Shown here: piece after piece, positions 1 to 64,000 of the stretch | Layout: each line of letters opens with the position of its first letter | Numbering within the stretch: position 1 is the stretch's first letter | From: a phage | Reading direction: 5' to 3' (one strand) | NCBI GenBank assembly: GCA_017676145.1 | Contig: GCA_017676145.1_3628.1 | DNA length: 64,000 nucleotides | Program-made: the position numbers and the translations under genes | Notes under the pieces: generated by a model | Told to the model about the DNA's origin: nothing | Seen by the model: the letters and a program-made list of their open reading frames with translations, nothing else | The model's database searches: none

Positions 1-385
1 CGACCTTCGGATCAAGTGCCTGGAAGATCTTCTGAACAATGGCTGCAACGATCTGCAGGTAGCCAAGGAGAAGCTTACAAACATCCACAAGGAGGAGGTG
101 ATGAGCACCCTCAGTAAGAGGTCAGTGCACAAAAAGATGATGCTGAACTTTGCAATGGGTATCTACATGGATGGGTATAAGGGTGGGGATCCGATCCTCA
201 AGCTTCGCTGCCCAACACTGTGGGAAAGAGTGGTTGACAGTAAGGACGGTACTGCTCTTCTTGAGCTCCACACTTCGGGTTGGATATGGAAGTATGTGGA
301 CGGATACCCTCTGTGGGCATGTGGAGCTGGCGAGTTTGTTGACAGACCTAGCGCGGTGGTGGACTTGCTATTGCAGTTTGAATAA
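1..385 (+). CDS. hypothetical protein, 5'-truncated at window edge
   Basis: Frame starting at nt 2 is open from the window edge to the stop at 383-385; listed ORF 98..385 is its C-terminal part; no recognisable motif. Confidence 0.5.
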   Translation, partial: DLRIKCLEDLLNNGCNDLQVAKEKLTNIHKEEVMSTLSKRSVHKKMMLNFAMGIYMDGYKGGDPILKLRCPTLWERVVDSKDGTALLELHTSGWIWKYVDGYPLWACGAGEFVDRPSAVVDLLLQFE

Positions 386-441
386 AAGGTGAGTTATAAG
401 GCATTTATACACTTATCAACAATACAACAGGAGAGACTGAG

Positions 442-717
442 ATGACGAAAGAAGAGGCAGATGTATTAGACTTTGCATTAGAAGCTACGCAGGAGGCTTT
501 GGTGTTGGCTTGGAAAATGAACCAGCGTGCTGCAGAATGCAACCGCCGCATCAATGAGATTCTAGGCATGTCTATGTATGATTTCACTATGCATGCTGGA
601 GAGATTCCTGAATTAACTGCTGAGATGAATGATCTTGACAATAAAATTAATATCATTCTGAAGACAGCAGAAACAACTCACCAAACCGCCCGTAAATTTA
701 TCAACGAGAAGGTGTGA
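442..717 (+). CDS. hypothetical protein (91 aa)
   Basis: ORF with purine-rich RBS (caggagag) a few nt upstream of ATG; stop overlaps region of next start. Confidence 0.5.
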   Translation: MTKEEADVLDFALEATQEALVLAWKMNQRAAECNRRINEILGMSMYDFTMHAGEIPELTAEMNDLDNKINIILKTAETTHQTARKFINEKV

Positions 718-719
718 AT

Positions 720-1193
720 ATGGACTACAGCTACTGCGGAGAAGAAGTACCTTTTAACTACAGCAATCTCACCACGAGCAATCCATATGAGACTCGTCAC
801 GGCACACACATCATTGCTATTGACTTTGATGGAACGTTTAATGCGAGCCCTTTCATCTTCTCCCGCCTTATTAAGGACCTGAAGAAGGAAGGGTGGACAG
901 TCTATCTTGTGACTTTCCGATTCATAACTCAAGACAATGTGGACATCGAATACTGGCGCAAGGAGCTAGATGTTGGAGTGTTTTATACTGGAGGTGTTCA
1001 GAAGGCTGCTTATCTGGCTCAGTTTGATATCTACCCGGACATCTGGGTTGATGATTCTCCAGCTTGCATTCCAGCCAAGAATCAGCTAGAGTTTGCAATG
1101 AAGGAGATCAAGTATAAGTCTGACGCTAAACGTAACGGATGGCCCTTTATTATTGAAGATTACCCAGATCCTGAACCGGAGAAAGAGCCATGA
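720..1193 (+). CDS. HAD-superfamily phosphatase-like protein (possible nucleotidase or 3'-phosphatase)
   Basis: ATG at 720 preceded by gagaagg; N-terminal IIAIDFDGT matches HAD motif I (DxDG[TV]); later WVDDSP acidic motif; function inferred from motifs only. Confidence 0.5.
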   Translation: MDYSYCGEEVPFNYSNLTTSNPYETRHGTHIIAIDFDGTFNASPFIFSRLIKDLKKEGWTVYLVTFRFITQDNVDIEYWRKELDVGVFYTGGVQKAAYLAQFDIYPDIWVDDSPACIPAKNQLEFAMKEIKYKSDAKRNGWPFIIEDYPDPEPEKEP

Positions 1194-1360
1194 AACGAAG
1201 ATACCATTACTTGATGTGGAAGTTATATCAGGGTGCTGCTAAAACTTATCGCACCGTGTTTGGTAATGACAATCACTATATTGTGTTACACCTTGCCGCC
1301 ATTAAGCATCACAATGAGTGGATTCGTGCAATCGTAATAGGTGACAAAGACTTTAAGTAA
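1190..1360 (+). CDS. small hypothetical protein (56 aa), translationally coupled
   Basis: ATG at 1190 overlaps stop of upstream gene (ATGA); uninterrupted 56-codon frame ending TAA 1358-1360; below the ORF-track size cutoff. Confidence 0.3.
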   Translation: MKRRYHYLMWKLYQGAAKTYRTVFGNDNHYIVLHLAAIKHHNEWIRAIVIGDKDFK

Positions 1361-1411
1361 GGTATGCCTCAAAAACGTAATAGTGTGGATTTCTAAATGG
1401 AGACTGATTAA

Positions 1412-1792
1412 ATGTGCAAGTGTAAATCCTATAATTGGAAAGTGAAAGGTGCCAAGCATCAAAATGTTATCGTTGATGTGCCTAAAAAGCTCCGTGACGG
1501 CAAAAAACGTGTGTGCCTTGGTAAGTGCATGGCTAAACCTATCATGAGCTTGTGGGCAGCAGGATTGAAGACTCTAAACTGCTGCTGTGGTCATAACAAA
1601 GATGCTCCAAGCATCATTATCCCAGAGGATGCAGACCCTAAAGCTTATGCCAAAATACTGACTCGCTACCCCAGCACCTTTCTGATCGGAAAATGGTGTC
1701 ACGATGAACTTCAATGGTGGATAGCATACGGCAGCATAGGTACTGCTGTTGGCTTTCCAGCTTTGTCAGAGCGCTACGTCAAAGTGTCATAA
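1412..1792 (+). CDS. Cys-rich hypothetical protein (126 aa)
   Basis: ORF with GGAG RBS upstream; CxC...CxxxC...CCCGH cysteine pattern suggests metal binding; no family assigned. Confidence 0.5.
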   Translation: MCKCKSYNWKVKGAKHQNVIVDVPKKLRDGKKRVCLGKCMAKPIMSLWAAGLKTLNCCCGHNKDAPSIIIPEDADPKAYAKILTRYPSTFLIGKWCHDELQWWIAYGSIGTAVGFPALSERYVKVS

Positions 1793-1955
1793 TCGATTTT
1801 AAGGCCTCAAACGAGGCCTGTGCCTTCATAAACTTCCTACCTATGTGCGATTACCCTTCTGAATAAAATACCCTCTCAAATTGCTTAAAATTAAGCTTGA
1901 CACTAACACCAGATTTATATATGATTATCTCACCAACCCAACAGAGGAGATTGTC

Positions 1956-2363
1956 ATGGATAATCTTGCAAGTGTAAACGTAGAAATTGTTAAACTAAAG
2001 TTCTTGGGCTTTCGAGACCCTAATTCTCTAACAGCTATACTGATGGATACCCACTTCACACCGGGGAAAGAGTACACTGCCTTCCGTTATACTCACGGAG
2101 ATCACGAATCGGCCTATAGTGTGAATACAAACCTCGGTGAGGGATATTTCATCAGAGATATCACAGATCACTTGTGGGGTATGTGGGAATTGGTGGGAGA
2201 AGAGAATAAATCCCTTCCCAAAGAGATTTGGGTGCACACCTTCCACACAGGGAAGTTTGGTGGAACGGAGCATAAATCTATCCACTATGATGAAGGAAGT
2301 GCCATCAAGCAACAAGCTGTGCTTGGCGGATCTGTAGAAAAATTTGTTAAATGCGAGGACTGA
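1956..2363 (+). CDS. hypothetical protein (135 aa)
   Basis: Internal ATG at 1956 preceded by gaggag RBS preferred over the listed 1881 start; promoter-like TTGACA-17-TATGAT just upstream. Confidence 0.5.
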   Translation: MDNLASVNVEIVKLKFLGFRDPNSLTAILMDTHFTPGKEYTAFRYTHGDHESAYSVNTNLGEGYFIRDITDHLWGMWELVGEENKSLPKEIWVHTFHTGKFGGTEHKSIHYDEGSAIKQQAVLGGSVEKFVKCED

Positions 2364-2366
2364 GAA

Positions 2367-2567
2367 ATGGCTGATTTTTGTAAAGATTGCTCTGAAGAGT
2401 TGTTTGGCTTTGACTGCAAAGATTTGGAAGGTCTGATCACTGAGGATCAGTGGAAGGAAGGCTATGCAGCACCTGTTATTTGTGAAGGTTGTGGCTATAC
2501 CTATGTTGACCATAAAGGTAAGCGCGTCAAGCCGTCTGAAGATGGGGCATGTTGGGAGTATTACTAA
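2367..2567 (+). CDS. small zinc-ribbon-like protein (66 aa)
   Basis: Paired Cys motifs (CKDC ... CEGCG ... C); followed by a strong hairpin terminator. Confidence 0.5.
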   Translation: MADFCKDCSEELFGFDCKDLEGLITEDQWKEGYAAPVICEGCGYTYVDHKGKRVKPSEDGACWEYY

Positions 2568-2577
2568 CTATAAAAAG

Positions 2578-2603
2578 AAAGGGGCCGTTTGGCCCCTTTT
2601 TTA
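2578..2603. terminator. bidirectional rho-independent terminator
   Basis: GGGGCC-gttt-GGCCCC hairpin flanked by A-run upstream and T-run downstream, between convergent genes ending at 2567 (+) and 2616 (-). Confidence 0.7.
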
Positions 2604-2615
2604 TTTACCCCCTTG

Positions 2616-5600
2616 TTAACGAGAAAAGGTTGCGTAGGCTTCTAGACGATACTGCTGGTCACCAGGGAACATAACACCTATAGAGGCTGTCCCTAGAATC
2701 CTGCCTTCCTTTCCAGACTCCATTCTGAACCCTACCCATCCTGAACTCCTTGCAGCATCGATGTTGTCTCTATACCCGAAAGTGGCAAGATCGTCAACAC
2801 CAGCCCCAAACAGCAACTGAAGCTGACTTCTCGGAAGCCCTATAATTTCAGGAATATACGCACCAAAGTACACCATCTGCCCTACCTTAGGACCGCTGCC
2901 GTACTCCATCGGCTTGCTTGTAGAGAAAGTCTTCATACCAGAAGTCCCTGCCGGATTAGGATATGCCCCGTTTGTTGCTGTACCTATCCACATTCTCCAC
3001 TGTGGTGCCATCTGTTTGACAGTAAAAGATGTTGAAGACGTTTTGCGCCCTGCATCATCTGTAACTACAAACTTTATAGTGACATTCCCAGTAGCTTTAA
3101 ATGTTACCAGCCCTGTGGTAGCATCCACTGTTGCAATGTTGGTATTACTACTTTCCCAAGTCTTTCTGATTCCTGGCACATTGGAAGGGGTAATAGAAGG
3201 TTCCTGCATCTGCAGTTTACCACCTACAATCCCTATCCCGTTTCCTGGATTATACAACGCACCAACCTCGTCTACAATGTTACCTGCCTTGAGGCTGTAC
3301 TTTTTAGAGAAGTTGTAAGTGCCGTTATATGTGTGTGTCCCTGAGAAGGTTACATCTGCTTTTCCGTAAGAGATGCAAACCAAAGCATACTTCCTGTCAG
3401 GCAACGGTGCCCCAGTTTCTGGGTGAGTTTTACCCACCTGAAACACACTCGGGTCAGTGGAGTCTTGGCTATCACTAACGGAGTTTGGACCCCCCATCAG
3501 TTGTGACAGGCAATTCCTTACCCATGTCCAGTTATTATCGCTGGAGAAGTCCACAGTTAAATCAAACACAACCCACTCATTTGGCTTCCACACAGGTGTT
3601 GCAATGGACTTGCCTACACCGCCTCCTTGGAGTGTTGCCGACTGTTCAGTGATCAGGGCCGCGTAGGCCAGAGTTCCTAAACTCAGAGTTTGGCTTGCTG
3701 TCCTCACTACCTTAGAATCAGCATCTGTGAAGTTGTTGATGATCTGGAATGTGCCATAAGTGTTTTTACAGGTAATTCTGGCGTTCAGCGTGTCAATCTT
3801 CCTCACATCTGCCATAGCAGTGTTAGACACAGAGAAGTCAGAAGCTTTAGCTGAGTTTGCCGCAACAGCAGGATCAACGTTAAGAGTTGCGTTGAACTGA
3901 CAAGCTGGGGTAACCAGCAGCTTGTTATCACCTATTTGCTTCCATGAAACACTTTGAACAGGGAGATTCCATTTAATACCTGAGAAAACTTTAGCAACCC
4001 TTGGCCCCAGAGCTCCAGTCCTGGTGTCTTTACAGCACATGGACATGGTGATCGTTGACGGAGTGGCCTGACCAAACAATTGCTGTGCTTTTGCAGAGGA
4101 CATGGTGTAGAAATTGTCCTTAACAAACTCATCAGCCGCCAATGATCCGTCAGATCTCCACCATTGCACCTGGTACCCTGTCTTATCCCAGCCACCGACC
4201 TGCTTCAGGTCCTCCCAGGAGATTTCCAGATCCCCAGTGGTAGGGTTGATTGCAGCAGTTCCTGGTGTTCCAGAGGACCATAATGGGATATCGAACCATG
4301 CTGGTTTAACAGATTGTACTGCGTTCGGTCCTATTGCAGCAGCAAGTTGCTGACCCATCAACACACGAGAATCTTTTACCAAGCCCCATTCAATCATGGA
4401 CCCAGAGTAGCCTTCTTTCTTATAGGCCGAAGATCCGTTCAAATGGATAAGCCTGCTGCAGTCGAAACCATACGCCCCGCCACCGTTAGGATCTGCAAAG
4501 TTAGTTATGATTCTATCCCTTATATTTTTCCATGCCCTGCCTCCAATCTCGTAGTCATGGTCATAACATCTCTGCAGCGTTGTCCAGCAAATGATTGCCA
4601 TTCTTCTGCCACCAGTAAACCCGAAAGCGCCGTCATTCAACTCTTTCCACAGATAGCAGTTAGTTGCCCACATAGCTCTGTGGATATTGAACCAGTTTAT
4701 AGACTTAGCAGAATTGTCCCACTGAGTTCCCGGTAATTCAGGCCACACTGCATTAACCAACATGTCTTCTGTTCCTGCATCAACTAAGAACCCTCTCACC
4801 TTTTTACCCATACCTGCCCTGTCTTTAGCAATCCAATTGCCAAACAGTCTCAGTTTTGGACCATAAACGACATCCTCTGGGTGCTCAAAAGAAACATACT
4901 TTAAGTAGATTGTTGGGTCACCGTAGGTGCCATCACAAACACTTTTGTGCATGTTTTCGCCAAGATCTAGACGAAGCCCTGTCACCACTTTAGACGTGTC
5001 GGTGAATTTGTCTGTTAAATCAAATTCATACCACCACCATCCACCACCAAGCATAAATTTCTTGCATCGAGCATTGTCTGTATCAGATATTCTCTTATCC
5101 CCTGCAAAAGGTGAATCAGCAAACTGATAATGCAGAGCAGTCTCGAATAAATGTGTTGAGGTTCCGTTTTCTGCAAGAACTTGCTTACCTATTAAGTCGC
5201 ACTTAATGATCATCACAACACGTTTGTACCCGTTTGTTACTGGAACTTGCATAGACATGGATGTCCCATCCATGTTTGATCTCAGCACGGTCATGACGAT
5301 ATAAGGGTCAACGGCATTGCCCAGAGTTTCAGGACCAGGGATTATCTTGTACTTCTTAACCTGCCCCATAAACCTGTCACTGGCGTAAGTTGCAGCCTCG
5401 AAGCAAGATCCTCCATTAGGTAGTTCGCCAGGACCCCAGAAAAATGCGCCATAACAGTTATAAAACCACTTGTTAGGATCGTATTTGTTCTTGAAGGTCT
5501 GAACCTCGTTAGCCTGTTTTGTCAAGAAAACCTGAGTATCTGTGAAGATTGCAGGATTCACTCTTGCCTGTCGATCAGCATATCCAGGTTGGTTAAACCA

Positions 5601-8252
5601 CTGATTGCAAGAATAGTCCCGCATATAGTCATAATCAGAGTATTTGTTGTTTGCATCCTCGTTCCAACACATATTAAGGTTGGTGCCGCCCATGCACACA
5701 ATATATTCTTCAACATATTTATCACTTCTGGTGGGAATACCTGTGAACCATCTGTTAACAGGTTCGTTCCAAGCGGTACGCTCATCTTTAACGCAGATCG
5801 CAATCCAGTCATGTGTTCCTGTTTTCTTGCACACATCTCGCTTCATACCATAGTAGAATTCTTTAGTATTCGGCTCAGGTGCGCTTATCAGGTAGCTCCA
5901 CGCTTGGTCTGCATAGGTTCCGTCGGTGCGTGGGTCATGATCAAAAGCGTACATAATGATCCTTTCCCCGCCAAGATGTTCACCAAGAGTAACTTTGATG
6001 TTCACATCCCCGTAACCATTGCGAACAACATCCATATTGTCAATAGAGATGCCTCTGGGTGTGTAGGCAATTTTCAGCGAGTTATCCTCACTGGTGCCGC
6101 CAAGAGTAATCCCAATATTGTTTGTCGTCCCGTCGGCATATCTTACCGTGGCTTCCCAGCGTATTCCGAAATATCCTACGTCATGGCTGACAATTTTTAG
6201 TGTACGAGCACCTGGGTTCGGTTTCCCAGGATCAGGCCAAGGGTTTGGGTGTTCGTGAACAGTCAACGATGTCCCGTTTTGTTCGTTGACCTGCAACATT
6301 TTACCACCTCTGCCGTTTGGGTTGAACTCCCATAAGGCCTGTGTCTGCACCAAGTTATCATAGGTATTTCGTCGCTGATTATAAATCTCTTGGGTAACAT
6401 CAGAAGTTACTGATCCAGCATCCATTCTATGGAGTCTGATCATATACGATGTATCCCCTTCTACTGCAGGCTGAGCCGCATTCAGTCCAAAGTATACGGT
6501 GTCATTAACATGGAACTGTTTGTTTCTACCGGCAGTATGCCATTTACCATCAGACGGGTACGCTGGGACGATAGTGTTCCAGTTCAAATTCCTTGTTGTG
6601 TGGGTCCTGCCTGTGCCATGTTTGTCATGATAGGTTATTTTTACAGAGTACAGGCCACGTCTATTAACATTCCTGTTATACTGGGTAACAATAACTTCGT
6701 TGGCCCCACCGTGGTTCCAGTTGGTAGAGAATTGGTAATTTGCATCTGTAACAACCGTGCCTGCAGCATTTACCAGTTCAATCTTATCAATAATGAACGT
6801 GGCCCCTTCTGGTTGAGGCTTCAATTTCATCTTGACCGTATCACCAATGTAAATATTGCTAACACTGCTAACACCGTTAACGTCGAAAATATCTTCAACA
6901 CCCCAACTATCTACTGGGACATTTTTATACCAATTCTCAGGTACCTCCGTGAACCCTTGGCTATTAAGTCTGCCGCCAAACAGGTTATTAGAGCCTGCAA
7001 AACTTCCCCTTGGGATACCTGACCACCAAAGTTTACCATTAACAACAGTAAAGGTTCCTAAAAAACCCTCCCTGTGAATGCCTTGGAAATAAACACTCTC
7101 TGTCCAGCTAACTGGGAGGCGTTGCTCAACGTATTTGGCTGTGGCAAGAGCTTGGTAGTGGATAAAATTGGCCCTAGGGCTATTGTTTGCAGATTGTGCA
7201 CCAATATCATTACATAAGTTGCGAGAGAATCCACGATACTGCTTAGTGCCATTATTGAAGAAAATACCGCTTGTTCCGTACCCACGAGCCATTATTACTT
7301 CATGGGTGTAGGTAATATTTAAGGAACGCCATGTATCATCTCCCCAGACATTTTGCCCGTAGAATACGTTAACAAGCTGCTGGTCATCAGGTCTGTGCAT
7401 TCTTTGTGTTACAACCACTGCCCCGTTCGGACCGCACATGAACCCTTTCCACTCCTCATCTGCAGGAATACCTCTCAAATCGTCACGGGTAATCTGAGCA
7501 GGAGGCCAAACAAGGTCGTTTCTACTGTTGTTTCTCAGAAAATCGTACCCAGCAATCCAGAAACCTCTAGGACCACCGAAAATAACAGAGTTATCATGCA
7601 CCTCACAGTTGATGCTTGGGTTTTTCCAAGGACCTGTTTCAGGATTTTCCGATGTTTCACCAATCTTTACAGGGGTTGCATGCTGGTTTTTATCCACATG
7701 TAAAGATCCGTAGGTGTTGTTACCAGATCCGTACAGGTGTAAAATGCCAGTGCCTTCTGCCTCTGCAATAACCCAAACAGTGTTGTTAATACCGCCCATC
7801 ACCTCAACAAGACGCTCTGGGTGGGTGTCAAGGTGCAACCCTTTAACAATCTGTTCAGGAAGAGGTGTCCACTCGCTTACGTAAACATCATTACCACCTG
7901 CCGCAGTGGATCCGATAAGACCTGCAGTGCAGCCGATGTAGAAAAACTGGTTATCAAAAGTCCGAATCACAAACGCACGGTCTGCTCTCCACACATGATC
8001 AACATTCCAGGCTGTTTCGCTAGGGTAGTTTATAGGGTTACGATCCCCAGTGCGACACTCCCCGAACTTGTTATAGCCAGTGATATTAAGTTGACCGTCG
8101 TCAAAAAGTATAGCTAAGCTATTTACATAGGCTACTGCAGTGCTTGTACCGTCACTGTTGTCTATTGGGTATGACAGAACAGCAAGTTCCTTAACTCCAC
8201 CCCTCTTATCGAGGAAATGACGACCAAGTTTTAGCAAAGGGATTGGAAGCAT
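2616..8252 (-). CDS. giant virion-associated protein (1878 aa), putative tail fibre/tailspike with C-terminal Ig-like domain
   Basis: Single uninterrupted 5.6-kb ORF at the distal end of the structural operon; C-terminal segment resembles bacterial Ig-like (Big_2-type) folds; Gly/Asn/Thr/Trp-rich composition typical of fibre or depolymerase proteins. Confidence 0.55.
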   Translation of the reverse strand: MLPIPLLKLGRHFLDKRGGVKELAVLSYPIDNSDGTSTAVAYVNSLAILFDDGQLNITGYNKFGECRTGDRNPINYPSETAWNVDHVWRADRAFVIRTFDNQFFYIGCTAGLIGSTAAGGNDVYVSEWTPLPEQIVKGLHLDTHPERLVEVMGGINNTVWVIAEAEGTGILHLYGSGNNTYGSLHVDKNQHATPVKIGETSENPETGPWKNPSINCEVHDNSVIFGGPRGFWIAGYDFLRNNSRNDLVWPPAQITRDDLRGIPADEEWKGFMCGPNGAVVVTQRMHRPDDQQLVNVFYGQNVWGDDTWRSLNITYTHEVIMARGYGTSGIFFNNGTKQYRGFSRNLCNDIGAQSANNSPRANFIHYQALATAKYVEQRLPVSWTESVYFQGIHREGFLGTFTVVNGKLWWSGIPRGSFAGSNNLFGGRLNSQGFTEVPENWYKNVPVDSWGVEDIFDVNGVSSVSNIYIGDTVKMKLKPQPEGATFIIDKIELVNAAGTVVTDANYQFSTNWNHGGANEVIVTQYNRNVNRRGLYSVKITYHDKHGTGRTHTTRNLNWNTIVPAYPSDGKWHTAGRNKQFHVNDTVYFGLNAAQPAVEGDTSYMIRLHRMDAGSVTSDVTQEIYNQRRNTYDNLVQTQALWEFNPNGRGGKMLQVNEQNGTSLTVHEHPNPWPDPGKPNPGARTLKIVSHDVGYFGIRWEATVRYADGTTNNIGITLGGTSEDNSLKIAYTPRGISIDNMDVVRNGYGDVNIKVTLGEHLGGERIIMYAFDHDPRTDGTYADQAWSYLISAPEPNTKEFYYGMKRDVCKKTGTHDWIAICVKDERTAWNEPVNRWFTGIPTRSDKYVEEYIVCMGGTNLNMCWNEDANNKYSDYDYMRDYSCNQWFNQPGYADRQARVNPAIFTDTQVFLTKQANEVQTFKNKYDPNKWFYNCYGAFFWGPGELPNGGSCFEAATYASDRFMGQVKKYKIIPGPETLGNAVDPYIVMTVLRSNMDGTSMSMQVPVTNGYKRVVMIIKCDLIGKQVLAENGTSTHLFETALHYQFADSPFAGDKRISDTDNARCKKFMLGGGWWWYEFDLTDKFTDTSKVVTGLRLDLGENMHKSVCDGTYGDPTIYLKYVSFEHPEDVVYGPKLRLFGNWIAKDRAGMGKKVRGFLVDAGTEDMLVNAVWPELPGTQWDNSAKSINWFNIHRAMWATNCYLWKELNDGAFGFTGGRRMAIICWTTLQRCYDHDYEIGGRAWKNIRDRIITNFADPNGGGAYGFDCSRLIHLNGSSAYKKEGYSGSMIEWGLVKDSRVLMGQQLAAAIGPNAVQSVKPAWFDIPLWSSGTPGTAAINPTTGDLEISWEDLKQVGGWDKTGYQVQWWRSDGSLAADEFVKDNFYTMSSAKAQQLFGQATPSTITMSMCCKDTRTGALGPRVAKVFSGIKWNLPVQSVSWKQIGDNKLLVTPACQFNATLNVDPAVAANSAKASDFSVSNTAMADVRKIDTLNARITCKNTYGTFQIINNFTDADSKVVRTASQTLSLGTLAYAALITEQSATLQGGGVGKSIATPVWKPNEWVVFDLTVDFSSDNNWTWVRNCLSQLMGGPNSVSDSQDSTDPSVFQVGKTHPETGAPLPDRKYALVCISYGKADVTFSGTHTYNGTYNFSKKYSLKAGNIVDEVGALYNPGNGIGIVGGKLQMQEPSITPSNVPGIRKTWESSNTNIATVDATTGLVTFKATGNVTIKFVVTDDAGRKTSSTSFTVKQMAPQWRMWIGTATNGAYPNPAGTSGMKTFSTSKPMEYGSGPKVGQMVYFGAYIPEIIGLPRSQLQLLFGAGVDDLATFGYRDNIDAARSSGWVGFRMESGKEGRILGTASIGVMFPGDQQYRLEAYATFSR

Positions 8253-8300
8253 TGTGTTCTCCAGATAAGAAAACCGCCCCGTCAGGAGCGGTCAGATATA

Positions 8301-10046
8301 TTAACGTTGTGCAATAACCACATCCACAATATCACCAACACCACAATATGTCAATTGTAGCAAGGTAACGCTGTTGGCTTTGTTGTTAATGACAGGGGTA
8401 GCCGACAGTATGGCATATTTATCGTGCAAAGTCACGTTGTGGCCTACAGCATCTTGAATGACATAGATGATTGCAGTAAACGGGTAAGGTTTATCTTCAG
8501 CCGATGTTCCAGGCCATTGGCCTATTGTAAAATCCCCTTTCGCGTGGACAACATACATGCTGGCCTGCCCGTTAGGTGTCCATGTCCCACTAGATGCGTC
8601 AACCTCCTCTAAATCAAAATCTACCTTCCCTGCGTGGAAAGTAGGGGCAGTAATAGTTTTACCAGCCTCAATTTCTTGAGAGGTGGTTATCTTACCACTG
8701 GAGTTAATGCCGTTGCAGACAAAGTTAACATTAGAGAAGTCTGGCAGCCACCCAGTCACCGTGCCGGATATTTCAAGGTTGTGAAGATAAGTGGTTCCCG
8801 TACCTGCTGCGTTTAAACTAACATCTCCATTTACCTGCAAGTTGCGGGTAACGTTGCAGTTTTCAGAGTTTGCAGTTGTTGCAGTTAGAGTAGTGGTTGT
8901 CAGCTCGGTAATTGCACCTTTGTTGGCTGTAAGCCCTTCTCCTTCAAAAGTGGCACGCTCATTCACCCTCAGAGTATTTAAAGATATGTTCTGGACGGAT
9001 GCTGTGCCACGAATGACTATAGATCCGCCAACCTCTAAATCTCCATTGATCAGTGCATCTCCCGTGCTTTCAATATAGCTAGGGTAGATCATGGTGCCAT
9101 CTACAGAGTAGGTTATCCCTGTAACGGTACCTGTCACCTCAAGGTTCTTAACCCTGGTGGTCCCATCAACCTGCAATGTCGGTTCGGTTGCTGCCTTCAT
9201 GGCATTACCACGAATGTACACGTAGTCAAAAAAGTTATTACCTAGACCATCAAAATGCACATCGTTGTTATTAGCCACTGGTTTCCCAGAAGTTATAGTG
9301 TCAGCTATAACTCTGTGGGTGGCTACTTCATGAGGTTGCAGCTCTGTGCTTCTCCAGTCTGCATGCTTAGGATCGCTCCACGCAAAAGTCAGTGTAGAAG
9401 TATTTGCAGTAAGGATTAGGTTCCTGAAGCGTGCAGTAGAATCCGCTCCATTAACAGGCCCGTGTAAGGTAAGGGTGCCACCAACTATGGTGTTAGCAAG
9501 TTCTGTAAGACCTTTTACCACCAAAGACCCTACAGTAACTTTCATCCCCTCCATGGCTTTAAATATGCTATCCACATAGTCCACAACAAACTCTGTGTTT
9601 GCTATAGACTCGGACTTATCGTCCATTGGAGGTGTAGGTACTCGCGGGTCACCTTCGAATCTTGGGCTGTTAAGTTTTGCGTAGTATTTTGCCATTACTG
9701 CAGAATCGGTATATAATCTCCAGTTCGGAGATTGTGAAGGATCTGCTGGCATCCTAACCGGGTTAGATTTTGATGCTGCTGGGGCGTACCACCACTGAGG
9801 GCCTGTATCCCCTTTAAACTCATACAACTGGTTAAAAACTGTTGTGGATGCACCATACGCCCAAGGGATTGGTGGCGTTTTAAAATAAAGGGTGTCAAGC
9901 ATGGCTTTTCGTACCGTAGGGATGGTGGTCCCATCCTCTACGACAACTTCATCCACAGCGTTACCGTTGACAATCAGGTGCAAACGTTCAGAATCAACAA
10001 TTACTTGATCTACCGCCTGCTCAAAGCTTGTCATGTCTTGCGCCAT
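8301..10046 (-). CDS. tail fibre protein (581 aa)
   Basis: Position within fibre gene block; Gly/Thr/Asn-rich repetitive beta-type composition. Confidence 0.5.
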   Translation of the reverse strand: MAQDMTSFEQAVDQVIVDSERLHLIVNGNAVDEVVVEDGTTIPTVRKAMLDTLYFKTPPIPWAYGASTTVFNQLYEFKGDTGPQWWYAPAASKSNPVRMPADPSQSPNWRLYTDSAVMAKYYAKLNSPRFEGDPRVPTPPMDDKSESIANTEFVVDYVDSIFKAMEGMKVTVGSLVVKGLTELANTIVGGTLTLHGPVNGADSTARFRNLILTANTSTLTFAWSDPKHADWRSTELQPHEVATHRVIADTITSGKPVANNNDVHFDGLGNNFFDYVYIRGNAMKAATEPTLQVDGTTRVKNLEVTGTVTGITYSVDGTMIYPSYIESTGDALINGDLEVGGSIVIRGTASVQNISLNTLRVNERATFEGEGLTANKGAITELTTTTLTATTANSENCNVTRNLQVNGDVSLNAAGTGTTYLHNLEISGTVTGWLPDFSNVNFVCNGINSSGKITTSQEIEAGKTITAPTFHAGKVDFDLEEVDASSGTWTPNGQASMYVVHAKGDFTIGQWPGTSAEDKPYPFTAIIYVIQDAVGHNVTLHDKYAILSATPVINNKANSVTLLQLTYCGVGDIVDVVIAQR

Positions 10047-10055
10047 GATTTCTCC

Positions 10056-10322
10056 TTAAGCTTTTTGCTCTTCGTTTTTAACGTGGTCAGGGTGCTGGCA
10101 ACCCCACCGGAGCGAGATGAATTTGCTAATAAGCTGGGGGCAAGCTACTGAAGGTGCGTATATCCACGCATACCATTCAGGAAGCGTATCATTGTACCCC
10201 ATATGAATAAACACCCCAGTCATCACTGCCATGCCTATGTTTGACCATAGCTTAGATTGGGACACTTTTGTAGGGTCATCAGATGCTGCAACCAGTCCCC
10301 ATAAAAACTGAGTTAATTTCAT
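10056..10322 (-). CDS. small membrane protein (88 aa)
   Basis: Hydrophobic segments (LWGLVAA, IGMAVMTGVFI); lies immediately downstream of fibre paralogue A. Confidence 0.4.
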   Translation of the reverse strand: MKLTQFLWGLVAASDDPTKVSQSKLWSNIGMAVMTGVFIHMGYNDTLPEWYAWIYAPSVACPQLISKFISLRWGCQHPDHVKNEEQKA

Positions 10323-10331
10323 TTACCCTCT

Positions 10332-11378
10332 TTAAGCATAAGATATGGTGATCCATTGACCGTTTACAAATTTTTGAATGGCTCCAGTCCAATAGTCGCC
10401 CTGATACGGGTGTTTATATGCGTAATTGCCGGAGCACATTACATGCCCAGGGTATACTCTTGATTCTCTGTAGGTGGTTCTGAAACGGTTTGCTATCCTT
10501 ACATCTTCAACACCTCTACTAGGCATAGGAATAGTAAGGTTACCACTACTGTCTGCGCTACTACCATTTACCCTGCGGACCACGTTTCTTCCACCAACTG
10601 TTGCATATTGACCCCTGGCGGTTTTATCGTTACAATCTACTCTTCCACCTATTTGAGCGCTGCCGCAGGATTGTTGCCCATTAACAGTGGATCTAGGTAT
10701 CGTTACCGCATTAGCATTTGCAGAGGAGCTTTTTGCATCATTGCATTCAAGATTTCCTTGGATAGCCAGTCTTGCACGGTTGGCAGTTATAGCATTGAGC
10801 TTCATAGCCGAAAACACAGGCTGCCCACCAGAAGGTTGAAATCTCCAACGGAAACCGTCTATTTGGTGAGAGGGATCATCAAGGTCTGTGCCGTCAGCAC
10901 CACCGATGTTGTCCATAATCCAGAAATCCATCATCGTCTTGTCTGGAGTTATGGTGGTGTATATCGCCGCACTATCTGTTGACGCGGATGCAAACTCGAT
11001 TCTTTGAAGACCTAAAGTTTGAGTCTGGATCATTGTGTCTCCAGCCTTGTCAACATAAAGGTCATCCATTTCTTCAGGCGAGTATACATTGAGAACTTGA
11101 CGTGCAGCAGCTTTGTCTGGAACGTCTGCCAGATTATTAGTGACCCTTAAGAATCTATTATCCCATCCTGGGACAACATCTTCTGTTAAATGCTTTAGCC
11201 ACGCAGAGAGCATGTGGAGTTCAAAGTTAACAACTTCACATGCTATCCTTTGTGTCATATCCCAACCTTTCAATCTCTCTTCTTTGTTCGGTTGAGATTT
11301 GTTCAACTCTCCTGTATTTTCAAGCACAACATCCTGATTGGCCCAAATATCAAGAGGGATAACTGGTTTAGTCATCAC
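10332..11378 (-). CDS. tail fibre protein, paralogue A (348 aa)
   Basis: Clear paralogue of 12391..13431 (shared PLxIWA N-terminus, GDTM motif, LQRI(E/N)F, FRWRFQP, C-terminal NGQWIT(I/V)(S/N)YA); GDTM(T)G-type motif common in phage tail fibres. Confidence 0.55.
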   Translation of the reverse strand: MMTKPVIPLDIWANQDVVLENTGELNKSQPNKEERLKGWDMTQRIACEVVNFELHMLSAWLKHLTEDVVPGWDNRFLRVTNNLADVPDKAAARQVLNVYSPEEMDDLYVDKAGDTMIQTQTLGLQRIEFASASTDSAAIYTTITPDKTMMDFWIMDNIGGADGTDLDDPSHQIDGFRWRFQPSGGQPVFSAMKLNAITANRARLAIQGNLECNDAKSSSANANAVTIPRSTVNGQQSCGSAQIGGRVDCNDKTARGQYATVGGRNVVRRVNGSSADSSGNLTIPMPSRGVEDVRIANRFRTTYRESRVYPGHVMCSGNYAYKHPYQGDYWTGAIQKFVNGQWITISYA

Positions 11379-11465
11379 GTTCTCCTGAGAAAATTCCTTA
11401 AGGACTATTTTAACACTTTAGAGAACAAAATGCAAGAACGGCATCCTTGCCGTTCTGACCTTTGT

Positions 11466-11780
11466 TTACCTTTTACTATGCTCTACAAGCATGTGTAAAA
11501 TCTTTTGCACATCGGCTCTGATACCGGAGACATCTGTCCTGACATCTTGCTTAAGGTCGTTAATATCGGCCTCTAGCTTACTTAACCGGGTCTCAATAAT
11601 GGAATCAAGTCTATCTTTTGTAACCATGCTATTTTTCACTAAAATGAGGTCTTTCTCCAGCTCATCCAACCTCTTGGAAATGCCTTTCCATTTGGTGTGC
11701 CACTGGTTGAAAGCCCATACACAGATCGGGACAACGGTACCCATGCAGATACCGTACAATGCCGCCAAATCCAACTCCAC
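11466..11780 (-). CDS. membrane-anchored coiled-coil protein (104 aa)
   Basis: N-terminal hydrophobic helix (ALYGICMGTVVPICVWAF) followed by heptad-like charged region. Confidence 0.4.
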   Translation of the reverse strand: MELDLAALYGICMGTVVPICVWAFNQWHTKWKGISKRLDELEKDLILVKNSMVTKDRLDSIIETRLSKLEADINDLKQDVRTDVSGIRADVQKILHMLVEHSKR

Positions 11781-11791
11781 AACACCTCCTC

Positions 11792-12376
11792 TTAGAGGGT
11801 AGGTCGTTCCGGGAAGAAAATGTCAGGGGCTTTAGATGTATCTATTTCAAGAAGTTTTACCCTGTACATTTTCAAATCTCTGATGTTGCGTTTTTGGTCA
11901 TCAGTGAGATCGTATTCAAGGTCAATCATGTCTTGATAGGCACCAATTCTAGCAGTAGCCCAAGCAAGTTCTGTCTCTATGACACCCTCTGCCTGTTGAA
12001 CAAAGAATTCATTGTCTGTGACAAATTCATCACCAACTAAACGCAAAGCGTCGTGGTGGAGCATAATGTTTTCTGGTACCTCTTCTTTTTTGGCGATAAC
12101 CACACGAAGACCTGGAGCAGGCCACAAGGCATCAGGTTCTTCTGTAGATGTCTTAAGAATACCCTTCTCGTCAACAAGTAGGAAGATACAGCCTGGATTT
12201 TCTTGTCGTAGTGTTCGTGATTGCACATACCAATCGCCATCATCATTACGTAAAAAATATCCAGTGTATGCCGTATAATCCTCAACCTCCTGAGGAGTCA
12301 GCTCCTTGGTACCTTTGTTGGTGTGGTATTCGCCAGATCCCGGTTGGTAAAGCTTAAACTCTTGAAGTATTTTCAT
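11792..12376 (-). CDS. tail fibre assembly protein (lambda Tfa-like chaperone)
   Basis: 194 aa; C-terminal KMYRVKLLEIDTSKAPDIFFPERP closely parallels the lambda Tfa C-terminus ([21 protein letters not shown], recalled from memory); sits directly downstream of a fibre gene. Confidence 0.7.
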   Translation of the reverse strand: MKILQEFKLYQPGSGEYHTNKGTKELTPQEVEDYTAYTGYFLRNDDGDWYVQSRTLRQENPGCIFLLVDEKGILKTSTEEPDALWPAPGLRVVIAKKEEVPENIMLHHDALRLVGDEFVTDNEFFVQQAEGVIETELAWATARIGAYQDMIDLEYDLTDDQKRNIRDLKMYRVKLLEIDTSKAPDIFFPERPTL

Positions 12377-12390
12377 GCTAGTCCTCCGAT

Positions 12391-13431
12391 CTACGCATAA
12401 TTAACAGTGATCCATTGACCATTTACAAGTTTCTGTAAAGGCCCTGCCCAGTAGGTTGAACCACGCATCTCTTTTTTATCACCAAAATGCCAACCTGTGA
12501 CAACGTAGCCGTTGCGAACTGGAGATTCAGAAACACCATCAACAAGTCTTGCGCCGATTCTGATATCCTGTACACCTGTCTGCGGGATGGTGATCGTTAC
12601 ATCCCCGTTGCCGTTAGCCGTCACTCCATTCACAGAGCGCACCACATTTCTGTTACCGACAACACAATGCTGGCTTCTTACAACCATACTGTCACAACTT
12701 GCACCGCCATTGACATATACTGACCCAGCCGTCAACTGACTAGCTACATTGCAGTTGGTGAATGTTGCTGTGCTGCTAATGGTGAGGTTATTACATCGCA
12801 TGTTATCAACAACTTCAACATTGCCCACCACTTTCAACAACGCACGATTAGCCGTGATTGCGTTCAGATACATCAAAGTGAACTCTGGGTTAATGTCAGG
12901 CTGAGTTGGCTGAAATCTCCAACGGAACGCATCTACTGTAGAGGTGCCACCATCATCAAACGCCCCAATATTATCACTTAACCCAAAGTCGAGAGTTGTC
13001 TTATCTGGGCCAATAGTTGTCTCTATCCAAGCCTTATCTGTCTCGGCAGCTTTAAAGTTGATACGTTGCAAACCCAATGGGCCTGTCATTGTATCACCTG
13101 TAACTTTCACATACCTGGCGTCTGCCTCTTCCTTAGTAATAATACCAAGGTTTCTACGGGCAACAGGGATGTTCAAAAGATCACTCAAGTTATTATCACG
13201 TACCAGATAACGGCCTTCTTGAGCGGGGATCTGCTCGTCAGCAATGTATTTTGCCCAAGTCCCGAGCATATTGAAAATATAGTTAAGTTCTTCACAGGAT
13301 GGCTTTTGACCAAGATCCCAACCTTTTCTCCACAAATCATCAATCGGGCGTAGCCTGTTCTGTCTGTGGGTGTTAGGCAGAACCTGATCCTCCTCTGCCC
13401 AAATCTCTAATGGAAAACTAGGTTTTGACAT
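12391..13431 (-). CDS. tail fibre protein, paralogue B (346 aa)
   Basis: Paralogue of 10332..11378; contains VTGDTMTGPLGLQRINF fibre motif. Confidence 0.55.
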   Translation of the reverse strand: MSKPSFPLEIWAEEDQVLPNTHRQNRLRPIDDLWRKGWDLGQKPSCEELNYIFNMLGTWAKYIADEQIPAQEGRYLVRDNNLSDLLNIPVARRNLGIITKEEADARYVKVTGDTMTGPLGLQRINFKAAETDKAWIETTIGPDKTTLDFGLSDNIGAFDDGGTSTVDAFRWRFQPTQPDINPEFTLMYLNAITANRALLKVVGNVEVVDNMRCNNLTISSTATFTNCNVASQLTAGSVYVNGGASCDSMVVRSQHCVVGNRNVVRSVNGVTANGNGDVTITIPQTGVQDIRIGARLVDGVSESPVRNGYVVTGWHFGDKKEMRGSTYWAGPLQKLVNGQWITVNYA

Positions 13432-13443
13432 TTTATCTCCTGA

Positions 13444-15516
13444 TTATGAGAAGTCTGGCGGGACAACATCTTCTACATACCCTTTCAGAGCAACCTGCCC
13501 CATATGGAGCACGGTAGAATCCCTAGCGGTAACAGTGATGCTGTCAGACATTACTTGCGGGTATGCCCACACATACTGTTTTACCTCAGGGTATCTATAC
13601 TCTATGGTTGCCATGTTCCCGCAGATACATCTCCATAAAAATTCTTGGTAATTCCTGGTTGGGTCGTAGCCATATACCGGAGCAAGCTCTTTGCTAGGAA
13701 CGAACCCTGCAAGGTATTGTATTTCAGACGGTTGCCAACCTAACTTAACGATAGGTATGTTTACAGACTCTTTTGCCTTTTCAATACCACCCTGCATCAC
13801 CCAATCGTAGCACTCAGTGCAGAAGAAATCAAGAGCACCTGCTTCCTTTTTATATTGGTCAGCAAGGTTCAGCTTTTGCGTAAGCTCGGTTTCCATAATG
13901 GTCGGGAAAAACAGCAAAGCTGTCATCTGAGCCGATGCAGCGTGTGCTTTTATTGCCTTTGAAATAGCTGCAATACGAGCGCCAAGCTTACCACGACAAA
14001 ATGCTACATACTTGTCATAAACACCGCCAGTTTTAGGATCGTCAATAGTCCCAATGTCTAGTGCATATTCACCAGTCTCATCATAAAACGCCTGTTTTGT
14101 AGGGTAGTCATAAATACAAGGCTTACGAGTATCGGTATTGAACCACCACCACGGTTCACCAATCTGCATAATTACTGGCAGGTTGTTTCTCATAGCGGCT
14201 GATGCAAAATTCTTAAATACTGCAGTAAGGAAATTCATACCCTCTTCAATGGTTGGAGACAAGAGGTAACTACAAGGCGTATAGCCTGTTTTAGCATAGT
14301 TATCGTTCCAATCTCTCTGGGTCCATTCCAACGGACAGGCATCGCTATAAAGCTCAAAGCTTACAGACTGCATAACGTCGAAGTCATGTCGCTTGGCATT
14401 ATACATAAAGTCATCGTGCCATTTATAAGCTGCAGCGTTTAGAGCCCCTGTCCTGTTTATAGACCATTGGGTTCCGGACCATGTGTAATCATAATAATGG
14501 CTCATACCAACATAATGGTTTATGGTTCCGGTATAGCCCAGACGCTTGATATTGCTCACCACCCTTAAAGGAGATACGTTCCACATATCGTCATATGCTG
14601 TGCAGATCCCAACGTCGTGCTCTTTCACCTGGATATTGTTAAGTTGCATCATTTTCCAGCCTGTGTCTGGCTGAAGCAGATCTAGACGCAACTCACACTC
14701 TACATTTTCCGTTCTTGGGTCTGTACTATTACTTACCCAATCTTTAGGCATAAGTGGTATTAGAATCCTTCTCACCTGTCGAGGATCAACACCCATCATG
14801 TTGTTGTTCTGGTCCATCCCGACGCAGTCCTCGAAATCAATATGAATTTCTGCAACATTCTTATCCTCTGAGATGCTGACAGCATATTGAGCTAAAGGAA
14901 CATAGATGATTGTGCCATCAACAAGGTCTACAGTCATAATCATCTTTTCAGGGGTGGAGAAGTTGCTGGCATTGGTTATTGACATTCTGAACCAAAGCTT
15001 GGTGTTTCTCATCTCGTAGTGATCATCAAATCCAATGCCGAAATGGTCATACTTGTCAACTGTTTCCCAAATGCACCCAGCCATGCCTCCATATGTTCTT
15101 GACACTAAACGGTTAATACAGCAGTTATTATCTGCAACAATACAGGTGCTTTCAGTCTGCTGGGTAGTTGTAACCCAATATCTTGGGTGAAACATTCTCT
15201 CCTCAACAGTATCCCAAGATATTCTGTCAAGATTCTCATCTGAAACTATTGTGCATTTCGCTCTTTGTGTTCCAATCATAACCCCTTGAGAGTTTGATGA
15301 AAACTCCATAAAGAAGCTTCTTGGCAACCTGTTTGGCAATTTGTCAACAATTTCTACAGGGATCTCAATACTGGTTGCCCCAACCGGGATAGTTACATCG
15401 CCCTCAACATGATCATAATCTCTACCTGGAACTGCAGTATCCTGAACTGTGCGGTAATGAAACCGTGCAGCCATCGTAGAGTAATCACGGTAAGGTTTAA
15501 AAACAGCTGTTGCCAT
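13444..15516 (-). CDS. virion protein with Calx-beta-like N-terminal domain (690 aa), possible tailspike/enzyme
   Basis: N-terminus GRDYDHVEGDVTIPVGATSIEIPVEIVD resembles the Calx-beta motif; large Trp/Tyr-rich body. Confidence 0.45.
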   Translation of the reverse strand: MATAVFKPYRDYSTMAARFHYRTVQDTAVPGRDYDHVEGDVTIPVGATSIEIPVEIVDKLPNRLPRSFFMEFSSNSQGVMIGTQRAKCTIVSDENLDRISWDTVEERMFHPRYWVTTTQQTESTCIVADNNCCINRLVSRTYGGMAGCIWETVDKYDHFGIGFDDHYEMRNTKLWFRMSITNASNFSTPEKMIMTVDLVDGTIIYVPLAQYAVSISEDKNVAEIHIDFEDCVGMDQNNNMMGVDPRQVRRILIPLMPKDWVSNSTDPRTENVECELRLDLLQPDTGWKMMQLNNIQVKEHDVGICTAYDDMWNVSPLRVVSNIKRLGYTGTINHYVGMSHYYDYTWSGTQWSINRTGALNAAAYKWHDDFMYNAKRHDFDVMQSVSFELYSDACPLEWTQRDWNDNYAKTGYTPCSYLLSPTIEEGMNFLTAVFKNFASAAMRNNLPVIMQIGEPWWWFNTDTRKPCIYDYPTKQAFYDETGEYALDIGTIDDPKTGGVYDKYVAFCRGKLGARIAAISKAIKAHAASAQMTALLFFPTIMETELTQKLNLADQYKKEAGALDFFCTECYDWVMQGGIEKAKESVNIPIVKLGWQPSEIQYLAGFVPSKELAPVYGYDPTRNYQEFLWRCICGNMATIEYRYPEVKQYVWAYPQVMSDSITVTARDSTVLHMGQVALKGYVEDVVPPDFS

Positions 15517-16202
15517 TAACCCTCCTGTCTAGTTGCGTTTACTGTAATACTTTCACAATAAATAGTTGTGGTGTCCCAATCAGGTCTTACGTCAGGAACA
15601 TATAGCAAAGTAGCCAACCCACCAACTCCGAACTGGTTTTCTTCCCACACCGATCCGAAGCCGAGAGCTGTAGAATCGCCTTCAAAACCAAAAGCTTGTC
15701 CTTGCGATTCTGTAAGACGCAAATGACAAGGCAGTGGTAGCATATCTAAGATCTGATCTATGGACTGTAATATGTCAAAGCAAGTTTTTCTAATGTTTAT
15801 GTCAAATCTAAAGTTGTCACCTTTCCACGTATCGAAATTGTCTCTTCCGAACAATTGTCGCAAGGTTGAGATGACATCTTCACGAGTCCCGCCCCTCGAT
15901 GCTGCTGCCTGCTGAATAATCAGGGTAGCACGAAAATCAGCATCTGAAAGCCCATTCCGAAGAATACCGAGTTGATTACCAACTTCGTCAAGGTATCTTC
16001 CACTGGCATTGTTAAGCAATCTTCCTTCAGCCAAACCTACCAGCATCTTATCAACATTCTCCAACCTTTTAAGGTACACGGTTAAGAATGTGACTAAATT
16101 AACCTTCTCAGCCAGAAAATCTCCAGGCAGGTAGTCAAGACCCCCCTGAACAAAATCTGGCAGAGTGTGGATGTGGTTAACATCCGACTTAATCTCTGCC
16201 AT
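15516..16202 (-). CDS. baseplate protein (P2 gpI-like, tentative)
   Basis: 228 aa gene overlapping the next by 1 nt directly downstream of a baseplate-J-sized gene; assignment by position and size only. Confidence 0.3.
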   Translation of the reverse strand: MAEIKSDVNHIHTLPDFVQGGLDYLPGDFLAEKVNLVTFLTVYLKRLENVDKMLVGLAEGRLLNNASGRYLDEVGNQLGILRNGLSDADFRATLIIQQAAASRGGTREDVISTLRQLFGRDNFDTWKGDNFRFDINIRKTCFDILQSIDQILDMLPLPCHLRLTESQGQAFGFEGDSTALGFGSVWEENQFGVGGLATLLYVPDVRPDWDTTTIYCESITVNATRQEG

Positions 16203-16214
16203 ATCCCCGCCGCC

Positions 16215-17705
16215 TTAAATAGTTTGTTGGAAAGTTATATTGCTTTCATCGAGGTCAAACACCTCGGTCATGTTCGCAACAACATCGTTTGTAGTGTAAG
16301 CTTCGTCAGAGGCTCCTACAGGTTTAACTTGAATTACCAATCTGTTAAATCTGCCTATCGACACAGCAGCCGATGCAGCACCTACCAATTGGATATTATA
16401 CAACGTATCGGCAACATCTAAGCCGTTAACAACTTGCAAAAGAGCCTCTGTAATGGCATCTTTTTCGGTAGTAGAAAGCGCAGCACCTGAGTAGGTAATT
16501 CTCATATCCAGGCGGTAAGTGTTTGCCTTAGAATAATAAATCCTTTCAGTCTGACCGTCTGATGTGGTAATATCGTAGAAGATATTCCCATAAGTTCTAT
16601 TTGTGCAAGCTATGGTTTGATACAGCGCCTGACAGATATCCTCTGTTGCACCACCGAACACCACCACTTGAAACTTATAAGGTGGTATACCTTTCGCATC
16701 CGTTTTATCGGTGTTGTTAGAGAACACTCTTACTTTCTCAACACCCTTCACCTCGCTTACAGCGCTAAGGATTGCAGGACGGGTAGCTTTAGATGTTAAC
16801 TGTTTAGTGCTGGAAGCTCTTAAGCGATACTCTGAGTCCTTCTCAACATCCCTGCCCTCATTGAATCTTTCTCGGTTGGTAAGCTTGATAAATCCGCTGG
16901 GAGTAGGCGACATTGTTGTCACGGTTTCTGCCTCTCTTGACAGCTCACCAGCCTCGTTAGCTATAACATCTAAGGTGATAGTTCTTTCACCTACAATCGG
17001 GGATACTCTGAAATCTACTCTGCTATTAAGACCAACTTGATCAAGATTCGAATTGTATCCTATCCACAACGTTCCTGTCAACATATCGATCTGAATCAAA
17101 TCGTCGTTCAACAGGGTTGTATTATCTACAATGAATTGCTTAATCTCGCCGTAAAAGCTTGGTAAATCAGAAGAGTCCAGAGACTTATCGGTTAAAACCA
17201 GACTTTTTGTTTTGATACTTCCATCTGTCTGGTTGGTAATTTGAAAGTTGTATTTACCAATCCTTAGGTCTGGAGCATTTATTCTGTGAGCAATAAGATT
17301 CCCTGCTACTTGCACATCGTTGCTAAGAACAAAGTTGCCACTGTCCAGCGTATAAGTTTTGGAATCATAAATCATATTGTACGGCACAGTTGTGTTGATT
17401 GTCAACTGGCAAGTACCCGATGATTTAGAACGGCCTCTTCGGTAAATACCCTGTCTTCCAAGAAGCTCATCCAGGTAAATACCTTCTGCCCCATACAGCG
17501 TCTGTGATGCGTATACAGATGCTGCCATAAGAATAAGTTGATACTCTCGCTCGTTGAAGATAGTGGTCAGCTTATCTGCAACGGAGTTACTCTGTACGTT
17601 GAAGTTTTCGCCAAAAGCACGGATCAGGCTTTGCTTAGTTTCAACGATTAGGTCATTTAGGGTTGGTATAACGAAACCAGCCTCTGTCAATCCATACTTA
17701 GCCAC
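16215..17705 (-). CDS. baseplate wedge protein (gpJ/gp6-like, tentative)
   Basis: 496 aa; position between central fibre gene and gpI-sized gene; no decisive motif. Confidence 0.35.
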   Translation of the reverse strand: MAKYGLTEAGFVIPTLNDLIVETKQSLIRAFGENFNVQSNSVADKLTTIFNEREYQLILMAASVYASQTLYGAEGIYLDELLGRQGIYRRGRSKSSGTCQLTINTTVPYNMIYDSKTYTLDSGNFVLSNDVQVAGNLIAHRINAPDLRIGKYNFQITNQTDGSIKTKSLVLTDKSLDSSDLPSFYGEIKQFIVDNTTLLNDDLIQIDMLTGTLWIGYNSNLDQVGLNSRVDFRVSPIVGERTITLDVIANEAGELSREAETVTTMSPTPSGFIKLTNRERFNEGRDVEKDSEYRLRASSTKQLTSKATRPAILSAVSEVKGVEKVRVFSNNTDKTDAKGIPPYKFQVVVFGGATEDICQALYQTIACTNRTYGNIFYDITTSDGQTERIYYSKANTYRLDMRITYSGAALSTTEKDAITEALLQVVNGLDVADTLYNIQLVGAASAAVSIGRFNRLVIQVKPVGASDEAYTTNDVVANMTEVFDLDESNITFQQTI

Positions 17706-17772
17706 GTCACTCCTCCGGTATGAAAATCTCTACAAGGTATTTTACCAAATTTTGTAACAATAGTCAATCTGA

Positions 17773-17802
17773 GCATAAAAATAAACCCCGCCGAAGCGGG
17801 GC
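17773..17802 (-). terminator. rho-independent terminator
   Basis: On minus strand GCCCCGC-ttcg-GCGGGG hairpin followed by TTTATTTTTAT, immediately downstream of gene ending at 17811. Confidence 0.65.
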
Positions 17803-17810
17803 TTTAAAGG

Positions 17811-20800
17811 TTAGTCGTGAGACTCGTTCCAAGGTCCCTGGAAGCTTGAGTTAGAACGACTAACGATCACAGTGGGACAGGAGATTGTGACACCTGTCAC
17901 GCTAGACGTTGACCACGGTGTGTAAATCTCGATAACAATGTCTATAGTTTGTTCACCCAGACCTGTTATCCCTACCGCACACATGCCGTTGTTGTCGTTA
18001 AAATACTTCTTGCCAGCAAGGATCTGATGACCAGCTATCCATGCATTCAGTTGGGAGCTGGCAAGAGTACCATTCAGTTTAAAGAAGAATGTTACGTTCT
18101 TACCCTGACCTGAAACGTTATCTACGTATCTCCACCTCCAACGGCAAACCCTTTGCTGGGAGTTATATACTGGAGCACAATCCCCGTAAGTCCTGTGTGC
18201 AACAATTGCACCTTCGAACTGGTTAGCGCGGATAACAGAAGCTTCTACACGACCACGGAAGGTACCTCCGGTTGCATCTATGGTGCCTCTAAAGCTACCA
18301 TTATTGGCATAAACATCCCCACGGAAGGTACCACTGGTGGCGTTAACTGCCCCTGTGAAGTTACCTGCACTAGCGTTGATGTTACCTTTCACCCACACAT
18401 CCATAAACTGGGCGTGCCCGTTCTTGTTAATATACCAACCGTATTTGTGGTACCCGTTGCCATCGTAGTTGTTAGACGAAATTTCTTGTGCAATCTTGGC
18501 AGAAGAGATCGTCCCGTTCTCTATAAAGGCATCTTTCAAGAACGCTTGGTTGTTCTTAATTGCGAAAGCAAGGGTTGCTGTTCCATTCCCAGGGTTGTAT
18601 ACCGCAAAGTTGTTTGCACTAACCATGAAGTATGATTGAACTTGGCCTCCAGAACCTTCCATGCCCAATTGGATACCTGCCACATACTTATTCCCTGCGG
18701 AGTCTACCTGTATTTTTGTGCCCCATTGAGCATTTACTTTGCCCTCTAAGTCGGTCACAGCCTTAGATGTTGTAGCCACTGCAGCTCTTAGCTCTGATAC
18801 ATCCCCAACATCATCAATGATCTCCTGCTTAGCAACAGCAAGTTCTTGACGAATAGCTGACGCTGTGCCGTTAATAAGATCCACAGTTGCTTTGTTGGTA
18901 TCGGAGATTGTAGCGTCCAGTGCTGTTTTTGTGGAGGTCAGCTTACCATCCAAATCCGCAATCGCCTGTTTGTTGGTAGAAATCTCCCCACGTGCAGAAG
19001 TTATCTGCTCAGACAGTGCGGAGGTTTTCTGATTCAACAAATCTGTGGTGGCCTTGTTGGTATTGGCAATCAAGGTATTGAGATCAGTTTTTGCGGTAGT
19101 TATCTTACCATCAAGGGTGGCATAGTTCTTAGATACCGTCGCGTTTGTCTGACTGATCTTTTGATCCAGAGTTTCAGAGGTCCTGTTAAGAAGATCCACT
19201 GTCGCCTTATTGGTGCTCAAGATGCTTGCGTCAAGTTCTGTTCTCTGGGTATTGATCTTGCCATCCAGAGTTTTATCTCCGGCAAGGTATCCGCTCTCCA
19301 CTCCACCTATTTGTTCTACCAACTCCCCTTTGGCTGCAACCAATTTCTCGTCTAAAGCCTCTGTCTTTTTGTTCAGAAGATCAGTGGTTGCTTTATTGGT
19401 TGTCTCAATCAGGGATGCCAGTCTTCCACTTTCAGTGTTCAGATCGTTGGTGAACTTGTTCTGTGCAGCAACAAGTTTCTTATCCAGCGCTGTGATATTG
19501 CCATTGACATCCTCAAACTTCTGAGTTGTCTCTGTAACTACAGCACCTATCCTATCCCCAAGTTGTTGGAATGCCTCATCTACCCTTCCGTCCATGTACT
19601 TGTTAAGTTCTGTGACACGATTTTCAACCTCTTCAATAGAGGAATCTAAAGTGCTCATCAACTCTTTATAAGTTTCTGTCTTTTTAAATTCAGCATCTAT
19701 CTGAGGCATCAAATCTTCAATGGAGGTATAGCAGCGTGCAGCACACTCTACAAACTGAGAACTACCAAAAGCATTTGTGGTTCGAATATACCAATAATAA
19801 ATCTTATCGTTCTGCAGACCTTCAGATGTCCAAGTTGAACCAACACCCATGCGGGTGGCTTTTGAAGTAACGGTTGCATCACTTGTGTCCGGCAACCTTG
19901 TCATACCAGATGTCCAAAAGTCATACTGGGTGCTTACACTTGCCAAGTCCCTACTGTGTGGAATCAGGGTGATAGCAAAGTACCCCTGCTTAACTTCTAC
20001 AGAAACCGGAGCTTCAGGTGCCTGAATGTTAAACTCGCAGTACGCTTCTGGAGATACACCGCCTTTATAAGATGTTGCAACCACGGTTGCTGTGTATGAC
20101 CCTTTGGTCAATCCTTCTACGCGGACAAACTGCTCGACTGTTTGTGCTGTCCAAATAATCTCTCCGTTCTTTCTTACCTGCACAATATTTTGAGCGTAAG
20201 TCCCAACGTTGTCCCAAGCTAAAACACCGTGAGTTACTTCTCCAGCTTGGAGAACGGAATATCTGAAGTTTTGCGGTTGAGCTACACCAGATGGGGATAT
20301 CGGAATATCTACATCGCCAGAATCCGGAAGTTGCCCTGTGGCATCATTCCACTCTTTAGCATCTTGACGAAGTTTTACCTTGACACCGCCCTTTTTGGTG
20401 AACTCCCATTCAAGAACCCTCATTTCTTGGCCCACTATACCAATACTTGGGAGGTCCATTGTAACATAACGGCCAGGCTTAAATTTAAAACCTCGCATAT
20501 TGCAGGTGACTTCAATAATCCTGCCAGCTCTAGCACGTCTTAAGAAGATTGCAGAAACACGTTGAGCTTGATAAGGACTGGTAACAAAGCGATAGTCTAT
20601 ATCGATTATCTTTCTTTCTCCATCCTTCTCTATCCACTCTGGTACAAACACTGATGGGAAATCTGTTTCAGAATACCCTTTGGTCGGACTAGTGAATCTG
20701 CCAGTTATCGTGTTAGATCTTTTGTCAAATGAGGCTTCCGGATAGATCTTAACCTCACCACAGACACAGTCCTCACTCAATGTCATTGTTGCCGGACCAT

Positions 20801-21650
20801 AGTATGCACCAACCAGCAAACCATACTTACCAGCAACATAACTAAGGTCTGCACCGCAAGCTTTCAGCATTTCTGCCATAATACTTGCTGGGGCCTCATC
20901 CATGTCAAACTCACCGTTAATGGTGTAACGTCGCTCACTGGTGCCGTCAGCGTTTTTTACCGCCTCGTCGCATATGTTGGCAGCCTCCTTGAAGGACTCC
21001 CAGTTGATGGTTTCGTCAGGACATTTAAGGTACGTTCTTAAATAGTCTAGGATCACCAAGGCCGCGTTATTGGTATACACCTCTTTACTGGTGCGAGGAT
21101 CATAACATTTTTTACCAACCTTGATGAGTGTAACGTTTGGCAACCCAAAAGGAAACTTGTTAGGGTCAAACCTGAAGCTAACACGTAGCCAGCTGATCCC
21201 TCTACCTATCATGTCCGGTGACCACGATGGGCAGTGTGTGCCCATGAAAGGATCAGAGGTTTTTCTGTCGTTATGTAGCTCCCACGATACCAAATCTCCA
21301 TACGAAGAAATAGGATTACCGTCGATAAGTATATCTTCTATACCTTCTAGCGGGTGATTGGCAAGAACAATGGCACAATGGAGGGTTCTGTCTCTATCCT
21401 GCTCCAAAAACGCAAGCAATCCAGATGTGCGTGTCTTCCCATACACTACAGAGCAAGGTGCAGCAGAAGATCTGAGAAGCTTTTGTCTATCTTGCTGACT
21501 TCTGTAAGATTTGTTACCCTCGAAAATCTTATCCAGAGTTCTGGTGGTAACAGTGTTCAGACTGTCAGCCAGAGCTGCCTTGGATGCGTTCCAGTCATAG
21601 CTTGAAGATCTTGCAGAAGCAACGATGTTATCAATCATTGCAATTGGCAT
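17811..21650 (-). CDS. lambda gpJ-like host-specificity/central tail fibre protein (1279 aa)
   Basis: C-terminal half shares collinear blocks with lambda J recalled from memory (KYVAGIQLGMEG...NNFAVYNP vs HYVAGIGLSMED...NRIAFIDP; FN3-like GYFAITLIPH.../YYWYIRTTNAFGSS); central coiled-coil-like repeats. Confidence 0.7.
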   Translation of the reverse strand: MPIAMIDNIVASARSSSYDWNASKAALADSLNTVTTRTLDKIFEGNKSYRSQQDRQKLLRSSAAPCSVVYGKTRTSGLLAFLEQDRDRTLHCAIVLANHPLEGIEDILIDGNPISSYGDLVSWELHNDRKTSDPFMGTHCPSWSPDMIGRGISWLRVSFRFDPNKFPFGLPNVTLIKVGKKCYDPRTSKEVYTNNAALVILDYLRTYLKCPDETINWESFKEAANICDEAVKNADGTSERRYTINGEFDMDEAPASIMAEMLKACGADLSYVAGKYGLLVGAYYGPATMTLSEDCVCGEVKIYPEASFDKRSNTITGRFTSPTKGYSETDFPSVFVPEWIEKDGERKIIDIDYRFVTSPYQAQRVSAIFLRRARAGRIIEVTCNMRGFKFKPGRYVTMDLPSIGIVGQEMRVLEWEFTKKGGVKVKLRQDAKEWNDATGQLPDSGDVDIPISPSGVAQPQNFRYSVLQAGEVTHGVLAWDNVGTYAQNIVQVRKNGEIIWTAQTVEQFVRVEGLTKGSYTATVVATSYKGGVSPEAYCEFNIQAPEAPVSVEVKQGYFAITLIPHSRDLASVSTQYDFWTSGMTRLPDTSDATVTSKATRMGVGSTWTSEGLQNDKIYYWYIRTTNAFGSSQFVECAARCYTSIEDLMPQIDAEFKKTETYKELMSTLDSSIEEVENRVTELNKYMDGRVDEAFQQLGDRIGAVVTETTQKFEDVNGNITALDKKLVAAQNKFTNDLNTESGRLASLIETTNKATTDLLNKKTEALDEKLVAAKGELVEQIGGVESGYLAGDKTLDGKINTQRTELDASILSTNKATVDLLNRTSETLDQKISQTNATVSKNYATLDGKITTAKTDLNTLIANTNKATTDLLNQKTSALSEQITSARGEISTNKQAIADLDGKLTSTKTALDATISDTNKATVDLINGTASAIRQELAVAKQEIIDDVGDVSELRAAVATTSKAVTDLEGKVNAQWGTKIQVDSAGNKYVAGIQLGMEGSGGQVQSYFMVSANNFAVYNPGNGTATLAFAIKNNQAFLKDAFIENGTISSAKIAQEISSNNYDGNGYHKYGWYINKNGHAQFMDVWVKGNINASAGNFTGAVNATSGTFRGDVYANNGSFRGTIDATGGTFRGRVEASVIRANQFEGAIVAHRTYGDCAPVYNSQQRVCRWRWRYVDNVSGQGKNVTFFFKLNGTLASSQLNAWIAGHQILAGKKYFNDNNGMCAVGITGLGEQTIDIVIEIYTPWSTSSVTGVTISCPTVIVSRSNSSFQGPWNESHD

Positions 21651-22087
21651 TAATACCTCCAGACATCAACAACGATAGAATCTTTCATATCGAACGTAAA
21701 GATCCCTTTATCACCTTTCGCCCAAATCTGGTTGTTCCAGAACACACCAGCGGTGAGGCCGTTCAGACCTTCGAAAATAACAATATCGCCACGCTGAACC
21801 TGTTTAGGAGTATCCAGTCTAGTCAAAAAGAGATCAAAAATAGTAGGCAGGTGTGTGGTTTTGAAACGGAGCATGCACCATCTCTTGCTTTCCAACTCTG
21901 TTTTATACGTTCCTTCAAAGTTAGAAAGAAAATCTGTTCCGTATTGGGCATCAACACACTTAGCCGCAAAAGTGCAACAATCGTGGAATCCCCATTCAAA
22001 CGGGACGGTGGCTTCTTCGTCAAATACTTTCCACAATTTTTCTTGCCAGTCTACTAAACGAGGGTGTGTGCTCATTAAACCTCCCAA
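21650..22087 (-). CDS. tail-associated protein with Cys/His motif (145 aa), possible gpK-like peptidase-fold protein
   Basis: Immediately upstream of J-like gene with 1-nt overlap; HDCCTF motif; assignment tentative. Confidence 0.3.
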   Translation of the reverse strand: MGGLMSTHPRLVDWQEKLWKVFDEEATVPFEWGFHDCCTFAAKCVDAQYGTDFLSNFEGTYKTELESKRWCMLRFKTTHLPTIFDLFLTRLDTPKQVQRGDIVIFEGLNGLTAGVFWNNQIWAKGDKGIFTFDMKDSIVVDVWRY

Positions 22088-22641
22088 ATGATCGGGCGGC
22101 TCGCCACCTGATCCACATATTTAAAAAATCTGTCATTATCGTTTCTTGAGCTATGGCTTTCCTCTGTGTATCGGTAAGGAAAACCTCTTAACCAGCTGTT
22201 GAAGATGGAAGAGATGGATATGGACAAAGCACTATTCTCCCCTGTCTGAATAGCCATGTCCGTTATAAGGCCGTCAAACAAGCCATTAGTTGTAACAGGC
22301 AAACCATTCTCCATAGCGGTGATATACAACGTGGCACGGCAACCGGAATACTCAGTCTTCAGAAGATCACCTACATACTTGGGATCAAACCCGTTCAATG
22401 TTGCTACCACAGATCCGAAGTTGGTGGCATCTTTCTCAGACACAGCAGTCAATGTTGCTGATCCACCTATCCCTATAAAATGTTGCCCCTCAATAACCAC
22501 AACACCAGTTCCTGAGCACACCCTGACAGTCCCTGTTGGCAGCTCTAGCTTTGCAGCAATTAAGATCTCAACACCATCAAGCTCTAGCTTTTCAAGAAAT
22601 AAATTATCTAATGGCGCTCTTATCATCTTAGAAATCCTCAA
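22075..22641 (-). CDS. tail protein (188 aa), unassigned
   Basis: Overlapping, co-oriented ORF in tail tip gene block. Confidence 0.35.
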   Translation of the reverse strand: MRISKMIRAPLDNLFLEKLELDGVEILIAAKLELPTGTVRVCSGTGVVVIEGQHFIGIGGSATLTAVSEKDATNFGSVVATLNGFDPKYVGDLLKTEYSGCRATLYITAMENGLPVTTNGLFDGLITDMAIQTGENSALSISISSIFNSWLRGFPYRYTEESHSSRNDNDRFFKYVDQVASRPIIWEV

Positions 22642-23218
22642 AGAAGTTGATAACTATATTGTCACCTTTCTGCATAGCATCAACCTTTTGCTTAATTTTA
22701 TAAAGATCTCGGATATGAAATCTACCCTTCGGAGATTGAGTTATTATTTTCATGGTATCCCCTGCGGCAATGGGTTTCCTAAGTCTTGGGGATATGTTTA
22801 TAACAGCGGCCCCAACACCATCACTTCGTACTGAGGCTGTCACCACTTTCAACTCATCATTGACAGATATTTTATCTCCAGCTCTGGCTATATCCCTGTT
22901 AGGCTCCCAACCAACCGTCTTCAAAAAATCGTCGTTACCAGTCGGTCCTAGAGCGATTGGCTCATTGGAGGTCACTGAATGCCCATAAGCCTTGATAAGA
23001 AAAATGTTTCCATCTTTGTAAACCTGATCAACAAAACTTTTAAGCTCTAACAACTGAGACTCGCTGATATTGGAAACCGTCAAAGTGCCTTTCCAATTAG
23101 GTGTGGCATAGGTTACTTTTTGCGTTTTACCTGTAAACGGGCTTTTAAACGTAACAATATCTGCCAACAACTCCAATCTAATGTCTGGAAGGTATCTAGG
23201 CCTTTCCCATAAAAACAT
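22628..23218 (-). CDS. tail protein (196 aa), unassigned
   Basis: Overlapping, co-oriented ORF in tail tip gene block. Confidence 0.35.
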   Translation of the reverse strand: MFLWERPRYLPDIRLELLADIVTFKSPFTGKTQKVTYATPNWKGTLTVSNISESQLLELKSFVDQVYKDGNIFLIKAYGHSVTSNEPIALGPTGNDDFLKTVGWEPNRDIARAGDKISVNDELKVVTASVRSDGVGAAVINISPRLRKPIAAGDTMKIITQSPKGRFHIRDLYKIKQKVDAMQKGDNIVINFFEDF

Positions 23219-23281
23219 TGTGCCTCCAGGTTAAACAATCATGATAATTATTTTACCAGATTTTAAGTTAATACGCAATAT

Positions 23282-23310
23282 AAACAAAAAGCCCCCGCCG
23301 AAGCGAGGGC
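23282..23310 (-). terminator. rho-independent terminator
   Basis: On minus strand GCCCTCGC-ttcg-GCGGGGGC hairpin followed by TTTTTGTTT, directly after stop of 23318..27124 gene. Confidence 0.65.
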
Positions 23311-23317
23311 AAAACAG

Positions 23318-26300
23318 TTACTTCAATTTTCCTTGTAACTCGGTGACAACCTCTGTCAATTTTTTAACCTGTTCCTCAAGGGAGGTTATTCTATCATCTT
23401 GTTCTCTGCAAACCTGAACAAGCAATCCTGTTACAGCAGCATAGTCAACATTATAGAATCTTTCCTCGGTCATCAGAGGAATACCATCTTGAGTAGGACC
23501 AGGAACCTCTTTCCTTTTCACGAAAGAACCAACCGCTTCAGGTAATGCTTCCATAACCTCTTGAGCAATTACCCCCGCGTGAGGCATACCATTCTCTTTT
23601 AGAGTGTAGGTATAGCCTTTCATCTTACGGATAGCTTCCAGCGCGTTAGGAATAACCTCTATGTTATCCTTCAGGTCACGGTCAGAGCTCTGGCTGACAG
23701 CAGTGCACTCTACTACGCCGTTAACAGCAAGGTACCTTGACTTGGCCTCATCTGTCTTAGCACCACAATGCCATACCCAACTGGCAGATGTAGCGTTGTC
23801 GTTTATCTGGAACTCAAGCACGTTCTTCCTGTCTGCGCCATTACCCCAGTAGTACATTCTGCCTGTATTAGAAGGCATGTTGGAAGTGTTGGTAACATCA
23901 GTCCCACCACCTGTATGTATCATGAACTCCGGGTCAAGATTGGAGCCTGCGGTTTTAAGAGTAATTCCCTTACCACCAAGCTGCTGCCAAGGTCCCCATG
24001 TGAAAACACTACCTATTGTTGTTCCATAACGCAGGAATTTTTCCCCAAGATATGATATATACTCCTGTACGCAACTCTCTGGAACATTGGCGTAGTTCCT
24101 GTACACTATAAGCGTACCTGCTCGGGAGCATGGGTAGTTTCTATCAGGTGTGGCTTGAGCATTGGCCTCCTGATGATAAAAACCTTCCCTATCCCCTTTA
24201 TAGTCGTTAAGGTCATTAACCCCCAGACCTTGCCCTCTGTGTTGTATGACCTTGTTCCACGCTCTATGGTTACCACCCTCGATAGACCTGGTGTATAACT
24301 GATCAAGGCGACCAGCCATTTGGAAAGCATAGTTCCCAGAAAAAGCCACAGACAGTCCACCAACAACCATCGAACCTTCTGGTCCGTTGACGTTGCCAGC
24401 CATTATTTTGGACGGGTTATTAGGCCCAAACTGGTTGTTCCAGTCTGCACCAGTGTGGCATACAAAACCACCAGGAGCTGAGAAAGTGCCATCTTTGTTG
24501 AAGTTGTAGAATCTGTGAGCAGAACCTACAACATCACGAACAATAACTTGACCAGCCTCTGGAGTAGATCTGAACTCTGCCTGTCCTTGCAGTCTTGCGC
24601 CATTACCGCATTTAGAGGTAAAGGTATTGTTGATCAGATCCTCTGTTCCTTCCGATGCAGCTTGGAACCCTGCGTTAGAGAACAGTGCTTTTCTAGTGGT
24701 TTGGCTACCCGGGCAAATGTAGTTAAGACCGTTGTACCACATCTCTACAGGGGGCATTTCTGTCTTACTCATCAGAACCATTCGGTCAGGTGTGCCTATA
24801 TAGTGCCGATCTGTACTACCGCCTGTATAGAACCCAGGTGTTCCCTTGAACTCCGCAAGAGTCCTAGTGTTTGTTACATCATCACCTTTAATTGCAAGGC
24901 TTAAATTATCCGACGCAAGAGGGGCGCAAAACTTGACACCATCTTGGTTATTAGTAACATTTCCTACCTGCCAGTCATTTTCTCTGGTAAATACCTCAAG
25001 AACGTTTCTGCTTGTGTAGACACTGACAGGGAAAGCACGCGACTCAACATAGAATGCAACATACTCCTGCTTTCCTCTGGTTGGGGATACACATCCAAGA
25101 ATTGCTTTCTCGTTTTGGTAGAAATTAATAACCCCTTGGAAAGAATCCCCTCTGTCTGTCCACCCACCGGTTCTATAGTGACACTGTAAGGTCGCACAGT
25201 TCATAGGGTCACTGCCAGATGACGATCTGGTAACTATAGTAATATCAGTACCAGTTGTGGGCGCATAGTATGGATCTGTTCTAACGATGATTGGGTAGTA
25301 TTTCCCATCTTCCATTCCTGCAGTTCTTGGCAGTGTTAAGAAATCTTTTACGCCTGCCGCTACAGGAACTTTGAACAGATTCTGAGCATCTGCTAAAGTT
25401 GTAGCTCCAGTGCCACCTGCGGCCTGAGGTAAAGGTTCCCACTTGGCCTTCCGGTTGTTATAAACACCCCATTCCAGAGTACCATTACCGGACTCATCCA
25501 TCCCTCCATCCCAGACGACCATCTTGGCGGCTTTCTTGGAACCCCAGAATCCTCTTTCTGCCCCTGAACTACGAATCCATTCTCCAAGTCCCCAGTTTGT
25601 CAGCTGACCAGTGAGATCCCCGACCTGCATGTACTTAGGACAATCTAATACACCATCTTCACGGAATCCTAAATACCGATGAGTTTCAGATCCTTTTGCG
25701 CCTTTGTGCAGGTGGACTGTTAACCAAGTCTTATTGTCGTTTCTTACCTCGGAGTAGATCCTATACCCATGCTCAAGGACACCGTCAGCACTGTATTTGT
25801 CCCCGTTAACAATACCTGATGCCGACTTAACATCAGCAGAGCTTTGAGACAGGTAAAGGTGCCCGAAGGTAGGGGAATTTCTAGACCCAAGACCGATGTG
25901 CGATCTAAAAGTATCATCGTTACGAGGTCTGACCATTGGCTGCCATGCAGTCCACTGGTTTGTGTTGGCCTGATAGGTTCTTAAATACCAAACATCTACG
26001 TTAGAGAATGGATAGTATTCCTGACGACAGCCAGTGCCACCGTTAGCATTGTTCTGCCAAACAATCAAGTGACCAGCACCAGAACCTGCAGGATAACCAT
26101 TTGCCTCAGTTGCATTAGCTGTCATCGGCTGGTAGTATATGCCGTCCTGATTACCAGTCAAGTTATTGATATTGAAATTTGCCTCAAGGGCTGCACGTTG
26201 CTTATAGAAAGCACCGATATTGATACGGACTCCAGCGGCATCTCTGGCTCCTGTACCGCCTTGCTCTATAGCAAGAGGTTGCCACGAGGCTGTTTGCTGG

Positions 26301-27124
26301 TTCCACATACCCCAACGGCCTGTTGCATCAAGCTGCAAGTACCCTGCCGTGTTTAAATCATCTCCAGCACGGATAACTGTTCTTGTTGGGTTGTTTGCCT
26401 CCAGGCGTTTAAATTCATCACGAAGTGCTATTCTTTTTGTTGTTGCTACACCGTTGGTTACTGCAATGGTATACATGGCTCCAGAGGTAGCGCCACGGAA
26501 AATACCATCAACAGTCGTAGTATCACGACGAGATACCACACCGTTCAAAAATTTTTCACCAGCTGCTTCAGAGGGGTAGTTAGTAGTTCTTCCCTCTTCA
26601 ATAACTGCAGGACCAACAAAGTTGACAAGGTGAATAACATCGCCTACAGTATGCACTGTACCAAAATCTACCCGCTGTGCAAGTGCTTTAGCATCGTTGG
26701 CTGTCTGAACCGTAACATCCATTACATCCTGGACAGACTGCCCTTCGGCTGTCATGATCATAGATGCGCCAATGGTAGACTCCAACTCCTCCCTTAAGGA
26801 CGGGTCTGTATATACCATCCATGCAGCATCAGTAATCCCACCATCAGAGTACGGTGAAGACAGTGCAGGCACAGTGTGTGGAAATTCGCCTTTCCAACGC
26901 AGGTAGAGGTCTTCCTCTTCGAAGTAGGCAAAATCCATTGGGCCGTTTAACTTACCACCTTCCTTAAAGGAGATTACATGAGAAACAGTCCCATCCACAT
27001 GGACAACATCGCCAATTTTTACACGACGGGTCAGGTCTGGTTGTTGAACAACCAGGTAATCATCCTCTGTCACTGCGGTAGTGGCAGGAAGAGATTCAAT
27101 TCTGACAACTTTAATATCAGCCAT
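23318..27124 (-). CDS. tail fibre/tailspike protein (1268 aa)
   Basis: Large ORF; N-terminal domain homologous to N-terminus of 29759..30427 product (DD[YF]LVV.Q.D.TR..KI.DVV...EGG.L...DFAY); coiled-coil terminus. Confidence 0.5.
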   Translation of the reverse strand: MADIKVVRIESLPATTAVTEDDYLVVQQPDLTRRVKIGDVVHVDGTVSHVISFKEGGKLNGPMDFAYFEEEDLYLRWKGEFPHTVPALSSPYSDGGITDAAWMVYTDPSLREELESTIGASMIMTAEGQSVQDVMDVTVQTANDAKALAQRVDFGTVHTVGDVIHLVNFVGPAVIEEGRTTNYPSEAAGEKFLNGVVSRRDTTTVDGIFRGATSGAMYTIAVTNGVATTKRIALRDEFKRLEANNPTRTVIRAGDDLNTAGYLQLDATGRWGMWNQQTASWQPLAIEQGGTGARDAAGVRINIGAFYKQRAALEANFNINNLTGNQDGIYYQPMTANATEANGYPAGSGAGHLIVWQNNANGGTGCRQEYYPFSNVDVWYLRTYQANTNQWTAWQPMVRPRNDDTFRSHIGLGSRNSPTFGHLYLSQSSADVKSASGIVNGDKYSADGVLEHGYRIYSEVRNDNKTWLTVHLHKGAKGSETHRYLGFREDGVLDCPKYMQVGDLTGQLTNWGLGEWIRSSGAERGFWGSKKAAKMVVWDGGMDESGNGTLEWGVYNNRKAKWEPLPQAAGGTGATTLADAQNLFKVPVAAGVKDFLTLPRTAGMEDGKYYPIIVRTDPYYAPTTGTDITIVTRSSSGSDPMNCATLQCHYRTGGWTDRGDSFQGVINFYQNEKAILGCVSPTRGKQEYVAFYVESRAFPVSVYTSRNVLEVFTRENDWQVGNVTNNQDGVKFCAPLASDNLSLAIKGDDVTNTRTLAEFKGTPGFYTGGSTDRHYIGTPDRMVLMSKTEMPPVEMWYNGLNYICPGSQTTRKALFSNAGFQAASEGTEDLINNTFTSKCGNGARLQGQAEFRSTPEAGQVIVRDVVGSAHRFYNFNKDGTFSAPGGFVCHTGADWNNQFGPNNPSKIMAGNVNGPEGSMVVGGLSVAFSGNYAFQMAGRLDQLYTRSIEGGNHRAWNKVIQHRGQGLGVNDLNDYKGDREGFYHQEANAQATPDRNYPCSRAGTLIVYRNYANVPESCVQEYISYLGEKFLRYGTTIGSVFTWGPWQQLGGKGITLKTAGSNLDPEFMIHTGGGTDVTNTSNMPSNTGRMYYWGNGADRKNVLEFQINDNATSASWVWHCGAKTDEAKSRYLAVNGVVECTAVSQSSDRDLKDNIEVIPNALEAIRKMKGYTYTLKENGMPHAGVIAQEVMEALPEAVGSFVKRKEVPGPTQDGIPLMTEERFYNVDYAAVTGLLVQVCREQDDRITSLEEQVKKLTEVVTELQGKLK

Positions 27125-27159
27125 TCTTTCTCCTGAAAGGGGGCAAACAGCCCCCTATG

Positions 27160-29757
27160 TTAAAGGTACAATCCACGGTATTGAGCATAAAGTCCCAGAC
27201 CGCGAAGGATTTCGCCAGAGTGATAGCCTACCGGATCAGAAACTGCCCAGCAGCCGTTTAAAACATTATCCCCGTTAATGAAGTGGTGCTTTTGCAGTAA
27301 CTTCACACAGGCTTCTACAACAATATCTATTTGAGGTATTGTCTCTGAATACCCGCAAAGACCTAGCCAGCAGCAACCTGCAAGCCATTCACCTACCACC
27401 CACATCCTGTCACCTCTGTCTTGATAAGAATATCCTCCTGAGGTGTTAAAGTCTGTAGGGAGATTTCCGGAATGAGATGACTGGAATCTGTTGAGGAACC
27501 ATGCCCATTTCTGGCAGAACAGGAACAGTCTTTCGTCAACAGGTTCTTTATGTTTCTTAAGCTCATATAGTGTGCGGCACGCAGCAACAAAGGCTCTTGA
27601 TTGGAGTTTAGAGTTATCTACCATCTCCCACCAACCAGTCAACCCTTCATTACCCCTCTGCCATACGTAGCGGGATGCAACTGGTCCTTCTGTTTTAAAT
27701 GTGTTATTATACCAAACTTGGGAGTCGTACATAAATCCAATTGTATTTGCCAATCTTTGACGATCTATGTTTTCCGCACCCATACAGTAGACTACCGGAT
27801 ATTGCATTCCGGGATAGGGCCAATTTGGCCTTTCCTCTAGAAGATAATTTTCCTTATCTATCACCTTTCCGGCAGGGAACACACCTGGAGTGTGTCTGTA
27901 TGCGCCTTGCTTGTAGTTTCTGACATAGCAATCACCAACCTTGGCGGTTGATTCTGTCTTGCTTGCCATCCATACACTAAACCAGATCAGATAAGCATCC
28001 CTATCTGCAACATAAAATTGCGGCAGCGTGTTGACGCAATACAGATCGAACAAGCCATTACCTATCTGCCTGTCGCTCAGACTGAAATCTACAGAGGTAA
28101 TTCCTTTAGGGTTGGCAAAGAAAGGTTTAATCTCATCTTCTGTGTGATGAGGTTGTGTTGGATCTAGTTTAAAATCACCTAGGGTAAGAGTTTCTGTTAT
28201 CCATTGTCCGTTAGTGGCATATAGATCAGCATACCATAACCAACGGTCTTTGTCAAGAAATTTGACCCTTACCATCTCATCATCTGATCGATAAGTTACT
28301 GAATTTAAAGAAATCTCTCTTCCAAAATTGAAAGTTACTTTGCCTCTTACTATGTTGCAACGGGTGAAGTTGTCGGAGTGGTTGTAAATGTCGGTATCAT
28401 ACTGCATACTAACACTAGCGCCACCGCTTACGGCAATGTTTTCCTCTTTTGGCAAGAGATACGGGTTACCGTCTTTACCAACCACCTCTACGAAATCAGT
28501 AACTTTGGCAACTGTCTCTGTTACTTCTGACCCTCCAAAAGGGACCCCTATCCTATACTGTTTTTTGTTATTGTTGCCATCATTAAGGATGAAATGTGGC
28601 TGGAACAGAACCCCCTCTCCTCCGAAATTCATAACAATTTCAGCATCTCTGCCTATCTTGTATGTAGTCCCTTTTTGGATTATTTCGCAAGGCTGGCGTG
28701 CGTTCATTCTAAAATTGATATACCCGTCGCTGTCCCTACTCATGACAGGAACTGTTCCTGCAACGAGACAAGTACCATCTGTGAACGGTGCCTTAATCAA
28801 CGTGGTCTTTCTAAACAACTTGTCGTAGGCATTTATATCACTGAAATTAAGCAACTTGTTGTAAGACTGTTTAAACGCGGTGTAATACTTTTCCTCGCCT
28901 GTCAAAGTGTAGAGTTGATAACAAGCGTCACACCACATTTCTTCCCCGTCCAACTCTGGGGCTTGATTGTCTGCAACCACATTTATAGGGTTTACAATTA
29001 CAGGGGATCCAGCAGGTATCACCGATCCACCCTGCTCTTGTGGCAATCTCACACAGTAGGTTACCTTGTGGCTGCCTGTAACACCCTTATCCTGCAGTTG
29101 GATTGTGCCGAACTCTGCAGACGTATGACCACTGTCGGCTATGCTACCGTTGGCCCAATAGCGGTTACCATCCCATGCTATATACCACTCAACCCACCAA
29201 CTTAATCCAGATGTTGTCCAATTTGGGTTAGCATCCGTGCCGCCGTAAACATCAGAGTCTACAGTGTTTCTTCCTAGCACACCGTTATACGCTTGAAATG
29301 CCTTGTCTAGGTATTCACCCCATGTCGGAGATCCAGCTGGGATTTTTCCTCTACCATTGGTAAAAGACACCACTACATCTTTAAACCCACCATGTGATGG
29401 GACCCCGTCTGTAGATAATGGGTAGTGGGACAATCTTTGCATTTTACTTTCTACTGCATATGCACCCAGAAGATGACTGTTGTAGGCTTCCCAGGCTTCT
29501 TTGGCCCTATCTAGATAAAAATCGCTTTTCGATGCCCTGTATGCTTCAATGTATCCCAGAATCAACACAGCCTGAGCTTCATGCATTGCCCAATCATTAT
29601 TTATCTTACTCCCTGACCAACCTGACGCTATAAGTCCATCCTGGTTTACCAGCTTGTTCTGCGTGGAGAGATTGGTAATGCCTGTGTTATTATCGAGGCA
29701 CTTCCTGTGCCCCTCAATCATCTGAAATACGTTATCAATGTTGTGTTGAATACGCAT
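27160..29757 (-). CDS. tailspike-like virion protein (865 aa)
   Basis: Large Trp/Tyr/Asn-rich ORF in fibre block; possible glycosidase-type tailspike, unverified. Confidence 0.4.
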   Translation of the reverse strand: MRIQHNIDNVFQMIEGHRKCLDNNTGITNLSTQNKLVNQDGLIASGWSGSKINNDWAMHEAQAVLILGYIEAYRASKSDFYLDRAKEAWEAYNSHLLGAYAVESKMQRLSHYPLSTDGVPSHGGFKDVVVSFTNGRGKIPAGSPTWGEYLDKAFQAYNGVLGRNTVDSDVYGGTDANPNWTTSGLSWWVEWYIAWDGNRYWANGSIADSGHTSAEFGTIQLQDKGVTGSHKVTYCVRLPQEQGGSVIPAGSPVIVNPINVVADNQAPELDGEEMWCDACYQLYTLTGEEKYYTAFKQSYNKLLNFSDINAYDKLFRKTTLIKAPFTDGTCLVAGTVPVMSRDSDGYINFRMNARQPCEIIQKGTTYKIGRDAEIVMNFGGEGVLFQPHFILNDGNNNKKQYRIGVPFGGSEVTETVAKVTDFVEVVGKDGNPYLLPKEENIAVSGGASVSMQYDTDIYNHSDNFTRCNIVRGKVTFNFGREISLNSVTYRSDDEMVRVKFLDKDRWLWYADLYATNGQWITETLTLGDFKLDPTQPHHTEDEIKPFFANPKGITSVDFSLSDRQIGNGLFDLYCVNTLPQFYVADRDAYLIWFSVWMASKTESTAKVGDCYVRNYKQGAYRHTPGVFPAGKVIDKENYLLEERPNWPYPGMQYPVVYCMGAENIDRQRLANTIGFMYDSQVWYNNTFKTEGPVASRYVWQRGNEGLTGWWEMVDNSKLQSRAFVAACRTLYELKKHKEPVDERLFLFCQKWAWFLNRFQSSHSGNLPTDFNTSGGYSYQDRGDRMWVVGEWLAGCCWLGLCGYSETIPQIDIVVEACVKLLQKHHFINGDNVLNGCWAVSDPVGYHSGEILRGLGLYAQYRGLYL

Positions 29758-29758
29758 C

Positions 29759-30427
29759 TTAGATAGCTCCTGCTATAATCAGTGCCCCGTACCAAGTTAA
29801 CCCGTTGTCGTAGGTTTCTAACTTGAAAATATCTGTTGCACCAGCTGTAAATGTTAGGATAGGATCTCTTCCGTATGCCCATTTAACATTATCAGGCCAA
29901 TAGACTTTGTTACCGCCAGAGGTCTGAGTAATGCATACGGTTATAGTTCTCGCTACCCCTTCAAGACCTTCTGTCTGATTTTCAAAAGAGATTGTGGTAT
30001 TTGAAGTTAGTCGAACTTTAAAAGTGTCCGCAACTTCAAGATCCATATCAAGCTGACCACCAATAGATCCGTAATCAACTATTCTGCCAGAAGAAGTTGC
30101 AGCAAGCTCCCCAAAAACAGACCAGGCTTTTGCAGACACACCCCCAGCACCCTCTACAGTAGAGTCTGGGAGGATTATTTTAGGATAATCCCCGTTCCAC
30201 GTGTAGTAGCGCTTAGTTTCTGGATCATAAGCAAAGTCCTTCTTGCTCTTAAGATAACCACCCTCTGTGAAATAGACTATCTTAGTAATGCTAAGATCGT
30301 TGACAACATCGTCAATCTTAGCCTTTCTTGTCCCATCAGTCTGGTTGACAACCAAGAAGTCATCACTCAGGACTGTTTCTGCATCTTCAAGATCTGGAAT
30401 TGGTATTGTAGGATAAGCTACAGCCAT
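29759..30427 (-). CDS. fibre-anchor domain protein (222 aa)
   Basis: N-terminus shares the conserved attachment-like domain with the 1268-aa fibre. Confidence 0.4.
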   Translation of the reverse strand: MAVAYPTIPIPDLEDAETVLSDDFLVVNQTDGTRKAKIDDVVNDLSITKIVYFTEGGYLKSKKDFAYDPETKRYYTWNGDYPKIILPDSTVEGAGGVSAKAWSVFGELAATSSGRIVDYGSIGGQLDMDLEVADTFKVRLTSNTTISFENQTEGLEGVARTITVCITQTSGGNKVYWPDNVKWAYGRDPILTFTAGATDIFKLETYDNGLTWYGALIIAGAI

Positions 30428-30436
30428 GATTTCTCC

Positions 30437-31153
30437 TTAGTTAACATCAATAGCACGACCAGACTGGTTGGCAATAGCCTCATCATTAGAGGTAGCAATA
30501 ACACCAGAGTATTCGCGCTCATCTGGAGCAAGCGTCCAGGTATTGCGGTTAATGGTTTGTTCTGCCTCGGTCATCAGTAGATCTTTATCCTGAGTCAACA
30601 GAGAGCCTACAGGGATTGGGTTTTCCATCTCAGGACCAGCATACTGGTTCCACCATGTGGCATCCCCGGTTCTAGGCAACCTGAAGTTGATCAGGTAGTA
30701 CAGCTTATTAGCCCACTTAATCCAGCCTTCATCATCACAGAGAGAAGTTGTCCCAGCATCAGGTTGTGGATAGGTAAACTGATCAAGACCTACGAAAGCA
30801 AGTCTTACAATCTCGTTCTCCTTGGTAACAACCTCGAAGAACGCTTGATATGTTCTCGATCTTCGATCCATGGTAGATTGGAAGTTTATGATGTTTAGCA
30901 CATCCGGCTCTTGTCTTGCCACTTCCATAATCTTGTTATCAAGAACAGTCTTCATGACCTTCTTGCTAAGAAAGTCCATATAAGGGAAGCCAAACAATTC
31001 GTCAAAGTACCAGCTCCCTTTCCAGGTATTAAACCTCATCCACAGGCGCTGGCGCAGACTTACCTGGTTTGAGTCTATCAACTCAAGACCTTTGTCTATC
31101 GCCAAATCGCCTGTCTGTGGGTCCATCAATATATCACTATAAAGCGTAGCCAT
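30437..31153 (-). CDS. baseplate protein (238 aa), unassigned
   Basis: Position immediately after spike gene. Confidence 0.35.
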   Translation of the reverse strand: MATLYSDILMDPQTGDLAIDKGLELIDSNQVSLRQRLWMRFNTWKGSWYFDELFGFPYMDFLSKKVMKTVLDNKIMEVARQEPDVLNIINFQSTMDRRSRTYQAFFEVVTKENEIVRLAFVGLDQFTYPQPDAGTTSLCDDEGWIKWANKLYYLINFRLPRTGDATWWNQYAGPEMENPIPVGSLLTQDKDLLMTEAEQTINRNTWTLAPDEREYSGVIATSNDEAIANQSGRAIDVN

Positions 31154-31165
31154 GCAAGCCCTCTA

Positions 31166-31843
31166 TTAGTGCGGTCCACTTGTCTCACCATCAGGGCAAG
31201 AGTGGGTATGACCTTTATATTCTGCATAGAATGAGTCCAAATCCACACCAGCAGCAGTTATGATTCTACCCGATGGGTCTATTGTGGCACCATTCATTCT
31301 AATATTTCCATCCACAGCAGCTCGTAAATTGGCAGCTCCGTTGGTGAAAGAAAACTCCCCGCTACTGTCGCACCGTAATGTCCCACCAGGTGTTTGAAGC
31401 TCAAAATCACCAGAAGGTGTCAGCTTAAAATAAACCCTATCATTCCATAACTCTACATTATCAGGATCGATCTGCAGAGCATTAGAGTCTGAATGAACAG
31501 AGGTTATTGCCCACCCCGGAAACAGGCCGTGAGTTTGTTGATCATCGTTATTGTTTTCATTTCTCTCTGAAAACTGCAACCCTACAACATCTCCAGCCTT
31601 AATAGGGAGTGTTAACCTTGCCTTCCCACTGTTTGCAGACATCACCTGGATTGGCACATCATAGATAAGAGGGTATCTCTCAACATCTCCGTCATCAAAC
31701 GTGGTTTCAGCTATTGGCTGCACGGCTGCGGAAGGGATACTGTAATCTACGCTGACAACTCTAGCCCTGATACTGGTGTGGTAGTCCCTCATTATTTTTT
31801 CTATAAAGGATCTTACGGCAGCATCTTTCCTATTTATTGCCAT
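31166..31843 (-). CDS. baseplate central spike protein (P2 gpV / Mu gp45-like)
   Basis: 225 aa; OB-fold-like N-terminus and C-terminal YKGHTHSCPDGETSGP apex motif (HxH) typical of gpV-type spikes. Confidence 0.55.
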   Translation of the reverse strand: MAINRKDAAVRSFIEKIMRDYHTSIRARVVSVDYSIPSAAVQPIAETTFDDGDVERYPLIYDVPIQVMSANSGKARLTLPIKAGDVVGLQFSERNENNNDDQQTHGLFPGWAITSVHSDSNALQIDPDNVELWNDRVYFKLTPSGDFELQTPGGTLRCDSSGEFSFTNGAANLRAAVDGNIRMNGATIDPSGRIITAAGVDLDSFYAEYKGHTHSCPDGETSGPH

Positions 31844-32841
31844 TATACCTCCTCAGTTTTGTCAACAACTCCACCTATTGTTTCCCCAAGGCCAAGCTCT
31901 GTAGTGTAATCACCGCCCTCTATGGTGCCCTTATGGTGCACCGTGATCACCTTATAGAAGCCTGTGTATTGCCTGCTTTTAAGATAAATGGTGGACTCTG
32001 GGAGGATAGCTCCGTTAAGGCATGTTGTTACAGTAAGACCAACATCCTCTCTCGGGTTTTTCTTTTTCTTACTTGTGCCACCCTTCGCAGCAGCTTTAGC
32101 TTTTCGTTTTTTAGCAGGTTCTGGGTTTTTAGGGGTAGGTGATCCGTGCATCCCAGACTCTGCACTTATTTCAAACACAGAGTCCTTGAACCTTTTTCCA
32201 ACCTTGGTCCAATACAAAGCCCCATCCTGAACGCTAAACGTCGAGTTGGTCAGCCTTGCAAACCTGCGGAGGTTCTCTGCAGTGTTTCCAGAGAAAGCCA
32301 TGGAGTATTGCAGAGTCTGGTTTCCAAAACCAACAACCCTACCTTTTGGCAAGTTCATATCCTTCAGCAGGTCATTAAGCACAGAGTTCAGAGGTGTGCC
32401 TTTCTGATAAGATCTTGTGCTTTGGCACTTAATGATGTTCTCAGTGCCATCACCAAAGATGAACTTAGTTTTTCTGGTCGGGCCTTCCCATCTGTCCTCA
32501 ACAAACTCTACAGTTCCGGAGAATATCAACTGGTTCTCATTATCATAGCCAGCCTCAAACATAACTGCAAGAGCATCAGCTTGATGCATATCTAGATAGT
32601 TGACTGTATCGTCAGACAGATTGTAAACTGTCACATAGCCTTTGTTTGGCTCTTTAGTATTGTCCTTTTGTATGTCAAACTCTATATTGGCAGCACCAGT
32701 GTCCGAGCTAATCTCATAAACTCCGGAATCACTCTCTCCTTTCTTTTCAACAGATTTTGGGATATTGGTTTTTGATTTACCGCCATGCTCTACAGGGCGA
32801 CCAAACAACAGTCGCCATGTTCTACGTCTGTACTCTGCCAT
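31843..32841 (-). CDS. baseplate hub/assembly protein (332 aa, tentative)
   Basis: Position between tape measure-proximal genes and spike; Lys-rich C-terminal tail. Confidence 0.35.
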   Translation of the reverse strand: MAEYRRRTWRLLFGRPVEHGGKSKTNIPKSVEKKGESDSGVYEISSDTGAANIEFDIQKDNTKEPNKGYVTVYNLSDDTVNYLDMHQADALAVMFEAGYDNENQLIFSGTVEFVEDRWEGPTRKTKFIFGDGTENIIKCQSTRSYQKGTPLNSVLNDLLKDMNLPKGRVVGFGNQTLQYSMAFSGNTAENLRRFARLTNSTFSVQDGALYWTKVGKRFKDSVFEISAESGMHGSPTPKNPEPAKKRKAKAAAKGGTSKKKKNPREDVGLTVTTCLNGAILPESTIYLKSRQYTGFYKVITVHHKGTIEGGDYTTELGLGETIGGVVDKTEEV

Positions 32842-33221
32842 TATTCTAACCCTTGCTGTTCCTTGTAAAGATCAACTGGGGTACCGTATACAAGTTGCAG
32901 CTCAGATCTTGCTCCAAGGTTGTATCTTCCAACCCGTCCCCAATATTGATCGTCTTTAAACGACAGCACCATCAATCTACCTTTCGGTAAGTCGTCTCTG
33001 TAATGCAGTCCGTCTAGAATATCTTGACAAGCTGTTACTTTTCTGGTTACTAAAGGGCTGTCACCTACCGGACCAAGAGATAACCACCAGGACTCATCCC
33101 TCTCATTCCATTGCATACGCATTTCATACGTCTCATTGTCTAAAACAACACGCATGGTTTGATCAGGAAAGCCGTCAATGTCCCACACAAAGGTGATTAT
33201 GCACCAATCTTTAAGCTCCAT
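32841..33221 (-). CDS. tail/baseplate protein (126 aa), unassigned
   Basis: Overlapping co-oriented ORF. Confidence 0.35.
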   Translation of the reverse strand: MELKDWCIITFVWDIDGFPDQTMRVVLDNETYEMRMQWNERDESWWLSLGPVGDSPLVTRKVTACQDILDGLHYRDDLPKGRLMVLSFKDDQYWGRVGRYNLGARSELQLVYGTPVDLYKEQQGLE

Positions 33222-33233
33222 TACACGCTCCCC

Positions 33234-34145
33234 TTATTTTCCGTTAACTTTGTTGTAGTTTCCCTGTTCAGATGGGACTATGGTAGAAGGTCTTCCATAT
33301 TCCTGATAATACCAATCCGCAGCAGATTGGGTAACACCGTTTTCATCCGTCCACATCATAGATTTGTATGGCTGCCACTCTTCTGCAGCATTTGTGGATG
33401 CAGTGTCTGCAAATGCCCCTGTGTCCCTCTTGTTACCTACGTTACTGCCATTCTTACAATCGTTGACAGCACCTTTTTGCTGGGTCTTGCCTACTTTCTT
33501 AGGGTTGCTGTATACAGTTGCATTAACAACCTTGTTCAAGTAGAATGTGCGGAACTCTGTGAGTTCTACATCAAACACCATCGCAGCGCCTTCACCAACA
33601 GACTTGTTGGCAGAAAGACTGGTTATGATGTAGTTCTCAAGGAGTCTCTCCTCGGTAACCAAAGAAACCAATTGGCGCTTATTAATGATCTCAGTCAAAG
33701 CCTCCAGTGCAGCGCCCGGTCGCATAGATGCTGCAGGGTTTTTAGAGTCAGTATTCCTGTCAATGTAGTTTTGCTCATAGATTATATGTGGTGATGTATT
33801 TACCCTACCAGTAAAAGAAAATACACCATCTTTAATTACAGCGTGGTCTGACAGGGTAGATTTATCTTCCACCGCAAAATCAGTCTTATCAACAGAATGT
33901 TTGAAAGAGTAATTCTCAACCTGATCGAAGATAATGGCAAGATCGTTAGTAAAGTTTTTACCCTTCATCTCCGTATTGCGACCACCATAGTTAAGACCGC
34001 TGACAAACATAGTGTATTTTACATCACTTTCAGTTTGCTGCTCTGCCTTTTCAGCCTTTGGAGATTTAACCTCTTGAGGCTTGTACAGGTCTTTTTCATC
34101 AACTATATTGCTTGGCATAACCTCTCCAGGACACTCCGATACCAT
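33234..34145 (-). CDS. tail protein (303 aa), unassigned
   Basis: First gene downstream of tape measure; co-oriented. Confidence 0.35.
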   Translation of the reverse strand: MVSECPGEVMPSNIVDEKDLYKPQEVKSPKAEKAEQQTESDVKYTMFVSGLNYGGRNTEMKGKNFTNDLAIIFDQVENYSFKHSVDKTDFAVEDKSTLSDHAVIKDGVFSFTGRVNTSPHIIYEQNYIDRNTDSKNPAASMRPGAALEALTEIINKRQLVSLVTEERLLENYIITSLSANKSVGEGAAMVFDVELTEFRTFYLNKVVNATVYSNPKKVGKTQQKGAVNDCKNGSNVGNKRDTGAFADTASTNAAEEWQPYKSMMWTDENGVTQSAADWYYQEYGRPSTIVPSEQGNYNKVNGK

Positions 34146-34184
34146 CTAAATATTGTATCATAAAATAGCCGTTTTTACAACACC

Positions 34185-34211
34185 GATAAAATAAAGGGGG
34201 CCGGAGCCCCC
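34185..34211 (-). terminator. rho-independent terminator
   Basis: On minus strand GGGGGCTCCGGCCCCC hairpin followed by TTTATTTTATC, just downstream of tape measure gene. Confidence 0.6.
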
Positions 34212-34216
34212 GTTTA

Positions 34217-36556
34217 TTACCAAAGGTCGGTAGACATGAAGTTGATATCTTTATTGTTCTCCCACTCAAGTTTTGCATCAAACATTTTGTTAAACTCACC
34301 CTCATCTATTGAAATCGTGATTTTCCCATCACTGATCTCTAAAGGTAGCATTTCCATAGTTCTTAATTGAGAAGCAAAACCAGGGCCACCTGGCAACGGA
34401 AGAGTACCGCCCGGTAAGGTATCCAAAGGATCAACAAACCCGTTACCTCCCGATATGATATCTTTGCGAATCATATCGCTGATAGTATCCAGTTGCTGAT
34501 TTCTCTCACTCAGTGGGTTGAAACGGTCATTAAATAACTCCCCGGCACTTAATATTGTACCGATAATACCAAGCTTACCAAGCAGGCCAACTTTACCACC
34601 AGGTGTCTTGAGGCCACCTCCTCCTTTTCCTGCTGCACCCCCACCAGAACCTTCTGTGGTAGCTGCACCCGCTGCTGCTGCTCCAGCTGCACCTCTTATA
34701 GAGCTAAGGAATTTGAAGGTTTTTACAAGCATAGATGCCATGACAAAACCTTTTGTCAGGGCGTTGACTACCAGCATGATGGCAGCAGCAAACCCTGCCC
34801 ATCTAGCATAGCTAAAGGTGTCATGAAGCTCTTCAGAGTATTCCTTCGTCTTAGCTGTTATGAATCCCCATTTAATCCCCCATTCAAGGAAAAACATGCG
34901 GATCTTGACTATAGTGTTGTTTAGTTCACCAACTACCCAGTTAAGGCCTCTCACAAACCCGCTAACAAAATCACCAGAGGCATCCCACACAAATTGCAGA
35001 GTCTCACCAGTGCGGATTAGTGTATAATAGAACTCTGTTAGTTCGTCAGACCAACGGGTGAATAGTTTCTGACGAGTCAGTTCGATGAAGGTTTTCAGTC
35101 TGTTTTCTGCCAGCACGTTAGACTTCTGCATTCTTTCATAACCAGCTGCAGATGCCTCGTTCATGTACTTAGCCACATACTTCATGATCTTGGCTGTTTT
35201 AACCTCACCTTTCTTCATCATATCCATGAACTGATCCATGGAGAGTTCAGAAAGACCAAAAGCCTCTTTGGTGGCCTTGATAAAAGGTTCGTATGCACCA
35301 GGCAATGCTTCAGCAAGTTGTTGCTTCAGTTCTTCGGACATTACTTGTCCTTTACCGAGCATCTGTTGGATTGCCATGATACCACGCTGGTATTTTACCT
35401 CATCGGCACCATAAGCAGCAGCATACTGGGAGTATGCAGAAAACAGCTCATGCACTTCCTGATTTGTCATCTGGTTTTTGGCGTTTACCGACATCTGGGC
35501 GTAACCTTGAAGACCAGATTTGAGATCAAAACCAAGACGCATAGCCTCTTGCTGGACAAACGCAACCTCACTGTTGGCTTTGTTTGGATCTCCAGTAACA
35601 GCAGTAAGAGCAGCACTTGCCCCCTCCATCATGTGACCGGATCTGTTAACCGCAGCAAATCCAGAAAAAGCTGTATACGCAGCTGTTGCATTAATAACAG
35701 ATCTACGTAAGTCTCTCATGGCATCGCCTAGTGTAAGCGTTTGGCTGGTGGCGCTTTTAAACCCGGACTGCAGCGCTGACAGGTGGGCGTTAAAGGTTGA
35801 CTTCTTCATCTCCCCGCGAGCAAACCTGGACTCTAACTCTGAGTATCCTGGCAAGCTTCCACGGAATCCGGCCCCATACTTGGCAGAAAGTCTTATCGCG
35901 GAGTTGTAGAGGTGGGTTCTCCTTGCCTCACGATCCGACATAAGCTTATTATCCATACCAGCTTTACTGTCTCTTCTTAGCTGTCTATGATAACGATTCA
36001 TAGCGGCTGTCTGAGCTTTCACAAGGTTAGGGTCGGAAGCCACACCACCCATATTAGGGTTACCTGGGATATACTTGAAAGATTTAGCATTAGCCAAAAC
36101 TCTTGCCTTGGGTGCCTTATAGCCGCCGTAAGACACTGGTGCAGATTTGGCAGCCTTTTTGGCCTCTTTAGCTTGCTGCTGGTAGAACTTACGCATCCTG
36201 GCCATTTCTGGATTTTTAGCGGTAAGATTACCTACAGCCTGTTTACGTCTTGCGTTCTCCCTACGTTCTATTGCAGCCCTTACTGCAGCCTCTTTCTTGG
36301 CTTGTGCTACGCTCTCCCTGTGAAGTTTAGCATTTGCCTGAGATTGCTGTCTGGCAACCCGCTGCATTGTTTGCTGAGTTTTAACAGCCACTGCTTGCCA
36401 TCTACTCATTGGGTTGGCTGAGTTAAAATCCTCGCCCAGTTTCCTGAACTCCCTCCCAATACTGCGAATTTTCTCTACAGCTTTTTTGTAGGAGGAGTTC
36501 TCTATCTCAAAGCCAATCTTGTTGACTGTTGTGGCAACTATTTTGTTTGTAGCCAT
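34217..36556 (-). CDS. tail tape measure protein (779 aa)
   Basis: Long Ala/Gln/Lys-rich alpha-helical N-terminal part, Gly-rich middle (GAAGAAAAGAATTEGSGGGAAGKGGGGLK), preceded by chaperone pair with frameshift. Confidence 0.7.
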   Translation of the reverse strand: MATNKIVATTVNKIGFEIENSSYKKAVEKIRSIGREFRKLGEDFNSANPMSRWQAVAVKTQQTMQRVARQQSQANAKLHRESVAQAKKEAAVRAAIERRENARRKQAVGNLTAKNPEMARMRKFYQQQAKEAKKAAKSAPVSYGGYKAPKARVLANAKSFKYIPGNPNMGGVASDPNLVKAQTAAMNRYHRQLRRDSKAGMDNKLMSDREARRTHLYNSAIRLSAKYGAGFRGSLPGYSELESRFARGEMKKSTFNAHLSALQSGFKSATSQTLTLGDAMRDLRRSVINATAAYTAFSGFAAVNRSGHMMEGASAALTAVTGDPNKANSEVAFVQQEAMRLGFDLKSGLQGYAQMSVNAKNQMTNQEVHELFSAYSQYAAAYGADEVKYQRGIMAIQQMLGKGQVMSEELKQQLAEALPGAYEPFIKATKEAFGLSELSMDQFMDMMKKGEVKTAKIMKYVAKYMNEASAAGYERMQKSNVLAENRLKTFIELTRQKLFTRWSDELTEFYYTLIRTGETLQFVWDASGDFVSGFVRGLNWVVGELNNTIVKIRMFFLEWGIKWGFITAKTKEYSEELHDTFSYARWAGFAAAIMLVVNALTKGFVMASMLVKTFKFLSSIRGAAGAAAAGAATTEGSGGGAAGKGGGGLKTPGGKVGLLGKLGIIGTILSAGELFNDRFNPLSERNQQLDTISDMIRKDIISGGNGFVDPLDTLPGGTLPLPGGPGFASQLRTMEMLPLEISDGKITISIDEGEFNKMFDAKLEWENNKDINFMSTDLW

Positions 36557-36611
36557 GCTTTCCTCATAATAAAAAAGGGCCAGATCCCAGAAAAGGAATC
36601 CGGCCCTTAGA

Positions 36612-36860
36612 TTATCCTCTCCTGCGCTTAGCTTTCGCAGCAGCTGCGGCAGCCTTCTGCTCCCGCTCCATTTCTCTGTTTTGGACGGTATCTAGGAATT
36701 CTTCGATATCAAGATACTCACAGAGCTTCAGGAAATACGCCATATCTGCAAGATTTAGCGATTCAAAATTTTCCCCTTTGAAATTCTTGAGCACCCTGCA
36801 CCAAAGAAAGTCGAACCAGTTAAGTGAACTGTTCTTGGCTGCCCACTCACTGGCCCTCAC
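36612..36860 (-). CDS. tail assembly chaperone, -1 frameshift extension (GT-like C-terminal part)
   Basis: ORF in -1 frame relative to 36872..37345; its frame is open upstream through the end of the upstream ORF and past a UUUUUUC slippery heptamer. Confidence 0.55.
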   Translation of the reverse strand: MRASEWAAKNSSLNWFDFLWCRVLKNFKGENFESLNLADMAYFLKLCEYLDIEEFLDTVQNREMEREQKAAAAAAKAKRRRG

Positions 36861-36871
36861 AACAACCTTGC

Positions 36872-37345
36872 TTATTCCTGCTCTTCCGGAGTCTGATCCA
36901 GATTGTTCACCTGCTGGATCATACCCATCTGCTGTAACATCTCCAGAAGGCTTCCTAAACCGTCTTGTGTGAAAAAACAGCCGTAGTTAACCTCCAGAAC
37001 CTTACCTGCCAGCTTAATCATCTCCAGCAGATGCCCTGCAAACACAACATCAGGGTTAAGCTTATCCACACCATCCACGGTAATATCTTCGAACAAGATT
37101 TTAAATAACTCTTCGATAGAGTTATCATCAAGTTCTTGGAACAGGTAAGCCAGGGCTGTAGGAAGGACCTCTGCCATATTCTGACCGCCTGAGAGAATAG
37201 ATCCACCGATAGCACCTAGCGGGACAGCTACAATCTTACCGATTTTAGGCATGTTTTTCATTGCTTTCATCGGTCCCCAGTGGGTGATCACAAAGTTGTG
37301 CCCTGCTAAATCAATCTCTGTTGTAGGTCTAAAGTTTATAGCCAT
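36872..37345 (-). CDS. tail assembly chaperone (G-like)
   Basis: 157 aa acidic protein immediately upstream of tape measure; classic chaperone position. Confidence 0.55.
   Translation of the reverse strand: MAINFRPTTEIDLAGHNFVITHWGPMKAMKNMPKIGKIVAVPLGAIGGSILSGGQNMAEVLPTALAYLFQELDDNSIEELFKILFEDITVDGVDKLNPDVVFAGHLLEMIKLAGKVLEVNYGCFFTQDGLGSLLEMLQQMGMIQQVNNLDQTPEEQE
36971..36977 (-). other. candidate -1 programmed ribosomal frameshift site (U UUU UUC)
   Basis: Heptamer TTTTTTC in the X XXY YYZ register of the chaperone frame (codons tgt ttt ttc), ~30 codons before its stop; -1 frame open from here into 36612..36860. Confidence 0.45.
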
Positions 37346-37388
37346 TTTATAGCATCCTTATTAGTCATGTTGTGCACCATATTTGTGT

Positions 37389-37417
37389 ATTTTACCATGA
37401 TTATGGTGCATTGTCAA
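37389..37417 (-). promoter_or_regulatory. sigma70-like promoter (TTGACA-17-TAAAAT) with flanking inverted repeat
   Basis: On minus strand TTGACAatgcaccataatcatggTAAAAT; inverted repeat TGCACCATA / TATGGTGCA brackets the -10; located upstream of chaperone/tape measure genes. Confidence 0.5.
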
Positions 37418-37454
37418 TTTAACCTTTCAAGCAATTCAAGAACGTGTGTCAAAA

Positions 37455-37489
37455 CCATAAAAGCAAAAAGCCCCACCCGAAGGTGAGGC
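37455..37489 (-). terminator. rho-independent terminator
   Basis: On minus strand GCCTCACC-ttcg-GGTGGGGC hairpin followed by TTTTTGCTTTTATGG, downstream of 157-aa tube-like gene. Confidence 0.65.
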
Positions 37490-37507
37490 CTATGCTAAAG
37501 TGTGCCC

Positions 37508-37981
37508 TTAGATAATACCTGCAAGACCTGCGAGGCCAGTGAGAGCACCAGTGATGTTGTCACGGTTGAGCCATGCATCCAGAATACCGATATCCCAGTC
37601 CAGTTGACCTACTTCGGTTCCGTAAGTCAGGTCAGGCTGCTTCTGAATCCAACCGATTGTGGAAATACCAGGACCCTGGCTGCCCTCCAGCAGAACTGGG
37701 AAGAATACCAGACCAGTAATCGATGCCTGTTTCTGCCAGTCAGAGAGGTAAGCGTTCCATACAGAAGTGTTCTGCAAAGACACAGTCATAACACCTGATT
37801 GGTTACGAGACAGTGCCGCAGACATTTCGCCATCCACACCAACATGAGGGTAGATGTTGTCTTCGTTTCTTGAAACAACGATCTTGGTGTCAGCAGCGAA
37901 GCCAGTGACACGCTGCTGCATCAGATACAGTTTGACCTTTTTAGGGTCATACGCATAAGGAGTTAAAATTTGAGTTTCCAT
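37508..37981 (-). CDS. tail tube protein (tentative)
   Basis: 157-aa gene immediately downstream of a 458-aa sheath-sized gene and followed by a terminator; pattern typical of contractile tails. Confidence 0.45.
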   Translation of the reverse strand: METQILTPYAYDPKKVKLYLMQQRVTGFAADTKIVVSRNEDNIYPHVGVDGEMSAALSRNQSGVMTVSLQNTSVWNAYLSDWQKQASITGLVFFPVLLEGSQGPGISTIGWIQKQPDLTYGTEVGQLDWDIGILDAWLNRDNITGALTGLAGLAGII

Positions 37982-37991
37982 CTAGGCTTCC

Positions 37992-39368
37992 TTATTCAGT
38001 CATTGCAACAGCATTGGTGGATTTAGAACCAACTTTGTCCAGAAGGACGTTGATCCGGATACGAACGAAGTGCAGGGCGTTGTTATACACCAGTTCTACT
38101 TTCACACCTTCCAGAACACGAGCAGCCAACTGATTGGTTGGGATCTCTGCACGTTTAGGAACTGTGATGATCGGGTCGTAGAACACATTGTTGTCTTCGT
38201 CAAAACCTGTCAGGATCGCGCCATTCTTAATGCCAGTATTGATCGGGTTGTTCATCAGAACAGACTTGATAACCGGAAGATCATCATCAGACATCTTCAT
38301 GCTTAAACCCATATTGGAGCGGCGATGCATGTACCCGAACATGGATTCTTCAGATCTGAACTTGATCCAGTGTGCAAAACGAATAGCGTCTGCATACTGA
38401 CCTGAAGCACACTTACCTTCCCAGAAAGCGCCAACACCGTTAATCATTCTATAGAAGTTAACGTGGTTTTCCCAAATCGCCATGCGCTGAGTTAAAGTCA
38501 GAGATGGTGCAATCACACCCGGCATCTGTTTTAAGTGCAAGCTGTCACCGTAAGACGGATCGTTGGATGCCATAGCGCCTACGATACCACCCTCTGGAAA
38601 ATCTTTATCAGCACGAGGATCGTACATGCCGACACTGTCATACTGTGCAGCCATCAGTTTGGTGGCGATGTTATTATCTTTGCCAGTCACATCTTCTGCA
38701 GTAGAGTAGACATGCAGCTTGTAGTTAGCCTGAGCCCACTTGGCACATGCTTCAATGTCGGTGTGGTCTTCATGGCACAGGAAGTACCAATTGTCACGCT
38801 CAGCATTGATCTTATCAACTACTGTAGAAGGTTTTTCAGCATTGGCGATATTTTTGATTGTGTAGTTACCAGTATGATAACCAACAGTGCAGTTACCAGT
38901 GATGGTGAGAACACCTTCAGCAGCCTCTACAGTGATATCGTTCAAGCTATCATCTGCTTCAATTTTAGTCTTCATTGACTCTGCAATCTGAGTTGCACCT
39001 GTTCCACCAGAGATAGGCACTATCAAAGAAGTATTGTAGCTACCTTTTGCAATAGTCATTACAACATCGGTATCAGCTGCGGCAGCAATACCTTTAAAAT
39101 CTACAGTGGTCTTTTCTTTGGCCTGTCTGCCGATCATAACGTATTGTGGAGGGAATACACCACCAAAAGCTTTTGCTGCAAACTCATACGCTGCAGAGCC
39201 TTGTGCGAAACCATCTTCCACCATCTGATCCAGCTCTGCATATACGCGAGCTCGCTCAGTAAAGTTGTTGTGGATAGCGATGAACAGGGGAGTTTCGAAA
39301 CCTACAGTGTCAATAGGCTGGGTTCCGAGGTTAACTGTAACATCTACCACTTTATCTAAATATGGCAT
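37992..39368 (-). CDS. tail sheath protein (tentative; alternatively a large major tail protein)
   Basis: 458 aa, first gene of tail block with its own promoter-like region; assignment by size, order and downstream tube-like gene. Confidence 0.45.
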   Translation of the reverse strand: MPYLDKVVDVTVNLGTQPIDTVGFETPLFIAIHNNFTERARVYAELDQMVEDGFAQGSAAYEFAAKAFGGVFPPQYVMIGRQAKEKTTVDFKGIAAAADTDVVMTIAKGSYNTSLIVPISGGTGATQIAESMKTKIEADDSLNDITVEAAEGVLTITGNCTVGYHTGNYTIKNIANAEKPSTVVDKINAERDNWYFLCHEDHTDIEACAKWAQANYKLHVYSTAEDVTGKDNNIATKLMAAQYDSVGMYDPRADKDFPEGGIVGAMASNDPSYGDSLHLKQMPGVIAPSLTLTQRMAIWENHVNFYRMINGVGAFWEGKCASGQYADAIRFAHWIKFRSEESMFGYMHRRSNMGLSMKMSDDDLPVIKSVLMNNPINTGIKNGAILTGFDEDNNVFYDPIITVPKRAEIPTNQLAARVLEGVKVELVYNNALHFVRIRINVLLDKVGSKSTNAVAMTE

Positions 39369-39440
39369 TTGTTTCCTCTTAATATCTGTGCACGGATATC
39401 AAACACGCAGTGTAATCATTACACTACACAATTATAACGA

Positions 39441-39992
39441 TTACTGACCACTGTCTGTAACCGCTTTACCAGAATTGGGTGAAGGGAAGTGTGTGGTTAT
39501 TTCAGCCTTAATTCCCTGAAGATCCTCAAAAGCCCCAATGTCTGTCTCAACAAACCTTACGTTAAATGTCAGCATCACAGTGGCTCTATTTTCATACGTC
39601 TGCTTATTCAACGGCACTCTTTGAGGTGAGATTGTTGAATTGTTAGAGTAGGCAAAGCACGATCCCAGAGGGAAATACTTGTCATAAAACATTGGAAGAT
39701 TTATTGCTTGCAATACTCTGCTAAGTGCAGCATATGCCCTGCCACGATAAGCTGTTAGCAGATAGGTAACAGTATAGCTGTGGGTGACGTAAGCATTACC
39801 CTCCGCATCTTGAAACTCATTATCTTCCCAAGTGGTAGGATTGATCGCCAAGGTTTGTAAAAGTACAAACTCACCTTCCGGCTTCGGTATGGTAGAGCTT
39901 TCTGCCAGAACTACAGTTCTTCCTGTGGCAACCTTGACAAGCTTAGCAATGGTTGTTTCAAGATCAGAAAAAACTTTTTCGAAAGCTTCCAT
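39441..39992 (-). CDS. head-tail joining/tail completion protein (183 aa), unassigned
   Basis: Position between head and tail modules. Confidence 0.35.
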   Translation of the reverse strand: MEAFEKVFSDLETTIAKLVKVATGRTVVLAESSTIPKPEGEFVLLQTLAINPTTWEDNEFQDAEGNAYVTHSYTVTYLLTAYRGRAYAALSRVLQAINLPMFYDKYFPLGSCFAYSNNSTISPQRVPLNKQTYENRATVMLTFNVRFVETDIGAFEDLQGIKAEITTHFPSPNSGKAVTDSGQ

Positions 39993-40417
39993 TAGTTTTC
40001 TCCTTCAGGCTCTTCTACCACAAAAAATCTATATCTCCCACCACCAGAGGTAACATATGCATCGCATTTTAAAACGGTAAACCATTTCAAGTCACCACGG
40101 ATGTCAGGAAGTTGAATTTGATCAGCCATTGCGTATGTTCCTTCATCCGGACTATACAACTTGGTTGAGGAGTAAACTGTAAAAGCCTCGTACTGTCTGT
40201 CACCTTCAGGGTTTATTTGAGAGGAATAATCTTTAGCCGCCCTTCCTGTCAACGGCTGCACAACACACTCTAAGACATCAAACTCTTCATACTCAAGTTC
40301 TAACCCCTCGTTGGCAAAAGGGCCACCAACTGTTTTGTTATACACTCTGTGGCGACCTTTGAATGTTTTACGAGGTATTAGTCTGTTCTTTCCTATCAGC
40401 TTATAACCTGCTGCCAC
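39992..40417 (-). CDS. head-tail joining protein (141 aa), unassigned
   Basis: Position; 1-nt overlap with downstream gene. Confidence 0.35.
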   Translation of the reverse strand: MAAGYKLIGKNRLIPRKTFKGRHRVYNKTVGGPFANEGLELEYEEFDVLECVVQPLTGRAAKDYSSQINPEGDRQYEAFTVYSSTKLYSPDEGTYAMADQIQLPDIRGDLKWFTVLKCDAYVTSGGGRYRFFVVEEPEGEN

Positions 40418-40432
40418 TCAACCCCCTTATTT

Positions 40433-40903
40433 TTACTGTCCGATTTTAAAGGTTGCAGATTCAAGCAGCACATCGTAATGCCGCATAGCCTCGTTGAAGC
40501 CTTTCTCTTGTGCCCACTGCTCGCTAACAGTAGGATTACTAAACTGCCCAGCCTCAATAACAAACTGGATAGCTTTGGCCCCTGTGTCCCCCATCTGCTT
40601 AAGAATAGCCTCTGCACTTGATCCTCTAGCCATAGCTCTCAACAATTTTTCTGTCAAGGTCTGTAGTTGAGTGCTGTGAAATGCAAAGGCTGTCTCCATG
40701 AAATTGCGAACAGGCAGCCCGTTCCAACCGAAGTTGTGAATGGCTGCCAATGTTGCCATATTTAAGCCTGACGGGTGAGGTTCGTCATAAAAGCCGTAGG
40801 TTATTGTTTTACTTTCAAGTCTCACAAGTTCTTTGTAGAAGCGATCTAAACGCTTTAGGTTGAACCTTGTTTGACATTTAACCTTTAGCATTATATCCCT
40901 CAC
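40433..40903 (-). CDS. head completion/neck protein (156 aa), unassigned
   Basis: Position between capsid and tail genes. Confidence 0.35.
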   Translation of the reverse strand: MRDIMLKVKCQTRFNLKRLDRFYKELVRLESKTITYGFYDEPHPSGLNMATLAAIHNFGWNGLPVRNFMETAFAFHSTQLQTLTEKLLRAMARGSSAEAILKQMGDTGAKAIQFVIEAGQFSNPTVSEQWAQEKGFNEAMRHYDVLLESATFKIGQ

Positions 40904-40944
40904 TAATGTATTTTACCACAAAGATACATCAAAAGCAACAATTT

Positions 40945-41565
40945 TTAAAAACTGCGTTTGCGTCTTGGGTGGCGAGGAGGTTGGTTATTTAGACCACTGA
41001 TAGGTGTAATCCCCTGGACATCGAACGGTCCGTTGCTGTTTTCATTAAATTTAACCCGAATTCCTTCGTCTACACGAACACCACCAATGATAATCATTCT
41101 GCTGTAAGCATCTAACTCAGAATCTACATAGTCTGGGTGTGCCAGCAGCCAATCAAGGAAATCTTTCCATTGGGCGTAGGAAGATCCACCACGAATCTCT
41201 ATGGTCTCATCACCTATTTTTTCCAGACGGGAAGTTATACTTGCATTACCGCTGGACACTTCCTGCATCATCAGCCACCGCACAAGCTGCACAAGCACAT
41301 TGTACTTAAGCAGAGGCAGCTTATCAGGATCTGCCGGATAATTTAGTTTCAACTTCTCCATGTCAAGGAATGTTTTAATTACCTCGTCAGGGAGGGTTTC
41401 CTCATCAACATTGCCAAGCAACAACCTCATAATATTAATAAGAGGTTGGTCTGGATCAGGTTCCGGAGGTACAGGATCTTCTTTTGGTGGTTCTTCTGGG
41501 GTATCTACTGCACCATCATGGTTAGGCGGGGACGGGATAATCTCTTCATCTTCATACCATGCCAT
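40945..41565 (-). CDS. head-associated protein (206 aa), acidic Pro-rich N-terminus
   Basis: Position; N-terminal acidic/Pro-rich segment. Confidence 0.35.
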   Translation of the reverse strand: MAWYEDEEIIPSPPNHDGAVDTPEEPPKEDPVPPEPDPDQPLINIMRLLLGNVDEETLPDEVIKTFLDMEKLKLNYPADPDKLPLLKYNVLVQLVRWLMMQEVSSGNASITSRLEKIGDETIEIRGGSSYAQWKDFLDWLLAHPDYVDSELDAYSRMIIIGGVRVDEGIRVKFNENSNGPFDVQGITPISGLNNQPPRHPRRKRSF

Positions 41566-41624
41566 TTGAAAATACCTCGTAAAAATAAAGCCCCATTCCT
41601 AATTTGGAAGGGGCCTTAACAAAA

Positions 41625-42467
41625 TTATGCCAGTGCAGCCTCAAAATCTTTCATCATATTTTGGAAAGTTTTTGCCTTACTTAAGGTAACACCGTGCTCT
41701 TTGGCGAAGGTTTGGAGTGCATCTTTTGAACCACTTTTGTCATCTTCGTTGTTAAGAGCTGCGGCCTGCTGTAGTAGGGCATCAACATCACTGCGAGAAG
41801 ATCTTGATTCTTGTGCCTGTTCAGGATCCTGCTCAGTGCCTCCCTCCGGTACAGTCGGACCTTGGGATTCTTCACCACCAGGTTCAGTAGGACCTACAGG
41901 CGGCTCCGGCTCTGGTTGAGGCGGTGGAGCTATCGTAGAGACCAGCCCAAGATTTACAACCTGAGAACGTTTCTTAGGCCACTCAATGGTGAAAGTTTGG
42001 GTATCTTCTTCATAAACAACGTTGCATTGCTCATCGTTTATGGTCACCTTTTTAGGCATCCCTACAGGGTCCCATAGATGGCCCTCTGCCACTGAAACTT
42101 GGAAAGCCGCATCTACCTCTTTAAACACTGACGGGGTGAGTGTGATATTGACATCCCCACTTTGCAGTGTTAAAGTGCTTTCATCAAGGTTCTCTGTGAA
42201 GAACAGAAGAATAACACCCATACGGATAGTTGAAATACCAGTATCAATTGGCAGGCCTGTGTGTTTTGCAATCTTCTGGAAGAAGTCTACAATCGTTCTG
42301 CATGGATAGTGCACACTGCCAATAACGAATTCTGTTGGCGGCAGCAGGGCTGATAAACCAACATTGATTTCTGGGTTATATTGTGCTAAAAATTGATAAA
42401 AACTTAACTGATTGTTGAAAACTCTTAATAGAGGATCATACTCGACTGGGTAGACGGTTCGCTTCAC
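41625..42467 (-). CDS. head-associated protein with Pro-rich linker (280 aa)
   Basis: First gene after capsid terminator; internal PPPQPEPEPPVGPTEPGGEE linker. Confidence 0.35.
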   Translation of the reverse strand: MKRTVYPVEYDPLLRVFNNQLSFYQFLAQYNPEINVGLSALLPPTEFVIGSVHYPCRTIVDFFQKIAKHTGLPIDTGISTIRMGVILLFFTENLDESTLTLQSGDVNITLTPSVFKEVDAAFQVSVAEGHLWDPVGMPKKVTINDEQCNVVYEEDTQTFTIEWPKKRSQVVNLGLVSTIAPPPQPEPEPPVGPTEPGGEESQGPTVPEGGTEQDPEQAQESRSSRSDVDALLQQAAALNNEDDKSGSKDALQTFAKEHGVTLSKAKTFQNMMKDFEAALA

Positions 42468-42490
42468 GGGACACTCCTGTTAAACCCTAA

Positions 42491-42524
42491 TAAATAAAAA
42501 GGGGAGGGGGAGAACCCCCTCCCC
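42491..42524 (-). terminator. strong rho-independent terminator
   Basis: On minus strand GGGGAGGGGG-ttct-CCCCCTCCCC 10-bp GC hairpin followed by TTTTTTATTTATT, directly after the capsid gene. Confidence 0.75.
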
Positions 42525-42548
42525 ATATGGGATGAATCACATCAGTGA

Positions 42549-43559
42549 TTAGCCACCGTTTTTCAGAGTTACTTTAACAACCAGCTCTGGACGGGTGTTA
42601 ACTGCCAGCATGGAAGTTTCAGATTCAATCTTCTCTTCACGCAGGTATGCAGAGTGTTTATACCACATGTACAGTTCCTGGGCTGGGGTATTTGCTTCGT
42701 TAACATCATCTGCTGGAGCAAAGTGCAGCTGGAACATCTGATCAATACCCATAGGCAGAATGCGAGCTTCTTTCTTCGGAATATTGCCAGAGATATCTTC
42801 GATAAAGGTGATACCTTTATGCTCAAACACACGGTATACGCTGTCTTGACCGCCAGCACCCAGACGGCGACGCAGAGGTTCCTGAGCAGAGCCGTAATAT
42901 GTGTATGCCAGTTCTACCAGAGGGTGATGGGTAATAGCACTGAAGAACTCTGGTGAGCACAGGGCTACGATGCGATAGCCAGCTGCATTATCGCCAGCTT
43001 GCAGTGCGATGTGCAGACGAGCTTCTTCCAGAACCTCCATAGGATCCTGATCTGCTTTTGCAGGGTCGATCTCAACAGATTTCTGAGACACACCCCACAG
43101 AGTGTAGTAATCATACTGGCAGGTAGCGTCACCAGGTGCATAGGATTTACCCAGAATAGCCTGGAACAGAGCTTTCTCACGCAGTGCTTCATGAGAAACA
43201 CGGATACGACGAACAACGCGGGTTACTACGTCCTGAACAGTTTTCGGAGCATCAGGAGTGAAGTAACGACGGAAGTTCTGAACATCTGCGGCAGTGATGC
43301 CTTTGTCCAGAGGGAAGAACGGGATGTTCAGGTTTTTAACCTGAGCACGTTCACTACCAACATAGTTACGTTCACCACCACGACGGCGTGCCGGAATGTC
43401 GGTTACAACTTCATCAACACGCTCGATCTGAGCAATTGTTGAGGTGCCGAGACGGGTTTCGAACAGATCCATACCGGTGATCAGTCGGAATTGGCGCGGA
43501 ACAAGGTCCAGAGTAGCACCTAAATCGACAATGCCAAATTCATCTTTACGAGTAATCAT
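42549..43559 (-). CDS. major capsid protein (putative)
   Basis: 336 aa gene following scaffold and a small decoration-like gene and followed by the strongest terminator in the window. Confidence 0.55.
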   Translation of the reverse strand: MITRKDEFGIVDLGATLDLVPRQFRLITGMDLFETRLGTSTIAQIERVDEVVTDIPARRRGGERNYVGSERAQVKNLNIPFFPLDKGITAADVQNFRRYFTPDAPKTVQDVVTRVVRRIRVSHEALREKALFQAILGKSYAPGDATCQYDYYTLWGVSQKSVEIDPAKADQDPMEVLEEARLHIALQAGDNAAGYRIVALCSPEFFSAITHHPLVELAYTYYGSAQEPLRRRLGAGGQDSVYRVFEHKGITFIEDISGNIPKKEARILPMGIDQMFQLHFAPADDVNEANTPAQELYMWYKHSAYLREEKIESETSMLAVNTRPELVVKVTLKNGG

Positions 43560-43610
43560 TTATTTCTCCAAAGTAAAACTTAAATATTTTCCCGAACAAT
43601 TTAGGGCTTA

Positions 43611-43997
43611 TTATTCACCAAGAGTCTGGACGTGAACTTTGTTACCTAAAGCTTCCAACTTATCCAGAATTCTTTGGTCTGCTTTAGCTCCATCTGCACC
43701 TAACAGCATATCTTTTGCAAAGGTAACACCATGGACGGCAACAACCAGGTTATAGGATTGACCTACTTCTAAAGGTTTTGCAAGATGAACCGTACCAGCA
43801 TCTTTGACAAGAGCACGGTCAACAATAACGCCGTACACATCAGAACCGTCTGCGTTAGCGATGGTACCTGTTTTTGTTACAACAGTACCAGCGTGGTGAT
43901 GCTCTGTCAGTGTTACCTTAATCTCTTTAAAATTGTAGCCAGCATCGCTAGAATCAACTTTGCCGAGCACGATATCAGAATATTGAGCGGTAATCAT
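43611..43997 (-). CDS. head decoration-like protein (128 aa, tentative)
   Basis: Small beta-rich protein between scaffold and capsid genes. Confidence 0.35.
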   Translation of the reverse strand: MITAQYSDIVLGKVDSSDAGYNFKEIKVTLTEHHHAGTVVTKTGTIANADGSDVYGVIVDRALVKDAGTVHLAKPLEVGQSYNLVVAVHGVTFAKDMLLGADGAKADQRILDKLEALGNKVHVQTLGE

Positions 43998-44017
43998 TTA
44001 TTTCCCCCGTTAATGTC

Positions 44018-44995
44018 TTATTTGTTAGATTCTGCACGTGCACGAGCAAGTGCTTTTGCAACGTTTTCAGCAAGAATTTCTTCTGCGGATTTTGCAATAT
44101 CATCCACAACAGGTTCGCCATCATTACCATGTTCAGTGGTGGCAAACTCTTCTTTAGTTTTATGCACCTCTGCTTCCAGCTCTTCAATTTTTGCTTGAGC
44201 TTTCTCCAGCATAGCTACGATAGGTTCGTTAGCTTTCTCCAGCATGAAGTCAACCAGGGTTGCGTGATCTTCTTCACCAACAAAGCTTAAAGCTTGAGCC
44301 TTAGTCAGCATTTTAGCTTTTTCAACTTCAACCTGGGCCTTGATGATTTCTTCAGCTTTACTCTGGGTTGCTTTCAGCTCTTCTACTTGCTTCAGCAGAT
44401 CCAGATACTCTTTAGTTTTGGTTACGTCCACCGGATTCTCCTCGGTATTTGCGGATTTTGCAACATCATCCACCTCGGTAGTTTTATCCACCTCAGTAGG
44501 TTCCTGTACCGCCTTGATCAGGTTCCCTTCTTTATCGAAGAGATCAGCGGTTACTTGTTCAAAAATCTGTTGTGTTTTTAGCAGGCTGTACTGATCTACC
44601 ACACTAAGCTGCTTGCCTTCTTTTGCAGCTTTATGAATGGTCACGTTATCACAACGCTCTTCCAGCCATGAAATACAAGACTCTGCGTCAGCTTGCGCCC
44701 ATTCCCAATCAGGATGCTCTTTAGCCCAAGCTTCCTCTTCAATCTCAAAACCAAGCATGTGTGCAAGTGCTTTGGCATCATCATACCACATATCGAAGAA
44801 ACGACGCAGGTATTCTTCAAAACTAAGCTCCACAGTAACTTGGCGAAGTGCCTTAACAATATCTTCTGTTAACTGCTCAGGCTGAAGATCACTCTTCATC
44901 AAAAGAGATACAGGTCTGTTGTTAGCGCTATAGCCTTGAGCCTTATGGCACAGGGCAATCCCCTTCTCTTTAATAGTAATCGTTTTTTCAGACAT
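44018..44995 (-). CDS. scaffolding protein (putative)
   Basis: 325 aa, highly acidic, Glu/Lys/Ala-rich coiled-coil composition; position after portal. Confidence 0.55.
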   Translation of the reverse strand: MSEKTITIKEKGIALCHKAQGYSANNRPVSLLMKSDLQPEQLTEDIVKALRQVTVELSFEEYLRRFFDMWYDDAKALAHMLGFEIEEEAWAKEHPDWEWAQADAESCISWLEERCDNVTIHKAAKEGKQLSVVDQYSLLKTQQIFEQVTADLFDKEGNLIKAVQEPTEVDKTTEVDDVAKSANTEENPVDVTKTKEYLDLLKQVEELKATQSKAEEIIKAQVEVEKAKMLTKAQALSFVGEEDHATLVDFMLEKANEPIVAMLEKAQAKIEELEAEVHKTKEEFATTEHGNDGEPVVDDIAKSAEEILAENVAKALARARAESNK

Positions 44996-45426
44996 TATTC
45001 ATTGCCCTCTTCTACAACACTGATCCCGAAGTTTACGTTGGTAATTTCACCAGTCTCTTCATCAACATTACCTGTTGCCTGAATGCTTAGGCCACCAACA
45101 ATGCCAGCCTTCTTAGCTTCCCATAATTCAGGATTATTGTATTTAACTTTAGCAACCCAAGAGCCAGCCTTGATGACCTGCTCAGTGCCAATCACTACAA
45201 CATCAAACTCTTCTTGAATCCACGTCTTTTCAATGGTGAAAGCATCTGTAGAGGTCAAGTGAAAAAGGTTTTCAGAAACTAGGCCTGCGGCGTATGCTGC
45301 GTCCCAGTTATCTTTAGCCTTTTTGATGGTGTCTTTACTCATCCACTCGCCGTGAGCATCTTTAGTGTCAGGTTCGTAGATGATTTCGTAGGAAATCATT
45401 TCTTCCTGTGGCATCTTATTCCCCAT
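44995..45426 (-). CDS. head maturation protein / possible prohead protease (start uncertain)
   Basis: ORF overlapping the portal 3' end; internal start near MGNKMPQ preferred over the listed 45570. Confidence 0.3.
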   Translation of the reverse strand: MGNKMPQEEMISYEIIYEPDTKDAHGEWMSKDTIKKAKDNWDAAYAAGLVSENLFHLTSTDAFTIEKTWIQEEFDVVVIGTEQVIKAGSWVAKVKYNNPELWEAKKAGIVGGLSIQATGNVDEETGEITNVNFGISVVEEGNE

Positions 45427-45481
45427 GTGGATTATTTTATCACGCCAAAGGAGGTTTTGCAACCCCCTGTGTTGATAATTT

Positions 45482-47038
45482 TTAATTTTCCATGTTAGAT
45501 ATGGAGTTATCTCTGGTTGATGACATCTTAGAAGTGCCGTTGCCAGTGGATCCTGCAGCCATTCCATCACCAGCTCTACTGATGTCCTGGCCCAAGAGCT
45601 TCATTAGCTCTTCCTGATCCATGTCCTCGTCAAATCTTTCATCAAACCCGCCTACTTCAAGAATCTTATTAATTACTGCAGGAGTTTTTGGCAAGTAACC
45701 TACAGCACCGATCCTCTGGACAAACTTGGAGAAGCTCTCCATGTCCACTTCTTCAATCAGACCAGGTTTCAGTTTAGGCATATCATCATCTTCAAGGATG
45801 ATACCATTCAATGCCAGAAGCTGTGGAATAAGATCTTTATTGAAGGCCTCAGTGATAATATCTATATCACGCTGAACAAAATGACCATGGATAGATTGTT
45901 TTGACTCAGACAGCGAGAAAGATCCAACGTTATCGTTACCGAGGTTAATAAAGCCAGCACCGAAACGGTCAAGAATCGCCTTCTTACGGGCATCAATCAA
46001 ATCTTTAGTGGAATACTGCTTACCCATGCCGTCAACCCCCTTCAGGGTCATGGAGTAAAGCTCTTTACCAGACTTATCTCTATCAGACGGAAGTATAAAG
46101 AAACTTTGCTCCCCGCTATGGGCATTTGCTGCGTCAAGCATAAGATCTGCAACCATTCTCCCTTCCATTGAATTCGGGTCAATGCTGGCCTTGTTCAGAA
46201 TATTGGAAGGAATTTTCAGCTCAAGCACACCACCAAGGTCTTTGGAGCAGCCAACAACCTCAAGGTTTTCAATCAGAACTTTCTCACGGAAAGATCTGTA
46301 GCAACCTATCATTGGTGACACACCTGCAGGGTTAGATTCTGTTCCTGACAGGGTCATAAGCATAAGCTTTTTAGCAGGGATGAAAATTTCAGGCTCATTA
46401 AAGCCTTTTGAAGGCATTGCAGCAAGAGGTCCAGCCCAGCGTGCATTCTGCGTGTTTAGAAATGCATTAGGTGATTGATAAATACCTGTCAGTGTTCTAC
46501 TATTCTTGTCAAAGACAAACGGCTCTGATCTTGACAAACTGGCCTGAGGTCGAAATGCAATTTTATCAATAAGAAGCATCCCGGCGTATTTACCTTCTTT
46601 CTCTCTGCGGTATACTTTCTCAAACAGTGAAAAACCATACTCGTTAAAGGTAGCTGCGCTTCTTGCAATATCTCGAAGAGTTTGTTGGTTTGCCAAATTA
46701 CGTAAAGAATACTCTATAAGCTCGGCAGCTTTCTTAGAGTCTTCACTTTTAACATTATAAAGGATCTTAAAATCATTGAATGCTTTCGTGATGAAAACAT
46801 ATTTTGTATCTAAGGCAGTAGCAACTGTGGAATCACATTTCATAGTCTCCACTGTAGCAATCAGCTGAGGCCAACGCAATTCCTCAACCATCATAGATTG
46901 TGATTCTGCCATAATTTGGGAAAGTGCGCCAGAACCGATCTCACTCATACGAACATTATGAGTTGGTGCGCCTGCGTTCCCAGATTTATTCACAGTTTTG
47001 GCTGTGGCGTTGTGTTTCCTGCGGTTCTTTTTGGACAC
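45482..47038 (-). CDS. portal protein (putative)
   Basis: 518 aa gene immediately downstream of terminase large subunit. Confidence 0.55.
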   Translation of the reverse strand: MSKKNRRKHNATAKTVNKSGNAGAPTHNVRMSEIGSGALSQIMAESQSMMVEELRWPQLIATVETMKCDSTVATALDTKYVFITKAFNDFKILYNVKSEDSKKAAELIEYSLRNLANQQTLRDIARSAATFNEYGFSLFEKVYRREKEGKYAGMLLIDKIAFRPQASLSRSEPFVFDKNSRTLTGIYQSPNAFLNTQNARWAGPLAAMPSKGFNEPEIFIPAKKLMLMTLSGTESNPAGVSPMIGCYRSFREKVLIENLEVVGCSKDLGGVLELKIPSNILNKASIDPNSMEGRMVADLMLDAANAHSGEQSFFILPSDRDKSGKELYSMTLKGVDGMGKQYSTKDLIDARKKAILDRFGAGFINLGNDNVGSFSLSESKQSIHGHFVQRDIDIITEAFNKDLIPQLLALNGIILEDDDMPKLKPGLIEEVDMESFSKFVQRIGAVGYLPKTPAVINKILEVGGFDERFDEDMDQEELMKLLGQDISRAGDGMAAGSTGNGTSKMSSTRDNSISNMEN

Positions 47039-47140
47039 AAGCTTTACCCCTCAAAACAGTATAACAAAATAGCCCTCGTGTTAGAGGGCTAGTATCTCCG
47101 ATTACTCTATTCTACCACATCTAATTAAGATTGGCAACAC

Positions 47141-47920
47141 TTAGATAAAACGCTTGAACATAGAAGGTGATGAGATTGATGGAATCACACAAGGAAGTGC
47201 TACCTCCTCTTTCTCCAGGAAATTAATCGCAGAAGCCACACAGTCGGCCCAGTCGTCTTTTCTGTTAAATGTTGATCTTTCCCCGTTGAATTTTTCAAGT
47301 TCAGTCAGAAATGCTTCCAGAGTATCAGGATGGAAACTGGATTTTACAATCCTCACCATTCCTTGTTGGGCAAGATTGGCAAAAGGTGAGAACCTTGTTA
47401 GTTTAGATTTGTTGGAAGGCATTGGATCTTCTTCAACCCTAAACCCTTCGGCGAGTAAGGATCTGGAGGAGGTTAAGAACTCACTCTTACCTGCCTGACC
47501 TGGGTCCACAGAGAATACGATTATACAATCATCACCATCAAACTGCGCCTGTTTCCTGATGATCACATCTCGTTCACCAGCCTTTTTACAGAACTTACCT
47601 TCCAGACCTGTGGAATATCTCCCGTCATCCACGTTCTCAGGACAATAATCACCGGACAGGTAATAAAAGCCGTCGCTATCTTTACTTACCTTAACACTGG
47701 CGGTAAAGTCAGGAAATTTATTACCGGAAGTTCTCTCGGTTCCTGCCTTATCCCATGCCCTACAAGATACTGATCCAAGGGGTACTCTATCGGCATCACG
47801 AAGGAAAGATCTTTGAAAATAGTTTGCACCCTCAGGCTTTGCAAACCAGTTACCATGAAGAAGCTGAGCTTTTTCCAGTTCCGGCAGACCTTCAAGGAAA
47901 GCAAGGTATTCGGGGTTGTC
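47141..47920 (-). CDS. terminase large subunit, exon 3 (nuclease domain); 5' boundary approximate (+/-30 nt)
   Basis: Frame is open upstream of the listed 47632 start back to a stop at 47948-47950, reading ...DNPEYLAFLEGLPELEKAQLLHGNWF...RAWDKAG...; continues terminase after intron 2. Confidence 0.65.
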   Translation of the reverse strand, partial: DNPEYLAFLEGLPELEKAQLLHGNWFAKPEGANYFQRSFLRDADRVPLGSVSCRAWDKAGTERTSGNKFPDFTASVKVSKDSDGFYYLSGDYCPENVDDGRYSTGLEGKFCKKAGERDVIIRKQAQFDGDDCIIVFSVDPGQAGKSEFLTSSRSLLAEGFRVEEDPMPSNKSKLTRFSPFANLAQQGMVRIVKSSFHPDTLEAFLTELEKFNGERSTFNRKDDWADCVASAINFLEKEEVALPCVIPSISSPSMFKRFI

Positions 47921-48923
47921 TCTTAAGCAGACAGGATTATCGAATCCTTATATTCAAAGGTGGTCGCAACACCACCTTCCGCACCTTTACGTGCTGCTGC
48001 ATGTTACCATGCAGAGTAGACTATATCACCACCCATCTCAGGGTGCTTCGCTTTTCGAGCGCCATAAGCTTGCGCCCTACTCCCTCTCGGGATAGTCGTT
48101 GAACTACATTACCAATCGTAATTGTTTGAAATATAGGTGTAAGTCTTACGATCTTTTATTCCTTTAACAACACTAAAACTTACTCCCCACTTCTTAGCTA
48201 TTTTATTTACACACAAAACCCTGTCGCTAAGATCCTCGCAGATACCTATTATCTTGTGCTCACTTATCCTATTAGAGGTTGGCACTTTTCTAAAGTTAAA
48301 CTCTTTAGAAATATCTGGGTATACTGAGCCATTCTTTATACCACTTACAAGTGGTTGATTGACACCAAACATTTCACAAATGTCTTTTACCCTTGCACCT
48401 TGCTCTAACAGCCTACATATTTCAAGAGCAGTGGCATCATCTAGGGACCTGTATCTATTGATATAGTCCTTTTTAAGTCCCATTTCATGAGCGTGATGTG
48501 TGTTTTCCTCAGGCGTTGTCCACTCAAGGTTCCATGCGGCGTTATTCAACTTATTACCATCCAGGTGGTTTACTTGAGTTTTCACGCTGGGATTATCATT
48601 ATCAACAAAAGTCATAGCAATCACTCTGTGGACTAGCACTTGGAACTTTTTACCGCCCTCGCACAAAGTTACCATAGCATAGCCAGTCTTTTTCTGCACA
48701 TTAGGATGGAGGAATTTATTAGAATACAGACTGTAAATTCTTCCATCGTATGTAGCACAATAATGATTGTAACCTAAAAAGCCTAAATTTTTCATTTCAA
48801 ACATCTCCCTACTACAGGTTCGGAAGGGTAATTATAGCTGCTGATTGTCCGTTTAGCAATCGGATTTTCCAGCAATTAACGAAGTTATTCGACGTGCATT
48901 TCTGCACGAAGCCACTATCATTT
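47921..48923 (-). mobile_element. group I intron 2 in terminase large subunit gene, carrying an HNH homing endonuclease ORF; ends approximate
   Basis: Minus-strand core elements P AATTGCTGGAAAA (48866-48878), Q AATCAGCAGC (48837-48846), R GTTCAACGACTA (48083-48094), S GATATAGTC (48019-48027) in canonical order; in-frame stop right after the exon; ORF between Q and R. Confidence 0.75.
48109..48804 (-). CDS. intron-encoded HNH homing endonuclease (231 aa)
   Basis: NHLDGNKLNNAAWNLEWTTPEEN HNH motif; located inside intron 2 between Q and R elements. Confidence 0.8.
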   Translation of the reverse strand: MFEMKNLGFLGYNHYCATYDGRIYSLYSNKFLHPNVQKKTGYAMVTLCEGGKKFQVLVHRVIAMTFVDNDNPSVKTQVNHLDGNKLNNAAWNLEWTTPEENTHHAHEMGLKKDYINRYRSLDDATALEICRLLEQGARVKDICEMFGVNQPLVSGIKNGSVYPDISKEFNFRKVPTSNRISEHKIIGICEDLSDRVLCVNKIAKKWGVSFSVVKGIKDRKTYTYISNNYDW

Positions 48924-49241
48924 AATGGTTGCGCCTATAAACGAGAATGACAACGGTCTTGGCTTAATCTCCACACCTAGTCCGTTAACCGTGGTGTATT
49001 TCTCTATTAACTCCTCTTTAGAGTCTCCCCAGATAAATTCACCGTCGCGCCGGATAAAATATCTTTTCTTACCACATTTCTCCGGATCTGGATACCCTTC
49101 ATCGTCCAACCACCACCTAACCAGTTTGGCAAGCATGTGTTCTGAGTCGGGGTTACAGCTGATAACCATTCTTGATGGATACTTTGACTGAGATCGCAGA
49201 CGAGACATTAGATAGTCTATCTGCTCCCATTCGAATTGCGT
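48924..49241 (-). CDS. terminase large subunit, exon 2; boundaries approximate
   Basis: In-frame segment ...(T)QFEWEQIDYLMSRLRSQ...VISCNPDSEHMLAKL...; bounded upstream by intron 1 and downstream by a stop at the start of intron 2. Confidence 0.6.
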
Positions 49242-49560
49242 CGTTTATGTTCAGGCAAGGTCGCTAGTCTTGCCCCGCCATTTTCAGGCAGCTGCATGTC
49301 TCCATGCAGACCAGACTATATCTTATAAGCTATAACAACAGCTTACCCTCCCGTTTCGAATCGCTTGATTCTACGTCTTTCGACTAGTCGTTGAACGTTC
49401 ATCCTCTCGGATGCTTCGCTGCGGATTATCTAAATCAACACTCTGTTACCATACCTTCGATCTCTCTTCGAAGCCTCTATTATGTTACCATAACAGGTTG
49501 GTGGTGTTAATAATAAAGATTTCCCCGCAATTAGGGAGGTTTTACGAGAGCTACAAATTA
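49242..49560 (-). mobile_element. group I intron 1 in terminase large subunit gene (no ORF)
   Basis: Minus-strand P AATTGCGGGGAA (49521-49532), Q AATCCGCAGC (49418-49427), R GTTCAACGACTA (49385-49396), S GATATAGTC (49316-49324); exon ends GGT followed by TAA, as in T4 td-type introns. Confidence 0.75.
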
Positions 49561-49986
49561 ACCCTCATCGAAGCAAACCATGGTGTACTCAAGCCCTTGA
49601 TGGTTAAGCTTATCTTGGACATACTCCATGTGGCAGTATTTTACAACGGCCCCTTTTTTGCTCCTGTCCCACTTGCCAGTGCTCGGATCAAACCGTGGAA
49701 AAATAAACTTATGATCCTTCTCTCTGAACTTTGGTTTAATGTTTTCAGGCAGATCACTGTAAATAGCTACTGCTTTAGGCCATAGACCTCCTTCACCCTC
49801 CAGCTGCGGGGTTGTTCTTCGGAACATAACCACAGAGCTGTGTGGGTCATCAATAATTTTAAGTGGCATTAGCTGCAAGAGGAACGACTTGCCAGAACCG
49901 GCTGCACCTCCGATCACCAAAATATCTGCATCGTTCTCAAGGATCATCTTCTGCTTTTCAGAACACGGTCCGTAAATCTTAGACAT
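49561..49986 (-). CDS. terminase large subunit, exon 1 (ATPase domain)
   Basis: Walker A GGAAGSGKS and Walker B MVCFDEG; start ATG overlaps the o-spanin stop (TAATG). Confidence 0.75.
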
Positions 49987-50273
49987 TAACCTCTCTCCTT
50001 TGGAAACAGTGTTCTTATATAGTCTTGCAAAATGATCAATTTAGCTCTATCATTACTACAAGACAGGTTATTATCCCTCATAATGCCAGAATTCACCGCA
50101 TCTGGCGCACCTTTCTTCAAAGGGATAGCTTTAGCAGGTGGTTTCATAGCACCCTCGGGAGGTTTAACAATCAACCTTCCTACATCCGGAGGGTCAATCT
50201 TATATTCTTTTTCGACACTTGTCGCACATCCGCACAGCAGTAAGCAAGCAACTAACAATACGGTGGCTCTCAT
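49986..50273 (-). CDS. o-spanin (Rz1-like outer-membrane lipoprotein)
   Basis: Signal peptide with lipobox-like LLLCGC, Pro-rich mature region, 95 aa; 4-nt overlap with upstream i-spanin gene. Confidence 0.6.
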   Translation of the reverse strand: MRATVLLVACLLLCGCATSVEKEYKIDPPDVGRLIVKPPEGAMKPPAKAIPLKKGAPDAVNSGIMRDNNLSCSNDRAKLIILQDYIRTLFPKERG

Positions 50274-50668
50274 CTACCCTCCTGATTAATGCTCTCGTTA
50301 TAGATATCTATAAGCTGGTCAGGTAGTGTTGACTTCTTACCTTCAGGTGATTGGAGGTAGATAATCTGCTTTTCTTTACCTGCCTTCTCAGCCATATTTA
50401 ATTTATCCTGTAAGTCAGAAAGAGATTTTTCAAGGTTTTTAACCTCCTCTGCGTGGCCCATTTTAATTTTGTCGGCCTGCTTTTGTTGTTGGTCAAGGAT
50501 CCGTTCCCACTTTAACTCTGTTGCTGACACACCTTCCTGATAAGCATCATTGAGCTTAGAGTTAAACCAATACACGGCCCCAAGATAAGTCATGCCTATA
50601 GCCGCTGCAAAAACTAAACCTTTTATGATCCCTCTGTATTTACTCATCAATGTTAAAACTGAAATCAT
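50270..50668 (-). CDS. i-spanin (Rz-like)
   Basis: N-terminal transmembrane helix (GLVFAAAIGMTYLGAVYWF) then coiled-coil charged region; followed by the lipoprotein gene. Confidence 0.6.
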   Translation of the reverse strand: MISVLTLMSKYRGIIKGLVFAAAIGMTYLGAVYWFNSKLNDAYQEGVSATELKWERILDQQQKQADKIKMGHAEEVKNLEKSLSDLQDKLNMAEKAGKEKQIIYLQSPEGKKSTLPDQLIDIYNESINQEGR

Positions 50669-50685
50669 TTTAAGGCTCCAGAAAC

Positions 50686-50717
50686 GAAAAAACCCCGCAG
50701 CTATGCAGCTAACGGGG
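50686..50717 (-). terminator. rho-independent terminator
   Basis: On minus strand CCCCG...CGGGG hairpin followed by TTTTTTCGTTT, between the 89-aa gene and the spanin gene. Confidence 0.55.
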
Positions 50718-50773
50718 CGGGTTAAAATTGAGTAACCTAAATAGATCGAAACTAACTAAAAGGAGACTAATAC

Positions 50774-51043
50774 TTATCGAGGCACTCGGTGGATGATTCT
50801 GACAGTAACTGCATTCTCATTCATCAAGTATGCATCCACATCTCTGTAAATATAAAACTTCTGCTCGCTATCAACAACACAAGCCACTGCCCCTTCAGAG
50901 TTGTCTTCAAAGAAGACCACAACTGCATCGCAGCTTAGTTCATGATACGACTCTCGAAGATTTACAGCAAGAGGGTTGAAATCGTCACGAAAATCTACAG
51001 TATGGGTTGGATTTACACGTTCTACAATTTTAAGTGTATACAT
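50774..51043 (-). CDS. hypothetical protein (89 aa)
   Basis: ORF downstream of tRNA array with AAGGAA RBS. Confidence 0.45.
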   Translation of the reverse strand: MYTLKIVERVNPTHTVDFRDDFNPLAVNLRESYHELSCDAVVVFFEDNSEGAVACVVDSEQKFYIYRDVDAYLMNENAVTVRIIHRVPR

Positions 51044-51089
51044 TTTAAAGGTTCCTTTTGTGTGTATATATTTAAAGTATAACTAAAGG

Positions 51090-51166
51090 TGGTCTCCACG
51101 GAGTGATTCGAACACTCGACCTCCTGATCCCAAATCAGGCGCTCTACCAAGCTGAGCTACGCGGAG
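51090..51166 (-). tRNA. tRNA-Pro (anticodon UGG)
   Basis: Manual cloverleaf: acceptor CTCCGCG/CGTGGAG (C1-G72), D-arm GCTC/GAGC, anticodon loop TTTGGGA, T-arm GAGTG-TTCGAAT-CACTC, encoded CCA. Confidence 0.8.
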
Positions 51167-51177
51167 TATTTATAATT

Positions 51178-51252
51178 TGGTGGCCCTGGGTGGAATTGAA
51201 CCACCGTCTGGCGATTATGAGTCGCTTGCTTGAACCTTCCAGCTACAGGGCC
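51178..51252 (-). tRNA. tRNA-Met (anticodon CAU; elongator Met or Ile2 type cannot be distinguished)
   Basis: Manual fold: acceptor GGCCCTG/CAGGGCC, anticodon loop CTCATAA, T-arm GGTGG-TTCAATT-CCACC, encoded CCA. Confidence 0.75.
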
Positions 51253-51253
51253 A

Positions 51254-51329
51254 TGGTGCTGATGGCAGGACTTGAACCTGCAACCTATTGATTACAAATC
51301 AATTGCACTACCGATTGTGCTACATCAGC
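51254..51329 (-). tRNA. tRNA-Thr (anticodon UGU)
   Basis: Manual fold: acceptor GCTGATG/CATCAGC, D-arm GCAC/GTGC, anticodon stem ATTGA/TCAAT with loop TTTGTAA, T-arm GCAGG-TTCAAGT-CCTGC, encoded CCA. Confidence 0.8.
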
Positions 51330-51335
51330 AAAAAG

Positions 51336-51440
51336 GTGCTAGGTGATGGAATCGAACCACCTATGTATTCAACGACTACCTCGTCTATTTTCAGGATTAA
51401 AAATCCTCGCCCTTGCCAAAGGGCTTACCTAGCGCAATAT
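51336..51440 (-). ncRNA. tRNA-like element, non-canonical (pseudo-tRNA or small stable RNA)
   Basis: Has 7-bp acceptor-like stem GCTAGGT/ACCTAGC, D-like arm GCCC/GGGC and T-arm GGTGG-TTCGATT-CCATC, but no 7-nt anticodon loop and ~30 nt extra between anticodon-like and T arms; CCA not fully encoded. Confidence 0.35.
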
Positions 51441-51531
51441 GTTGACCATGTGGCTAGTCGGCGATGACGACTGTAACATTTGATAATCCGGTTCTGCTTC
51501 CGGCTTTCGCTTAATTACAAGGTCAACAATG

Positions 51532-51622
51532 TGGCGGAGAGTAATGGAATCGAACCATCATCGAGTCATCCTCAACGGGACGGTTTTCAAGACCGCTTGA
51601 GCACCATTGCTCCCTACCCTCC
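51532..51622 (-). tRNA. tRNA-Ser (anticodon UGA), type II with long variable arm
   Basis: Acceptor GGAGGGT/ACTCTCC, anticodon arm GCGGT-CTTGAAA-ACCGT nearly identical to E. coli tRNA-Ser(UGA) as recalled, ~20-nt variable arm, discriminator G, encoded CCA. Confidence 0.75.
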
Positions 51623-51736
51623 TTTATAAATTACACTGATAATGACACTGATTTTCGAGCAGTTAGTGACTAGTATAAACGACGATAAATATCAATGCCA
51701 TTATCTGTATGATTTATGCATTTAAAAATATAAATT

Positions 51737-51824
51737 TGGTGGTGAGTGATGGAGTCGAACCACCCGAATCGCAATGATAACAGATTTACAGTCTGCCCCG
51801 CTACCCCTACGGAATTAACTCACC
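51737..51824 (-). tRNA. tRNA-Tyr (anticodon GUA), type II
   Basis: Acceptor GGTGAGT/ACTCACC, anticodon stem CAGA/TCTG with loop CTGTAAA, long variable arm, T-arm GGTGG-TTCGACT-CCATC, encoded CCA. Confidence 0.75.
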
Positions 51825-51954
51825 TAAATACTAATATTTAAATTCTTTTTAAAATAGCTAGTGTTCTCACCACTAACTATGAGGTATCGGTAAAGTGGTT
51901 ACCGCCACTTGCCGAAGATTTACTCTGCTAAAGTAAGCTACATTAAAAAGAACT

Positions 51955-52029
51955 TGGCACCCCGTACTGGACTCGAACCAGTGTCAACGGCTTAGAAGGC
52001 CGCTGCTTTATCCACTAAGCTAACAGGGC
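51955..52029 (-). tRNA. tRNA-Arg (anticodon UCU)
   Basis: Acceptor GCCCTGT/ACGGGGT (two G-U pairs), D-arm GCTT/AAGC, anticodon stem GCGGC/GCCGT with loop CTTCTAA, T-arm ACTGG-TTCGAGT-CCAGT, encoded CCA. Confidence 0.7.
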
Positions 52030-52087
52030 ACTGGGTGGCTTTCTTTTACACCTGAGCCGCCAGAAAAGGTGGGAGACCATGTTTACA

Positions 52088-52116
52088 ATATTACACTGTT
52101 AAGCAAAGTTTGTCAA
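52088..52116 (-). promoter_or_regulatory. sigma70-like promoter for the tRNA array (TTGACA-17-TAATAT)
   Basis: On minus strand TTGACAaactttgcttaacagtgTAATAT, ~55 nt upstream of the first tRNA 5' end. Confidence 0.55.
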
Positions 52117-52125
52117 GAAAATATT

Positions 52126-52464
52126 TTAACTATTGCCAACAGGCTGTATCTCTGTGGTAAATGGCATAAAAGGTGCTGGTTTTTCAGCCTCTTCTACTAC
52201 CACCTCTTCCTCTTCACCAAACATCTCATCATATTCTTCCTGCATTCGGTCTGCCTTATCAAGGACATACTCTGCAATGCTTTGACGAATATTTTGCTTG
52301 GTTTTCGGATCCAACATCAGCTCTCTTAAAACTTTGTGAGCTTCTGGAACCATCGCTATAAAAGATTCCTTCATATCAAGAATGTTCTTCTCTAGCTGAA
52401 TGGCGTTGGACTCCTCTTTCAGAGGTCTGCCTCTACGGCGACGCTTTTTAGTTGTATCCGCCAT
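52126..52464 (-). CDS. basic/acidic bipartite protein with AT-hook-like KKRRRRGRP motif (112 aa)
   Basis: ATG at 52464 with GGAGG RBS preferred over the listed 52584 start; highly acidic C-terminus; directly upstream of the tRNA array. Confidence 0.5.
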   Translation of the reverse strand: MADTTKKRRRRGRPLKEESNAIQLEKNILDMKESFIAMVPEAHKVLRELMLDPKTKQNIRQSIAEYVLDKADRMQEEYDEMFGEEEEVVVEEAEKPAPFMPFTTEIQPVGNS

Positions 52465-52492
52465 GTTTCCTCCATTATCACGTGATAGGTGG

Positions 52493-52521
52493 ATTTTATC
52501 ACGGCAAATACTGATTGTCAA
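52493..52521 (-). promoter_or_regulatory. sigma70-like promoter (TTGACA-17-TAAAAT) with downstream 12-bp perfect palindrome
   Basis: On minus strand TTGACAatcagtatttgccgtgaTAAAAT; palindrome TATCACGTGATA (52476-52487) lies between the -10 and the RBS. Confidence 0.55.
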
Positions 52522-52809
52522 GTTCGCCGCAGGGTGGTATTCCCTGCGACTTGCCCAGCGTCCTGGACCAGAAAGACCCAACAAGTGGGTTACCAGAGAC
52601 CCATTACCGCGCTTTGGCTCGACCTTATTACAGGTTGGCTGGGGTCACATCGTCATGTGCTGGCTGCCCCTACCATTTTAAGTGTGGTGCACTATCAAGC
52701 CCTCTAAGGGGAACTCAGCATTCTCCGAACCCTGTTTCAAAGCATCCGGAGATAAAGCCATCAAACTCATCTTTAAATTGGATATTCATCATGATACACG
52801 AAAACAACC

Positions 52810-53052
52810 TCATTGTAAAGCACAAATAAATAAAACATACTTAATTTGTTTGTTATCGGGCTCAGGGTAGAAGTAGAAGATCTTGCTATCACCAATCTGA
52901 ACACCACCATCCCAACAACATAAACCATAACCCGTATTCATACAAGCTAAGTCGTTGGCAAAATCTATTGCATCATCTAGTGCACGAAATTCACCTTCAT
53001 CTTCTAAATAATCCTCATTCATGGAACGGAAAACGAGCTTAACCTTAAACAT
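52810..53052 (-). CDS. hypothetical protein (80 aa)
   Basis: Co-oriented small ORF. Confidence 0.4.
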   Translation of the reverse strand: MFKVKLVFRSMNEDYLEDEGEFRALDDAIDFANDLACMNTGYGLCCWDGGVQIGDSKIFYFYPEPDNKQIKYVLFICALQ

Positions 53053-53128
53053 AGCATTACCTGTAGACCTCGTAAGTTAAAATTGTATCACATCATATTG
53101 CAGATCTTATCAGGTAACATTATTTTTG

Positions 53129-53317
53129 TCAACAGATTCCGGCCTTATCCCTCCTGTCTGCGTATTCTTTAATCGCAACCTCACCTGCATTGGTAACCAG
53201 ATCTTCAAAGTAATTCTCAAGCTCCTCGTCAATGTCCGGTGACCAGCTCTTTTTCCTGTCAGTGTGAATTGCAGACTTGTTGAACTTATTACAGTTCTTT
53301 GCTACCGGATTGTTCAT
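53129..53317 (-). CDS. hypothetical protein (62 aa)
   Basis: Co-oriented small ORF, acidic. Confidence 0.35.
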   Translation of the reverse strand: MNNPVAKNCNKFNKSAIHTDRKKSWSPDIDEELENYFEDLVTNAGEVAIKEYADRRDKAGIC

Positions 53318-53327
53318 TAAGCTCTCC

Positions 53328-53906
53328 TCAACGTTCGTAGTAAATCTTATTCAACATTACCTCATCGTTTGCAGAAAGGATATCAAGATATGCATCACCA
53401 AATCTGCCTGCAACAACCTCTGCATGATACATCACTTCGTCAACATCGTCAAGAGTGATAACCGGATGACCATATCTTTCTGAATATTGCCTCAGGGTGC
53501 GATGTAACGAGTCGTCATCATATGCAGACTTTTTAATATCACAAACACGACGAATGGCCTTGATGTCGAAAAAACCTGTGCGATACCACCCAAGAAAAAA
53601 GTTCCGTGTGGTGTCAACATCTACATCAATACCATCAAGAACTTTATCTACAAGATAGCTGTCATCCTTTGGACCAGCGTCCTTAGTGCGAATGTAGTTG
53701 CCATCTTTTCCAGGCGATAGCTCCTTCTCATCACCAACCTGCATGCCATCATTTGGCGGTGTTAGCCACTTATCCGGATGCTTACGATCACGAGCGTTAG
53801 AATGATTACGCTGGAAACCTGGCTTCCACTTGAAAGTTTTCTCCATCTGTTCTTCATTCTGATAACGTTTTGCAATCTTTTCGCGGTCATCTTTGCGTGA
53901 ACTCAT
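53328..53906 (-). CDS. hypothetical protein (192 aa)
   Basis: ORF with strong RBS (gaagaggagg) immediately upstream of the ATG; charged, no recognised motif. Confidence 0.5.
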   Translation of the reverse strand: MSSRKDDREKIAKRYQNEEQMEKTFKWKPGFQRNHSNARDRKHPDKWLTPPNDGMQVGDEKELSPGKDGNYIRTKDAGPKDDSYLVDKVLDGIDVDVDTTRNFFLGWYRTGFFDIKAIRRVCDIKKSAYDDDSLHRTLRQYSERYGHPVITLDDVDEVMYHAEVVAGRFGDAYLDILSANDEVMLNKIYYER

Positions 53907-54410
53907 AACTGCCTCCTCTTCAAGTTATAGAAAAACTCACTGTATCGCTTTGTAACGAGCTTTTCTATCAAACTGGTGCGATTGCCTTACTTGGTATAGT
54001 TTACGCAGCTGTGTGGCGATTTAGGGGCCTTCCTGTCCGTTTCCACACATAAACTTTAACTAAACTCGCGCGGGAGGCTCTCAACCGACTCCTTACGGCG
54101 CTGGCAAGCTTTCGTCGGTGGTCCACATTAGTGCTCGGCCTTTGGCCTGCGCTATCGCTTCGCTCCCACACATGTTAACAGTCCTGCATGTATGCACTCC
54201 TGTCATTGTGTGCACTATGGAGGCCCGGCATCTCGCCCCTCGTAGGCGAGTGCCAATGAAGGGCCGACACTACCAATAGTAAGTAATAAATTTAAAACAT
54301 GGTACTTAGGATCTAGTATATTCTACATAAGTTAAGTATATGTACTTTAGTACCATAAGTACTAGATCTTTTATTTTTTATTATTTAGTTATTTTAGTTA
54401 TATTCTTTAT

Positions 54411-54496
54411 GTGTCCGTATTGCGGACAGTTAGTGTCCGTATTACGGGCAGATGTGTCCGCGTGACGGACAGTAGTGTCCGTATCACGGACAGTTA
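54411..54496. repeat. array of four tandem ~21-22 bp repeats, each an imperfect palindrome TGTCCG-N5-CGGACA (iteron/operator-like)
   Basis: GTGTCCGTATTGCGGACAGTTA / GTGTCCGTATTACGGGCAGAT / GTGTCCGCGTGACGGACAGTA / GTGTCCGTATCACGGACAGTTA; roughly two-helical-turn spacing; adjacent to a ~120-bp AT-rich tract (54290-54410). Confidence 0.7.
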
Positions 54497-54567
54497 CTAC
54501 CCTCTGCTCTTGGATGGACATAAAACATACGAATCCTTATAGTGCAGATATTTAAGTTTTCACTGGT

Positions 54568-54918
54568 CTAACCAGTTGTTGACATTCGAATAACCTCTTC
54601 TGGTGGCAAAACTTTGGAAAATGTGCATCTTTTACCTCTCCCTTGTGTGGATATTTCAACCACTCCTGCACATTCTAAAGTTTTAACGCACGCTGCTGCT
54701 TTTGTTTTCTTTATCCCAACATCTGCTGCAATTTTCCTTGTGCTGGGTGTGAAGCGTGAATTTCCTCCAAGCTTATACCAGTTGTGCAGGTAGCAGTATA
54801 CGATCTTGTCATACAAGTCAAGAACAACAACCTCCCCGGTTGTGTCATTCAAAACTTTTGACATAGACAGTATTTCAAGGGGGACTTTAAGATATAGCAG
54901 CTTATCCCCATCTTTCAT
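54568..54918 (-). CDS. small putative DNA-binding protein (HTH-like, 116 aa; assigned from sequence appearance only)
   Basis: Segment STRKIAADVGIKKTKAAACVKTLECAGVV reads as a helix-turn-helix recognition region; gene ends ~70 bp from the repeat array. Confidence 0.45.
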   Translation of the reverse strand: MKDGDKLLYLKVPLEILSMSKVLNDTTGEVVVLDLYDKIVYCYLHNWYKLGGNSRFTPSTRKIAADVGIKKTKAAACVKTLECAGVVEISTQGRGKRCTFSKVLPPEEVIRMSTTG

Positions 54919-54965
54919 ATCTCCTGATTCTCCTTGTGTGGCAATTTTCTTTAAAATAGCAGGGA

Positions 54966-55520
54966 TTACTCCCCGCTGTCAATAGCAAGACTCATTGCAA
55001 TACGGTATGCCTCTTCTAATGGTAAGAGTCTCCCCCACACATCCCAACCGACATCAAACTGCCTGCCAAACAACTGTTGCGTGGTTCCGTGAGCATGACC
55101 GAACAGTTGGACTGATCCGTGATGCTTTCTGTTCCACGTTGCAAACTGGTAATGACTCATACAGATCAAATTCTTGTTGTGGCGAAACTCGTAATAATCT
55201 ACAACCTCATGATAGAACTCTTTCATAATTCTGACAGTCGTCCTTGTGTCATGGTTGCCACGAACAAGAATAATATGTCCGTTCAACATATTTAGAATAT
55301 CTGGAAGTAAGTTGTTGATATTCTTATCATTAGTGCACGCAATATCCCCCAAGTGGAACACAGTGTCTGCAGGTGACACAACAGAGTTCCACTCGGTGAT
55401 GATTCCAGCATTCATACTGTCAAGATTGTGATCATACTGAGATCTGTGTTTTTGACACGAGTCAAACTCCATGACCCGCTGGTGGAGAAAGTGTGTGTCA
55501 CTTGTTACAAAGTATTTCAT
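54966..55520 (-). CDS. calcineurin-like metallophosphoesterase (phosphatase)
   Basis: Internal start MKYFVTSDTHF preferred over the listed 55625; motifs D-x-H (SDTHF), GD (LGDIA), GNHD, GHAH typical of the metallophosphoesterase fold. Confidence 0.65.
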   Translation of the reverse strand: MKYFVTSDTHFLHQRVMEFDSCQKHRSQYDHNLDSMNAGIITEWNSVVSPADTVFHLGDIACTNDKNINNLLPDILNMLNGHIILVRGNHDTRTTVRIMKEFYHEVVDYYEFRHNKNLICMSHYQFATWNRKHHGSVQLFGHAHGTTQQLFGRQFDVGWDVWGRLLPLEEAYRIAMSLAIDSGE

Positions 55521-55527
55521 ACATTCC

Positions 55528-55938
55528 TCATTTAAGTTTAATGCAGTTTTTAAGCTGGCGTTCCATACGATCCACGACCATGTCTGGAACATCATGAATG
55601 CTTTTATTACCGTGGCGGTTTTCAACCACGATTACGGTATAACTATACCCATGACTGATTGCCATGTCAACATATTCTTGCACATGTTTTTCTTTTGTAA
55701 ACGTATTACTTACCACGATACGGTCGTATCCCATACGCATCATATCTTCTACGTTATCTTTGCACCATTTTGCTGCAAGTGTTACTTTACTTGCATCCCA
55801 GTTGTAATTGCCGTCATCGTCGTACCAGAACATGTCGTTCTCAAAATGTGGATACAGACCTTCTAAAGATAGCGCATTTGCCAGTGTTGATTTGCCAGAC
55901 CCTGGTAGACCACGCACGATATATAGCATTTTAGACAT
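55528..55938 (-). CDS. P-loop polynucleotide 5'-kinase-like protein (T4 Pnk kinase-domain-like)
   Basis: ATG at 55938 with GGAGG RBS preferred over the listed 56094; LPGSGKST Walker A, ENDMF Asp, VVSNTF and VPDMVVDRMERQ blocks parallel T4 Pnk kinase motifs recalled from memory. Confidence 0.6.
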   Translation of the reverse strand: MSKMLYIVRGLPGSGKSTLANALSLEGLYPHFENDMFWYDDDGNYNWDASKVTLAAKWCKDNVEDMMRMGYDRIVVSNTFTKEKHVQEYVDMAISHGYSYTVIVVENRHGNKSIHDVPDMVVDRMERQLKNCIKLK

Positions 55939-55966
55939 AGCGGCCCTCCGTTTTAATTTTAATGAT

Positions 55967-55995
55967 AGTATAGCGTGCTCTTTTGAACATTTCAA
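55967..55995 (-). promoter_or_regulatory. candidate promoter (TTGAAA-17-TATACT) in divergent control region
   Basis: On minus strand TTGAAAtgttcaaaagagcacgcTATACT upstream of the kinase gene; a plus-strand TTGACA (55998-56003) faces the RNA ligase gene. Confidence 0.4.
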
Positions 55996-56038
55996 GTGTT
56001 GACATGATGCTGTTTGTGTGGGAAGATTGTGGAACAAA

Positions 56039-56974
56039 ATGACAAATGAGGAACGTATGATGAAGTATTTTAATGCAGACGACCTAGTTGACAAAGGTCT
56101 TGTAACCAGCAGATATTACCCAGATCTTGGATTAAAGATCTATAAATATGCCAGAAAAGTATTTTACAACAATTTATGGCATTTGTCTCCTCGTTTGCTG
56201 GAGTGCCGGGGAATTGTTGTCGGTAATGAAGGAAATGTTGTGGCATGGCCCTTCACAAAAGTGTTTAACTTGGGAGAAAACTCCACCAACCTGCCTGACA
56301 ATAAGCTTGTGACGGCGGTAGAGAAAAAGAACGGATTCCTTGGTGTGGTATCATCTCATAAAGGTGAACTATTGTTCTCAACAACCGGATCTCTTGATTC
56401 TCCATATTGTAACCTCGCAAAGGAAACCATCCAGGAGCAATGTGGTAATTTAGATCTTATCAAGAAGGTTATGGGCAAAGAAAACATGACATTCATGTTT
56501 GAAATTTGTCACCCTTCAGATCCGCATATTGTTCAGGAAGATCATGGCGCATATTTGATAGGCTGCAGATATAATGATTCTGGAATAATGCTACCAGAAG
56601 CAGCTTTAGATGGGATTGCCAAACACCTTGGTGCAAAACGTCCTCACACTGTGCGTGAAATTCCGTTCAGCTATGCAAAAGAATTAGCTGCAGAAACAAG
56701 AGGTGAAGGGTATATGATTCGTAAGCCTTACTACCCTTATGACCTGCAGCTGAAGATCAAGTCTCCATACTATCTGGCACGGAAGGCCGTAATGAGGGGT
56801 AAGGCTTGGAAGATTTGGGATGATGATATCTTTAAACGTATTGACGAAGAGTTTTACGGCATGGTAAACTTCATTCGTAGCAATTACACAGAGGATGTGT
56901 GGAACTGCCTCCTGGAGCAGGAACGCCGTGAGATACTTGATTGCTATTTCCACAACGAGGACTATATGCAATGA
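56039..56974 (+). CDS. RNA ligase, T4 RnlA (Rnl1)-like
   Basis: Blocks LECRGIVV, KVFNLGENS, motif I VEKKNGF (K-x-N-G), motif IV EGYMIRK, motif V LKIKSPYY align with T4 Rnl1 as recalled; start may be the ATG at 56039 or 56057. Confidence 0.7.
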   Translation: MTNEERMMKYFNADDLVDKGLVTSRYYPDLGLKIYKYARKVFYNNLWHLSPRLLECRGIVVGNEGNVVAWPFTKVFNLGENSTNLPDNKLVTAVEKKNGFLGVVSSHKGELLFSTTGSLDSPYCNLAKETIQEQCGNLDLIKKVMGKENMTFMFEICHPSDPHIVQEDHGAYLIGCRYNDSGIMLPEAALDGIAKHLGAKRPHTVREIPFSYAKELAAETRGEGYMIRKPYYPYDLQLKIKSPYYLARKAVMRGKAWKIWDDDIFKRIDEEFYGMVNFIRSNYTEDVWNCLLEQERREILDCYFHNEDYMQ

Positions 56975-57321
56975 AGAAGTTGATTGTGTGGCTTGATGAT
57001 TTTAGAGATCCGTCAGATTATGGACTCCCAGACGCTCTGTGGCTAAAGAATTCTTCTGAGTTTATGGATTTCATCGATGACAAGGGAAAGCTATATAGAC
57101 GCGTTTCTGAGTGGCATTTTGACAGCGACTTGGGAGAAATTTTTGAAGGATACGATTGCTTCTGCATACTAGAGGAAAAATTTGTATTTGGTAAGCCTCC
57201 TGTAGTTGACAACGTGAAGATTTTCGTGCATACTTCTAACCCATCAGCGGCTCGTAAATTCATGCTTGCTGCTGACTCGTTTAAAAAGTTTGGAATAGAG
57301 ATTAAACAAAACATCTACTGA
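56971..57321 (+). CDS. hypothetical protein (116 aa)
   Basis: ATG at 56971 overlaps the ligase stop (ATGA); no motif recognised. Confidence 0.5.
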   Translation: MKKLIVWLDDFRDPSDYGLPDALWLKNSSEFMDFIDDKGKLYRRVSEWHFDSDLGEIFEGYDCFCILEEKFVFGKPPVVDNVKIFVHTSNPSAARKFMLAADSFKKFGIEIKQNIY

Positions 57322-57329
57322 GGACACTT

Positions 57330-58091
57330 ATGCGACGACTGATCATTATCTCCGGCGCTGGTTTGAGCGCTGAATCTGGTATCCCAACTTTCCGATCTGG
57401 TTGCACTGCAATGTGGGAGAATTTCAGCATCGATGAGGTGTGTAACATCCACACCTTTGCCAAGAACTACTATAAGGTGCATGACTTTTACAATGCACGG
57501 CGTGTAGCTCTGGGCAGTGTTGATCCTAACATTGCACATCTCCGGATCGCTGAGTGGTATTCCCGCTGGTCTGGTCGTGTGATCAACCTGACCACCAATG
57601 TAGATGATTTGCTGGAGCGTGCTGGTGTAAAACATGAAGATATTTTACATGTCCACGGATATTTGCCAGAAATAGTCTATGAGGATGATGAAGGGAGTGA
57701 CGTCATTAAAGACATTGGATACTCTGAGGTAGATGCAAGCGAGTATACTTGGGTCAAGCCTAATGTGGTGTTCTTCGGAGAAGTAGCTCCGAAGTATACA
57801 GACATGTATGACCTGTTGACTTCTCTTACGAGTAATGATATGGTTATCCTTGTAGGGTGTTCCAACACAGTTATCAATTTTAACTGGGAGCTATTCCCTG
57901 CCTGCAATAAGGGAACCAAACTGCTGATCGTTAACAAATACGACTCACAGCAGCTAGGGGAGAATGGTATTTCACGTAGTGATATTTACCAATATGAGGA
58001 TCGCGGCATCCCAGTTTGGTTTAACGGGGCGGTTGATGCTTTCTCTGATAAAACATTCATTGAGACCGTAGAAAACTTTATGGAACTTTAA
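57330..58091 (+). CDS. Sir2 (sirtuin)-like NAD-binding protein lacking the zinc ribbon
   Basis: ISGAGLSAESGIPTFRS (GAGxSxxSGIPxFR), TTNVDDLLERAG (TQNIDxL-type), HVHG catalytic-His context, VVFFGE and GCS blocks; no CxxC pairs between them. Confidence 0.7.
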   Translation: MRRLIIISGAGLSAESGIPTFRSGCTAMWENFSIDEVCNIHTFAKNYYKVHDFYNARRVALGSVDPNIAHLRIAEWYSRWSGRVINLTTNVDDLLERAGVKHEDILHVHGYLPEIVYEDDEGSDVIKDIGYSEVDASEYTWVKPNVVFFGEVAPKYTDMYDLLTSLTSNDMVILVGCSNTVINFNWELFPACNKGTKLLIVNKYDSQQLGENGISRSDIYQYEDRGIPVWFNGAVDAFSDKTFIETVENFMEL

Positions 58092-58104
58092 AAGGAGACC
58101 TTTA

Positions 58105-58818
58105 ATGCTGAATACCAAATTAATTGACAACCTGGAAAAACTGTCCCAACCTGAAAACTACCTTTGGTCTGCCAACTGGGTGGAAAACTGGAACCGTGTG
58201 GCAGCTAAAGTGAAAAAATCATACACACCATTCGAATTACAGCTTAGCTTCATTGAGGAAGAGTTCAATGAAGTTTTGGAAGAGCTGGAGAAAGGTGATG
58301 GCGGAGATCACCTGCTAAAAGAGGCCTGCGATCTTCACGTTGTCACAAGTTATGCCGCTTATCTTGTTAATGATAATCACGAAAAGTGGTCAAACCTGTT
58401 TGATAATCCACAGGGTCTTAAGTTCAAGATCGGTGAGTTCTATGATACACTGATCGCTGCGAAAAACACCTCTAAGCAAAAAGCGTCCGCTTACCGCTTA
58501 GCAGAGTTGTCAACAGCTTTGCTGTTCCAGCTTCGCGGCGATGTGTGCGGGATGATGCGTAAGGTTCTCAAATCGAATGACAGCAAGTTTGCACGAGTCA
58601 ACCATCTACGGTATTCACACGGTGCCAGTGCAGATATGCCTGCTGAACAACTCATCGAGTTGGAGATTAAAGATCTTGAGCGACGCTTTGATGGTCGATA
58701 TGAAGGTTTTGTTGCTAAGGAAGAATTCTACAACGGAAATAAAGTTATCATATTCCTCGACAGTAAAGGTAAGATTATGAAGCCTTCAAGCTTCAAGGAT
58801 GTAACAGAATATATTTAA
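58105..58818 (+). CDS. hypothetical protein, possibly MazG-like nucleotide pyrophosphohydrolase
   Basis: Acidic helical EEEFNEVLEELEKGD...LLKEACDL segment resembles MazG EExxE/D motifs; weak. Confidence 0.35.
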   Translation: MLNTKLIDNLEKLSQPENYLWSANWVENWNRVAAKVKKSYTPFELQLSFIEEEFNEVLEELEKGDGGDHLLKEACDLHVVTSYAAYLVNDNHEKWSNLFDNPQGLKFKIGEFYDTLIAAKNTSKQKASAYRLAELSTALLFQLRGDVCGMMRKVLKSNDSKFARVNHLRYSHGASADMPAEQLIELEIKDLERRFDGRYEGFVAKEEFYNGNKVIIFLDSKGKIMKPSSFKDVTEYI

Positions 58819-58824
58819 CAACAT

Positions 58825-58855
58825 AGCCGGGGCGATCCCGGCTTTACTTGTTTCG
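58825..58855 (+). terminator. rho-independent terminator
   Basis: AGCCGGG-gcgatc-CCGGCT hairpin followed by TTACTTGTTTC after stop of 58105..58818. Confidence 0.5.
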
Positions 58856-58882
58856 GAAAGTATGCAAGTGAGGTAGAAAGTT

Positions 58883-59191
58883 ATGTACAAGCACTCCAGA
58901 GACCTTGAAAACGATGCTGTGTTTGGAGATCAGATGAAAGAATTGGTTAAACTTATAGGTAGGATAGAGGATAAGTTTGACACTAAGATCTACATCGACA
59001 GCAAAGTATTCAACCACAAAATATGGACAAATCTGTGTGTTGGACTACATGGAGATAAGGATGTGGTAAATTTAGTTGTAATTAAGTTCATAGTGTGGCA
59101 GAATAGAACCATAAGTTATTACGATCCGCACCTACTTGTTTACCCGATAAAAGATCTATTAGAGAAGGAGGACTGCAATGCCGTTATTTAA
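58883..59191 (+). CDS. hypothetical protein (102 aa)
   Basis: ORF with upstream AGGTAGAAAG RBS-like sequence. Confidence 0.45.
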   Translation: MYKHSRDLENDAVFGDQMKELVKLIGRIEDKFDTKIYIDSKVFNHKIWTNLCVGLHGDKDVVNLVVIKFIVWQNRTISYYDPHLLVYPIKDLLEKEDCNAVI

Positions 59192-59447
59192 TCTTGCTAA
59201 ACCTGTAGAAGCACACCAGTTTGATGGAAGCTCTTCATCAGTATCTGATCTGCAACGGTGGATTGATACAGGTGTGTTTACATCGTCACCTGTTCGAACC
59301 AGAGATATTCTTCGCATGTGTGAGCTTGTCGAGCCGTTTGGTAACCTTGTCTTGTACCAAGGGGATTGGTTAGTTGACTTTATGGGAGACTGGTTGGTAA
59401 TGAGCAAAGAAGAGATGTTTAAAATTTTTAAGGAAGAGGCTGAGTAA
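59178..59447 (+). CDS. hypothetical protein (89 aa)
   Basis: Overlapping co-oriented ORF; stop overlaps ligase start (TAATG). Confidence 0.45.
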   Translation: MPLFNLAKPVEAHQFDGSSSSVSDLQRWIDTGVFTSSPVRTRDILRMCELVEPFGNLVLYQGDWLVDFMGDWLVMSKEEMFKIFKEEAE

Positions 59448-60730
59448 TGCATCAGATCAAAACAACACTGTACGCACTGAACAAAGATGGCAGCTACCAA
59501 CAGTGGAAAGTATTCACGGATGGTGATAAGGTTATCGTAGAGTTTGGCAAGCTTGATGGTAAACTGCAATACAAAGAGACGATCTGCACACCTAAGAACG
59601 TTGGTCGTGCCAATGAAACTACAGCTGAGCAACAGGCTGAGCTGGAAGCGATCAGTAAGTGGGAAAAACAAGTCCGTCTGGGGTATGTTGAAAATATGGA
59701 AGATTGCGAGCAGGGTGTTGACCTTTTACCCATGCTGGTGCATGACTACCTGAAGCGTGGAAAGGCACTTAAATTACCTTGCTGGATCTTGCGTAAGTTA
59801 GATGGCCTTCGTCTACTTGTTGTTTTCCAAAATGGTGAGCCTAAATTTATTTCCCGTGGTAATAAGTCCTACCCTATTCAAGGAAAGCTTCTGGAGCAAC
59901 TTCGTTCTTTCCACTTCACCACCGGGATTAAACAGCTCGACGGAGAGATCTATATTCATGGCCTGCCTCTGCAGAAAATAGTGTCTCTTGCTAAACGGTG
60001 GCGCACACAGGAAGAGATTCAGGCCGAGATCGATAAAGACTACGAGGCAGATAAAAAACGCCGTCATGCCGCAATTAAGGCAGGCTTATCAACATACAAA
60101 AACTTCAACAAGGTAGATATTCCTGTTGATGTTGAGCCTGTTCGTGATGATTTGCGTTACGGTGGGTACTGTAGCTACGATCTAGAGTATCACATTTTTG
60201 ATATTCCTAGTGACAAGGTGTGGTGGGATCCAGAAACAGAATCTGGACGCTGCAAGGATCTTATGGATGTAGAAGATACCATTACCACTCTGATGCTTGA
60301 CCATATCAAGGTTGTTGACGCAGAGCTTGCGTACACAGTTGATCATTGCGAAGAATCTGTCGGTGTATTCATGTCCGAAGGGTATGAAGGTACTATCATG
60401 CGTAACTTCTGTGGTAAATACGAATACGGTCAGCGAACATCTGAAGCATTGAAATGGAAAAAGTTCAACGATGCTGAGGTGAAAGTTATTGACGTTGAGA
60501 AAGATAAGAATGATGAAGGTGTTCTTATCTGTGTTGACAAGGAAGGTATTGTTGTTAAAATGAAGATGAAAGGTACGCACGAGGAGCGTAGCTATGACAG
60601 GATGCAGGAAATGATCGGCAAGTTTGTCACCTTCAAATATCAAGCAAGGACAGAAGACAACAACTACCAATTCCCTGTCGGTATCTGCGTCCGAAATGTT
60701 AACCCAGACACTTGGGAGGTGCTGGAATAA
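59447..60730 (+). CDS. ATP-dependent DNA ligase
   Basis: Nucleotidyltransferase motif I KLDGLR, motif III LDGEIYI, motif IV EGTIMR, motif V LKWKK; 427 aa. Confidence 0.75.
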   Translation: MHQIKTTLYALNKDGSYQQWKVFTDGDKVIVEFGKLDGKLQYKETICTPKNVGRANETTAEQQAELEAISKWEKQVRLGYVENMEDCEQGVDLLPMLVHDYLKRGKALKLPCWILRKLDGLRLLVVFQNGEPKFISRGNKSYPIQGKLLEQLRSFHFTTGIKQLDGEIYIHGLPLQKIVSLAKRWRTQEEIQAEIDKDYEADKKRRHAAIKAGLSTYKNFNKVDIPVDVEPVRDDLRYGGYCSYDLEYHIFDIPSDKVWWDPETESGRCKDLMDVEDTITTLMLDHIKVVDAELAYTVDHCEESVGVFMSEGYEGTIMRNFCGKYEYGQRTSEALKWKKFNDAEVKVIDVEKDKNDEGVLICVDKEGIVVKMKMKGTHEERSYDRMQEMIGKFVTFKYQARTEDNNYQFPVGICVRNVNPDTWEVLE

Positions 60731-60871
60731 TTTAGGTATGTTTAGTAGATAACGGTAGCCAATTGAATGAGTGTTTTCAATTGGCACCTACATATGCCCT
60801 GATGTATGCACTGTGCAACCTAGCCACGTGCTGATCAGGGCTCGTTATGAGTGAACTGGAGAGTATGAAAA

Positions 60872-61342
60872 ATGAAACTTGATAAAAATGTTCAACGAAA
60901 AGCTTTCTTGGATATGATCGCATATTCAGAAGGTACAGATAATGGTAGACAACCTACCAAGGATCGGGGCTACGATGTCATAGTCGGGGGCAAGCTGTTT
61001 AGCGATTACAGTAAGCATCCAGGTGTTTACGTTAAACTAAATGCTAAACTTACCTCCTCTGCTGCTGGGCGTTACCAGATTCTGGAGAAGTTTGCTAAAC
61101 ACTATATGAAACAGTTAGGATTACCAGATTTTGGCCCTACCAGTCAGGACAAGATTGCGTTGCAACTGATCCGTGAGTGTAAGGCGCTCGATGATATTGA
61201 TGAAGGTCGTATTCACCAGGCCATCCATCTTTGCAGATCCCGATGGGCAAGCCTTCCAGGTGCAGGGTACGGTCAGCACGAACAGAAGATCGAAAAGTTG
61301 ATCGAGGTGTTTAAAAAGTCAGGCGGCGTTGTCCTGGATTAA
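60872..61342 (+). CDS. endolysin, lambda R-type lysozyme (lytic transglycosylase)
   Basis: QRKAFLDMIAYSEGTDNGRQ...GYDVIVGG...AGRYQ...WASLPGAGYGQ is near-collinear with lambda R as recalled. Confidence 0.85.
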   Translation: MKLDKNVQRKAFLDMIAYSEGTDNGRQPTKDRGYDVIVGGKLFSDYSKHPGVYVKLNAKLTSSAAGRYQILEKFAKHYMKQLGLPDFGPTSQDKIALQLIRECKALDDIDEGRIHQAIHLCRSRWASLPGAGYGQHEQKIEKLIEVFKKSGGVVLD

Positions 61343-61405
61343 TCATTGACATAACCATACGGATGTGGTATTGTTGCCTCATAGAATGTTCAGGAGGGTT
61401 TAACC

Positions 61406-61612
61406 ATGAAAGATTTTCTGTTGGCAATTTTGTTCATGGCAGCATGCCTTGTCTGTGGTGTCGTGTTTGCAGGTGAGACAGCGTACCTTGTAGATGTATA
61501 TCGGGACAATGGTAAACGTATTTGCCTTTATGAGACAAGCCAAGGTGAGCTATATGAGCTTGTGAAACAAGGTGAGGCAGGTTCCTGCCCTCGCACCCAT
61601 TTCTTTGAATGA
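61406..61612 (+). CDS. small secreted/membrane protein (68 aa), possible lipoprotein or lysis accessory protein
   Basis: N-terminal hydrophobic segment LLAILFMAACLVCGVVFAG with a possible lipobox-like Cys; directly downstream of the endolysin gene. Confidence 0.4.
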   Translation: MKDFLLAILFMAACLVCGVVFAGETAYLVDVYRDNGKRICLYETSQGELYELVKQGEAGSCPRTHFFE

Positions 61613-61621
61613 GGAGGATAC

Positions 61622-62086
61622 GTGGAAGACGGACGTTTAATGAAGTCTGAACGCAGGCTTATTGTGCAACTGATCCCAGAAACAGCTTGGTATAATAACC
61701 TCCGAAACGCTGTGAAGAAGAGTGAGTGGGATAAGATCCGTAAGAAGTGCTACAGAGAAGCCAACTACACTTGCGAGGTGTGTGGTGGCAAAGGTAGCAA
61801 ACACCCTGTGGAGTGTCATGAACTTTACACCTTCGAAGAGGGGGTGATCCGGCTTGTCGGACTGATAGCCCTGTGCCCAGATTGTCACACATCGGTGCAT
61901 CCTGGGTTAGCAAATATCCGTGGGAAATATGCTCAGGCAGTTAATCAGTTGGCTAAGGTAAATAAGATCACTAAGGGCATGGCTGAAGCTTATTACCGAG
62001 ACTGCTTTGCAGAGTGGCGGGAGCTTAGTAAAGTTCCGGAATGGAAGACCGACTTTTCGTGGATAGAGGGTTACCTTGATGGCTAA
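61622..62086 (+). CDS. HNH-type zinc-finger nuclease-like protein (free-standing)
   Basis: CEVCGG...HPVECHELY...LCPDCH arrangement (CxxC...H...CxxCH) resembles HNH nucleases; GTG start with GAGGAGGA RBS. Confidence 0.45.
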   Translation: MEDGRLMKSERRLIVQLIPETAWYNNLRNAVKKSEWDKIRKKCYREANYTCEVCGGKGSKHPVECHELYTFEEGVIRLVGLIALCPDCHTSVHPGLANIRGKYAQAVNQLAKVNKITKGMAEAYYRDCFAEWRELSKVPEWKTDFSWIEGYLDG

Positions 62087-62369
62087 GAAACCTGTAAAAG
62101 AAAAATTTGATAAGACAGCTTTTGTATTCGATACACCTCTGGACGACATTATTAGAGGTATGCAATCATTGTACCGGAAGGCTGAATCTGATCAGTTGTC
62201 TGAATCAGAACTTTACTGGCTTGGTTGGTGGGAGCTAAACCTTCCTAAAGCTGAAAGTTCTTGTCTGAGAACTGTTAAAACGTGCGCCCAAGAAAACGCT
62301 GCACTTGGAATCTACCACAAAAGGAAAAGATCAACAAAAAGCTCTCCAAGGAAGACTAAAAAGTCTTGA
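62076..62369 (+). CDS. hypothetical protein (97 aa), basic C-terminus
   Basis: Overlapping co-oriented ORF. Confidence 0.4.
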   Translation: MMAKKPVKEKFDKTAFVFDTPLDDIIRGMQSLYRKAESDQLSESELYWLGWWELNLPKAESSCLRTVKTCAQENAALGIYHKRKRSTKSSPRKTKKS

Positions 62370-62395
62370 CAAAAGTGTTATTAATCTGATATTAT
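62366..62395 (+). promoter_or_regulatory. near-consensus sigma70 promoter (TTGACA-18-TATTAT)
   Basis: TTGACAaaagtgttattaatctgaTATTAT about 35 nt upstream of the ATG at 62429 with AGGAG RBS. Confidence 0.6.
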
Positions 62396-62428
62396 CATTC
62401 AGATATTTATAAACCAGGAGAACTAGAT

Positions 62429-62737
62429 ATGCTTAAAATTTTTATTGTTGAAGATAAAGATATTGTCCAGTTGTATGCAAACGAGAATCATAAAGGTATG
62501 ATCCTGAAGAAGGCAAGCAACCTTCATGAAAACACCATTCAACCTGGCGATGTAATTAAGATCTGTGGCTATCTGATACCAGACTCCTTGATGAAAATAA
62601 CCCACCACTGGGGGTCTAATCCGTTCCTTTTTGAAAAATATTGGGATGTTGAGTCGCTTATTGCAGAGAGTGATGATGCATTCCATTACAGCATCCAACC
62701 ATCTTGCAGAGTAACTAACAGGAGGGTCTTTGAGTAG
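62429..62737 (+). CDS. hypothetical protein (102 aa)
   Basis: ORF with CCAGGAGAA RBS downstream of the consensus promoter. Confidence 0.5.
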   Translation: MLKIFIVEDKDIVQLYANENHKGMILKKASNLHENTIQPGDVIKICGYLIPDSLMKITHHWGSNPFLFEKYWDVESLIAESDDAFHYSIQPSCRVTNRRVFE

Positions 62738-63869
62738 AGAATATCCACTTATTGAGTCCATAGATTGTCTAGCTAATCTTCTTGAACCTGACGCTATAGT
62801 TTATTATGACTTCGATCAGGTTGCATATCAAGCTGCAGCAAGTTGCGAAAAAAGGACAATTGAGGTAACACACAAAGCCTCCGGACGTAAGAAGATGTTT
62901 AAAACACGAACAGAGTTCTGGGGGCGGCAGAAGAACACAGTTGGTGGTTGGTTAAAAGCTGAGAATACCAACCGTGAAGCTGCATGTAAAAAGGCTGGCA
63001 AGGAGTTTATTCCGTGGACACGAGAAGATTTCGATGTCTTGGATATCCAAACCCCTGATCCTGTAGAGAACTGCTTGCACACAATTAAGTGTAAAGCTAA
63101 TGCAGTCCTTAATTATCTCGGTATTCCGGAAGATCGGTGCGTGGGGGTACTTGGAGGCACAGGTAATTTCAGACTAGATCTTCCCATGCCGGAAAGATAT
63201 AAAGCCAACCGTAACAACACTCTTCGACCACTGCTGCTTGGAGATGCAAGACAGTATCTCCAAAAGCAGTATAATGCTCAAGTGATCAACGGTATCGAGG
63301 CTGACGACTGGTTAGCTATCCAGCAATTTGAAGGTTGGAACCACTACCAAAAAACAGGTAAGTTCAACAAGTTTATTATCTCTATTGATAAGGACCAAAG
63401 AACACTACCGGGGCTTGTGTTCGATCCCATGCGAAACGATAAGGGAGATTTTGTAAGGGAAACCCCTATGCTGATCGATAACGGTATGGGGAACATCTTC
63501 ATGAAGCCTAATGGAGAGGTTGGTGGTTACGGGATGCTGTTCTTCGGATACCAAATGCTGTGTGGTGACTCTGCTGACAATATCAAGCCGTATCAAGGAC
63601 TTATCGGTAAGGGTAAGTTCGGGGATGCCTCAGCATTCTACCTACTGTCTCAGTGCAGCACTCCAAAGGAGATGTGGGTGGCTATTATTGATCAGTACAA
63701 GAAGTGGTTCCCGAAAGGTGTTGTTAAGTATACTGACTTCAATGGTATTGATCGCAGAATTTCCGTAGGTCAATGGATGAGTATAATTTTTGACTGTTTG
63801 TATATGAAGCGAACATTCAATGATCAAACAAAACTTGTTAACGTTCTTAGAAATGTTGGAGCAATTTGA
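62730..63869 (+). CDS. 5'-3' exonuclease / flap endonuclease (FEN-family)
   Basis: GIEADDWLA (G[IV]EADD motif) and CGDSADNIKP (GDxSDNIPG-like) signature blocks of 5'-nuclease family. Confidence 0.7.
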   Translation: MSREYPLIESIDCLANLLEPDAIVYYDFDQVAYQAAASCEKRTIEVTHKASGRKKMFKTRTEFWGRQKNTVGGWLKAENTNREAACKKAGKEFIPWTREDFDVLDIQTPDPVENCLHTIKCKANAVLNYLGIPEDRCVGVLGGTGNFRLDLPMPERYKANRNNTLRPLLLGDARQYLQKQYNAQVINGIEADDWLAIQQFEGWNHYQKTGKFNKFIISIDKDQRTLPGLVFDPMRNDKGDFVRETPMLIDNGMGNIFMKPNGEVGGYGMLFFGYQMLCGDSADNIKPYQGLIGKGKFGDASAFYLLSQCSTPKEMWVAIIDQYKKWFPKGVVKYTDFNGIDRRISVGQWMSIIFDCLYMKRTFNDQTKLVNVLRNVGAI

Positions 63870-64000
63870 TGACTAAAAATGCTGTAGATAACGCAATTAT
63901 GGAAGCTGTTTTTGAGGATGATCATACAACAGGGACACTTAAAACAAAAAACACATTCGTTGTTGCCACAGGTGTGTGGCGGTTGTATGAAGATGACACC
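63869..64000 (+). CDS. hypothetical protein, 3'-truncated at window edge
   Basis: ATG overlapping upstream stop (ATGA); frame open to the end of the window. Confidence 0.4.
   Translation, partial: MTKNAVDNAIMEAVFEDDHTTGTLKTKNTFVVATGVWRLYEDDT

What the first reader, a model, noticed from the sequence alone, without database searches (positions are those of the whole stretch)
54290..54520. Iteron-like array of four palindromic 21-22 bp repeats abutting an AT-rich tract: candidate replication origin or operator cluster
Four tandem repeats, each containing TGTCCG-N5-CGGACA, are spaced about two helical turns apart (54411-54496) and followed by ~120 bp of very AT-rich DNA full of inverted repeats (e.g. 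GATCTAGTA / TACTAGATC). This whole 660-bp stretch is non-coding and lies just beyond the 3' end of a small putative HTH gene; extra TGTCCG/GGACA half-sites occur nearby (about 54032 and 54514). Iterons beside a DNA-unwinding-like element is the classic origin architecture; alternatively it is a cooperative operator array.
Basis: seen in the sequence. Interest (0 to 1): 0.7.

Follow-up and report, generated by a model that had tools for sequence, protein, structure and literature searches.

The report
Candidate replication origin of rV5-like phages
Next to a small DNA-binding protein gene, this rV5-like E. coli phage carries four evenly spaced palindromic binding sites beside the most easily melted DNA in its genome; this looks like a phage-lambda-type replication origin, which has never been located in this phage group, although a purely transcriptional switch is not excluded.

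Summary
The window is a Vequintavirus (rV5/FV3-like) genome. Four copies of GTGTCCG-N5-CGGACAG lie at 54411-54496, spaced 22/21/21 bp. The array occurs only once in the 137-kb FV3 genome.

It abuts a 130-bp tract of about 20% GC (54280-54410). This tract is the least stable duplex in the window and in all of FV3. Array and AT tract are more conserved across the genus than the flanking genes. The spacer and the GC-rich part drift at about the neutral rate.

The adjacent 116-aa gene (54568-54918, minus strand) encodes a DUF6945/HTH_36 winged helix. The best matches spanning almost the whole model are 4RO3 and the N-terminal domains of plasmid RepA_N initiators.

Distant homologues in three sister genera and in Pseudomonas phage phiPMW also sit next to 2-3 phased repeats with different sequences. 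This co-variation of protein and site supports cognate binding. In Klebsiella phage KpS8 the repeat-adjacent T-rich tract is again the genome-wide stability minimum.

The geometry copies lambda ori. A Treponema O-like initiator gene carries the same palindrome internally.

Best reading: iterons plus an unwinding element (confidence 0.5). Main rival: an operator array (0.33). No experimental characterisation of this element turned up in the literature searches.

The parts
54568..54918 (-). Gene for a 116-aa DUF6945/HTH_36 winged-helix protein (rV5 gp075/ORF79 homologue). It is the presumed binder of the array.
   Evidence: ORF. Pfam DUF6945 27.1 bits (cut-off 28) and HTH_36 24.5 bits (cut-off 25). 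PHROG 12838, named 'replication initiation protein'. PDB 4ro3 E 1.4e-6. AF2 model pLDDT 80.5 with helix-strand-strand + winged helix + C-terminal helix. Fold hits 4ro3, RepA_N and DnaD N-terminal domains, plus MarR/TrmB-type regulators. Variable columns are biased to third codon positions, 8/12/37, so it is a real gene.
54953..54982 (-). Sigma-70-type promoter just upstream of the winged-helix gene (TTGACA-18-TATTTT with a TG). It implies early expression by host RNA polymerase.
   Evidence: Consensus scan 10/12. The same site is annotated as P76 in the rV5 RefSeq record.
54497..54567 (.). 71-bp spacer between the stop codon and the array. It is poorly conserved.
   Evidence: 31% variable columns, similar to third codon positions. 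It holds a +-strand TGGACA-17-TATAGT promoter-like site at 54515-54543 whose -35 is not conserved.
54411..54496 (.). Array of four 21-22-bp repeats, each with a TGTCCG-N5-CGGACA dyad. The spacing of about two helical turns puts all sites on one face of the helix. Proposed iterons or operators.
   Evidence: 9.3% variable columns against 13.6-16.2% in flanking CDS. Arms 2/48 variable, centres 4/20, linkers 2/18. Aligns in position with the two repeats of sister genera.
54280..54410 (.). 130-bp AT-rich tract (about 20% GC). Proposed DNA-unwinding element. The array-proximal half (54365-54410) is a T-rich run starting with GATCTTTTATTTT. The distal half carries GATC/GTAC short inverted repeats.
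   Evidence: Least stable duplex of the window and of the whole FV3 genome. 7.7% variable columns, the most conserved segment of the locus. The proximal half aligns with the T-rich tracts of Henuna-, Mydo- and Seunavirus. The KpS8 counterpart is also its genome-wide minimum. There is no sigma-70 site scoring 9/12 or better at 16-18-bp spacing. Only weak relaxed candidates were found.
54000..54279 (.). GC-rich (53-57%) non-coding stretch. Probably not part of the functional unit.
   Evidence: 23% variable columns and an 18-bp deletion in rV5. The ORF78-like frame has no codon bias. No Rfam match. RNA fold z -2.85 on the minus strand.
53328..53906 (-). Downstream 192-aa gene of unknown function (PHROG 12226), specific to the genus.
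   Evidence: No similarity to initiator C-terminal domains.

Best explanation
The 215-bp unit at 54280-54496 is a cis-acting nucleoprotein site. It consists of four phased dyad-symmetric binding sites for dimers of the adjacent early 116-aa DUF6945 winged-helix protein, directly abutting the most easily melted DNA in the genome.

The most likely function is a lambda-type or iteron-type replication origin. The proposed steps are:
1. The protein is made early from a host-type promoter.
2. It fills the four sites, which all lie on one face of the helix, and bends or wraps the DNA.
3. With negative supercoiling and read-through transcription, this opens the neighbouring AT tract.
4. The phage's own gp4-like primase-helicase and polymerase start synthesis on the opened DNA.

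Shown here: the anatomy, its uniqueness in the genome, purifying selection on array plus AT tract, the extreme duplex instability, and the co-variation of protein and repeats between genera.

Inferred: binding, melting and initiation.
For: **Array.** It is unique in the genome and phased at 21-22 bp.

**AT tract.** It is the genome-wide duplex-stability minimum in FV3. Its counterpart in the Mydovirus KpS8 is also that genome's minimum.

**Conservation.** Array and AT tract are the most conserved segments of the locus, 9.3% and 7.7% variable columns. This compares with 25-32% at third codon positions and 31% in the neighbouring spacer. Dyad arms vary less than dyad centres, though only at p = 0.057.

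**Co-variation across lineages.** DUF6945 homologues (25-30% identity) in Henuna-, Mydo- and Seunavirus and in phiPMW each sit beside 2-3 repeats at about 23-bp spacing with different half-sites. The T-rich tract and repeats align in position with the window.

**Decoupling from the gene's own promoter.** In rV5-likes the module lies 3' of the gene and is inverted relative to it. It has four copies rather than two. It therefore cannot act as a classical operator at the gene's own promoter, yet it is conserved.

**Protein.** The AF2 model (pLDDT 80.5) has the helix-strand-strand + winged helix + C-terminal helix layout. Nearly full-length (114-column) alignments are with 4ro3 and RepA_N initiator N-terminal domains (4pql, 5kbj, 4pta); DnaD N-terminal domains align over 91-99 residues (8ojj, 2vn2). 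PHROG hits 8102, 428 and 270 are named 'replication initiation protein'.

**Lambda ori.** It has the same geometry: four 18-bp sites with 6-N5-6 dyads, spaced 20/24/23 bp. The AT-rich stretch lies on the side away from the initiator's N-terminal coding part.

**Treponema element.** Its ParA/ParB-linked O-like HTH_36 initiator gene carries three TGTCCG-N5-CGGACA sites at codons 120, 135 and 142, followed by a 27%-GC stretch.

**Literature.** The origin of rV5 was sought by skew analysis and not found (PMC3606486).
Against: - There is no experimental or read-depth evidence for initiation here.
- The protein has no domain that could recruit a helicase. It shows no sequence similarity to lambda O and reaches no Pfam initiator family.
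- In phiPMW and the sister genera the repeats lie between an early promoter and the gene, the textbook position for autoregulation.
- The same palindrome pair also occurs upstream of GntR/ABC-transporter operons in bacteria, where it is most simply an operator.
- GC skew follows transcription direction and is therefore uninformative.
- A second gene-free 2.2-kb region with its own repeats exists at FV3 104-106 kb.
- The oriC-like 13-mer is a single match at chance level.
Confidence: 0.5

Rival explanations
1. Purely transcriptional operator array. The winged-helix protein is a Cro-like early repressor or roadblock. By filling the four sites it could do one of three things:
- block read-through of early leftward transcription (from P081/P76) into the downstream tRNA and late region;
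- repress a weak promoter whose -35 is the last CGGACA arm (CGGACA-15-TAAAAT, minus strand);
- repress a +-strand promoter in the T-rich tract (TATATT at 54399) that would otherwise run antisense into its own operon.
For: In phiPMW the first of three GGACA-AAA-TGTCC dyads overlaps the -10 of a TTGACT-17-CAAAAT promoter in front of the homologous gene.

In Henuna-, Mydo- and Seunavirus the two repeats sit just upstream of the ribosome-binding site of the homologue, downstream of strong divergent sigma-70 promoters.

The fold core resembles MarR/TrmB/LexA regulators.

The same palindrome pair lies upstream of a GntR(YtrA-like)-ABC transporter operon in a Ruminococcus MAG, and upstream of ABC transporter genes on a Trueperaceae contig.

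The module lies at the boundary between early genes and the tRNA/late part of the leftward unit.

Relaxed promoter candidates flank the array.
Against: - No promoter scoring 9/12 or better at normal spacing overlaps or adjoins the array on the transcribed strand. The +-strand 10/12 site is antisense and its -35 is not conserved.
- In rV5-likes the array is 3' of the gene and away from its promoter P76, which carries no such site.
- An operator does not explain why about 100-130 bp of 10-20% GC DNA next to the repeats is conserved, or why it is the genome-wide stability minimum in two genera.
- Iteron initiators commonly autoregulate as well (established for P1, pSC101 and F replicons; from memory). 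The position in the relatives therefore does not exclude an origin.
Confidence: 0.33
2. Packaging (pac) recognition site. The small protein would act as a terminase small subunit or pac-binding factor that marks where headful packaging starts.
For: Vequintaviruses are reported to package by a headful mechanism (PhageTerm, PMC13211470). No small terminase subunit is annotated next to the large subunit. Repeated protein-binding sites are typical of pac sites (established knowledge).
Against: - The gene sits among early genes behind a sigma-70 promoter. It lies about 4.6 kb from the terminase large-subunit gene, with tRNAs and spanin genes in between.
- The predicted fold has no helical oligomerisation core of the kind seen in small terminase subunits, and no such subunit appears among the top fold matches.
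- In the sister genera the module sits at the main divergent early promoter region.
Confidence: 0.05
3. RNA-level element. The four dyads form tandem 6-bp hairpins in the 3' untranslated part of the early mRNA and act as stabilisers, processing sites or a terminator-like barrier.
For: The array is transcribed as the 3' region of the winged-helix mRNA. Each unit can form a 6-bp stem with a 5-nt loop. Loops vary more than stems.
Against: - No U-tract follows the hairpins, and no terminator-like site is predicted there.
- The two arm substitutions seen are one-sided. In most phages one of them gives a C·A mismatch on the transcribed strand of repeat 2.
- Exact 21-22-bp phasing and co-variation with a DNA-binding protein across genera point to recognition at the DNA level.
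Confidence: 0.04

Closest known systems
Phage lambda ori with the O protein (the O-some)
   Same: - Four about 18-19-bp sites, each a 6-N5-6 dyad, about two helical turns apart (lambda 20/24/23 bp; here 22/21/21).
- An AT-rich stretch immediately on the side pointing away from the initiator's N-terminal coding part.
- An initiator DNA-binding domain of about 110 residues made early (O's winged-helix fold is from memory, not checked here).

The comparison was checked on the annotated lambda record.
   Different: - Lambda ori lies inside the O gene. Here the array starts 71 bp after the stop codon.
- O has a C-terminal domain that recruits P-DnaB. The 116-aa protein has none.
- There is no sequence similarity (E 0.3) and no Phage_rep_O Pfam hit.
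- The AT tract is about three times longer than lambda's.
- The phage carries its own gp4-like primase-helicase.
Iteron replicons of plasmids and plasmid-prophages (P1 oriR, pSC101, F; staphylococcal RepA_N plasmids such as pSK41/pTZ2162)
   Same: - In the sister genera the order is AT-rich tract with GATC sites, then repeats, then the winged-helix gene. This is the basic-replicon order of these plasmids (plasmid side from memory).
- The predicted fold aligns over its full length with RepA_N N-terminal domains 4pql, 5kbj and 4pta.
   Different: - No Rep_3 or RepA_N Pfam membership.
- The host is a 137-kb virulent myovirus.
- There are only 2-4 repeats.
- No DnaA boxes were established.
O-like HTH_36 initiator of a Treponema mobile element
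   Same: - The same palindrome, TGTCCG-N5-CGGACA, with 22-bp spacing, followed by an AT-rich stretch.
- An HTH_36 winged helix that hits the same PHROG initiator families (270, 428, 8102). Pairwise E is 1e-3.
   Different: - The protein is 352 aa with a C-terminal zinc-ribbon region.
- The sites lie inside the gene.
- The gene is linked to ParA/ParB.
- The function of this element is itself only inferred.
Phage operator clusters (lambda OR/Cro, phi29 p4 sites)
   Same: Three to four phased dyad sites bound by a small early protein, placed at a boundary between transcription units (from memory).
   Different: No convincing promoter overlaps the sites in rV5-likes. The conserved, extreme AT tract has no counterpart in those switches.
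Pfam DUF6945 / PDB 4RO3 (N-terminal domain of a Vibrio cholerae protein of unknown function)
   Different: The family has no known function, so membership does not say what the protein does.

Membership tests
Lambda-type phage origin (iterons plus AT-rich element plus O-like initiator) | Three or more phased, dyad-symmetric repeats of about 18-20 bp | tested here: met
   Four repeats with 22/21/21 spacing and 6-N5-6 dyads. Compared directly with the annotated lambda iterons.
Lambda-type phage origin (iterons plus AT-rich element plus O-like initiator) | An easily melted AT-rich region directly flanking the repeats | tested here: met
   The 130-bp tract is the least stable duplex in the window and in FV3. 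The same holds in KpS8. This is a thermodynamic calculation only; unwinding was not shown.
Lambda-type phage origin (iterons plus AT-rich element plus O-like initiator) | The initiator is homologous to lambda O (Pfam Phage_rep_O) with a C-terminal helicase-loader-binding domain | tested here: not met
   No Phage_rep_O hit. BLASTP against O gives E 0.3. The protein is 116 aa, a single domain.
Lambda-type phage origin (iterons plus AT-rich element plus O-like initiator) | Replication actually initiates at the site | not testable with these tools
   Needs marker-frequency sequencing, 2-D gels or an origin-plasmid assay.
RepA_N / DnaD-N-terminal-domain-like initiator DNA-binding domains | Winged helix extended by an N-terminal helix-strand-strand and a C-terminal helix | tested here: met
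   The AF2 model (pLDDT 80.5) has H14-18, E21-23, E30-32, the winged helix, then H106-112. RepA_N domains 4pql and 5kbj align over 114 columns; 4pta (112 columns), 8ojj and 2vn2 align over 90-99 residues. The layout of DnaD/RepA_N domains is recalled from the literature.
RepA_N / DnaD-N-terminal-domain-like initiator DNA-binding domains | Significant sequence membership (Pfam RepA_N or DnaD_N) | tested here: not met
   No such Pfam hit at E ≤ 1. PDB sequence hits to RepA have only E about 1.2.
Pfam DUF6945 / HTH_36 winged-helix family | Score at or above the curated gathering threshold | tested here: inconclusive
   The window protein scores 27.1 against 28 (DUF6945) and 24.5 against 25 (HTH_36). 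The homologues from phiPMW, Henunavirus and Mydovirus pass DUF6945 with 42.6, 32.2 and 28.7. All seven aligned members match it.
Autoregulatory operator cluster | Binding sites overlap or directly adjoin the regulated promoter | tested here: inconclusive
   In the window there are only sub-threshold or odd-spacing candidates, and the array is not at the gene's own promoter P76. In phiPMW a dyad overlaps a 9/12 promoter.
Autoregulatory operator cluster | Sites co-vary with the adjacent regulator gene | tested here: met
   Different half-sites accompany 25-30%-identical proteins in five lineages. This feature is shared with iteron origins.
pac site with terminase small subunit | The protein has a small-terminase fold and the gene or site adjoins the large-subunit gene | tested here: not met
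   Fold searches gave no small terminase among the top matches. The gene lies about 4.6 kb from the large-subunit gene, among early genes.
Known RNA families (Rfam) | Match at the gathering score | tested here: not met
   Nothing found in 52300-54600 except a chance rli43 hit of 21 bits against a threshold of 100.

The most novel reading that the evidence does not exclude
A stand-alone 105-136-aa DUF6945 winged helix, consisting of an initiator-type DNA-binding domain with no helicase-recruiting domain, is the origin-melting protein of a whole group of large virulent phages (Vequintavirinae and Plaisancevirus). These phages replicate with a T7-like primase-helicase. The protein co-evolves with its repeats. 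In sister genera the same site also gates the first early operon, which includes NAD+-salvage-type genes. Origin firing and the shut-off of early transcription would then be one event.
Probability: 0.2. Interest if true: 0.65.

Novelty: new variant of a known kind. Interest (0 to 1): 0.5.

Why it matters
rV5-like phages are widely used for E. coli O157 biocontrol and in phage-therapy collections. Their replication origin has never been located; the 2013 genome paper tried skew analysis and found only transcription switches.

This work gives a precise candidate of about 215 bp together with its cognate protein, so the question can be tested directly. Suitable tests are EMSA, marker-frequency sequencing and an origin-plasmid assay. 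The same work would assign a first function to Pfam DUF6945 and to PDB entry 4RO3.

If the site is instead a switch, it defines the early-to-late boundary control of this phage group. Either way the module (winged-helix gene, co-varying phased repeats and the genome's least stable DNA) is conserved across Vequintavirus and the three sister genera examined (one phage each), and phiPMW keeps the winged-helix gene and phased repeats. It is useful for engineering these phages.

Tried and rejected
- **IMG/VR scans.** Scans for the protein and for an invariant 33-mer found nothing. That collection seems to lack these phages.
- **Protein searches.** Searches of 5.8 billion and 1.8 billion proteins found only relatives at 86% identity or more, plus weak HTH hits. 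Distant phage homologues appeared only after a tblastn with one of those weak hits.
- **First AF2 model.** A 5-sequence alignment gave an unusable model (pLDDT 47).
- **Sister-genus candidate kps8_103/ORF93.** This 118-aa gene follows the phosphoesterase in sister genera. It is not a homologue.
- **gp77 as a split-off initiator C-domain.** No similarity to lambda O, the Treponema initiator or any PDB chain.
- **GC-rich 54000-54280 as a structured RNA or gene.** No Rfam hit, near-neutral drift and no codon bias.
- **Cruciform in the AT tract.** Not better than shuffled sequence.
- **oriC-like 13-mer.** One perfect match, at chance level within the window.
- **GC skew as origin evidence.** Rejected because it tracks gene orientation.
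- **Double-palindrome scan of bacterial genomes.** Eleven loci in heterogeneous contexts: terminase, MerR, transposase, GntR-ABC, PrimPol-helicase and an O-like initiator. The motif alone is therefore not diagnostic of function.
- **Literature.** No transcriptome, origin mapping or DUF6945 paper was found.

Full report
**Identity of the window.** The region is 90-99% identical to 119 GenBank records of Vequintavirus, the rV5/FV3-like E. coli myoviruses. All genes around the finding are on the minus strand. In the direction of transcription the order is:
- polynucleotide kinase-like ATPase;
- phosphoesterase;
- a 116-aa HTH gene (54918 to 54568);
- a 661-bp intergenic stretch;
- a 192-aa gene of unknown function (53906 to 53328);
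- further downstream, a tRNA cluster, spanins, terminase and the structural genes.

**Check of the observation.** Four repeats lie at 54411-54496 with start-to-start spacing of 22, 21 and 21 bp. Tandem Repeats Finder ranks this array as the strongest tandem repeat in the window. The dyad TGTCCG-N5-CGGACA occurs, with up to 2 mismatches, only at these four places in the window. In the whole FV3 genome it occurs only here, plus one isolated 1-mismatch site.

The AT-rich tract is real. A nearest-neighbour stability scan shows that 54280-54410 is the least stable duplex of the window and of all 137 kb of FV3. This holds at window sizes of 60, 100 and 130 bp and lies about 6 sd from the genome mean. 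The tract does not form a significant hairpin or cruciform.

**What is under selection.** I aligned eleven vequintaviruses spanning the genus: seven GenBank phages including this window, plus four near-identical metagenome contigs. The share of variable columns by segment was:

| Segment | Variable columns |
|---|---|
| AT tract | 7.7% |
| Array | 9.3% |
| Three flanking genes | 13.6-16.2% |
| Third codon positions of those genes | 25-32% |
| 71-bp spacer after the stop codon | 31% |
| GC-rich 54000-54280 | 23% |

The constrained non-coding unit is therefore about 54280-54496. Within the array the dyad arms vary least (2/48), the dyad centres most (4/20) and the linkers are intermediate (2/18). 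This is what half-site recognition by a dimer predicts, although p is only 0.057.

The GC-rich part has no Rfam match. The small ORF annotated there in rV5 shows no codon-position bias. I treat it as filler or a decaying remnant.

**The protein.** It scores just under the Pfam thresholds for DUF6945 and HTH_36. It belongs to PHROG 12838, named 'replication initiation protein', and weakly hits three further PHROGs of that name. It matches PDB 4RO3, an uncharacterised Vibrio cholerae N-terminal domain.

Outside the genus, two very large protein searches found only weak HTH-level hits. With those hits added to the alignment, AlphaFold gave a confident model (pLDDT 80.5). The model has a short helix and a beta-hairpin, then a winged helix, then a C-terminal helix.

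- Foldseek ranks 4RO3 first. Next come the N-terminal domains of staphylococcal RepA_N plasmid initiators (4pql, 5kbj, 4pt7, 4pta), most of them aligned over 112-114 columns.

The fold therefore leans towards initiator-type domains but does not decide the question.

**Relatives elsewhere.** A tblastn with one weak hit uncovered DUF6945 homologues, 24-30% identical to the window protein, in four other phages:
- Erwinia phage pEp_SNUABM_01 (Henunavirus);
- Klebsiella phage KpS8 (Mydovirus);
- Cronobacter phage EspYZU15 (Seunavirus);
- Pseudomonas phage phiPMW.

Each gene is flanked by its own phased repeats. The three Vequintavirinae genera have two copies of about 20 bp (TGCTCAA-N-TTGAGCA type) 23 bp apart. 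phiPMW has three GGACA-AAA-TGTCC dyads spaced 33 and 23 bp.

The window's + strand aligns with the sister-genus leaders. The T-rich tract and the frame 'TTTAyGTG[repeat 1]...TTAGT[repeat 2]' are homologous in position, while the half-sites differ. This co-variation of protein and site is the strongest evidence that the neighbouring protein binds the array. In KpS8 the T-rich tract next to the repeats is again the least stable duplex of the whole 143.8-kb genome.

**Arrangement.** In the relatives the order is: early divergent promoters, T-rich tract, repeats, ribosome-binding site, winged-helix gene. In rV5-likes the T-rich tract and array lie beyond the 3' end of the gene and are inverted relative to it. 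The repeat number has doubled.

The gene's own promoter (TTGACA-18-TATTTT, P76 of the rV5 record) carries no such site. The module therefore cannot work as a classical autoregulatory operator here, yet it is the best-conserved DNA in the locus. That argues for a cis function independent of the gene's promoter.

**Comparison with lambda.** I made this comparison on the annotated lambda record rather than from memory. It shows four 18-bp iterons (TCCCTC-N5-GAGGGA) spaced 20/24/23 bp and starting at O codon 117. They are followed by an AT-rich stretch of about 40 bp. The geometry and polarity are the same as here, but the proteins share no detectable sequence similarity.

**The palindrome in bacterial genomes.** I scanned one genome per bacterial species for the exact double palindrome. 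It gave 11 loci where about 0.01 would be expected. Several carry 3-5 copies at the same 21-22-bp period. Their contexts are mixed. Three are telling.
- In a Treponema contig, three copies lie inside a 352-aa HTH_36 gene at codons 120, 135 and 142, followed by a 27%-GC stretch. The gene hits 'replication initiation O-like' and 'DnaD-like' PHROGs and sits downstream of ParA/ParB. This is a lambda-O-style module with the same site.
- In a Planctomycetota contig, two copies and an AT-rich run lie beside a PrimPol-helicase gene.
- In a Ruminococcus contig the copies precede a GntR-ABC transporter operon, where they look like ordinary operators.

**Weighing the readings.** Six points favour an origin:
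- a unique phased array;
- the extreme and conserved duplex instability beside it in two genera;
- the initiator-like fold;
- lambda-like geometry;
- the Treponema analogue;
- decoupling from the gene's promoter in rV5-likes.

Four points favour a purely transcriptional operator:
- the position of the repeats in the four relatives, which in phiPMW overlaps a promoter -10;
- the absence of any helicase-recruiting domain;
- the regulator-like winged-helix core;
- the position at the early/late boundary.

Iteron initiators usually also repress their own genes, so the two readings are not exclusive. I put the origin at 0.5, a pure operator at 0.33, a pac site at 0.05 and RNA hairpins at 0.04. The pac reading rests on headful packaging being reported for the genus (PMC13211470), but the protein's fold, timing and position speak against it. 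GC skew cannot help because it follows gene orientation.

**Novelty.** The rV5 genome paper looked for the origin by skew analysis and found only transcription switches. It does not mention these repeats (PMC3606486). A few GenBank records carry an uninterpreted 'repeat_region' here. RefSeq names the protein 'replication initiation protein', the same name as its PHROG family carries. No paper on DUF6945, and no transcriptome or origin map for the genus, was found.

The kind of system, phased sites plus an unwinding element plus a cognate winged helix, is classical. The variant is a stand-alone minimal binding domain in large virulent phages that carry their own primase-helicase.

Noticed in passing
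window 49292-49570 (-), with ORFs 48109-48804, 48918-49208, 49558-49986: A group I intron (Rfam RF00028, 85 bits) interrupts the terminase large-subunit gene of this phage. The FV3 gene is uninterrupted.
   Followed up: partly
window 51335-51433 (-): A 99-nt tRNA-like gene in the tRNA cluster. ARAGORN calls it with a 4-base anticodon ('tRNA-???'). It is annotated as a 97-nt tRNA-Lys in phage EduardKellenberger. It may contain an intron or be otherwise unusual.
   Followed up: no
window about 52500-52750: A second GC-rich (52-56%) stretch without a convincing gene, lying between two small minus-strand genes near the tRNA cluster.
   Followed up: no
window 54000-54279: GC-rich non-coding DNA with moderately significant RNA folding on the minus strand (z -2.85). 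It drifts near neutrally and has an 18-bp deletion in rV5. The rV5 ORF78 annotated here shows no codon-position bias.
   Followed up: yes
L005:4300-6600 (FV3 104.3-106.6 kb; outside the window): A 2.2-kb gene-free region where the two large transcription units converge. It carries its own repeats (ACTGTTTACGCATATA x4, three of them at 30-bp spacing) and AT-rich patches. It is an alternative candidate for an origin or terminus.
   Followed up: partly
L034 (CP057073.1, 137,565 bp, circular): A complete vequintavirus genome is deposited as 'plasmid pRHB39-C03_2' of an E. coli cattle isolate. This suggests a carrier state, or phage contamination of the culture. None was found in RefSeq complete E. 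coli genomes.
   Followed up: partly
GenBank MG0656xx records (hits to window 53900-54600): Eighteen records named 'Campylobacter phage' are 95-100% identical to E. coli vequintaviruses at this locus. The host labels are probably wrong.
   Followed up: no
L017:1-2488, L018:1-2453, L036:1420-3198: In Mydo-, Seuna- and Henunavirus the winged-helix homologue is the first gene of an operon with PRPP-synthetase-like and NAMPT-like genes (NAD+ salvage or reconstitution type). Vequintavirus lacks these genes at this position.
   Followed up: partly
L022-L032 (bacterial genome contigs): Tandem TGTCCG-N5-CGGACA arrays with the same 21-22-bp period occur in unrelated bacteria (Myxococcales, Treponema, Planctomycetota, Hymenobacter and a Ruminococcus MAG) in varied mobile-element and operon contexts. 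The half-site and period may be a recurrent solution for GntR/HTH_36-type winged helices.
   Followed up: partly

What the first reader, a model, noticed from the sequence alone, without database searches (positions are those of the whole stretch)
54000..54290. GC-rich, palindrome-dense non-coding segment upstream of gene 53328..53906
About 290 bp with no ORF in any frame looks much more GC-rich than its surroundings and contains nested inverted repeats (GGCCC...CTCGCC-tacgagg-GGCGAG...GGGCC) and a duplicated CCACACAT motif. It lies between the AT-rich tract and a gene with a strong RBS, suggesting a structured leader RNA, small RNA or a relic of an acquired element.
Basis: seen in the sequence. 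Interest (0 to 1): 0.45.

Follow-up and report, generated by a model that had tools for sequence, protein, structure and literature searches.

The report
Conserved hairpin element beside phage origin-like repeats
The GC-rich stretch is a real, selectively conserved, non-coding hairpin element. It sits beside a replication-origin-like set of repeats in rV5-like E. coli phages, and its core is also carried by small phage-related E. coli plasmids that look like undescribed satellites.

Summary
The window is an rV5-like coliphage (Vequintavirus). Positions 54000-54274 are the most GC-rich 275 bp in the 64 kb (0.56 against 0.44), and the inverted repeats and the CCACACAT duplication are there. Short ORFs do exist, but they show no coding signature.

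Only part of the stretch is conserved: core1 (54066-54172) and core2 (54216-54272). These evolve 2-4 times slower than synonymous sites. 54000-54065 drifts at a neutral-like rate.

Both cores are hairpins backed by compensatory changes: 4 of 6 stem pairs in core1 across three lineages, and 2 pairs in core2. No Rfam family matches.

The element is not tied to the downstream 192-aa gene. In four independent contexts it lies in the same order and orientation: winged-helix gene, then 3-4 palindromic repeats that co-vary with that gene, then an AT-rich tract, then core1.

Core1 (and core2 in one plasmid) is the strongest DNA match between the phage and ~13-kb E. coli plasmids. These plasmids encode capsid and tail proteins but no annotated terminase or portal.

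Best reading (about 0.42): a cis-acting, single-strand-structured part of a lambda-ori-like or plasmid-like origin module. A transcribed structured RNA remains a serious rival. The functional strand is unresolved.

The parts
54568..54918 (-). 116-aa winged-helix DNA-binding protein gene (rV5 ORF79, annotated 'transcriptional regulator' or 'replication initiation protein')
   Evidence: Pfam HTH_36 and DUF6945 score just below their cut-offs. PHROG 12838/8102/428 'replication initiation protein'. Best solved-structure match is 4RO3, a hypothetical protein (E 1e-6), then the CodY winged helix; RepA_N only reaches E about 1. In L003 the gene is replaced by a 27%-identical 143-aa homolog, together with different repeats.
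54411..54496 (.). Four 21-22-bp repeats, each a palindrome TGTCCGyrTnrCGGrCA; iteron- or operator-like sites
   Evidence: the repeat finder family D1 with spacing 22, 21, 21. Diversity pi is 0.015 within the genus. Two phages have 3 copies. L003 and L054 carry different palindromic repeats next to different winged-helix genes.
54273..54410 (.). AT-rich tract (GC 0.20) with large imperfect inverted repeats; possible DNA-unwinding element
   Evidence: Inverted repeats I2 and I13. The only exact match in the 64 kb to the oriC 13-mer consensus GATCTnTTnTTTT is at 54365-54377 (weak evidence). L003, L054 and plasmid L028 have analogous AT- or pyrimidine-rich tracts in a comparable position.
54216..54272 (.). 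core2: long interrupted GC-rich hairpin (15 pairs, 7-nt loop, 6-nt asymmetric internal loop)
   Evidence: Nearly invariant in 20 phage loci and 91% identical in L003. Plasmid L028 matches at 87% with 2 compensatory pairs and 100% of cells paired.
54173..54215 (.). Variable linker hairpin
   Evidence: pi 0.055. rV5 carries an 18-nt deletion here. Identity to L003 is 72%.
54066..54172 (.). core1: the conserved module. A 6-bp stem (54084-54089 / 54114-54119) encloses a 24-nt loop TCCTT(A/C)CGGCGCTGGCAAGCTTTC that is invariant in the phages and plasmids apart from that one polymorphic position. It is flanked by GCGCGGGAG on the 5' side and CTCCCACACA on the 3' side.
   Evidence: pi 0.027; 92.5% identical in L003. 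84% match in five 13-kb plasmids. The covariance model finds one copy per genome, plus a divergent copy in L054. 4 of 6 stem pairs show compensatory changes.
54000..54065 (.). Poorly conserved 5' part of the flagged segment, holding the first CCACACAT copy
   Evidence: pi 0.098; 65% identity to L003, close to the third-codon-position level.
53907..53999 (-). Conserved spacer carrying the RBS of the 192-aa gene
   Evidence: pi 0.033; 89% identical in L003. The AGGAGG RBS is visible.
53328..53906 (-). 192-aa gene of unknown function (rV5 ORF77, PHROG 12226); a neighbour, not a functional partner of the element

Best explanation
The conserved part of the GC-rich segment is core1 (54066-54172) and core2 (54216-54272). 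I read it as a non-coding, hairpin-forming, cis-acting element at one edge of a replication-origin-like module.

The module reads, along the - strand: a small winged-helix DNA-binding protein gene, then four dyad-symmetric repeats spaced two helical turns apart (its likely binding sites), then a 140-bp AT-rich tract, then the GC-rich hairpins.

Proposed mechanism (inferred, not shown): the protein binds the repeats, the AT tract melts, and the hairpins fold once the DNA is single-stranded, or in a short origin-proximal transcript. The core1 loop, conserved in sequence, would then be recognised by a replication factor such as the phage's T7-gp4-like primase-helicase or a host priming factor.

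The ~13-kb satellite-like plasmids carry their own initiator-like gene and their own repeats, but the same core1. This fits core1 being the part read by a shared trans-acting factor.

Shown: conservation, base pairing, non-coding status, the recurring architecture, the co-variation of repeats with the protein, and the sharing with plasmids. Inferred: the origin function, the single-stranded mode of action, and the identity of the trans factor.
For: 1. Purifying selection. pi is 0.027 (core1) and 0.037 (core2), against 0.11 and 0.064 at third codon positions of the flanking genes. Identity to the divergent contig L003 is 92.5% and 91%, against 64% at third positions.

2. Base pairing. The core1 stem is ACCGAC/GTCGGT in the phages, GCTGCC/GGCAGC in the plasmids and GACGGC/GCCGTC in L054. 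4 of 6 pairs change on both sides, and one pair shows three different Watson-Crick types. In the phage-plasmid comparison the 24-nt loop differs at only one polymorphic position. core2 has 2 compensatory pairs. Every stem substitution between the reference phage and the plasmid lies in a compensated pair.

3. Architecture. In four contexts core1 lies 200-750 nt from 3-4 or more direct repeats, in the same relative orientation. The contexts are the window type, L003, L054 and the plasmids. In the three phage contexts an AT- or pyrimidine-rich tract lies between them.

4. Co-variation of protein and repeats. The repeats and the adjacent winged-helix gene change together while core1 stays the same: 116 aa, then 143 aa at 27% identity, then 224 aa with only weak winged-helix similarity. 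The iterons also differ among plasmids whose Rep-like proteins differ. From my own knowledge, lambdoid O/iteron modules and iteron plasmids show the same pattern.

5. Initiator-like hits. The 116-aa, 143-aa and plasmid 303-aa proteins hit PHROG 'replication initiation protein' families.

6. Plasmid sharing. Core1 and core2 are the top DNA matches between the plasmids and a whole Vequintavirus genome; shared proteins are only about 50% identical.

7. Hairpin style. The plasmid modules are full of short perfect hairpins with 3-nt loops. Four of 8 are G-N-A loops on the + strand and none on the - strand. From my own knowledge, this style is typical of ssDNA hairpins.

8. Open question in the literature. 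The rV5 genome paper could not locate an origin; its skew changes all tracked changes in transcription direction (PMC3606486).
Against: No experiment or transcript data were available.

The 'initiator' label is weak. Pfam hits fall just below their cut-offs, and RepA_N in the PDB only reaches E about 1. The protein is only 116 aa, with no room for a helicase-recruiting domain, and it could be an ordinary repressor whose palindromes are operators.

No DnaA boxes lie nearby. The oriC-like 13-mer is a single match. GC skew cannot be separated from transcription direction.

The same stems form in RNA, and the region is probably transcribed on the - strand as part of an operon. Strand evidence conflicts. 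G.U/G.T pairs favour the + strand in one helix. They favour the - strand for the terminal pair of the main stem and for a possible closing helix UGUGUGGGAG/CUCCCGCGCG.

Covariation rests on three lineages only.

In the plasmids the Rep-like gene sits on the other side of the element than in the phage.
Confidence: 0.42

Rival explanations
1. The cores act as RNA. Either they form a discrete non-coding RNA, or they are a cis-acting structured segment of the long - strand transcript that runs from the winged-helix gene into the 192-aa gene and the tRNA cluster. Possible roles are a processing or stability element, processive antitermination, or an RBS-mimicking or anti-RBS loop. The plasmids would carry the same RNA module for the same reason.
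For: Hairpins with covarying stems and a loop conserved in sequence are typical of functional RNA. Both flanking genes are on the - strand and no terminator was predicted between them. The rV5 record annotates a promoter upstream of ORF79 and none inside the gap. The - strand fold is better defined: z = -2.3 to -2.85, with MFE close to the centroid. It closes core1 with a 10-bp helix that uses three G.U pairs, which is impossible on the + strand. A G-to-A change in GGGAG is compensated in L003 (GGAAGA/TCTTCC). The core1 loop carries UAAGGAG on the - strand, which is CUCCUUA (anti-Shine-Dalgarno-like) on the + strand.
Against: No Rfam family matches, even at E <= 10. No conserved promoter or terminator delimits an RNA: the extended -10 at 53992-54000 is mutated in several relatives. 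In the plasmids a near-consensus sigma-70 promoter match lies downstream of the element, so it is not the leader of the next operon. The many 3-nt loops are unusual for RNA. This reading does not explain why the element always accompanies repeats plus an AT tract rather than any particular gene.
Confidence: 0.32
2. core1 (with or without core2) is the packaging recognition (pac) site read by the phage terminase. The plasmids copy it so that the helper packages them.
For: Satellites that lack their own terminase must carry the helper's packaging signal (own knowledge: P4/P2 cos). No terminase or portal is annotated on the plasmids, and core1 is the strongest shared DNA. One paper infers headful (pac) packaging for a Vequintavirus using PhageTerm (PMC13211470). 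The terminase large-subunit gene lies 4-6 kb away on the same strand.
Against: pac sites are read as double-stranded DNA by small terminase (own knowledge), so covarying stems around a fixed loop are not expected. The element is not in or beside a terminase gene. Its constant partner is the repeat/AT module.
Confidence: 0.1
3. It is a 5' leader or riboswitch that controls the 192-aa gene 53328..53906.
For: It lies upstream of that gene on the coding strand, and the spacer carrying the RBS is conserved.
Against: The gene's 50%-identical homolog in L054 has a 60-nt upstream gap and no element, and core1 there precedes an HNH gene 5.5 kb away. The plasmids have core1 but no homolog of the gene. 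54000-54065, which lies between the cores and the gene, evolves at a neutral-like rate.
Confidence: 0.05
4. It encodes small proteins: ORF78 (56 aa, - strand) as annotated in rV5, or the 53-aa + strand ORF 54118..54279.
For: These ORFs exist and are annotated in several records. Most indels inside the + strand ORF are multiples of three.
Against: Neither frame shows a third-position excess of variation: 0.048/0.073/0.043 and 0.030/0.066/0.054. 1-nt indels occur in L014, L016 and L018. The Mangalyan record annotates two shorter ORFs where others annotate ORF78. The 24-nt loop shows no synonymous variation between phage and plasmid, while the flanking stem changes would be non-synonymous yet keep the pairing. 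No conserved protein emerges in the plasmids.
Confidence: 0.03

Closest known systems
ori-lambda-type origins of lambdoid phages and iteron origins of plasmids (own knowledge)
   Same: Four direct repeats with internal dyad symmetry at roughly two-turn spacing, an adjacent AT-rich region, then a palindromic GC-richer segment. The DNA-binding protein and its repeats swap together between relatives while the rest of the region stays constant.
   Different: The repeats lie downstream of the protein gene rather than inside it. The protein is only 116 aa and its initiator identity is weak. No DnaA boxes were found. The conserved hairpin with a 24-nt conserved loop has no described counterpart. No functional proof exists.
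Single-strand initiation / single-strand origin signals: G4-type and phiX-type ssi, RSF1010 ssiA/ssiB, sso of rolling-circle plasmids (own knowledge)
   Same: Non-coding, orientation-constant, hairpin-rich segments next to an origin. Stems covary and unpaired bases are conserved. They are read by a priming enzyme on single-stranded DNA.
   Different: Searches of phage, plasmid and E. coli collections matched nothing beyond Vequintavirus and the 13-kb plasmids. No library of known ssi or sso sequences was available to test directly. Priming is untested, and the strand is unresolved.
Cis signals shared by helper phages and their satellites, e.g. P2/P4 cos (own knowledge)
   Same: A short non-coding sequence is far better conserved between a large virulent phage and small elements with partial structural gene sets than any shared gene.
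   Different: Here the shared piece is a structured hairpin beside origin-like repeats, not a known packaging site. The satellite nature of the plasmids is itself only inferred from gene content.
Pseudo-ToxI locus of Pectobacterium phage phiTE, a Vequintavirinae relative (own knowledge)
   Same: A non-coding locus in an rV5-related phage.
   Different: Pseudo-ToxI is a tandem 36-nt repeat that mimics an antitoxin RNA. No such tandem repeat is present here.

Membership tests
Any Rfam RNA family | Covariance-model match at or near the gathering score | tested here: not met
   There is no hit in 53850-54600 at gathering thresholds. At E <= 10 only chance-level hits appear (rli43, 21 bits against a gathering score of 100). 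The plasmid copies also give no hits.
Iteron-type / ori-lambda-type replication origin | Three or more direct repeats in helical phase | tested here: met
   Four copies, start-to-start spacing 22, 21, 21 bp, each with a dyad. Some relatives have three.
Iteron-type / ori-lambda-type replication origin | Adjacent AT-rich unwinding region | tested here: met
   54273-54410 has GC 0.20. It holds one exact oriC-type 13-mer. Analogous tracts occur in L003 and L054.
Iteron-type / ori-lambda-type replication origin | A cognate initiator protein encoded nearby that co-varies with the repeats | tested here: inconclusive
   Co-variation of the winged-helix gene with the repeats is seen in L003 and L054. 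Whether the protein is an initiator is uncertain: PHROG 'replication initiation protein' at E about 1e-6, Pfam HTH_36 just below its cut-off, PDB RepA_N at E about 1.
Iteron-type / ori-lambda-type replication origin | DnaA boxes or other host-factor sites | tested here: not met
   No TTWTNCACA match lies within 7 kb of the region.
Iteron-type / ori-lambda-type replication origin | Replication actually starts there | not testable with these tools
   This needs marker-frequency, 2-D gel or cloning assays. Skew analysis is confounded by transcription direction.
Single-strand initiation (ssi/sso) signal | Hairpins with covarying stems and conserved unpaired bases, in a fixed orientation relative to the origin | tested here: met
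   The orientation relative to the repeats is the same in all four contexts.
Single-strand initiation (ssi/sso) signal | Primer synthesis on the folded single strand | not testable with these tools
   Biochemical assay needed.
Intrinsic terminator | GC-rich hairpin immediately followed by a T/U run | tested here: not met
   The scan predicts no terminator in 54000-54300 on either strand. core2 is followed by GACACTACC on the + strand and by UCCAUAG on the - strand.
5' leader / riboswitch of the 192-aa gene | Co-occurrence with the regulated gene across relatives | tested here: not met
   The gene occurs without the element, and the element occurs beside another gene, in L054. The plasmids have the element without the gene.
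Protein-coding gene (rV5 ORF78) | Excess variation at third codon positions and a preserved reading frame | tested here: not met
   pi by codon position is 0.048/0.073/0.043. L018 has a 1-nt deletion. The Mangalyan record annotates two shorter ORFs here.
Phage satellite (for the 13-kb plasmids) | A partial structural gene set related to a helper, with no packaging or replication machinery of a full phage | tested here: met
   The plasmids encode a major head protein, a tape measure protein, a Neck1-like protein and a tail protein. Three of these are homologs of window proteins (two at 48-54% aa identity; the tape measure match is weaker). No terminase, portal, sheath or polymerase appears among the 15 annotated genes.
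Phage satellite (for the 13-kb plasmids) | Helper-dependent amplification and packaging | not testable with these tools
   Infection experiments are needed. Literature searches turned up no description of Vequintavirus satellites.

The most novel reading that the evidence does not exclude
core1 is a replication-start or priming signal specific to rV5-like phages. A previously unrecognised family of plasmid-borne satellites has copied it in order to hijack the helper's replisome. This would give the first defined origin element of Vequintavirus and the first satellites known for this widely used group of therapeutic and biocontrol phages.
Probability: 0.22. Interest if true: 0.75.

Novelty: new variant of a known kind. 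Interest (0 to 1): 0.55.

Why it matters
rV5-like phages are common in phage-therapy and food-safety collections, yet their origin of replication has never been located; the 2013 genome paper tried skew analysis without success. This module is a concrete candidate that a few cloning and marker-frequency experiments could test.

The same analysis exposes small E. coli plasmids with capsid and tail genes that share this one non-coding element with the phages. If they are satellites, they could lower phage yield or spread genes during therapy. The shared hairpin would then be the handle by which they exploit the helper.

If the element instead works as RNA, it would be a new structured RNA class shared by a phage and its parasites.

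Tried and rejected
1. Rfam at gathering thresholds and at E <= 10, and ARAGORN: nothing in the region.

2. Exact-pattern scans of public collections. IMG/VR gave only one related contig. The metagenome scan gave four near-identical phage contigs and one chance hit. The GTDB genome scan gave 19 hits, all chance matches in unrelated, mostly environmental genomes with no hairpin context.

3. Sigma-70 promoter and terminator scans gave no conserved signal delimiting a transcript. The extended -10 at 53992-54000 is mutated in several relatives.

4. DnaA boxes: none nearby. The oriC-type 13-mer is one exact match only and is not enriched when one mismatch is allowed.

5. CCACACA as a replication-polar motif. 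In plasmid L028 the orientation switches at the iterons, and the window hinted at the same. The full FV3 genome shows no such polarity (28 + / 26 -, interleaved), so I dropped this as evidence for an origin.

6. A closing helix for core1 on the - strand appears in single-sequence folds of all three lineages, but the consensus fold does not recover it. The strand is therefore left unresolved.

7. Other Vequintavirinae genera (Henunavirus and a Klebsiella phage) lack the module at the syntenic place, so they add no covariation data.

8. Structure prediction of the 116-aa protein was not run, because the available alignment was too shallow.

Full report
**What the window is.** The 660 bp around the finding match 119 phage records at 88-99% identity. 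All of them are rV5-like coliphages of the genus Vequintavirus; the closest are EPFV3-03/2025, SYGMH1 and FV3. The flagged segment lies in a 660-bp gene-free gap. On one side is a 192-aa gene of unknown function (53328..53906, - strand, rV5 ORF77). On the other is a 116-aa winged-helix gene (54568..54918, - strand, rV5 ORF79).

**Checking the observation.**
- GC content of 54000-54274 is 0.564, against 0.442 for the window. It is the most GC-rich 275-bp stretch in the 64 kb.
- The nested inverted repeat and the duplicated CCACACAT are present.
- 'No ORF in any frame' is not right. Four ORFs of 33-56 aa overlap the region, and one is annotated as ORF78 in rV5 and other records.
- Single-sequence folding is only modestly better than shuffles. 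The - strand gives z = -2.3 to -2.85; the + strand gives z = -1.2 to -1.5.

**What is conserved.** I aligned 19 Vequintavirus loci plus a divergent 137-kb IMG/VR contig, L003.
- The segment is a mosaic. core1 (54066-54172) and core2 (54216-54272) are almost invariant.
- Nucleotide diversity is 0.027 and 0.037 in the cores, against 0.11 and 0.064 at third codon positions of the two flanking genes.
- Identity to L003 is 92.5% and 91% in the cores, against 64% at third positions.
- 54000-54065 (with the first CCACACAT copy) and 54173-54215 drift at near-neutral rates. They carry indels of 1, 3 and 18 nt.
- Neither ORF78 nor the + strand ORF shows a third-position excess of variation. The segment is therefore non-coding and under selection. 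It is not a decaying relic.

**No known family.** Rfam gives nothing at its gathering thresholds and only chance-level hits at E <= 10. ARAGORN finds tRNAs only in the cluster 2 kb away.

**The unexpected relatives.** A sensitive search of E. coli genomes and plasmids found core1 at 83-84% identity in five circular 'plasmids' of 13.2-13.7 kb; one assembly holds three tandem copies (39.6 kb). core2 is present at 87% in one of them, NZ_CP020521.1.
- These plasmids encode a major head protein, a tape measure protein, a Neck1-like protein and a tail protein. Three of these are homologs of proteins in this window (two at 48-54% aa identity; the tape measure match is weaker).
- They also carry helix-turn-helix and Rep-like proteins and their own iterons.
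- No terminase, portal, sheath or polymerase is annotated.
- They look like satellites of rV5-like phages. I found no paper describing such elements.
- Against a complete Vequintavirus genome (FV3), core1 and core2 are the strongest nucleotide matches of the plasmids.

**Base pairing.**
- core1 is a hairpin. The 6-bp stem is ACCGAC/GTCGGT in the phages and GCTGCC/GGCAGC in the plasmids. Three pairs are changed on both sides.
- The 24-nt loop TCCTT(A/C)CGGCGCTGGCAAGCTTTC differs only at one polymorphic position.
- core2 keeps all 15 pairs, with two compensatory changes.
- A covariance model of core1 finds exactly one copy per phage or plasmid unit and none in two other Vequintavirinae genera.
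- The model also found a diverged copy (29.8 bits, E about 1e-6) in a 24.5-kb assembly contig that I reached through a 50%-identical homolog of the 192-aa protein.
- There the stem is GACGGC/GCCGTC. In total 4 of 6 pairs now show compensatory change, and one pair shows three Watson-Crick types.
- Conserved between lineages are the loop ends (TCCT..CGGC, TTTC), a CCACAT after the stem, and the terminal CTCCCACACA.

**What the element travels with.** In that distant contig (L054) the 192-aa homolog sits in a tight operon with a 60-nt upstream gap. The core1 copy is 5.5 kb away, in a 1-kb gene-free gap in front of an HNH gene. The element is therefore not a leader of the 192-aa gene.

What recurs is the neighbourhood. 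In the window it reads: winged-helix gene, then four palindromic 21-22-bp repeats (54411-54496), then a 140-bp tract of 20% GC, then the cores.
- In L003 the cores are kept. The winged-helix gene is replaced by a 27%-identical 143-aa homolog, the repeats by unrelated ATGCATCAGAT-type repeats, and the AT tract by a pyrimidine-rich tract.
- In L054 a 224-aa gene with only weak winged-helix similarity is followed by four GGGCCATTATTTGGCCC palindromes, an AT-rich inverted repeat and core1.
- In the plasmids core1 lies 200-750 nt from iterons that differ between plasmids, as do their Rep-like proteins.
- The orientation of core1 relative to the repeats is the same in all four contexts.
- The 116-aa, 143-aa and plasmid 303-aa proteins hit PHROG 'replication initiation protein' families through their winged-helix part.
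- Pfam hits are just below their cut-offs and PDB similarity to RepA_N is negligible, so the initiator label stays tentative.

**Interpretation.** The layout is a DNA-binding protein whose gene swaps together with dyad-symmetric repeats, an adjacent AT-rich tract, then a palindromic GC-rich piece. From my own knowledge, this is the layout of ori-lambda and of iteron plasmids. IncQ-type origins add hairpin priming signals next to such repeats.

I therefore read the cores as the constant, structure-dependent part of an origin-like module. They would be recognised by a factor common to the phages and the plasmids. The rV5 paper describes the phage's helicase-primase as gp4-like, which makes it a candidate, as does a host priming factor.

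The plasmid modules are dense in short perfect hairpins with 3-nt loops. Half of these are G-N-A loops on one strand only, which fits single-stranded DNA better than RNA. The rV5 genome paper states that skew analysis could not separate an origin from changes in transcription direction. The origin of these phages is still an open question.

**Limits and rivals.**
- Everything about function is inference.
- The same stems form in RNA, and the gap is probably transcribed on the - strand. On that strand core1 can close with a G.U-containing helix (UGUGUGGGAG/CUCCCGCGCG) in all three lineages, although the consensus fold does not recover it. Other wobble pairs favour the + strand. I leave the strand unresolved and rate a functional RNA at about one third.
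- A pac site shared by helper and satellite is possible, but it does not explain the covarying stems.
- The palindromes could be operators of an ordinary repressor.
- Covariation rests on three lineages.

**Verdict.** The 'leader of the downstream gene' reading is wrong. The 'structured' reading is right. The segment belongs to a larger, previously unrecognised origin-like module, and its core hairpin is shared with satellite-like plasmids.

Noticed in passing
L028 = NZ_CP020521.1 (whole 13,689-bp plasmid); also NZ_CP043822.1, NZ_CP178698.1, NZ_CP035869.1, CP148565.1, CP134895.1: A family of ~13-kb non-mobilizable E. coli plasmids. They encode a major head protein, a tape measure protein, a Neck1-like protein and a tail protein with homologs in rV5-like phages, plus Rep-like genes and iterons. 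No terminase or portal is annotated. They look like undescribed plasmid-borne satellites of Vequintavirus, and one assembly is a trimer.
   Followed up: partly
window 47945-48924 and 49242-49561: Compared with FV3, the terminase large-subunit gene carries two insertions. One is ~980 bp and holds a 231-aa HNH_3 endonuclease ORF (48109..48804, - strand). The other is ~320 bp and matches the Rfam group I intron model (49292-49570, 85 bits).
   Followed up: partly
window 54411-54496: Four palindromic 21-22-bp repeats TGTCCGTATnnCGGACA lie just downstream of the winged-helix gene. Two related phages (V18 and EdH4) have lost one copy.
   Followed up: yes
window-wide; L028; FV3 genome (L055-L057): The heptamer CCACACA is over-represented: 26 against 11.5 expected in the window, and 17 against 1.55 in the plasmid, mostly in the plasmid's non-coding DNA and often as inverted pairs. 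In the plasmids it ends each hairpin module. Its orientation flips at the plasmid iterons, but it shows no genome-wide polarity in FV3. Its meaning is unknown.
   Followed up: partly
window 54365-54377: GATCTTTTATTTT is the only exact match in the 64 kb to the E. coli oriC 13-mer consensus GATCTnTTnTTTT, and it lies inside the AT-rich tract. As a single match it is weak evidence.
   Followed up: yes
window 51335-51433 (- strand): A 99-nt tRNA-like gene in the tRNA cluster. ARAGORN calls it with a 4-base anticodon, and the BASEL record annotates it as tRNA-Lys. It may be an intron-containing or unusual tRNA.
   Followed up: no
FV3 104,328-106,594 (L057 4328-6594; outside the window): A second gene-free gap of 2.3 kb where two transcription units converge. 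It holds four CCACACA copies on the same strand and a 24-nt, 96% match to the plasmid's non-coding region (L028 519-542).
   Followed up: partly
window 54966-56974: An RNA-repair-like cluster lies next to the module and 3 kb from the tRNA cluster. It comprises a metallophosphoesterase, a polynucleotide-kinase-like P-loop protein and a T4 Rnl1-type RNA ligase.
   Followed up: no
GenBank MG0656xx records: Eighteen records named 'Campylobacter phage' are more than 90% identical to this E. coli rV5-like phage across the region. This probably reflects mislabelled hosts or contaminating coliphages.
   Followed up: no
window 54158-54164 (- strand GCGAAGC): The - strand of core1 contains GCGAAGC. From my own knowledge, this matches the sequence of an unusually stable DNA mini-hairpin reported in ssDNA phage origins. 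It is changed in L003 and L006.
   Followed up: no

What the first reader, a model, noticed from the sequence alone, without database searches (positions are those of the whole stretch)
54966..56974. Split RNA healing-and-sealing gene set (Pnk-like kinase, metallophosphatase, RnlA-like ligase) on divergent promoters near the tRNA array
A T4 Pnk-type 5'-kinase domain gene and a calcineurin-like metallophosphoesterase gene sit on the minus strand, divergent from a T4 RnlA-type RNA ligase on the plus strand, about 4 kb from the tRNA genes. Together they supply the three activities needed to repair tRNAs cut by host anticodon nucleases, but the phosphatase is a metallophosphoesterase rather than the HAD domain fused in T4 Pnkp. 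That is a kinase/phosphatase/ligase combination more like bacterial Pnkp systems, here split into separate phage genes.
Basis: partly seen in the sequence, partly recalled or inferred. Interest (0 to 1): 0.65.

Follow-up and report, generated by a model that had tools for sequence, protein, structure and literature searches.

The report
Phage RNA-end repair gene set
This rV5-type E. coli phage carries a kinase, a metal-dependent phosphatase and an RNA ligase that most likely mend cut tRNAs, but the set is already annotated in over a hundred genomes and was described for phage V5 in 2022.

Summary
Three intact genes lie at 54966-56974: a metallophosphoesterase and a small P-loop kinase on the minus strand, and an Rnl1-type RNA ligase on the plus strand.

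The window is a Vequintavirus, 95-96% identical to APECc02 and JeffSchatz. GenBank already labels these genes RNA ligase, polynucleotide kinase and phosphoesterase.

The kinase is Pnk-like. It matches the T4 Pnk domain with 96% probability, and its best structural matches are polynucleotide kinases. The ligase has all the nucleotidyltransferase motifs of T4 Rnl1 but a different, short C-terminus. The phosphatase has every metallophosphoesterase metal-binding motif, yet its only close solved relative is an uncharacterised Aquifex protein, not lambda phosphatase or CthPnkp.

Across 240 viral loci, the three genes are usually adjacent on one strand. Kinase and ligase are fused in nine loci. The kinase-phosphatase pair also partners an unrelated RNA ligase family. 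This supports an RNA healing-and-sealing role.

Iyer et al. 2022 described exactly this neighbourhood for phage V5. No biochemical or genetic test of it turned up in my searches. Verdict: real, sensibly interpreted, already known.

The parts
54966..55520 (-). Stand-alone binuclear metallophosphoesterase (184 aa). It is the proposed 3'-end healing enzyme, removing a 2',3'-cyclic or 3'-phosphate.
   Evidence: Pfam Metallophos E 2.5e-6 and phrog_547 E 1.6e-51. The family profile hits Aquifex aq_1665 (1xm7) at E 6.6e-22 and nothing else below 1e-4. D8, H10, D59, N89, H90, H123, H142 and H144 are invariant in 22 homologues; these are the DxH, GD, GNH, H and GHxH motifs. It accompanied the kinase in 58 of 80 kinase-anchored loci.
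55528..55938 (-). Stand-alone Pnk-like P-loop kinase (136 aa). It is the proposed RNA 5'-OH kinase.
   Evidence: AAA_33 E 2.5e-10 and phrog_505 'polynucleotide kinase' E 1e-9. hhalign against the T4 Pnk kinase domain gives 96% probability, E 2.5e-9, and D35 aligns with the T4 catalytic D35. The best PDB profile hits are the Mucorales RNA 5'-OH kinase, Pnkp1, PSTK, T4 Pnk and CthPnk. The top Foldseek matches are CthPnk and T4 Pnkp, TM 0.73-0.77. It is fused to the ligase in 9 loci.
55939..56056 (.). 118-nt divergent intergenic region holding both ribosome-binding sites and a minus-strand promoter-like site.
   Evidence: GGAGG lies 6 nt before the kinase ATG and GAGGA lies 5 nt before the ligase ATG (read). 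TTGAAA-17-TATACT at 55995->55967 scores 10 of 12. GC skew changes sign here.
56057..56974 (+). Rnl1-clade ATP-dependent RNA ligase (305 aa) with a short helical C-terminal module unlike that of T4 Rnl1.
   Evidence: PF09511 scores 57 bits against a cut-off of 28. The profile hits T4 Rnl1 (2c5u) at E 1.5e-15 over residues 45-235 only. K90/N92/G93, F148/E149, E217/G218 and K233/K235 are invariant; these are motifs I, III, IV and V. The AF2 model has pLDDT 93.5, and its top Foldseek hits are fungal Trl1 ligase domains and T4 Rnl1.
56971..57321 (+). cREC protein (116 aa, cyclic-phosphate-processing receiver domain), overlapping the ligase stop codon by ATGA. It is a predicted cyclic phosphodiesterase.
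   Evidence: PF20274 cREC_REC E 5.3e-13 and phrog_1479. The overlap follows from the ORF coordinates and the annotation in a relative. The predicted role is from PMC7824862 and PMC9503650. It was found in only 10 of 80 ligase loci.
57330..58091 (+). Sir2-family protein (253 aa, CobB/SIRT5-like) lacking the zinc-ribbon cysteines. It is proposed in the literature to remove a junction 2'-phosphate using NAD+.
   Evidence: PF02146 E 1e-26. E. coli CobB (1s5p) E 2.4e-21; the catalytic His is retained, and no cysteine occupies the positions of the CobB zinc site. The hypothesis is from PMC9503650 section 3.7.3.
58105..58818 (+). MazG-like nucleotide pyrophosphohydrolase homologue (237 aa), the last gene of the ligase operon.
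   Evidence: phrog_671 E 6e-22. No Pfam, NCBIfam or PDB sequence hit. Iyer et al. 2022 call it a MazG-superfamily protein.
58825..58843 (+). G+C-rich stem-loop followed by a T-rich tail. It is the likely terminator of the ligase-cREC-Sir2-MazG transcript.
   Evidence: 8-pair stem with 6 G-C pairs. A terminator is annotated at the same place in phage Gotham.
51090..52029 (-). Phage tRNA array: Pro, Met/Ile(CAU), Thr, an atypical Lys(UUU), Ser, Tyr and Arg. These are context and candidate substrates, not part of the enzyme set.
   Evidence: ARAGORN and Rfam. tRNA genes lie within +/-8 kb of the ligase homologue in 38 of 80 viral loci.

Best explanation
The three genes encode a split RNA end-healing and sealing pathway. 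A host ribonuclease cuts an RNA, most plausibly an anticodon nuclease cutting a tRNA, and leaves a 2',3'-cyclic phosphate and a 5'-OH.

- The metallophosphoesterase opens and removes the 3'-terminal phosphate.
- The Pnk-like kinase phosphorylates the 5'-OH.
- The Rnl1-type ligase adenylylates the 5'-phosphate and seals the break.

In this lineage the ligase is co-transcribed with cREC, Sir2 and MazG-like genes. These may add a second, NAD+-dependent way of handling the 3' end.

What is shown: gene identities, conserved catalytic residues, and conserved linkage, including gene fusion and ligase swapping. What is inferred: the substrates, the enzyme activities, and the counter-defence role.
For: Kinase:
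- hhalign to the T4 Pnk kinase domain gives 96% probability, E 2.5e-9. The P-loop, the catalytic Asp35 and an invariant lid arginine (R108, aligned with T4 R122) all align.
- PDB profile hits below E 0.003 are RNA 5'-OH, polynucleotide or tRNA-dependent kinases, apart from one P-loop-only match to adenylate kinase 9. They include the Mucorales tRNA-splicing RNA kinase (PMC11571804).
- Foldseek TM is 0.72-0.77 to CthPnk, T4 Pnkp and Pnkp1, against 0.42-0.60 for small-molecule kinases.

Ligase:
- It matches T4 Rnl1 at E 1.5e-15, and motifs I, III, IV and V are invariant.
- The model has pLDDT 93.5, and Rnl1-clade structures top the fold search.

Phosphoesterase:
- All metal-binding motifs are invariant.

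Linkage:
- 43 of 59 non-redundant ligase loci carry both partners. They lie on the ligase strand in 46 of 47 (kinase) and 48 of 49 (phosphoesterase) cases.
- Kinase and ligase are a single ORF in 9 loci.
- 58 of 80 kinase-anchored loci carry the phosphoesterase. 44 of 80 carry an RNA ligase, either the Rnl1-type or an unrelated PF09414 type.
- tRNA genes lie within 8 kb in 38 of 80 loci.

Precedent, from established knowledge: T4 Pnkp and Rnl1 reverse PrrC damage. CthPnkp and lambda phosphatase are metallophosphoesterases with 2',3'-cyclic phosphodiesterase activity (PMC2190708, listed).
Against: No enzyme activity or phenotype has been measured for any of these proteins.

The phosphoesterase belongs to a subfamily whose only close solved member (1xm7) is uncharacterised. 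It shows no detectable sequence link to the CthPnkp/lambda clade.

Two residues essential in T4 Pnk are not kept: R38 is W or F here, and D85 is an invariant Asn.

The ligase lacks a recognisable T4-like C-terminal tRNA-specificity domain.

33 of 80 phosphoesterase-anchored loci and 16 of 80 kinase-anchored loci show no partner. Many of those contigs are short.

An ATP-dependent DNA ligase lies nearby in 32 of 80 loci, so the whole region is a general nucleic-acid metabolism block.
Confidence: 0.68

Rival explanations
1. A yeast- or plant-style, NAD+-dependent pathway is the main route in this phage (Iyer et al. 2022).

- cREC opens the 2',3'-cyclic phosphate to a 2'-phosphate.
- The kinase and ligase then join the ends, leaving a 2'-phosphate at the junction.
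- Sir2 transfers that phosphate to NAD+, as Tpt1/KptA does.
- MazG and/or the metallophosphoesterase clear the ADP-ribose by-products.

On this reading the phosphoesterase is accessory rather than the 3' healer.
For: Ligase, cREC, Sir2 and MazG form one tightly packed operon, with an ATGA overlap, gaps of 8 and 13 nt, and a terminator only after MazG. The same set recurs in PVP-SE1-like and Klebsiella relatives whose ligases are only 44-49% identical. The hypothesis is published for phage V5 itself. The Sir2 keeps its catalytic His but has lost the zinc ribbon that helps form the acyl-lysine peptide cleft. Mucorales use separate ligase, kinase and Tpt1 enzymes in this way.
Against: Only about 7 of 59 non-redundant ligase loci carry cREC, Sir2 or MazG, whereas 43 of 59 carry kinase plus phosphoesterase. 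The ligase family therefore normally works without them. No sirtuin has been shown to act on an RNA 2'-phosphate, and cREC has not been characterised experimentally. This pathway is not exclusive of the main explanation.
Confidence: 0.2
2. The kinase and phosphoesterase heal DNA or mixed nucleic-acid ends (5'-OH and 3'-phosphate nicks) for the nearby ATP-dependent DNA ligase. The RNA ligase is then only loosely connected to them.
For: An ATP-dependent DNA ligase lies at 59447-60730 and within 8 kb in 32 of 80 loci. T4 Pnkp and the Mucorales kinase act on DNA as well as RNA. The phosphoesterase shows a weak match to PdeM, a DNA-ligase-associated phosphoesterase (E 0.001, far below the cut-off).
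Against: The kinase is fused to the RNA ligase, not to the DNA ligase. The kinase-phosphoesterase pair follows RNA ligases of two unrelated families. In most loci the partners abut the RNA ligase, while the DNA ligase is 0.7-4 kb away and is absent from most loci.
Confidence: 0.07
3. The three genes have unrelated jobs: a nucleotide kinase for precursor supply, a protein or small-molecule phosphatase, and a ligase homologue acting as a tail-fibre attachment factor like T4 gp63. They are neighbours only because phage accessory genes cluster.
For: Iyer et al. call the kinase a 'nucleotide kinase'. Many GenBank and PHROG labels carry over 'tail fiber attachment catalyst'. The kinase E-values to the solved Pnk structures are modest, 1e-4 to 1e-3. 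The phosphoesterase subfamily is uncharacterised.
Against: Adjacency on one strand persists in ligase lineages down to 35% identity. There are kinase-ligase fusions, and two RNA ligase families exchange beside the same kinase-phosphoesterase pair. Structural neighbours of the kinase are polynucleotide kinases, not nucleotide kinases. All ligase catalytic motifs are invariant.
Confidence: 0.05

Closest known systems
Sirtuin-centred phage RNA-repair neighbourhood, type 2, 'prototyped by Escherichia phage V5 and Proteus phage Mydo' (Iyer, Burroughs, Anantharaman, Aravind 2022, Viruses 14:1977, PMC9503650)
   Same: It is the same genes in the same phage genus: T4-like tRNA ligase, cREC, kinase, Sir2, MazG and a calcineurin-like phosphoesterase. 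The window ligase is 97.7% identical to that of phage V5.
   Different: Nothing differs in the locus itself. My survey changes the emphasis. From the ligase's point of view, the kinase and phosphoesterase are the regular partners (43 of 59). Sir2, cREC and MazG are the lineage-restricted addition (about 7 of 59), whereas the paper calls the phosphoesterase 'occasional'.
Phage T4 Pnkp (PseT) plus Rnl1 (RnlA), the PrrC counter-defence
   Same: The logic is the same: 5'-kinase, 3'-phosphate removal and an Rnl1-clade ligase. The kinase P-loop and catalytic Asp, and all the ligase nucleotidyltransferase motifs, are conserved.
   Different: The kinase stands alone, with no HAD phosphatase domain. 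T4 R38 and D85 are replaced. 3' healing falls to a separate metallophosphoesterase. The ligase C-terminal module is about 65 aa and is not matched to the T4 tRNA-binding domain. The NCBIfam RnlA equivalog score is 39, against a cut-off of 242.
Bacterial Pnkp/Hen1 (Clostridium thermocellum Pnkp) and the Pnkp1-Rnl-Hen1 RNA repair complexes
   Same: Both use the kinase + metallophosphoesterase + ATP-dependent RNA ligase combination. CthPnk and Pnkp1 are among the best structural and sequence matches of the kinase.
   Different: Here there are three separate proteins rather than one polypeptide. The phosphoesterase is of the aq_1665 subfamily, with no lambda-phosphatase or CthPnkp hit at E <= 0.1. 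The ligase is Rnl1-type. No Hen1 methyltransferase was seen among the neighbours scanned.
Fungal tRNA splicing: Trl1, and the split Mucorales system of stand-alone ligase, stand-alone RNA 5'-OH kinase and Tpt1
   Same: Both have a stand-alone Rnl1-clade ligase and a stand-alone small RNA kinase. The RazKIN structure is the best PDB profile hit of the kinase, E 5.5e-6. Trl1 ligase domains top the ligase fold search.
   Different: The fungal system uses a 2H cyclic phosphodiesterase and Tpt1. The phage has a metallophosphoesterase and, only hypothetically, cREC and Sir2 in those roles.

Membership tests
T4 Pnk-type polynucleotide 5'-kinase domain | P-loop GxxGxGK(S/T) | tested here: met
   G10-L-P-G-S-G15-K16-S17-T18. 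G10, G15, K16 and T18 are invariant in 36 homologues.
T4 Pnk-type polynucleotide 5'-kinase domain | Catalytic aspartate general base (T4 D35, CthPnk D38, MciKIN D36) | tested here: met
   D35 is invariant and aligns with T4 D35 in hhalign. The match itself is independently seen against 1ltq and 1ly1.
T4 Pnk-type polynucleotide 5'-kinase domain | T4 Arg38 and Asp85 (essential in T4 Pnk; from my own knowledge of the Shuman-lab mutagenesis) | tested here: not met
   W38 (F in most homologues) and an invariant N78 occupy these columns.
T4 Pnk-type polynucleotide 5'-kinase domain | Overall profile and fold similarity greater than to small-molecule kinases | tested here: met
   hhalign 96% probability, E 2.5e-9. 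Foldseek TM 0.73-0.77 to CthPnk and T4 Pnkp, against 0.42-0.60 for shikimate, gluconate and UMP-CMP kinases.
T4 Pnk-type polynucleotide 5'-kinase domain | Fused C-terminal HAD (DxDxT) 3'-phosphatase domain, as in T4 Pnkp | tested here: not met
   The protein is 136 aa and consists of the kinase domain only.
T4 Pnk-type polynucleotide 5'-kinase domain | Phosphorylates 5'-OH polynucleotide ends | not testable with these tools
   This needs an enzyme assay.
Rnl1 clade of ATP-dependent RNA ligases (T4 RnlA, Trl1 ligase domain) | Nucleotidyltransferase motifs I (KxxG lysine nucleophile), III, IV and V | tested here: met
   K90-K-N92-G93, F148-E149, E217-G218 and K233-x-K235 are invariant in 34 homologues. 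They align with T4 K99, E159, E227/G228 and K238/K240.
Rnl1 clade of ATP-dependent RNA ligases (T4 RnlA, Trl1 ligase domain) | Curated family thresholds | tested here: inconclusive
   Pfam PF09511 scores 57.2 bits, above its 28.3 cut-off. The NCBIfam T4 RnlA equivalog TIGR02308 scores 39.4 bits, far below its 242 cut-off. So it is a clade member but not an RnlA equivalog.
Rnl1 clade of ATP-dependent RNA ligases (T4 RnlA, Trl1 ligase domain) | T4-type C-terminal helical domain that confers tRNA specificity | tested here: not met
   The profile match to 2c5u ends at query residue 235. The remaining 65-70 residues form four short helices, with their own invariant D263-E264-E265 and R290-R291.
Bacterial Pnkp (CthPnkp)/Hen1 RNA repair system | Kinase, phosphatase and ligase domains in one polypeptide | tested here: not met
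   There are three separate genes on two strands.
Bacterial Pnkp (CthPnkp)/Hen1 RNA repair system | Lambda-phosphatase-like metallophosphoesterase domain | tested here: not met
   The phosphoesterase family profile finds only 1xm7 (E 6.6e-22) and four weak, unrelated metallophosphoesterases at E <= 0.1.
Bacterial Pnkp (CthPnkp)/Hen1 RNA repair system | Hen1 methyltransferase partner | not tested
   None was seen among the nine neighbouring proteins scanned. The rest of the window was not scanned.
Calcineurin-like binuclear metallophosphoesterase superfamily | DxH, GD, GNH(D/E), H and GHxH metal-binding motifs | tested here: met
   D8/H10, G58/D59, G88/N89/H90, H123 and G141/H142/H144 are invariant in 22 homologues. 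Pfam PF00149 scores 28.5 bits, above its 21.5 cut-off.
Phage V5-type sirtuin/cREC/ligase RNA-repair neighbourhood (Iyer et al. 2022) | Sirtuin gene linked to a T4-like ligase, cREC, a kinase and MazG, with or without a calcineurin-like phosphoesterase | tested here: met
   All six genes lie within 54966-58818. The definition is quoted.

The most novel reading that the evidence does not exclude
The small Pnk-like kinase and the aq_1665-type metallophosphoesterase form a widespread, portable phage RNA-end 'healing' pair. It plugs into interchangeable sealing enzymes: the Rnl1-type ligase, a PF09414/OB-fold ligase, or a kinase-ligase fusion. On this reading the pair, not a T4-style HAD Pnkp, does this job in the rV5-like, PVP-SE1-like, Pseudomonas Pakpuna-like, Vibrio and other phages that carry it. 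Vequintaviruses would additionally run a second, NAD+/Sir2-dependent 3'-end route. That would let them repair damage from more than one class of host tRNA nuclease.
Probability: 0.35. Interest if true: 0.5.

Novelty: already known. Interest (0 to 1): 0.27.

Why it matters
tRNA-cutting defence systems such as PrrC, RloC, PARIS, retron-PtuAB and OLD are now known to be common. Apart from T4 Pnkp and Rnl1, phage repair of that damage has hardly been studied experimentally.

This gene set is present in 671 cultured-phage records, including therapeutic candidates against E. coli, Klebsiella, Pseudomonas and Acinetobacter. Its activity could therefore shape host range.

The biochemical questions are open and easy to test:
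- Does this metallophosphoesterase subfamily heal RNA 3' ends?
- Can a sirtuin act like Tpt1?

As a genome-scan finding, though, it re-describes an annotated and published prediction.

Tried and rejected
- **Single-sequence PDB searches.** phmmer with the kinase and the ligase gave no meaningful hits. Profiles were needed.
- **Fusions with the phosphoesterase.** I looked for metallophosphoesterase fusions to a kinase or ligase that would mirror CthPnkp. There were none among the top 120 of 1621 homologues, nor in 240 loci.
- **cREC prevalence.** I asked whether cREC, Sir2 and MazG are general partners of the ligase. Iterated HMM searches plus a motif scan found cREC in only 10 of 80 loci.
- **The odd tRNA as a splicing substrate.** I considered that the 97-99 nt tRNA might carry an intron that the ligase splices. 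Rfam and folding place the extra 26 nt in the variable arm, not the anticodon loop. I found no support for splicing.
- **Literature access.** Burroughs & Aravind 2016 (NAR 44:8525), the primary survey of RNA repair systems, is not held in the library. I could not check whether it already describes the triad.
- **MazG-like protein.** It has no Pfam, NCBIfam or PDB sequence match. Its assignment rests on PHROG 671 and the literature.
- **Published tests.** Searches for experimental work on this module in Vequintaviruses or PAK_P-type phages found none.
Full report
**What is there.** The window is a Vequintavirus, an rV5-like E. coli myovirus. The 4.4 kb around the finding is 95-96% identical to 118 GenBank phage genomes, led by APECc02, YP-6 and the BASEL phage JeffSchatz.

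ORF listing and the annotation of these relatives give six genes:
- a metallophosphoesterase at 54966-55520 (-), 184 aa;
- a P-loop kinase at 55528-55938 (-), 136 aa, separated from the phosphoesterase by 7 nt;
- after a 118-nt intergenic region, an RNA ligase at 56057-56974 (+), 305 aa;
- a 116-aa gene at 56971-57321 (+), overlapping the ligase stop by ATGA;
- a Sir2 gene at 57330-58091 (+);
- a 237-aa gene at 58105-58818 (+).

A G+C-rich stem-loop at 58825-58843 follows the last gene. A terminator is annotated there in phage Gotham. The tRNA array lies at 51090-52029 on the minus strand.

**Identity of the kinase.** Pfam assigns it only to AAA_33. PHROGs links it to 'polynucleotide kinase' at E 1e-9. 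Single-sequence search of the PDB was uninformative.

A profile of 36 homologues (A1) found these structures:
- the Mucorales stand-alone RNA 5'-OH kinase (9d8a, E 5.5e-6), an enzyme shown to work in tRNA splicing (PMC11571804);
- Pnkp1 of the Pnkp1-Rnl-Hen1 complex;
- O-phosphoseryl-tRNA kinase;
- T4 Pnk;
- C. thermocellum Pnk.

hhalign of A1 against the T4 Pnk kinase domain gave 96% probability, E 2.5e-9, over 117 columns. The P-loop and D35 align with T4 D35. An invariant R108 aligns with T4 R122. T4 R38 and D85 are replaced by W/F and an invariant Asn.

An AF2 model (pLDDT 83) is closest to CthPnk and T4 Pnkp, with TM 0.73-0.77. Small-molecule kinases score 0.42-0.60.

**Identity of the ligase.** PF09511 scores 57 bits. 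A profile of 34 homologues matches T4 Rnl1 at E 1.5e-15 over residues 45-235. K90/N92/G93, F148/E149, E217/G218 and K233/K235 are invariant. They align with T4 motifs I, III, IV and V.

The model (pLDDT 93.5) is closest to fungal Trl1 ligase domains and T4 Rnl1, followed by archaeal Rnl3.

The last 65-70 residues form four short helices with their own invariant DEE and RR motifs. They are not matched to the T4 C-terminal tRNA-specificity domain. The NCBIfam RnlA equivalog score is far below its cut-off.

The protein is thus an Rnl1-clade ligase but not an RnlA orthologue. The 'tail fiber attachment' label carried in many records is inherited from T4 gp63 and has no support here.

**Identity of the phosphoesterase.** All binuclear metallophosphoesterase motifs are invariant in 22 homologues. 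The family profile hits Aquifex aq_1665 (1xm7, function unknown) at E 6.6e-22. It hits nothing from the lambda-phosphatase or CthPnkp clade at E <= 0.1. The top 120 of 1621 database homologues are all stand-alone proteins of 180-210 aa.

It is therefore an active-looking enzyme of an uncharacterised subfamily. RNA 3'-end healing is inferred from context and by analogy with CthPnkp and lambda phosphatase (PMC2190708). It is not inferred from family membership.

**Is the grouping meaningful?** I fetched 80 viral contigs anchored on ligase homologues of 35-91% identity. I fetched 80 anchored on the kinase and 80 on the phosphoesterase. I scanned their ORFs with HMMs built from the window proteins.

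Ligase-anchored loci (59 non-redundant):
- 43 carry both partners within 8 kb, and 36 within 1.5 kb.
- The partners are on the ligase strand in 46 of 47 (kinase) and 48 of 49 (phosphoesterase) cases.
- The only divergent case is the Vequintavirus itself.
- In nine loci the kinase and ligase are one ORF of 421-432 aa.

Kinase-anchored loci:
- 58 of 80 carry the phosphoesterase.
- 44 of 80 carry an RNA ligase, either the Rnl1 type or an unrelated PF09414 ligase with a PHA02142 OB domain.

Gene fusion, together with exchange of the sealing enzyme beside a constant healing pair, is strong contextual evidence for a joint RNA-repair function.

tRNA genes occur within 8 kb of the ligase in 38 of 80 loci. 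This fits the tRNA-repair idea, but it could also reflect general clustering of accessory genes.

Caveats: the kinase- and phosphoesterase-anchored sets were not dereplicated, many contigs are short, and 33 of 80 phosphoesterase loci show no partner.

The gene overlapping the ligase stop is a cREC (cyclic-phosphate-processing receiver) domain protein, PF20274 at E 5e-13. Together with the Sir2 and the MazG-like gene it forms one compact operon with the ligase.

The Sir2 is CobB/SIRT5-like. It retains the catalytic His but lacks all the zinc-ribbon cysteines.

GC skew changes sign at about 56 kb. The 'divergent promoter' layout is therefore where the minus-strand gene block meets the plus-strand block, not a regulatory feature of the module.

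**Prior knowledge.** GenBank records already carry 'RNA ligase', 'polynucleotide kinase', 'phosphoesterase' and even 'RNA ligase /RNA repair'.

Iyer et al. [quoted passage not shown] They propose that the sirtuin removes 2'-phosphates as KptA does. The 2021 jumbo-phage survey from the same group defines cREC and notes its linkage to RNA ligases.

I found no experimental test. The primary 2016 survey by Burroughs and Aravind was not available.

**Mechanism and rivals.** The best-supported model is a T4/CthPnkp-style pathway carried out by three separate proteins:
- the phosphoesterase removes the 2',3'-cyclic phosphate;
- the kinase phosphorylates the 5'-OH;
- the ligase seals the break.

I give this a confidence of about 0.68 for the biochemistry, and less for the specific counter-defence role.

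The published NAD+/Sir2 route may operate as well, or instead, in this lineage (about 0.2). The ligase family usually occurs without cREC or Sir2. That argues this route is an add-on.

DNA-end repair (about 0.07) and unrelated functions (about 0.05) are disfavoured by the fusions and by the ligase swapping.

**Verdict.** The finding is accurate, and its interpretation is largely right at the level of enzyme classes. The claimed closeness to bacterial Pnkp is only superficial, the unit is larger than described, and the whole neighbourhood is already annotated and published for this very phage genus.

My one increment is quantitative. The kinase-phosphoesterase pair, rather than the Sir2/cREC set, is the regular companion of this ligase family, and the pair also serves a second ligase family.

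Interest is low to moderate. Novelty: already known, as an untested prediction.

Noticed in passing
window 51335-51433 (-): This is an atypical 97-99 nt tRNA-Lys(UUU)-like gene with a 5-bp extra arm in the variable region and a weak 4-bp anticodon stem. ARAGORN calls it tRNA-???; Rfam tRNA scores it 35.5 bits. It folds as a cloverleaf plus extra arm (z = -3.7). It is at least 99% identical in 89 of 124 phage records, more conserved than the flanking coding DNA. tRNA-Lys(UUU) is the PrrC and PARIS target, so this could be a nuclease-resistant substitute. That idea is untested.
   Followed up: partly
window 51532-51622 and 51740-51824 (-): The tRNA callers disagree. Rfam finds a tRNA-Tyr(GUA) with a long variable arm at 51740-51824 that ARAGORN missed. 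ARAGORN's tRNA-Ser(UGA) at 51532-51622 does not reach the Rfam gathering score.
   Followed up: no
window 57330-58091 (+): The phage Sir2 is CobB/SIRT5-like (1s5p, E 2.4e-21) and keeps its catalytic His. No cysteine occupies the positions of the CobB zinc ribbon, so the small domain that helps bind acyl-lysine peptides is remodelled.
   Followed up: partly
window ~56000 (55939-56056): GC skew is negative from 2 to 56 kb and positive from 56 to 64 kb. The kinase/ligase intergenic region is where the minus-strand gene block meets the plus-strand block.
   Followed up: partly
loci L087-L162 (e.g. L135 6580-7872): In many other phages the same kinase + metallophosphoesterase pair sits beside an unrelated RNA ligase (PF09414 with a PHA02142 OB-fold N-domain) instead of the Rnl1-type ligase. 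Two recurrent unannotated neighbours (about 414 aa in 18 loci, about 330 aa in 8 loci) have no Pfam match.
   Followed up: partly
loci L033-L044: These loci hold single-ORF kinase-ligase fusions of 421-432 aa with no metallophosphoesterase within 8 kb. What heals the 3' end there was not determined. L033 also carries, by eye, an intein-split second RNA-ligase-like gene and a PRPP-synthetase-like gene downstream.
   Followed up: no
GenBank records MG0656xx: About 18-23 records named 'Campylobacter phage' with host C. jejuni are 95-98% identical to E. coli Vequintaviruses across this region. Some are unannotated. The host is probably mislabelled, or the samples were contaminated.
   Followed up: no
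window 54568-54918 (-): The gene just downstream of the phosphoesterase is a small HTH protein (DUF6945/HTH_36; phrog_12838 'replication initiation protein'). It has its own promoter-like site at 54982->54953. GenBank annotates it variously as a transcriptional regulator. It was absent from all 80 ligase-anchored loci by HMM, including a 91%-identical Vequintavirus locus, so the search may simply have missed it.
   Followed up: no
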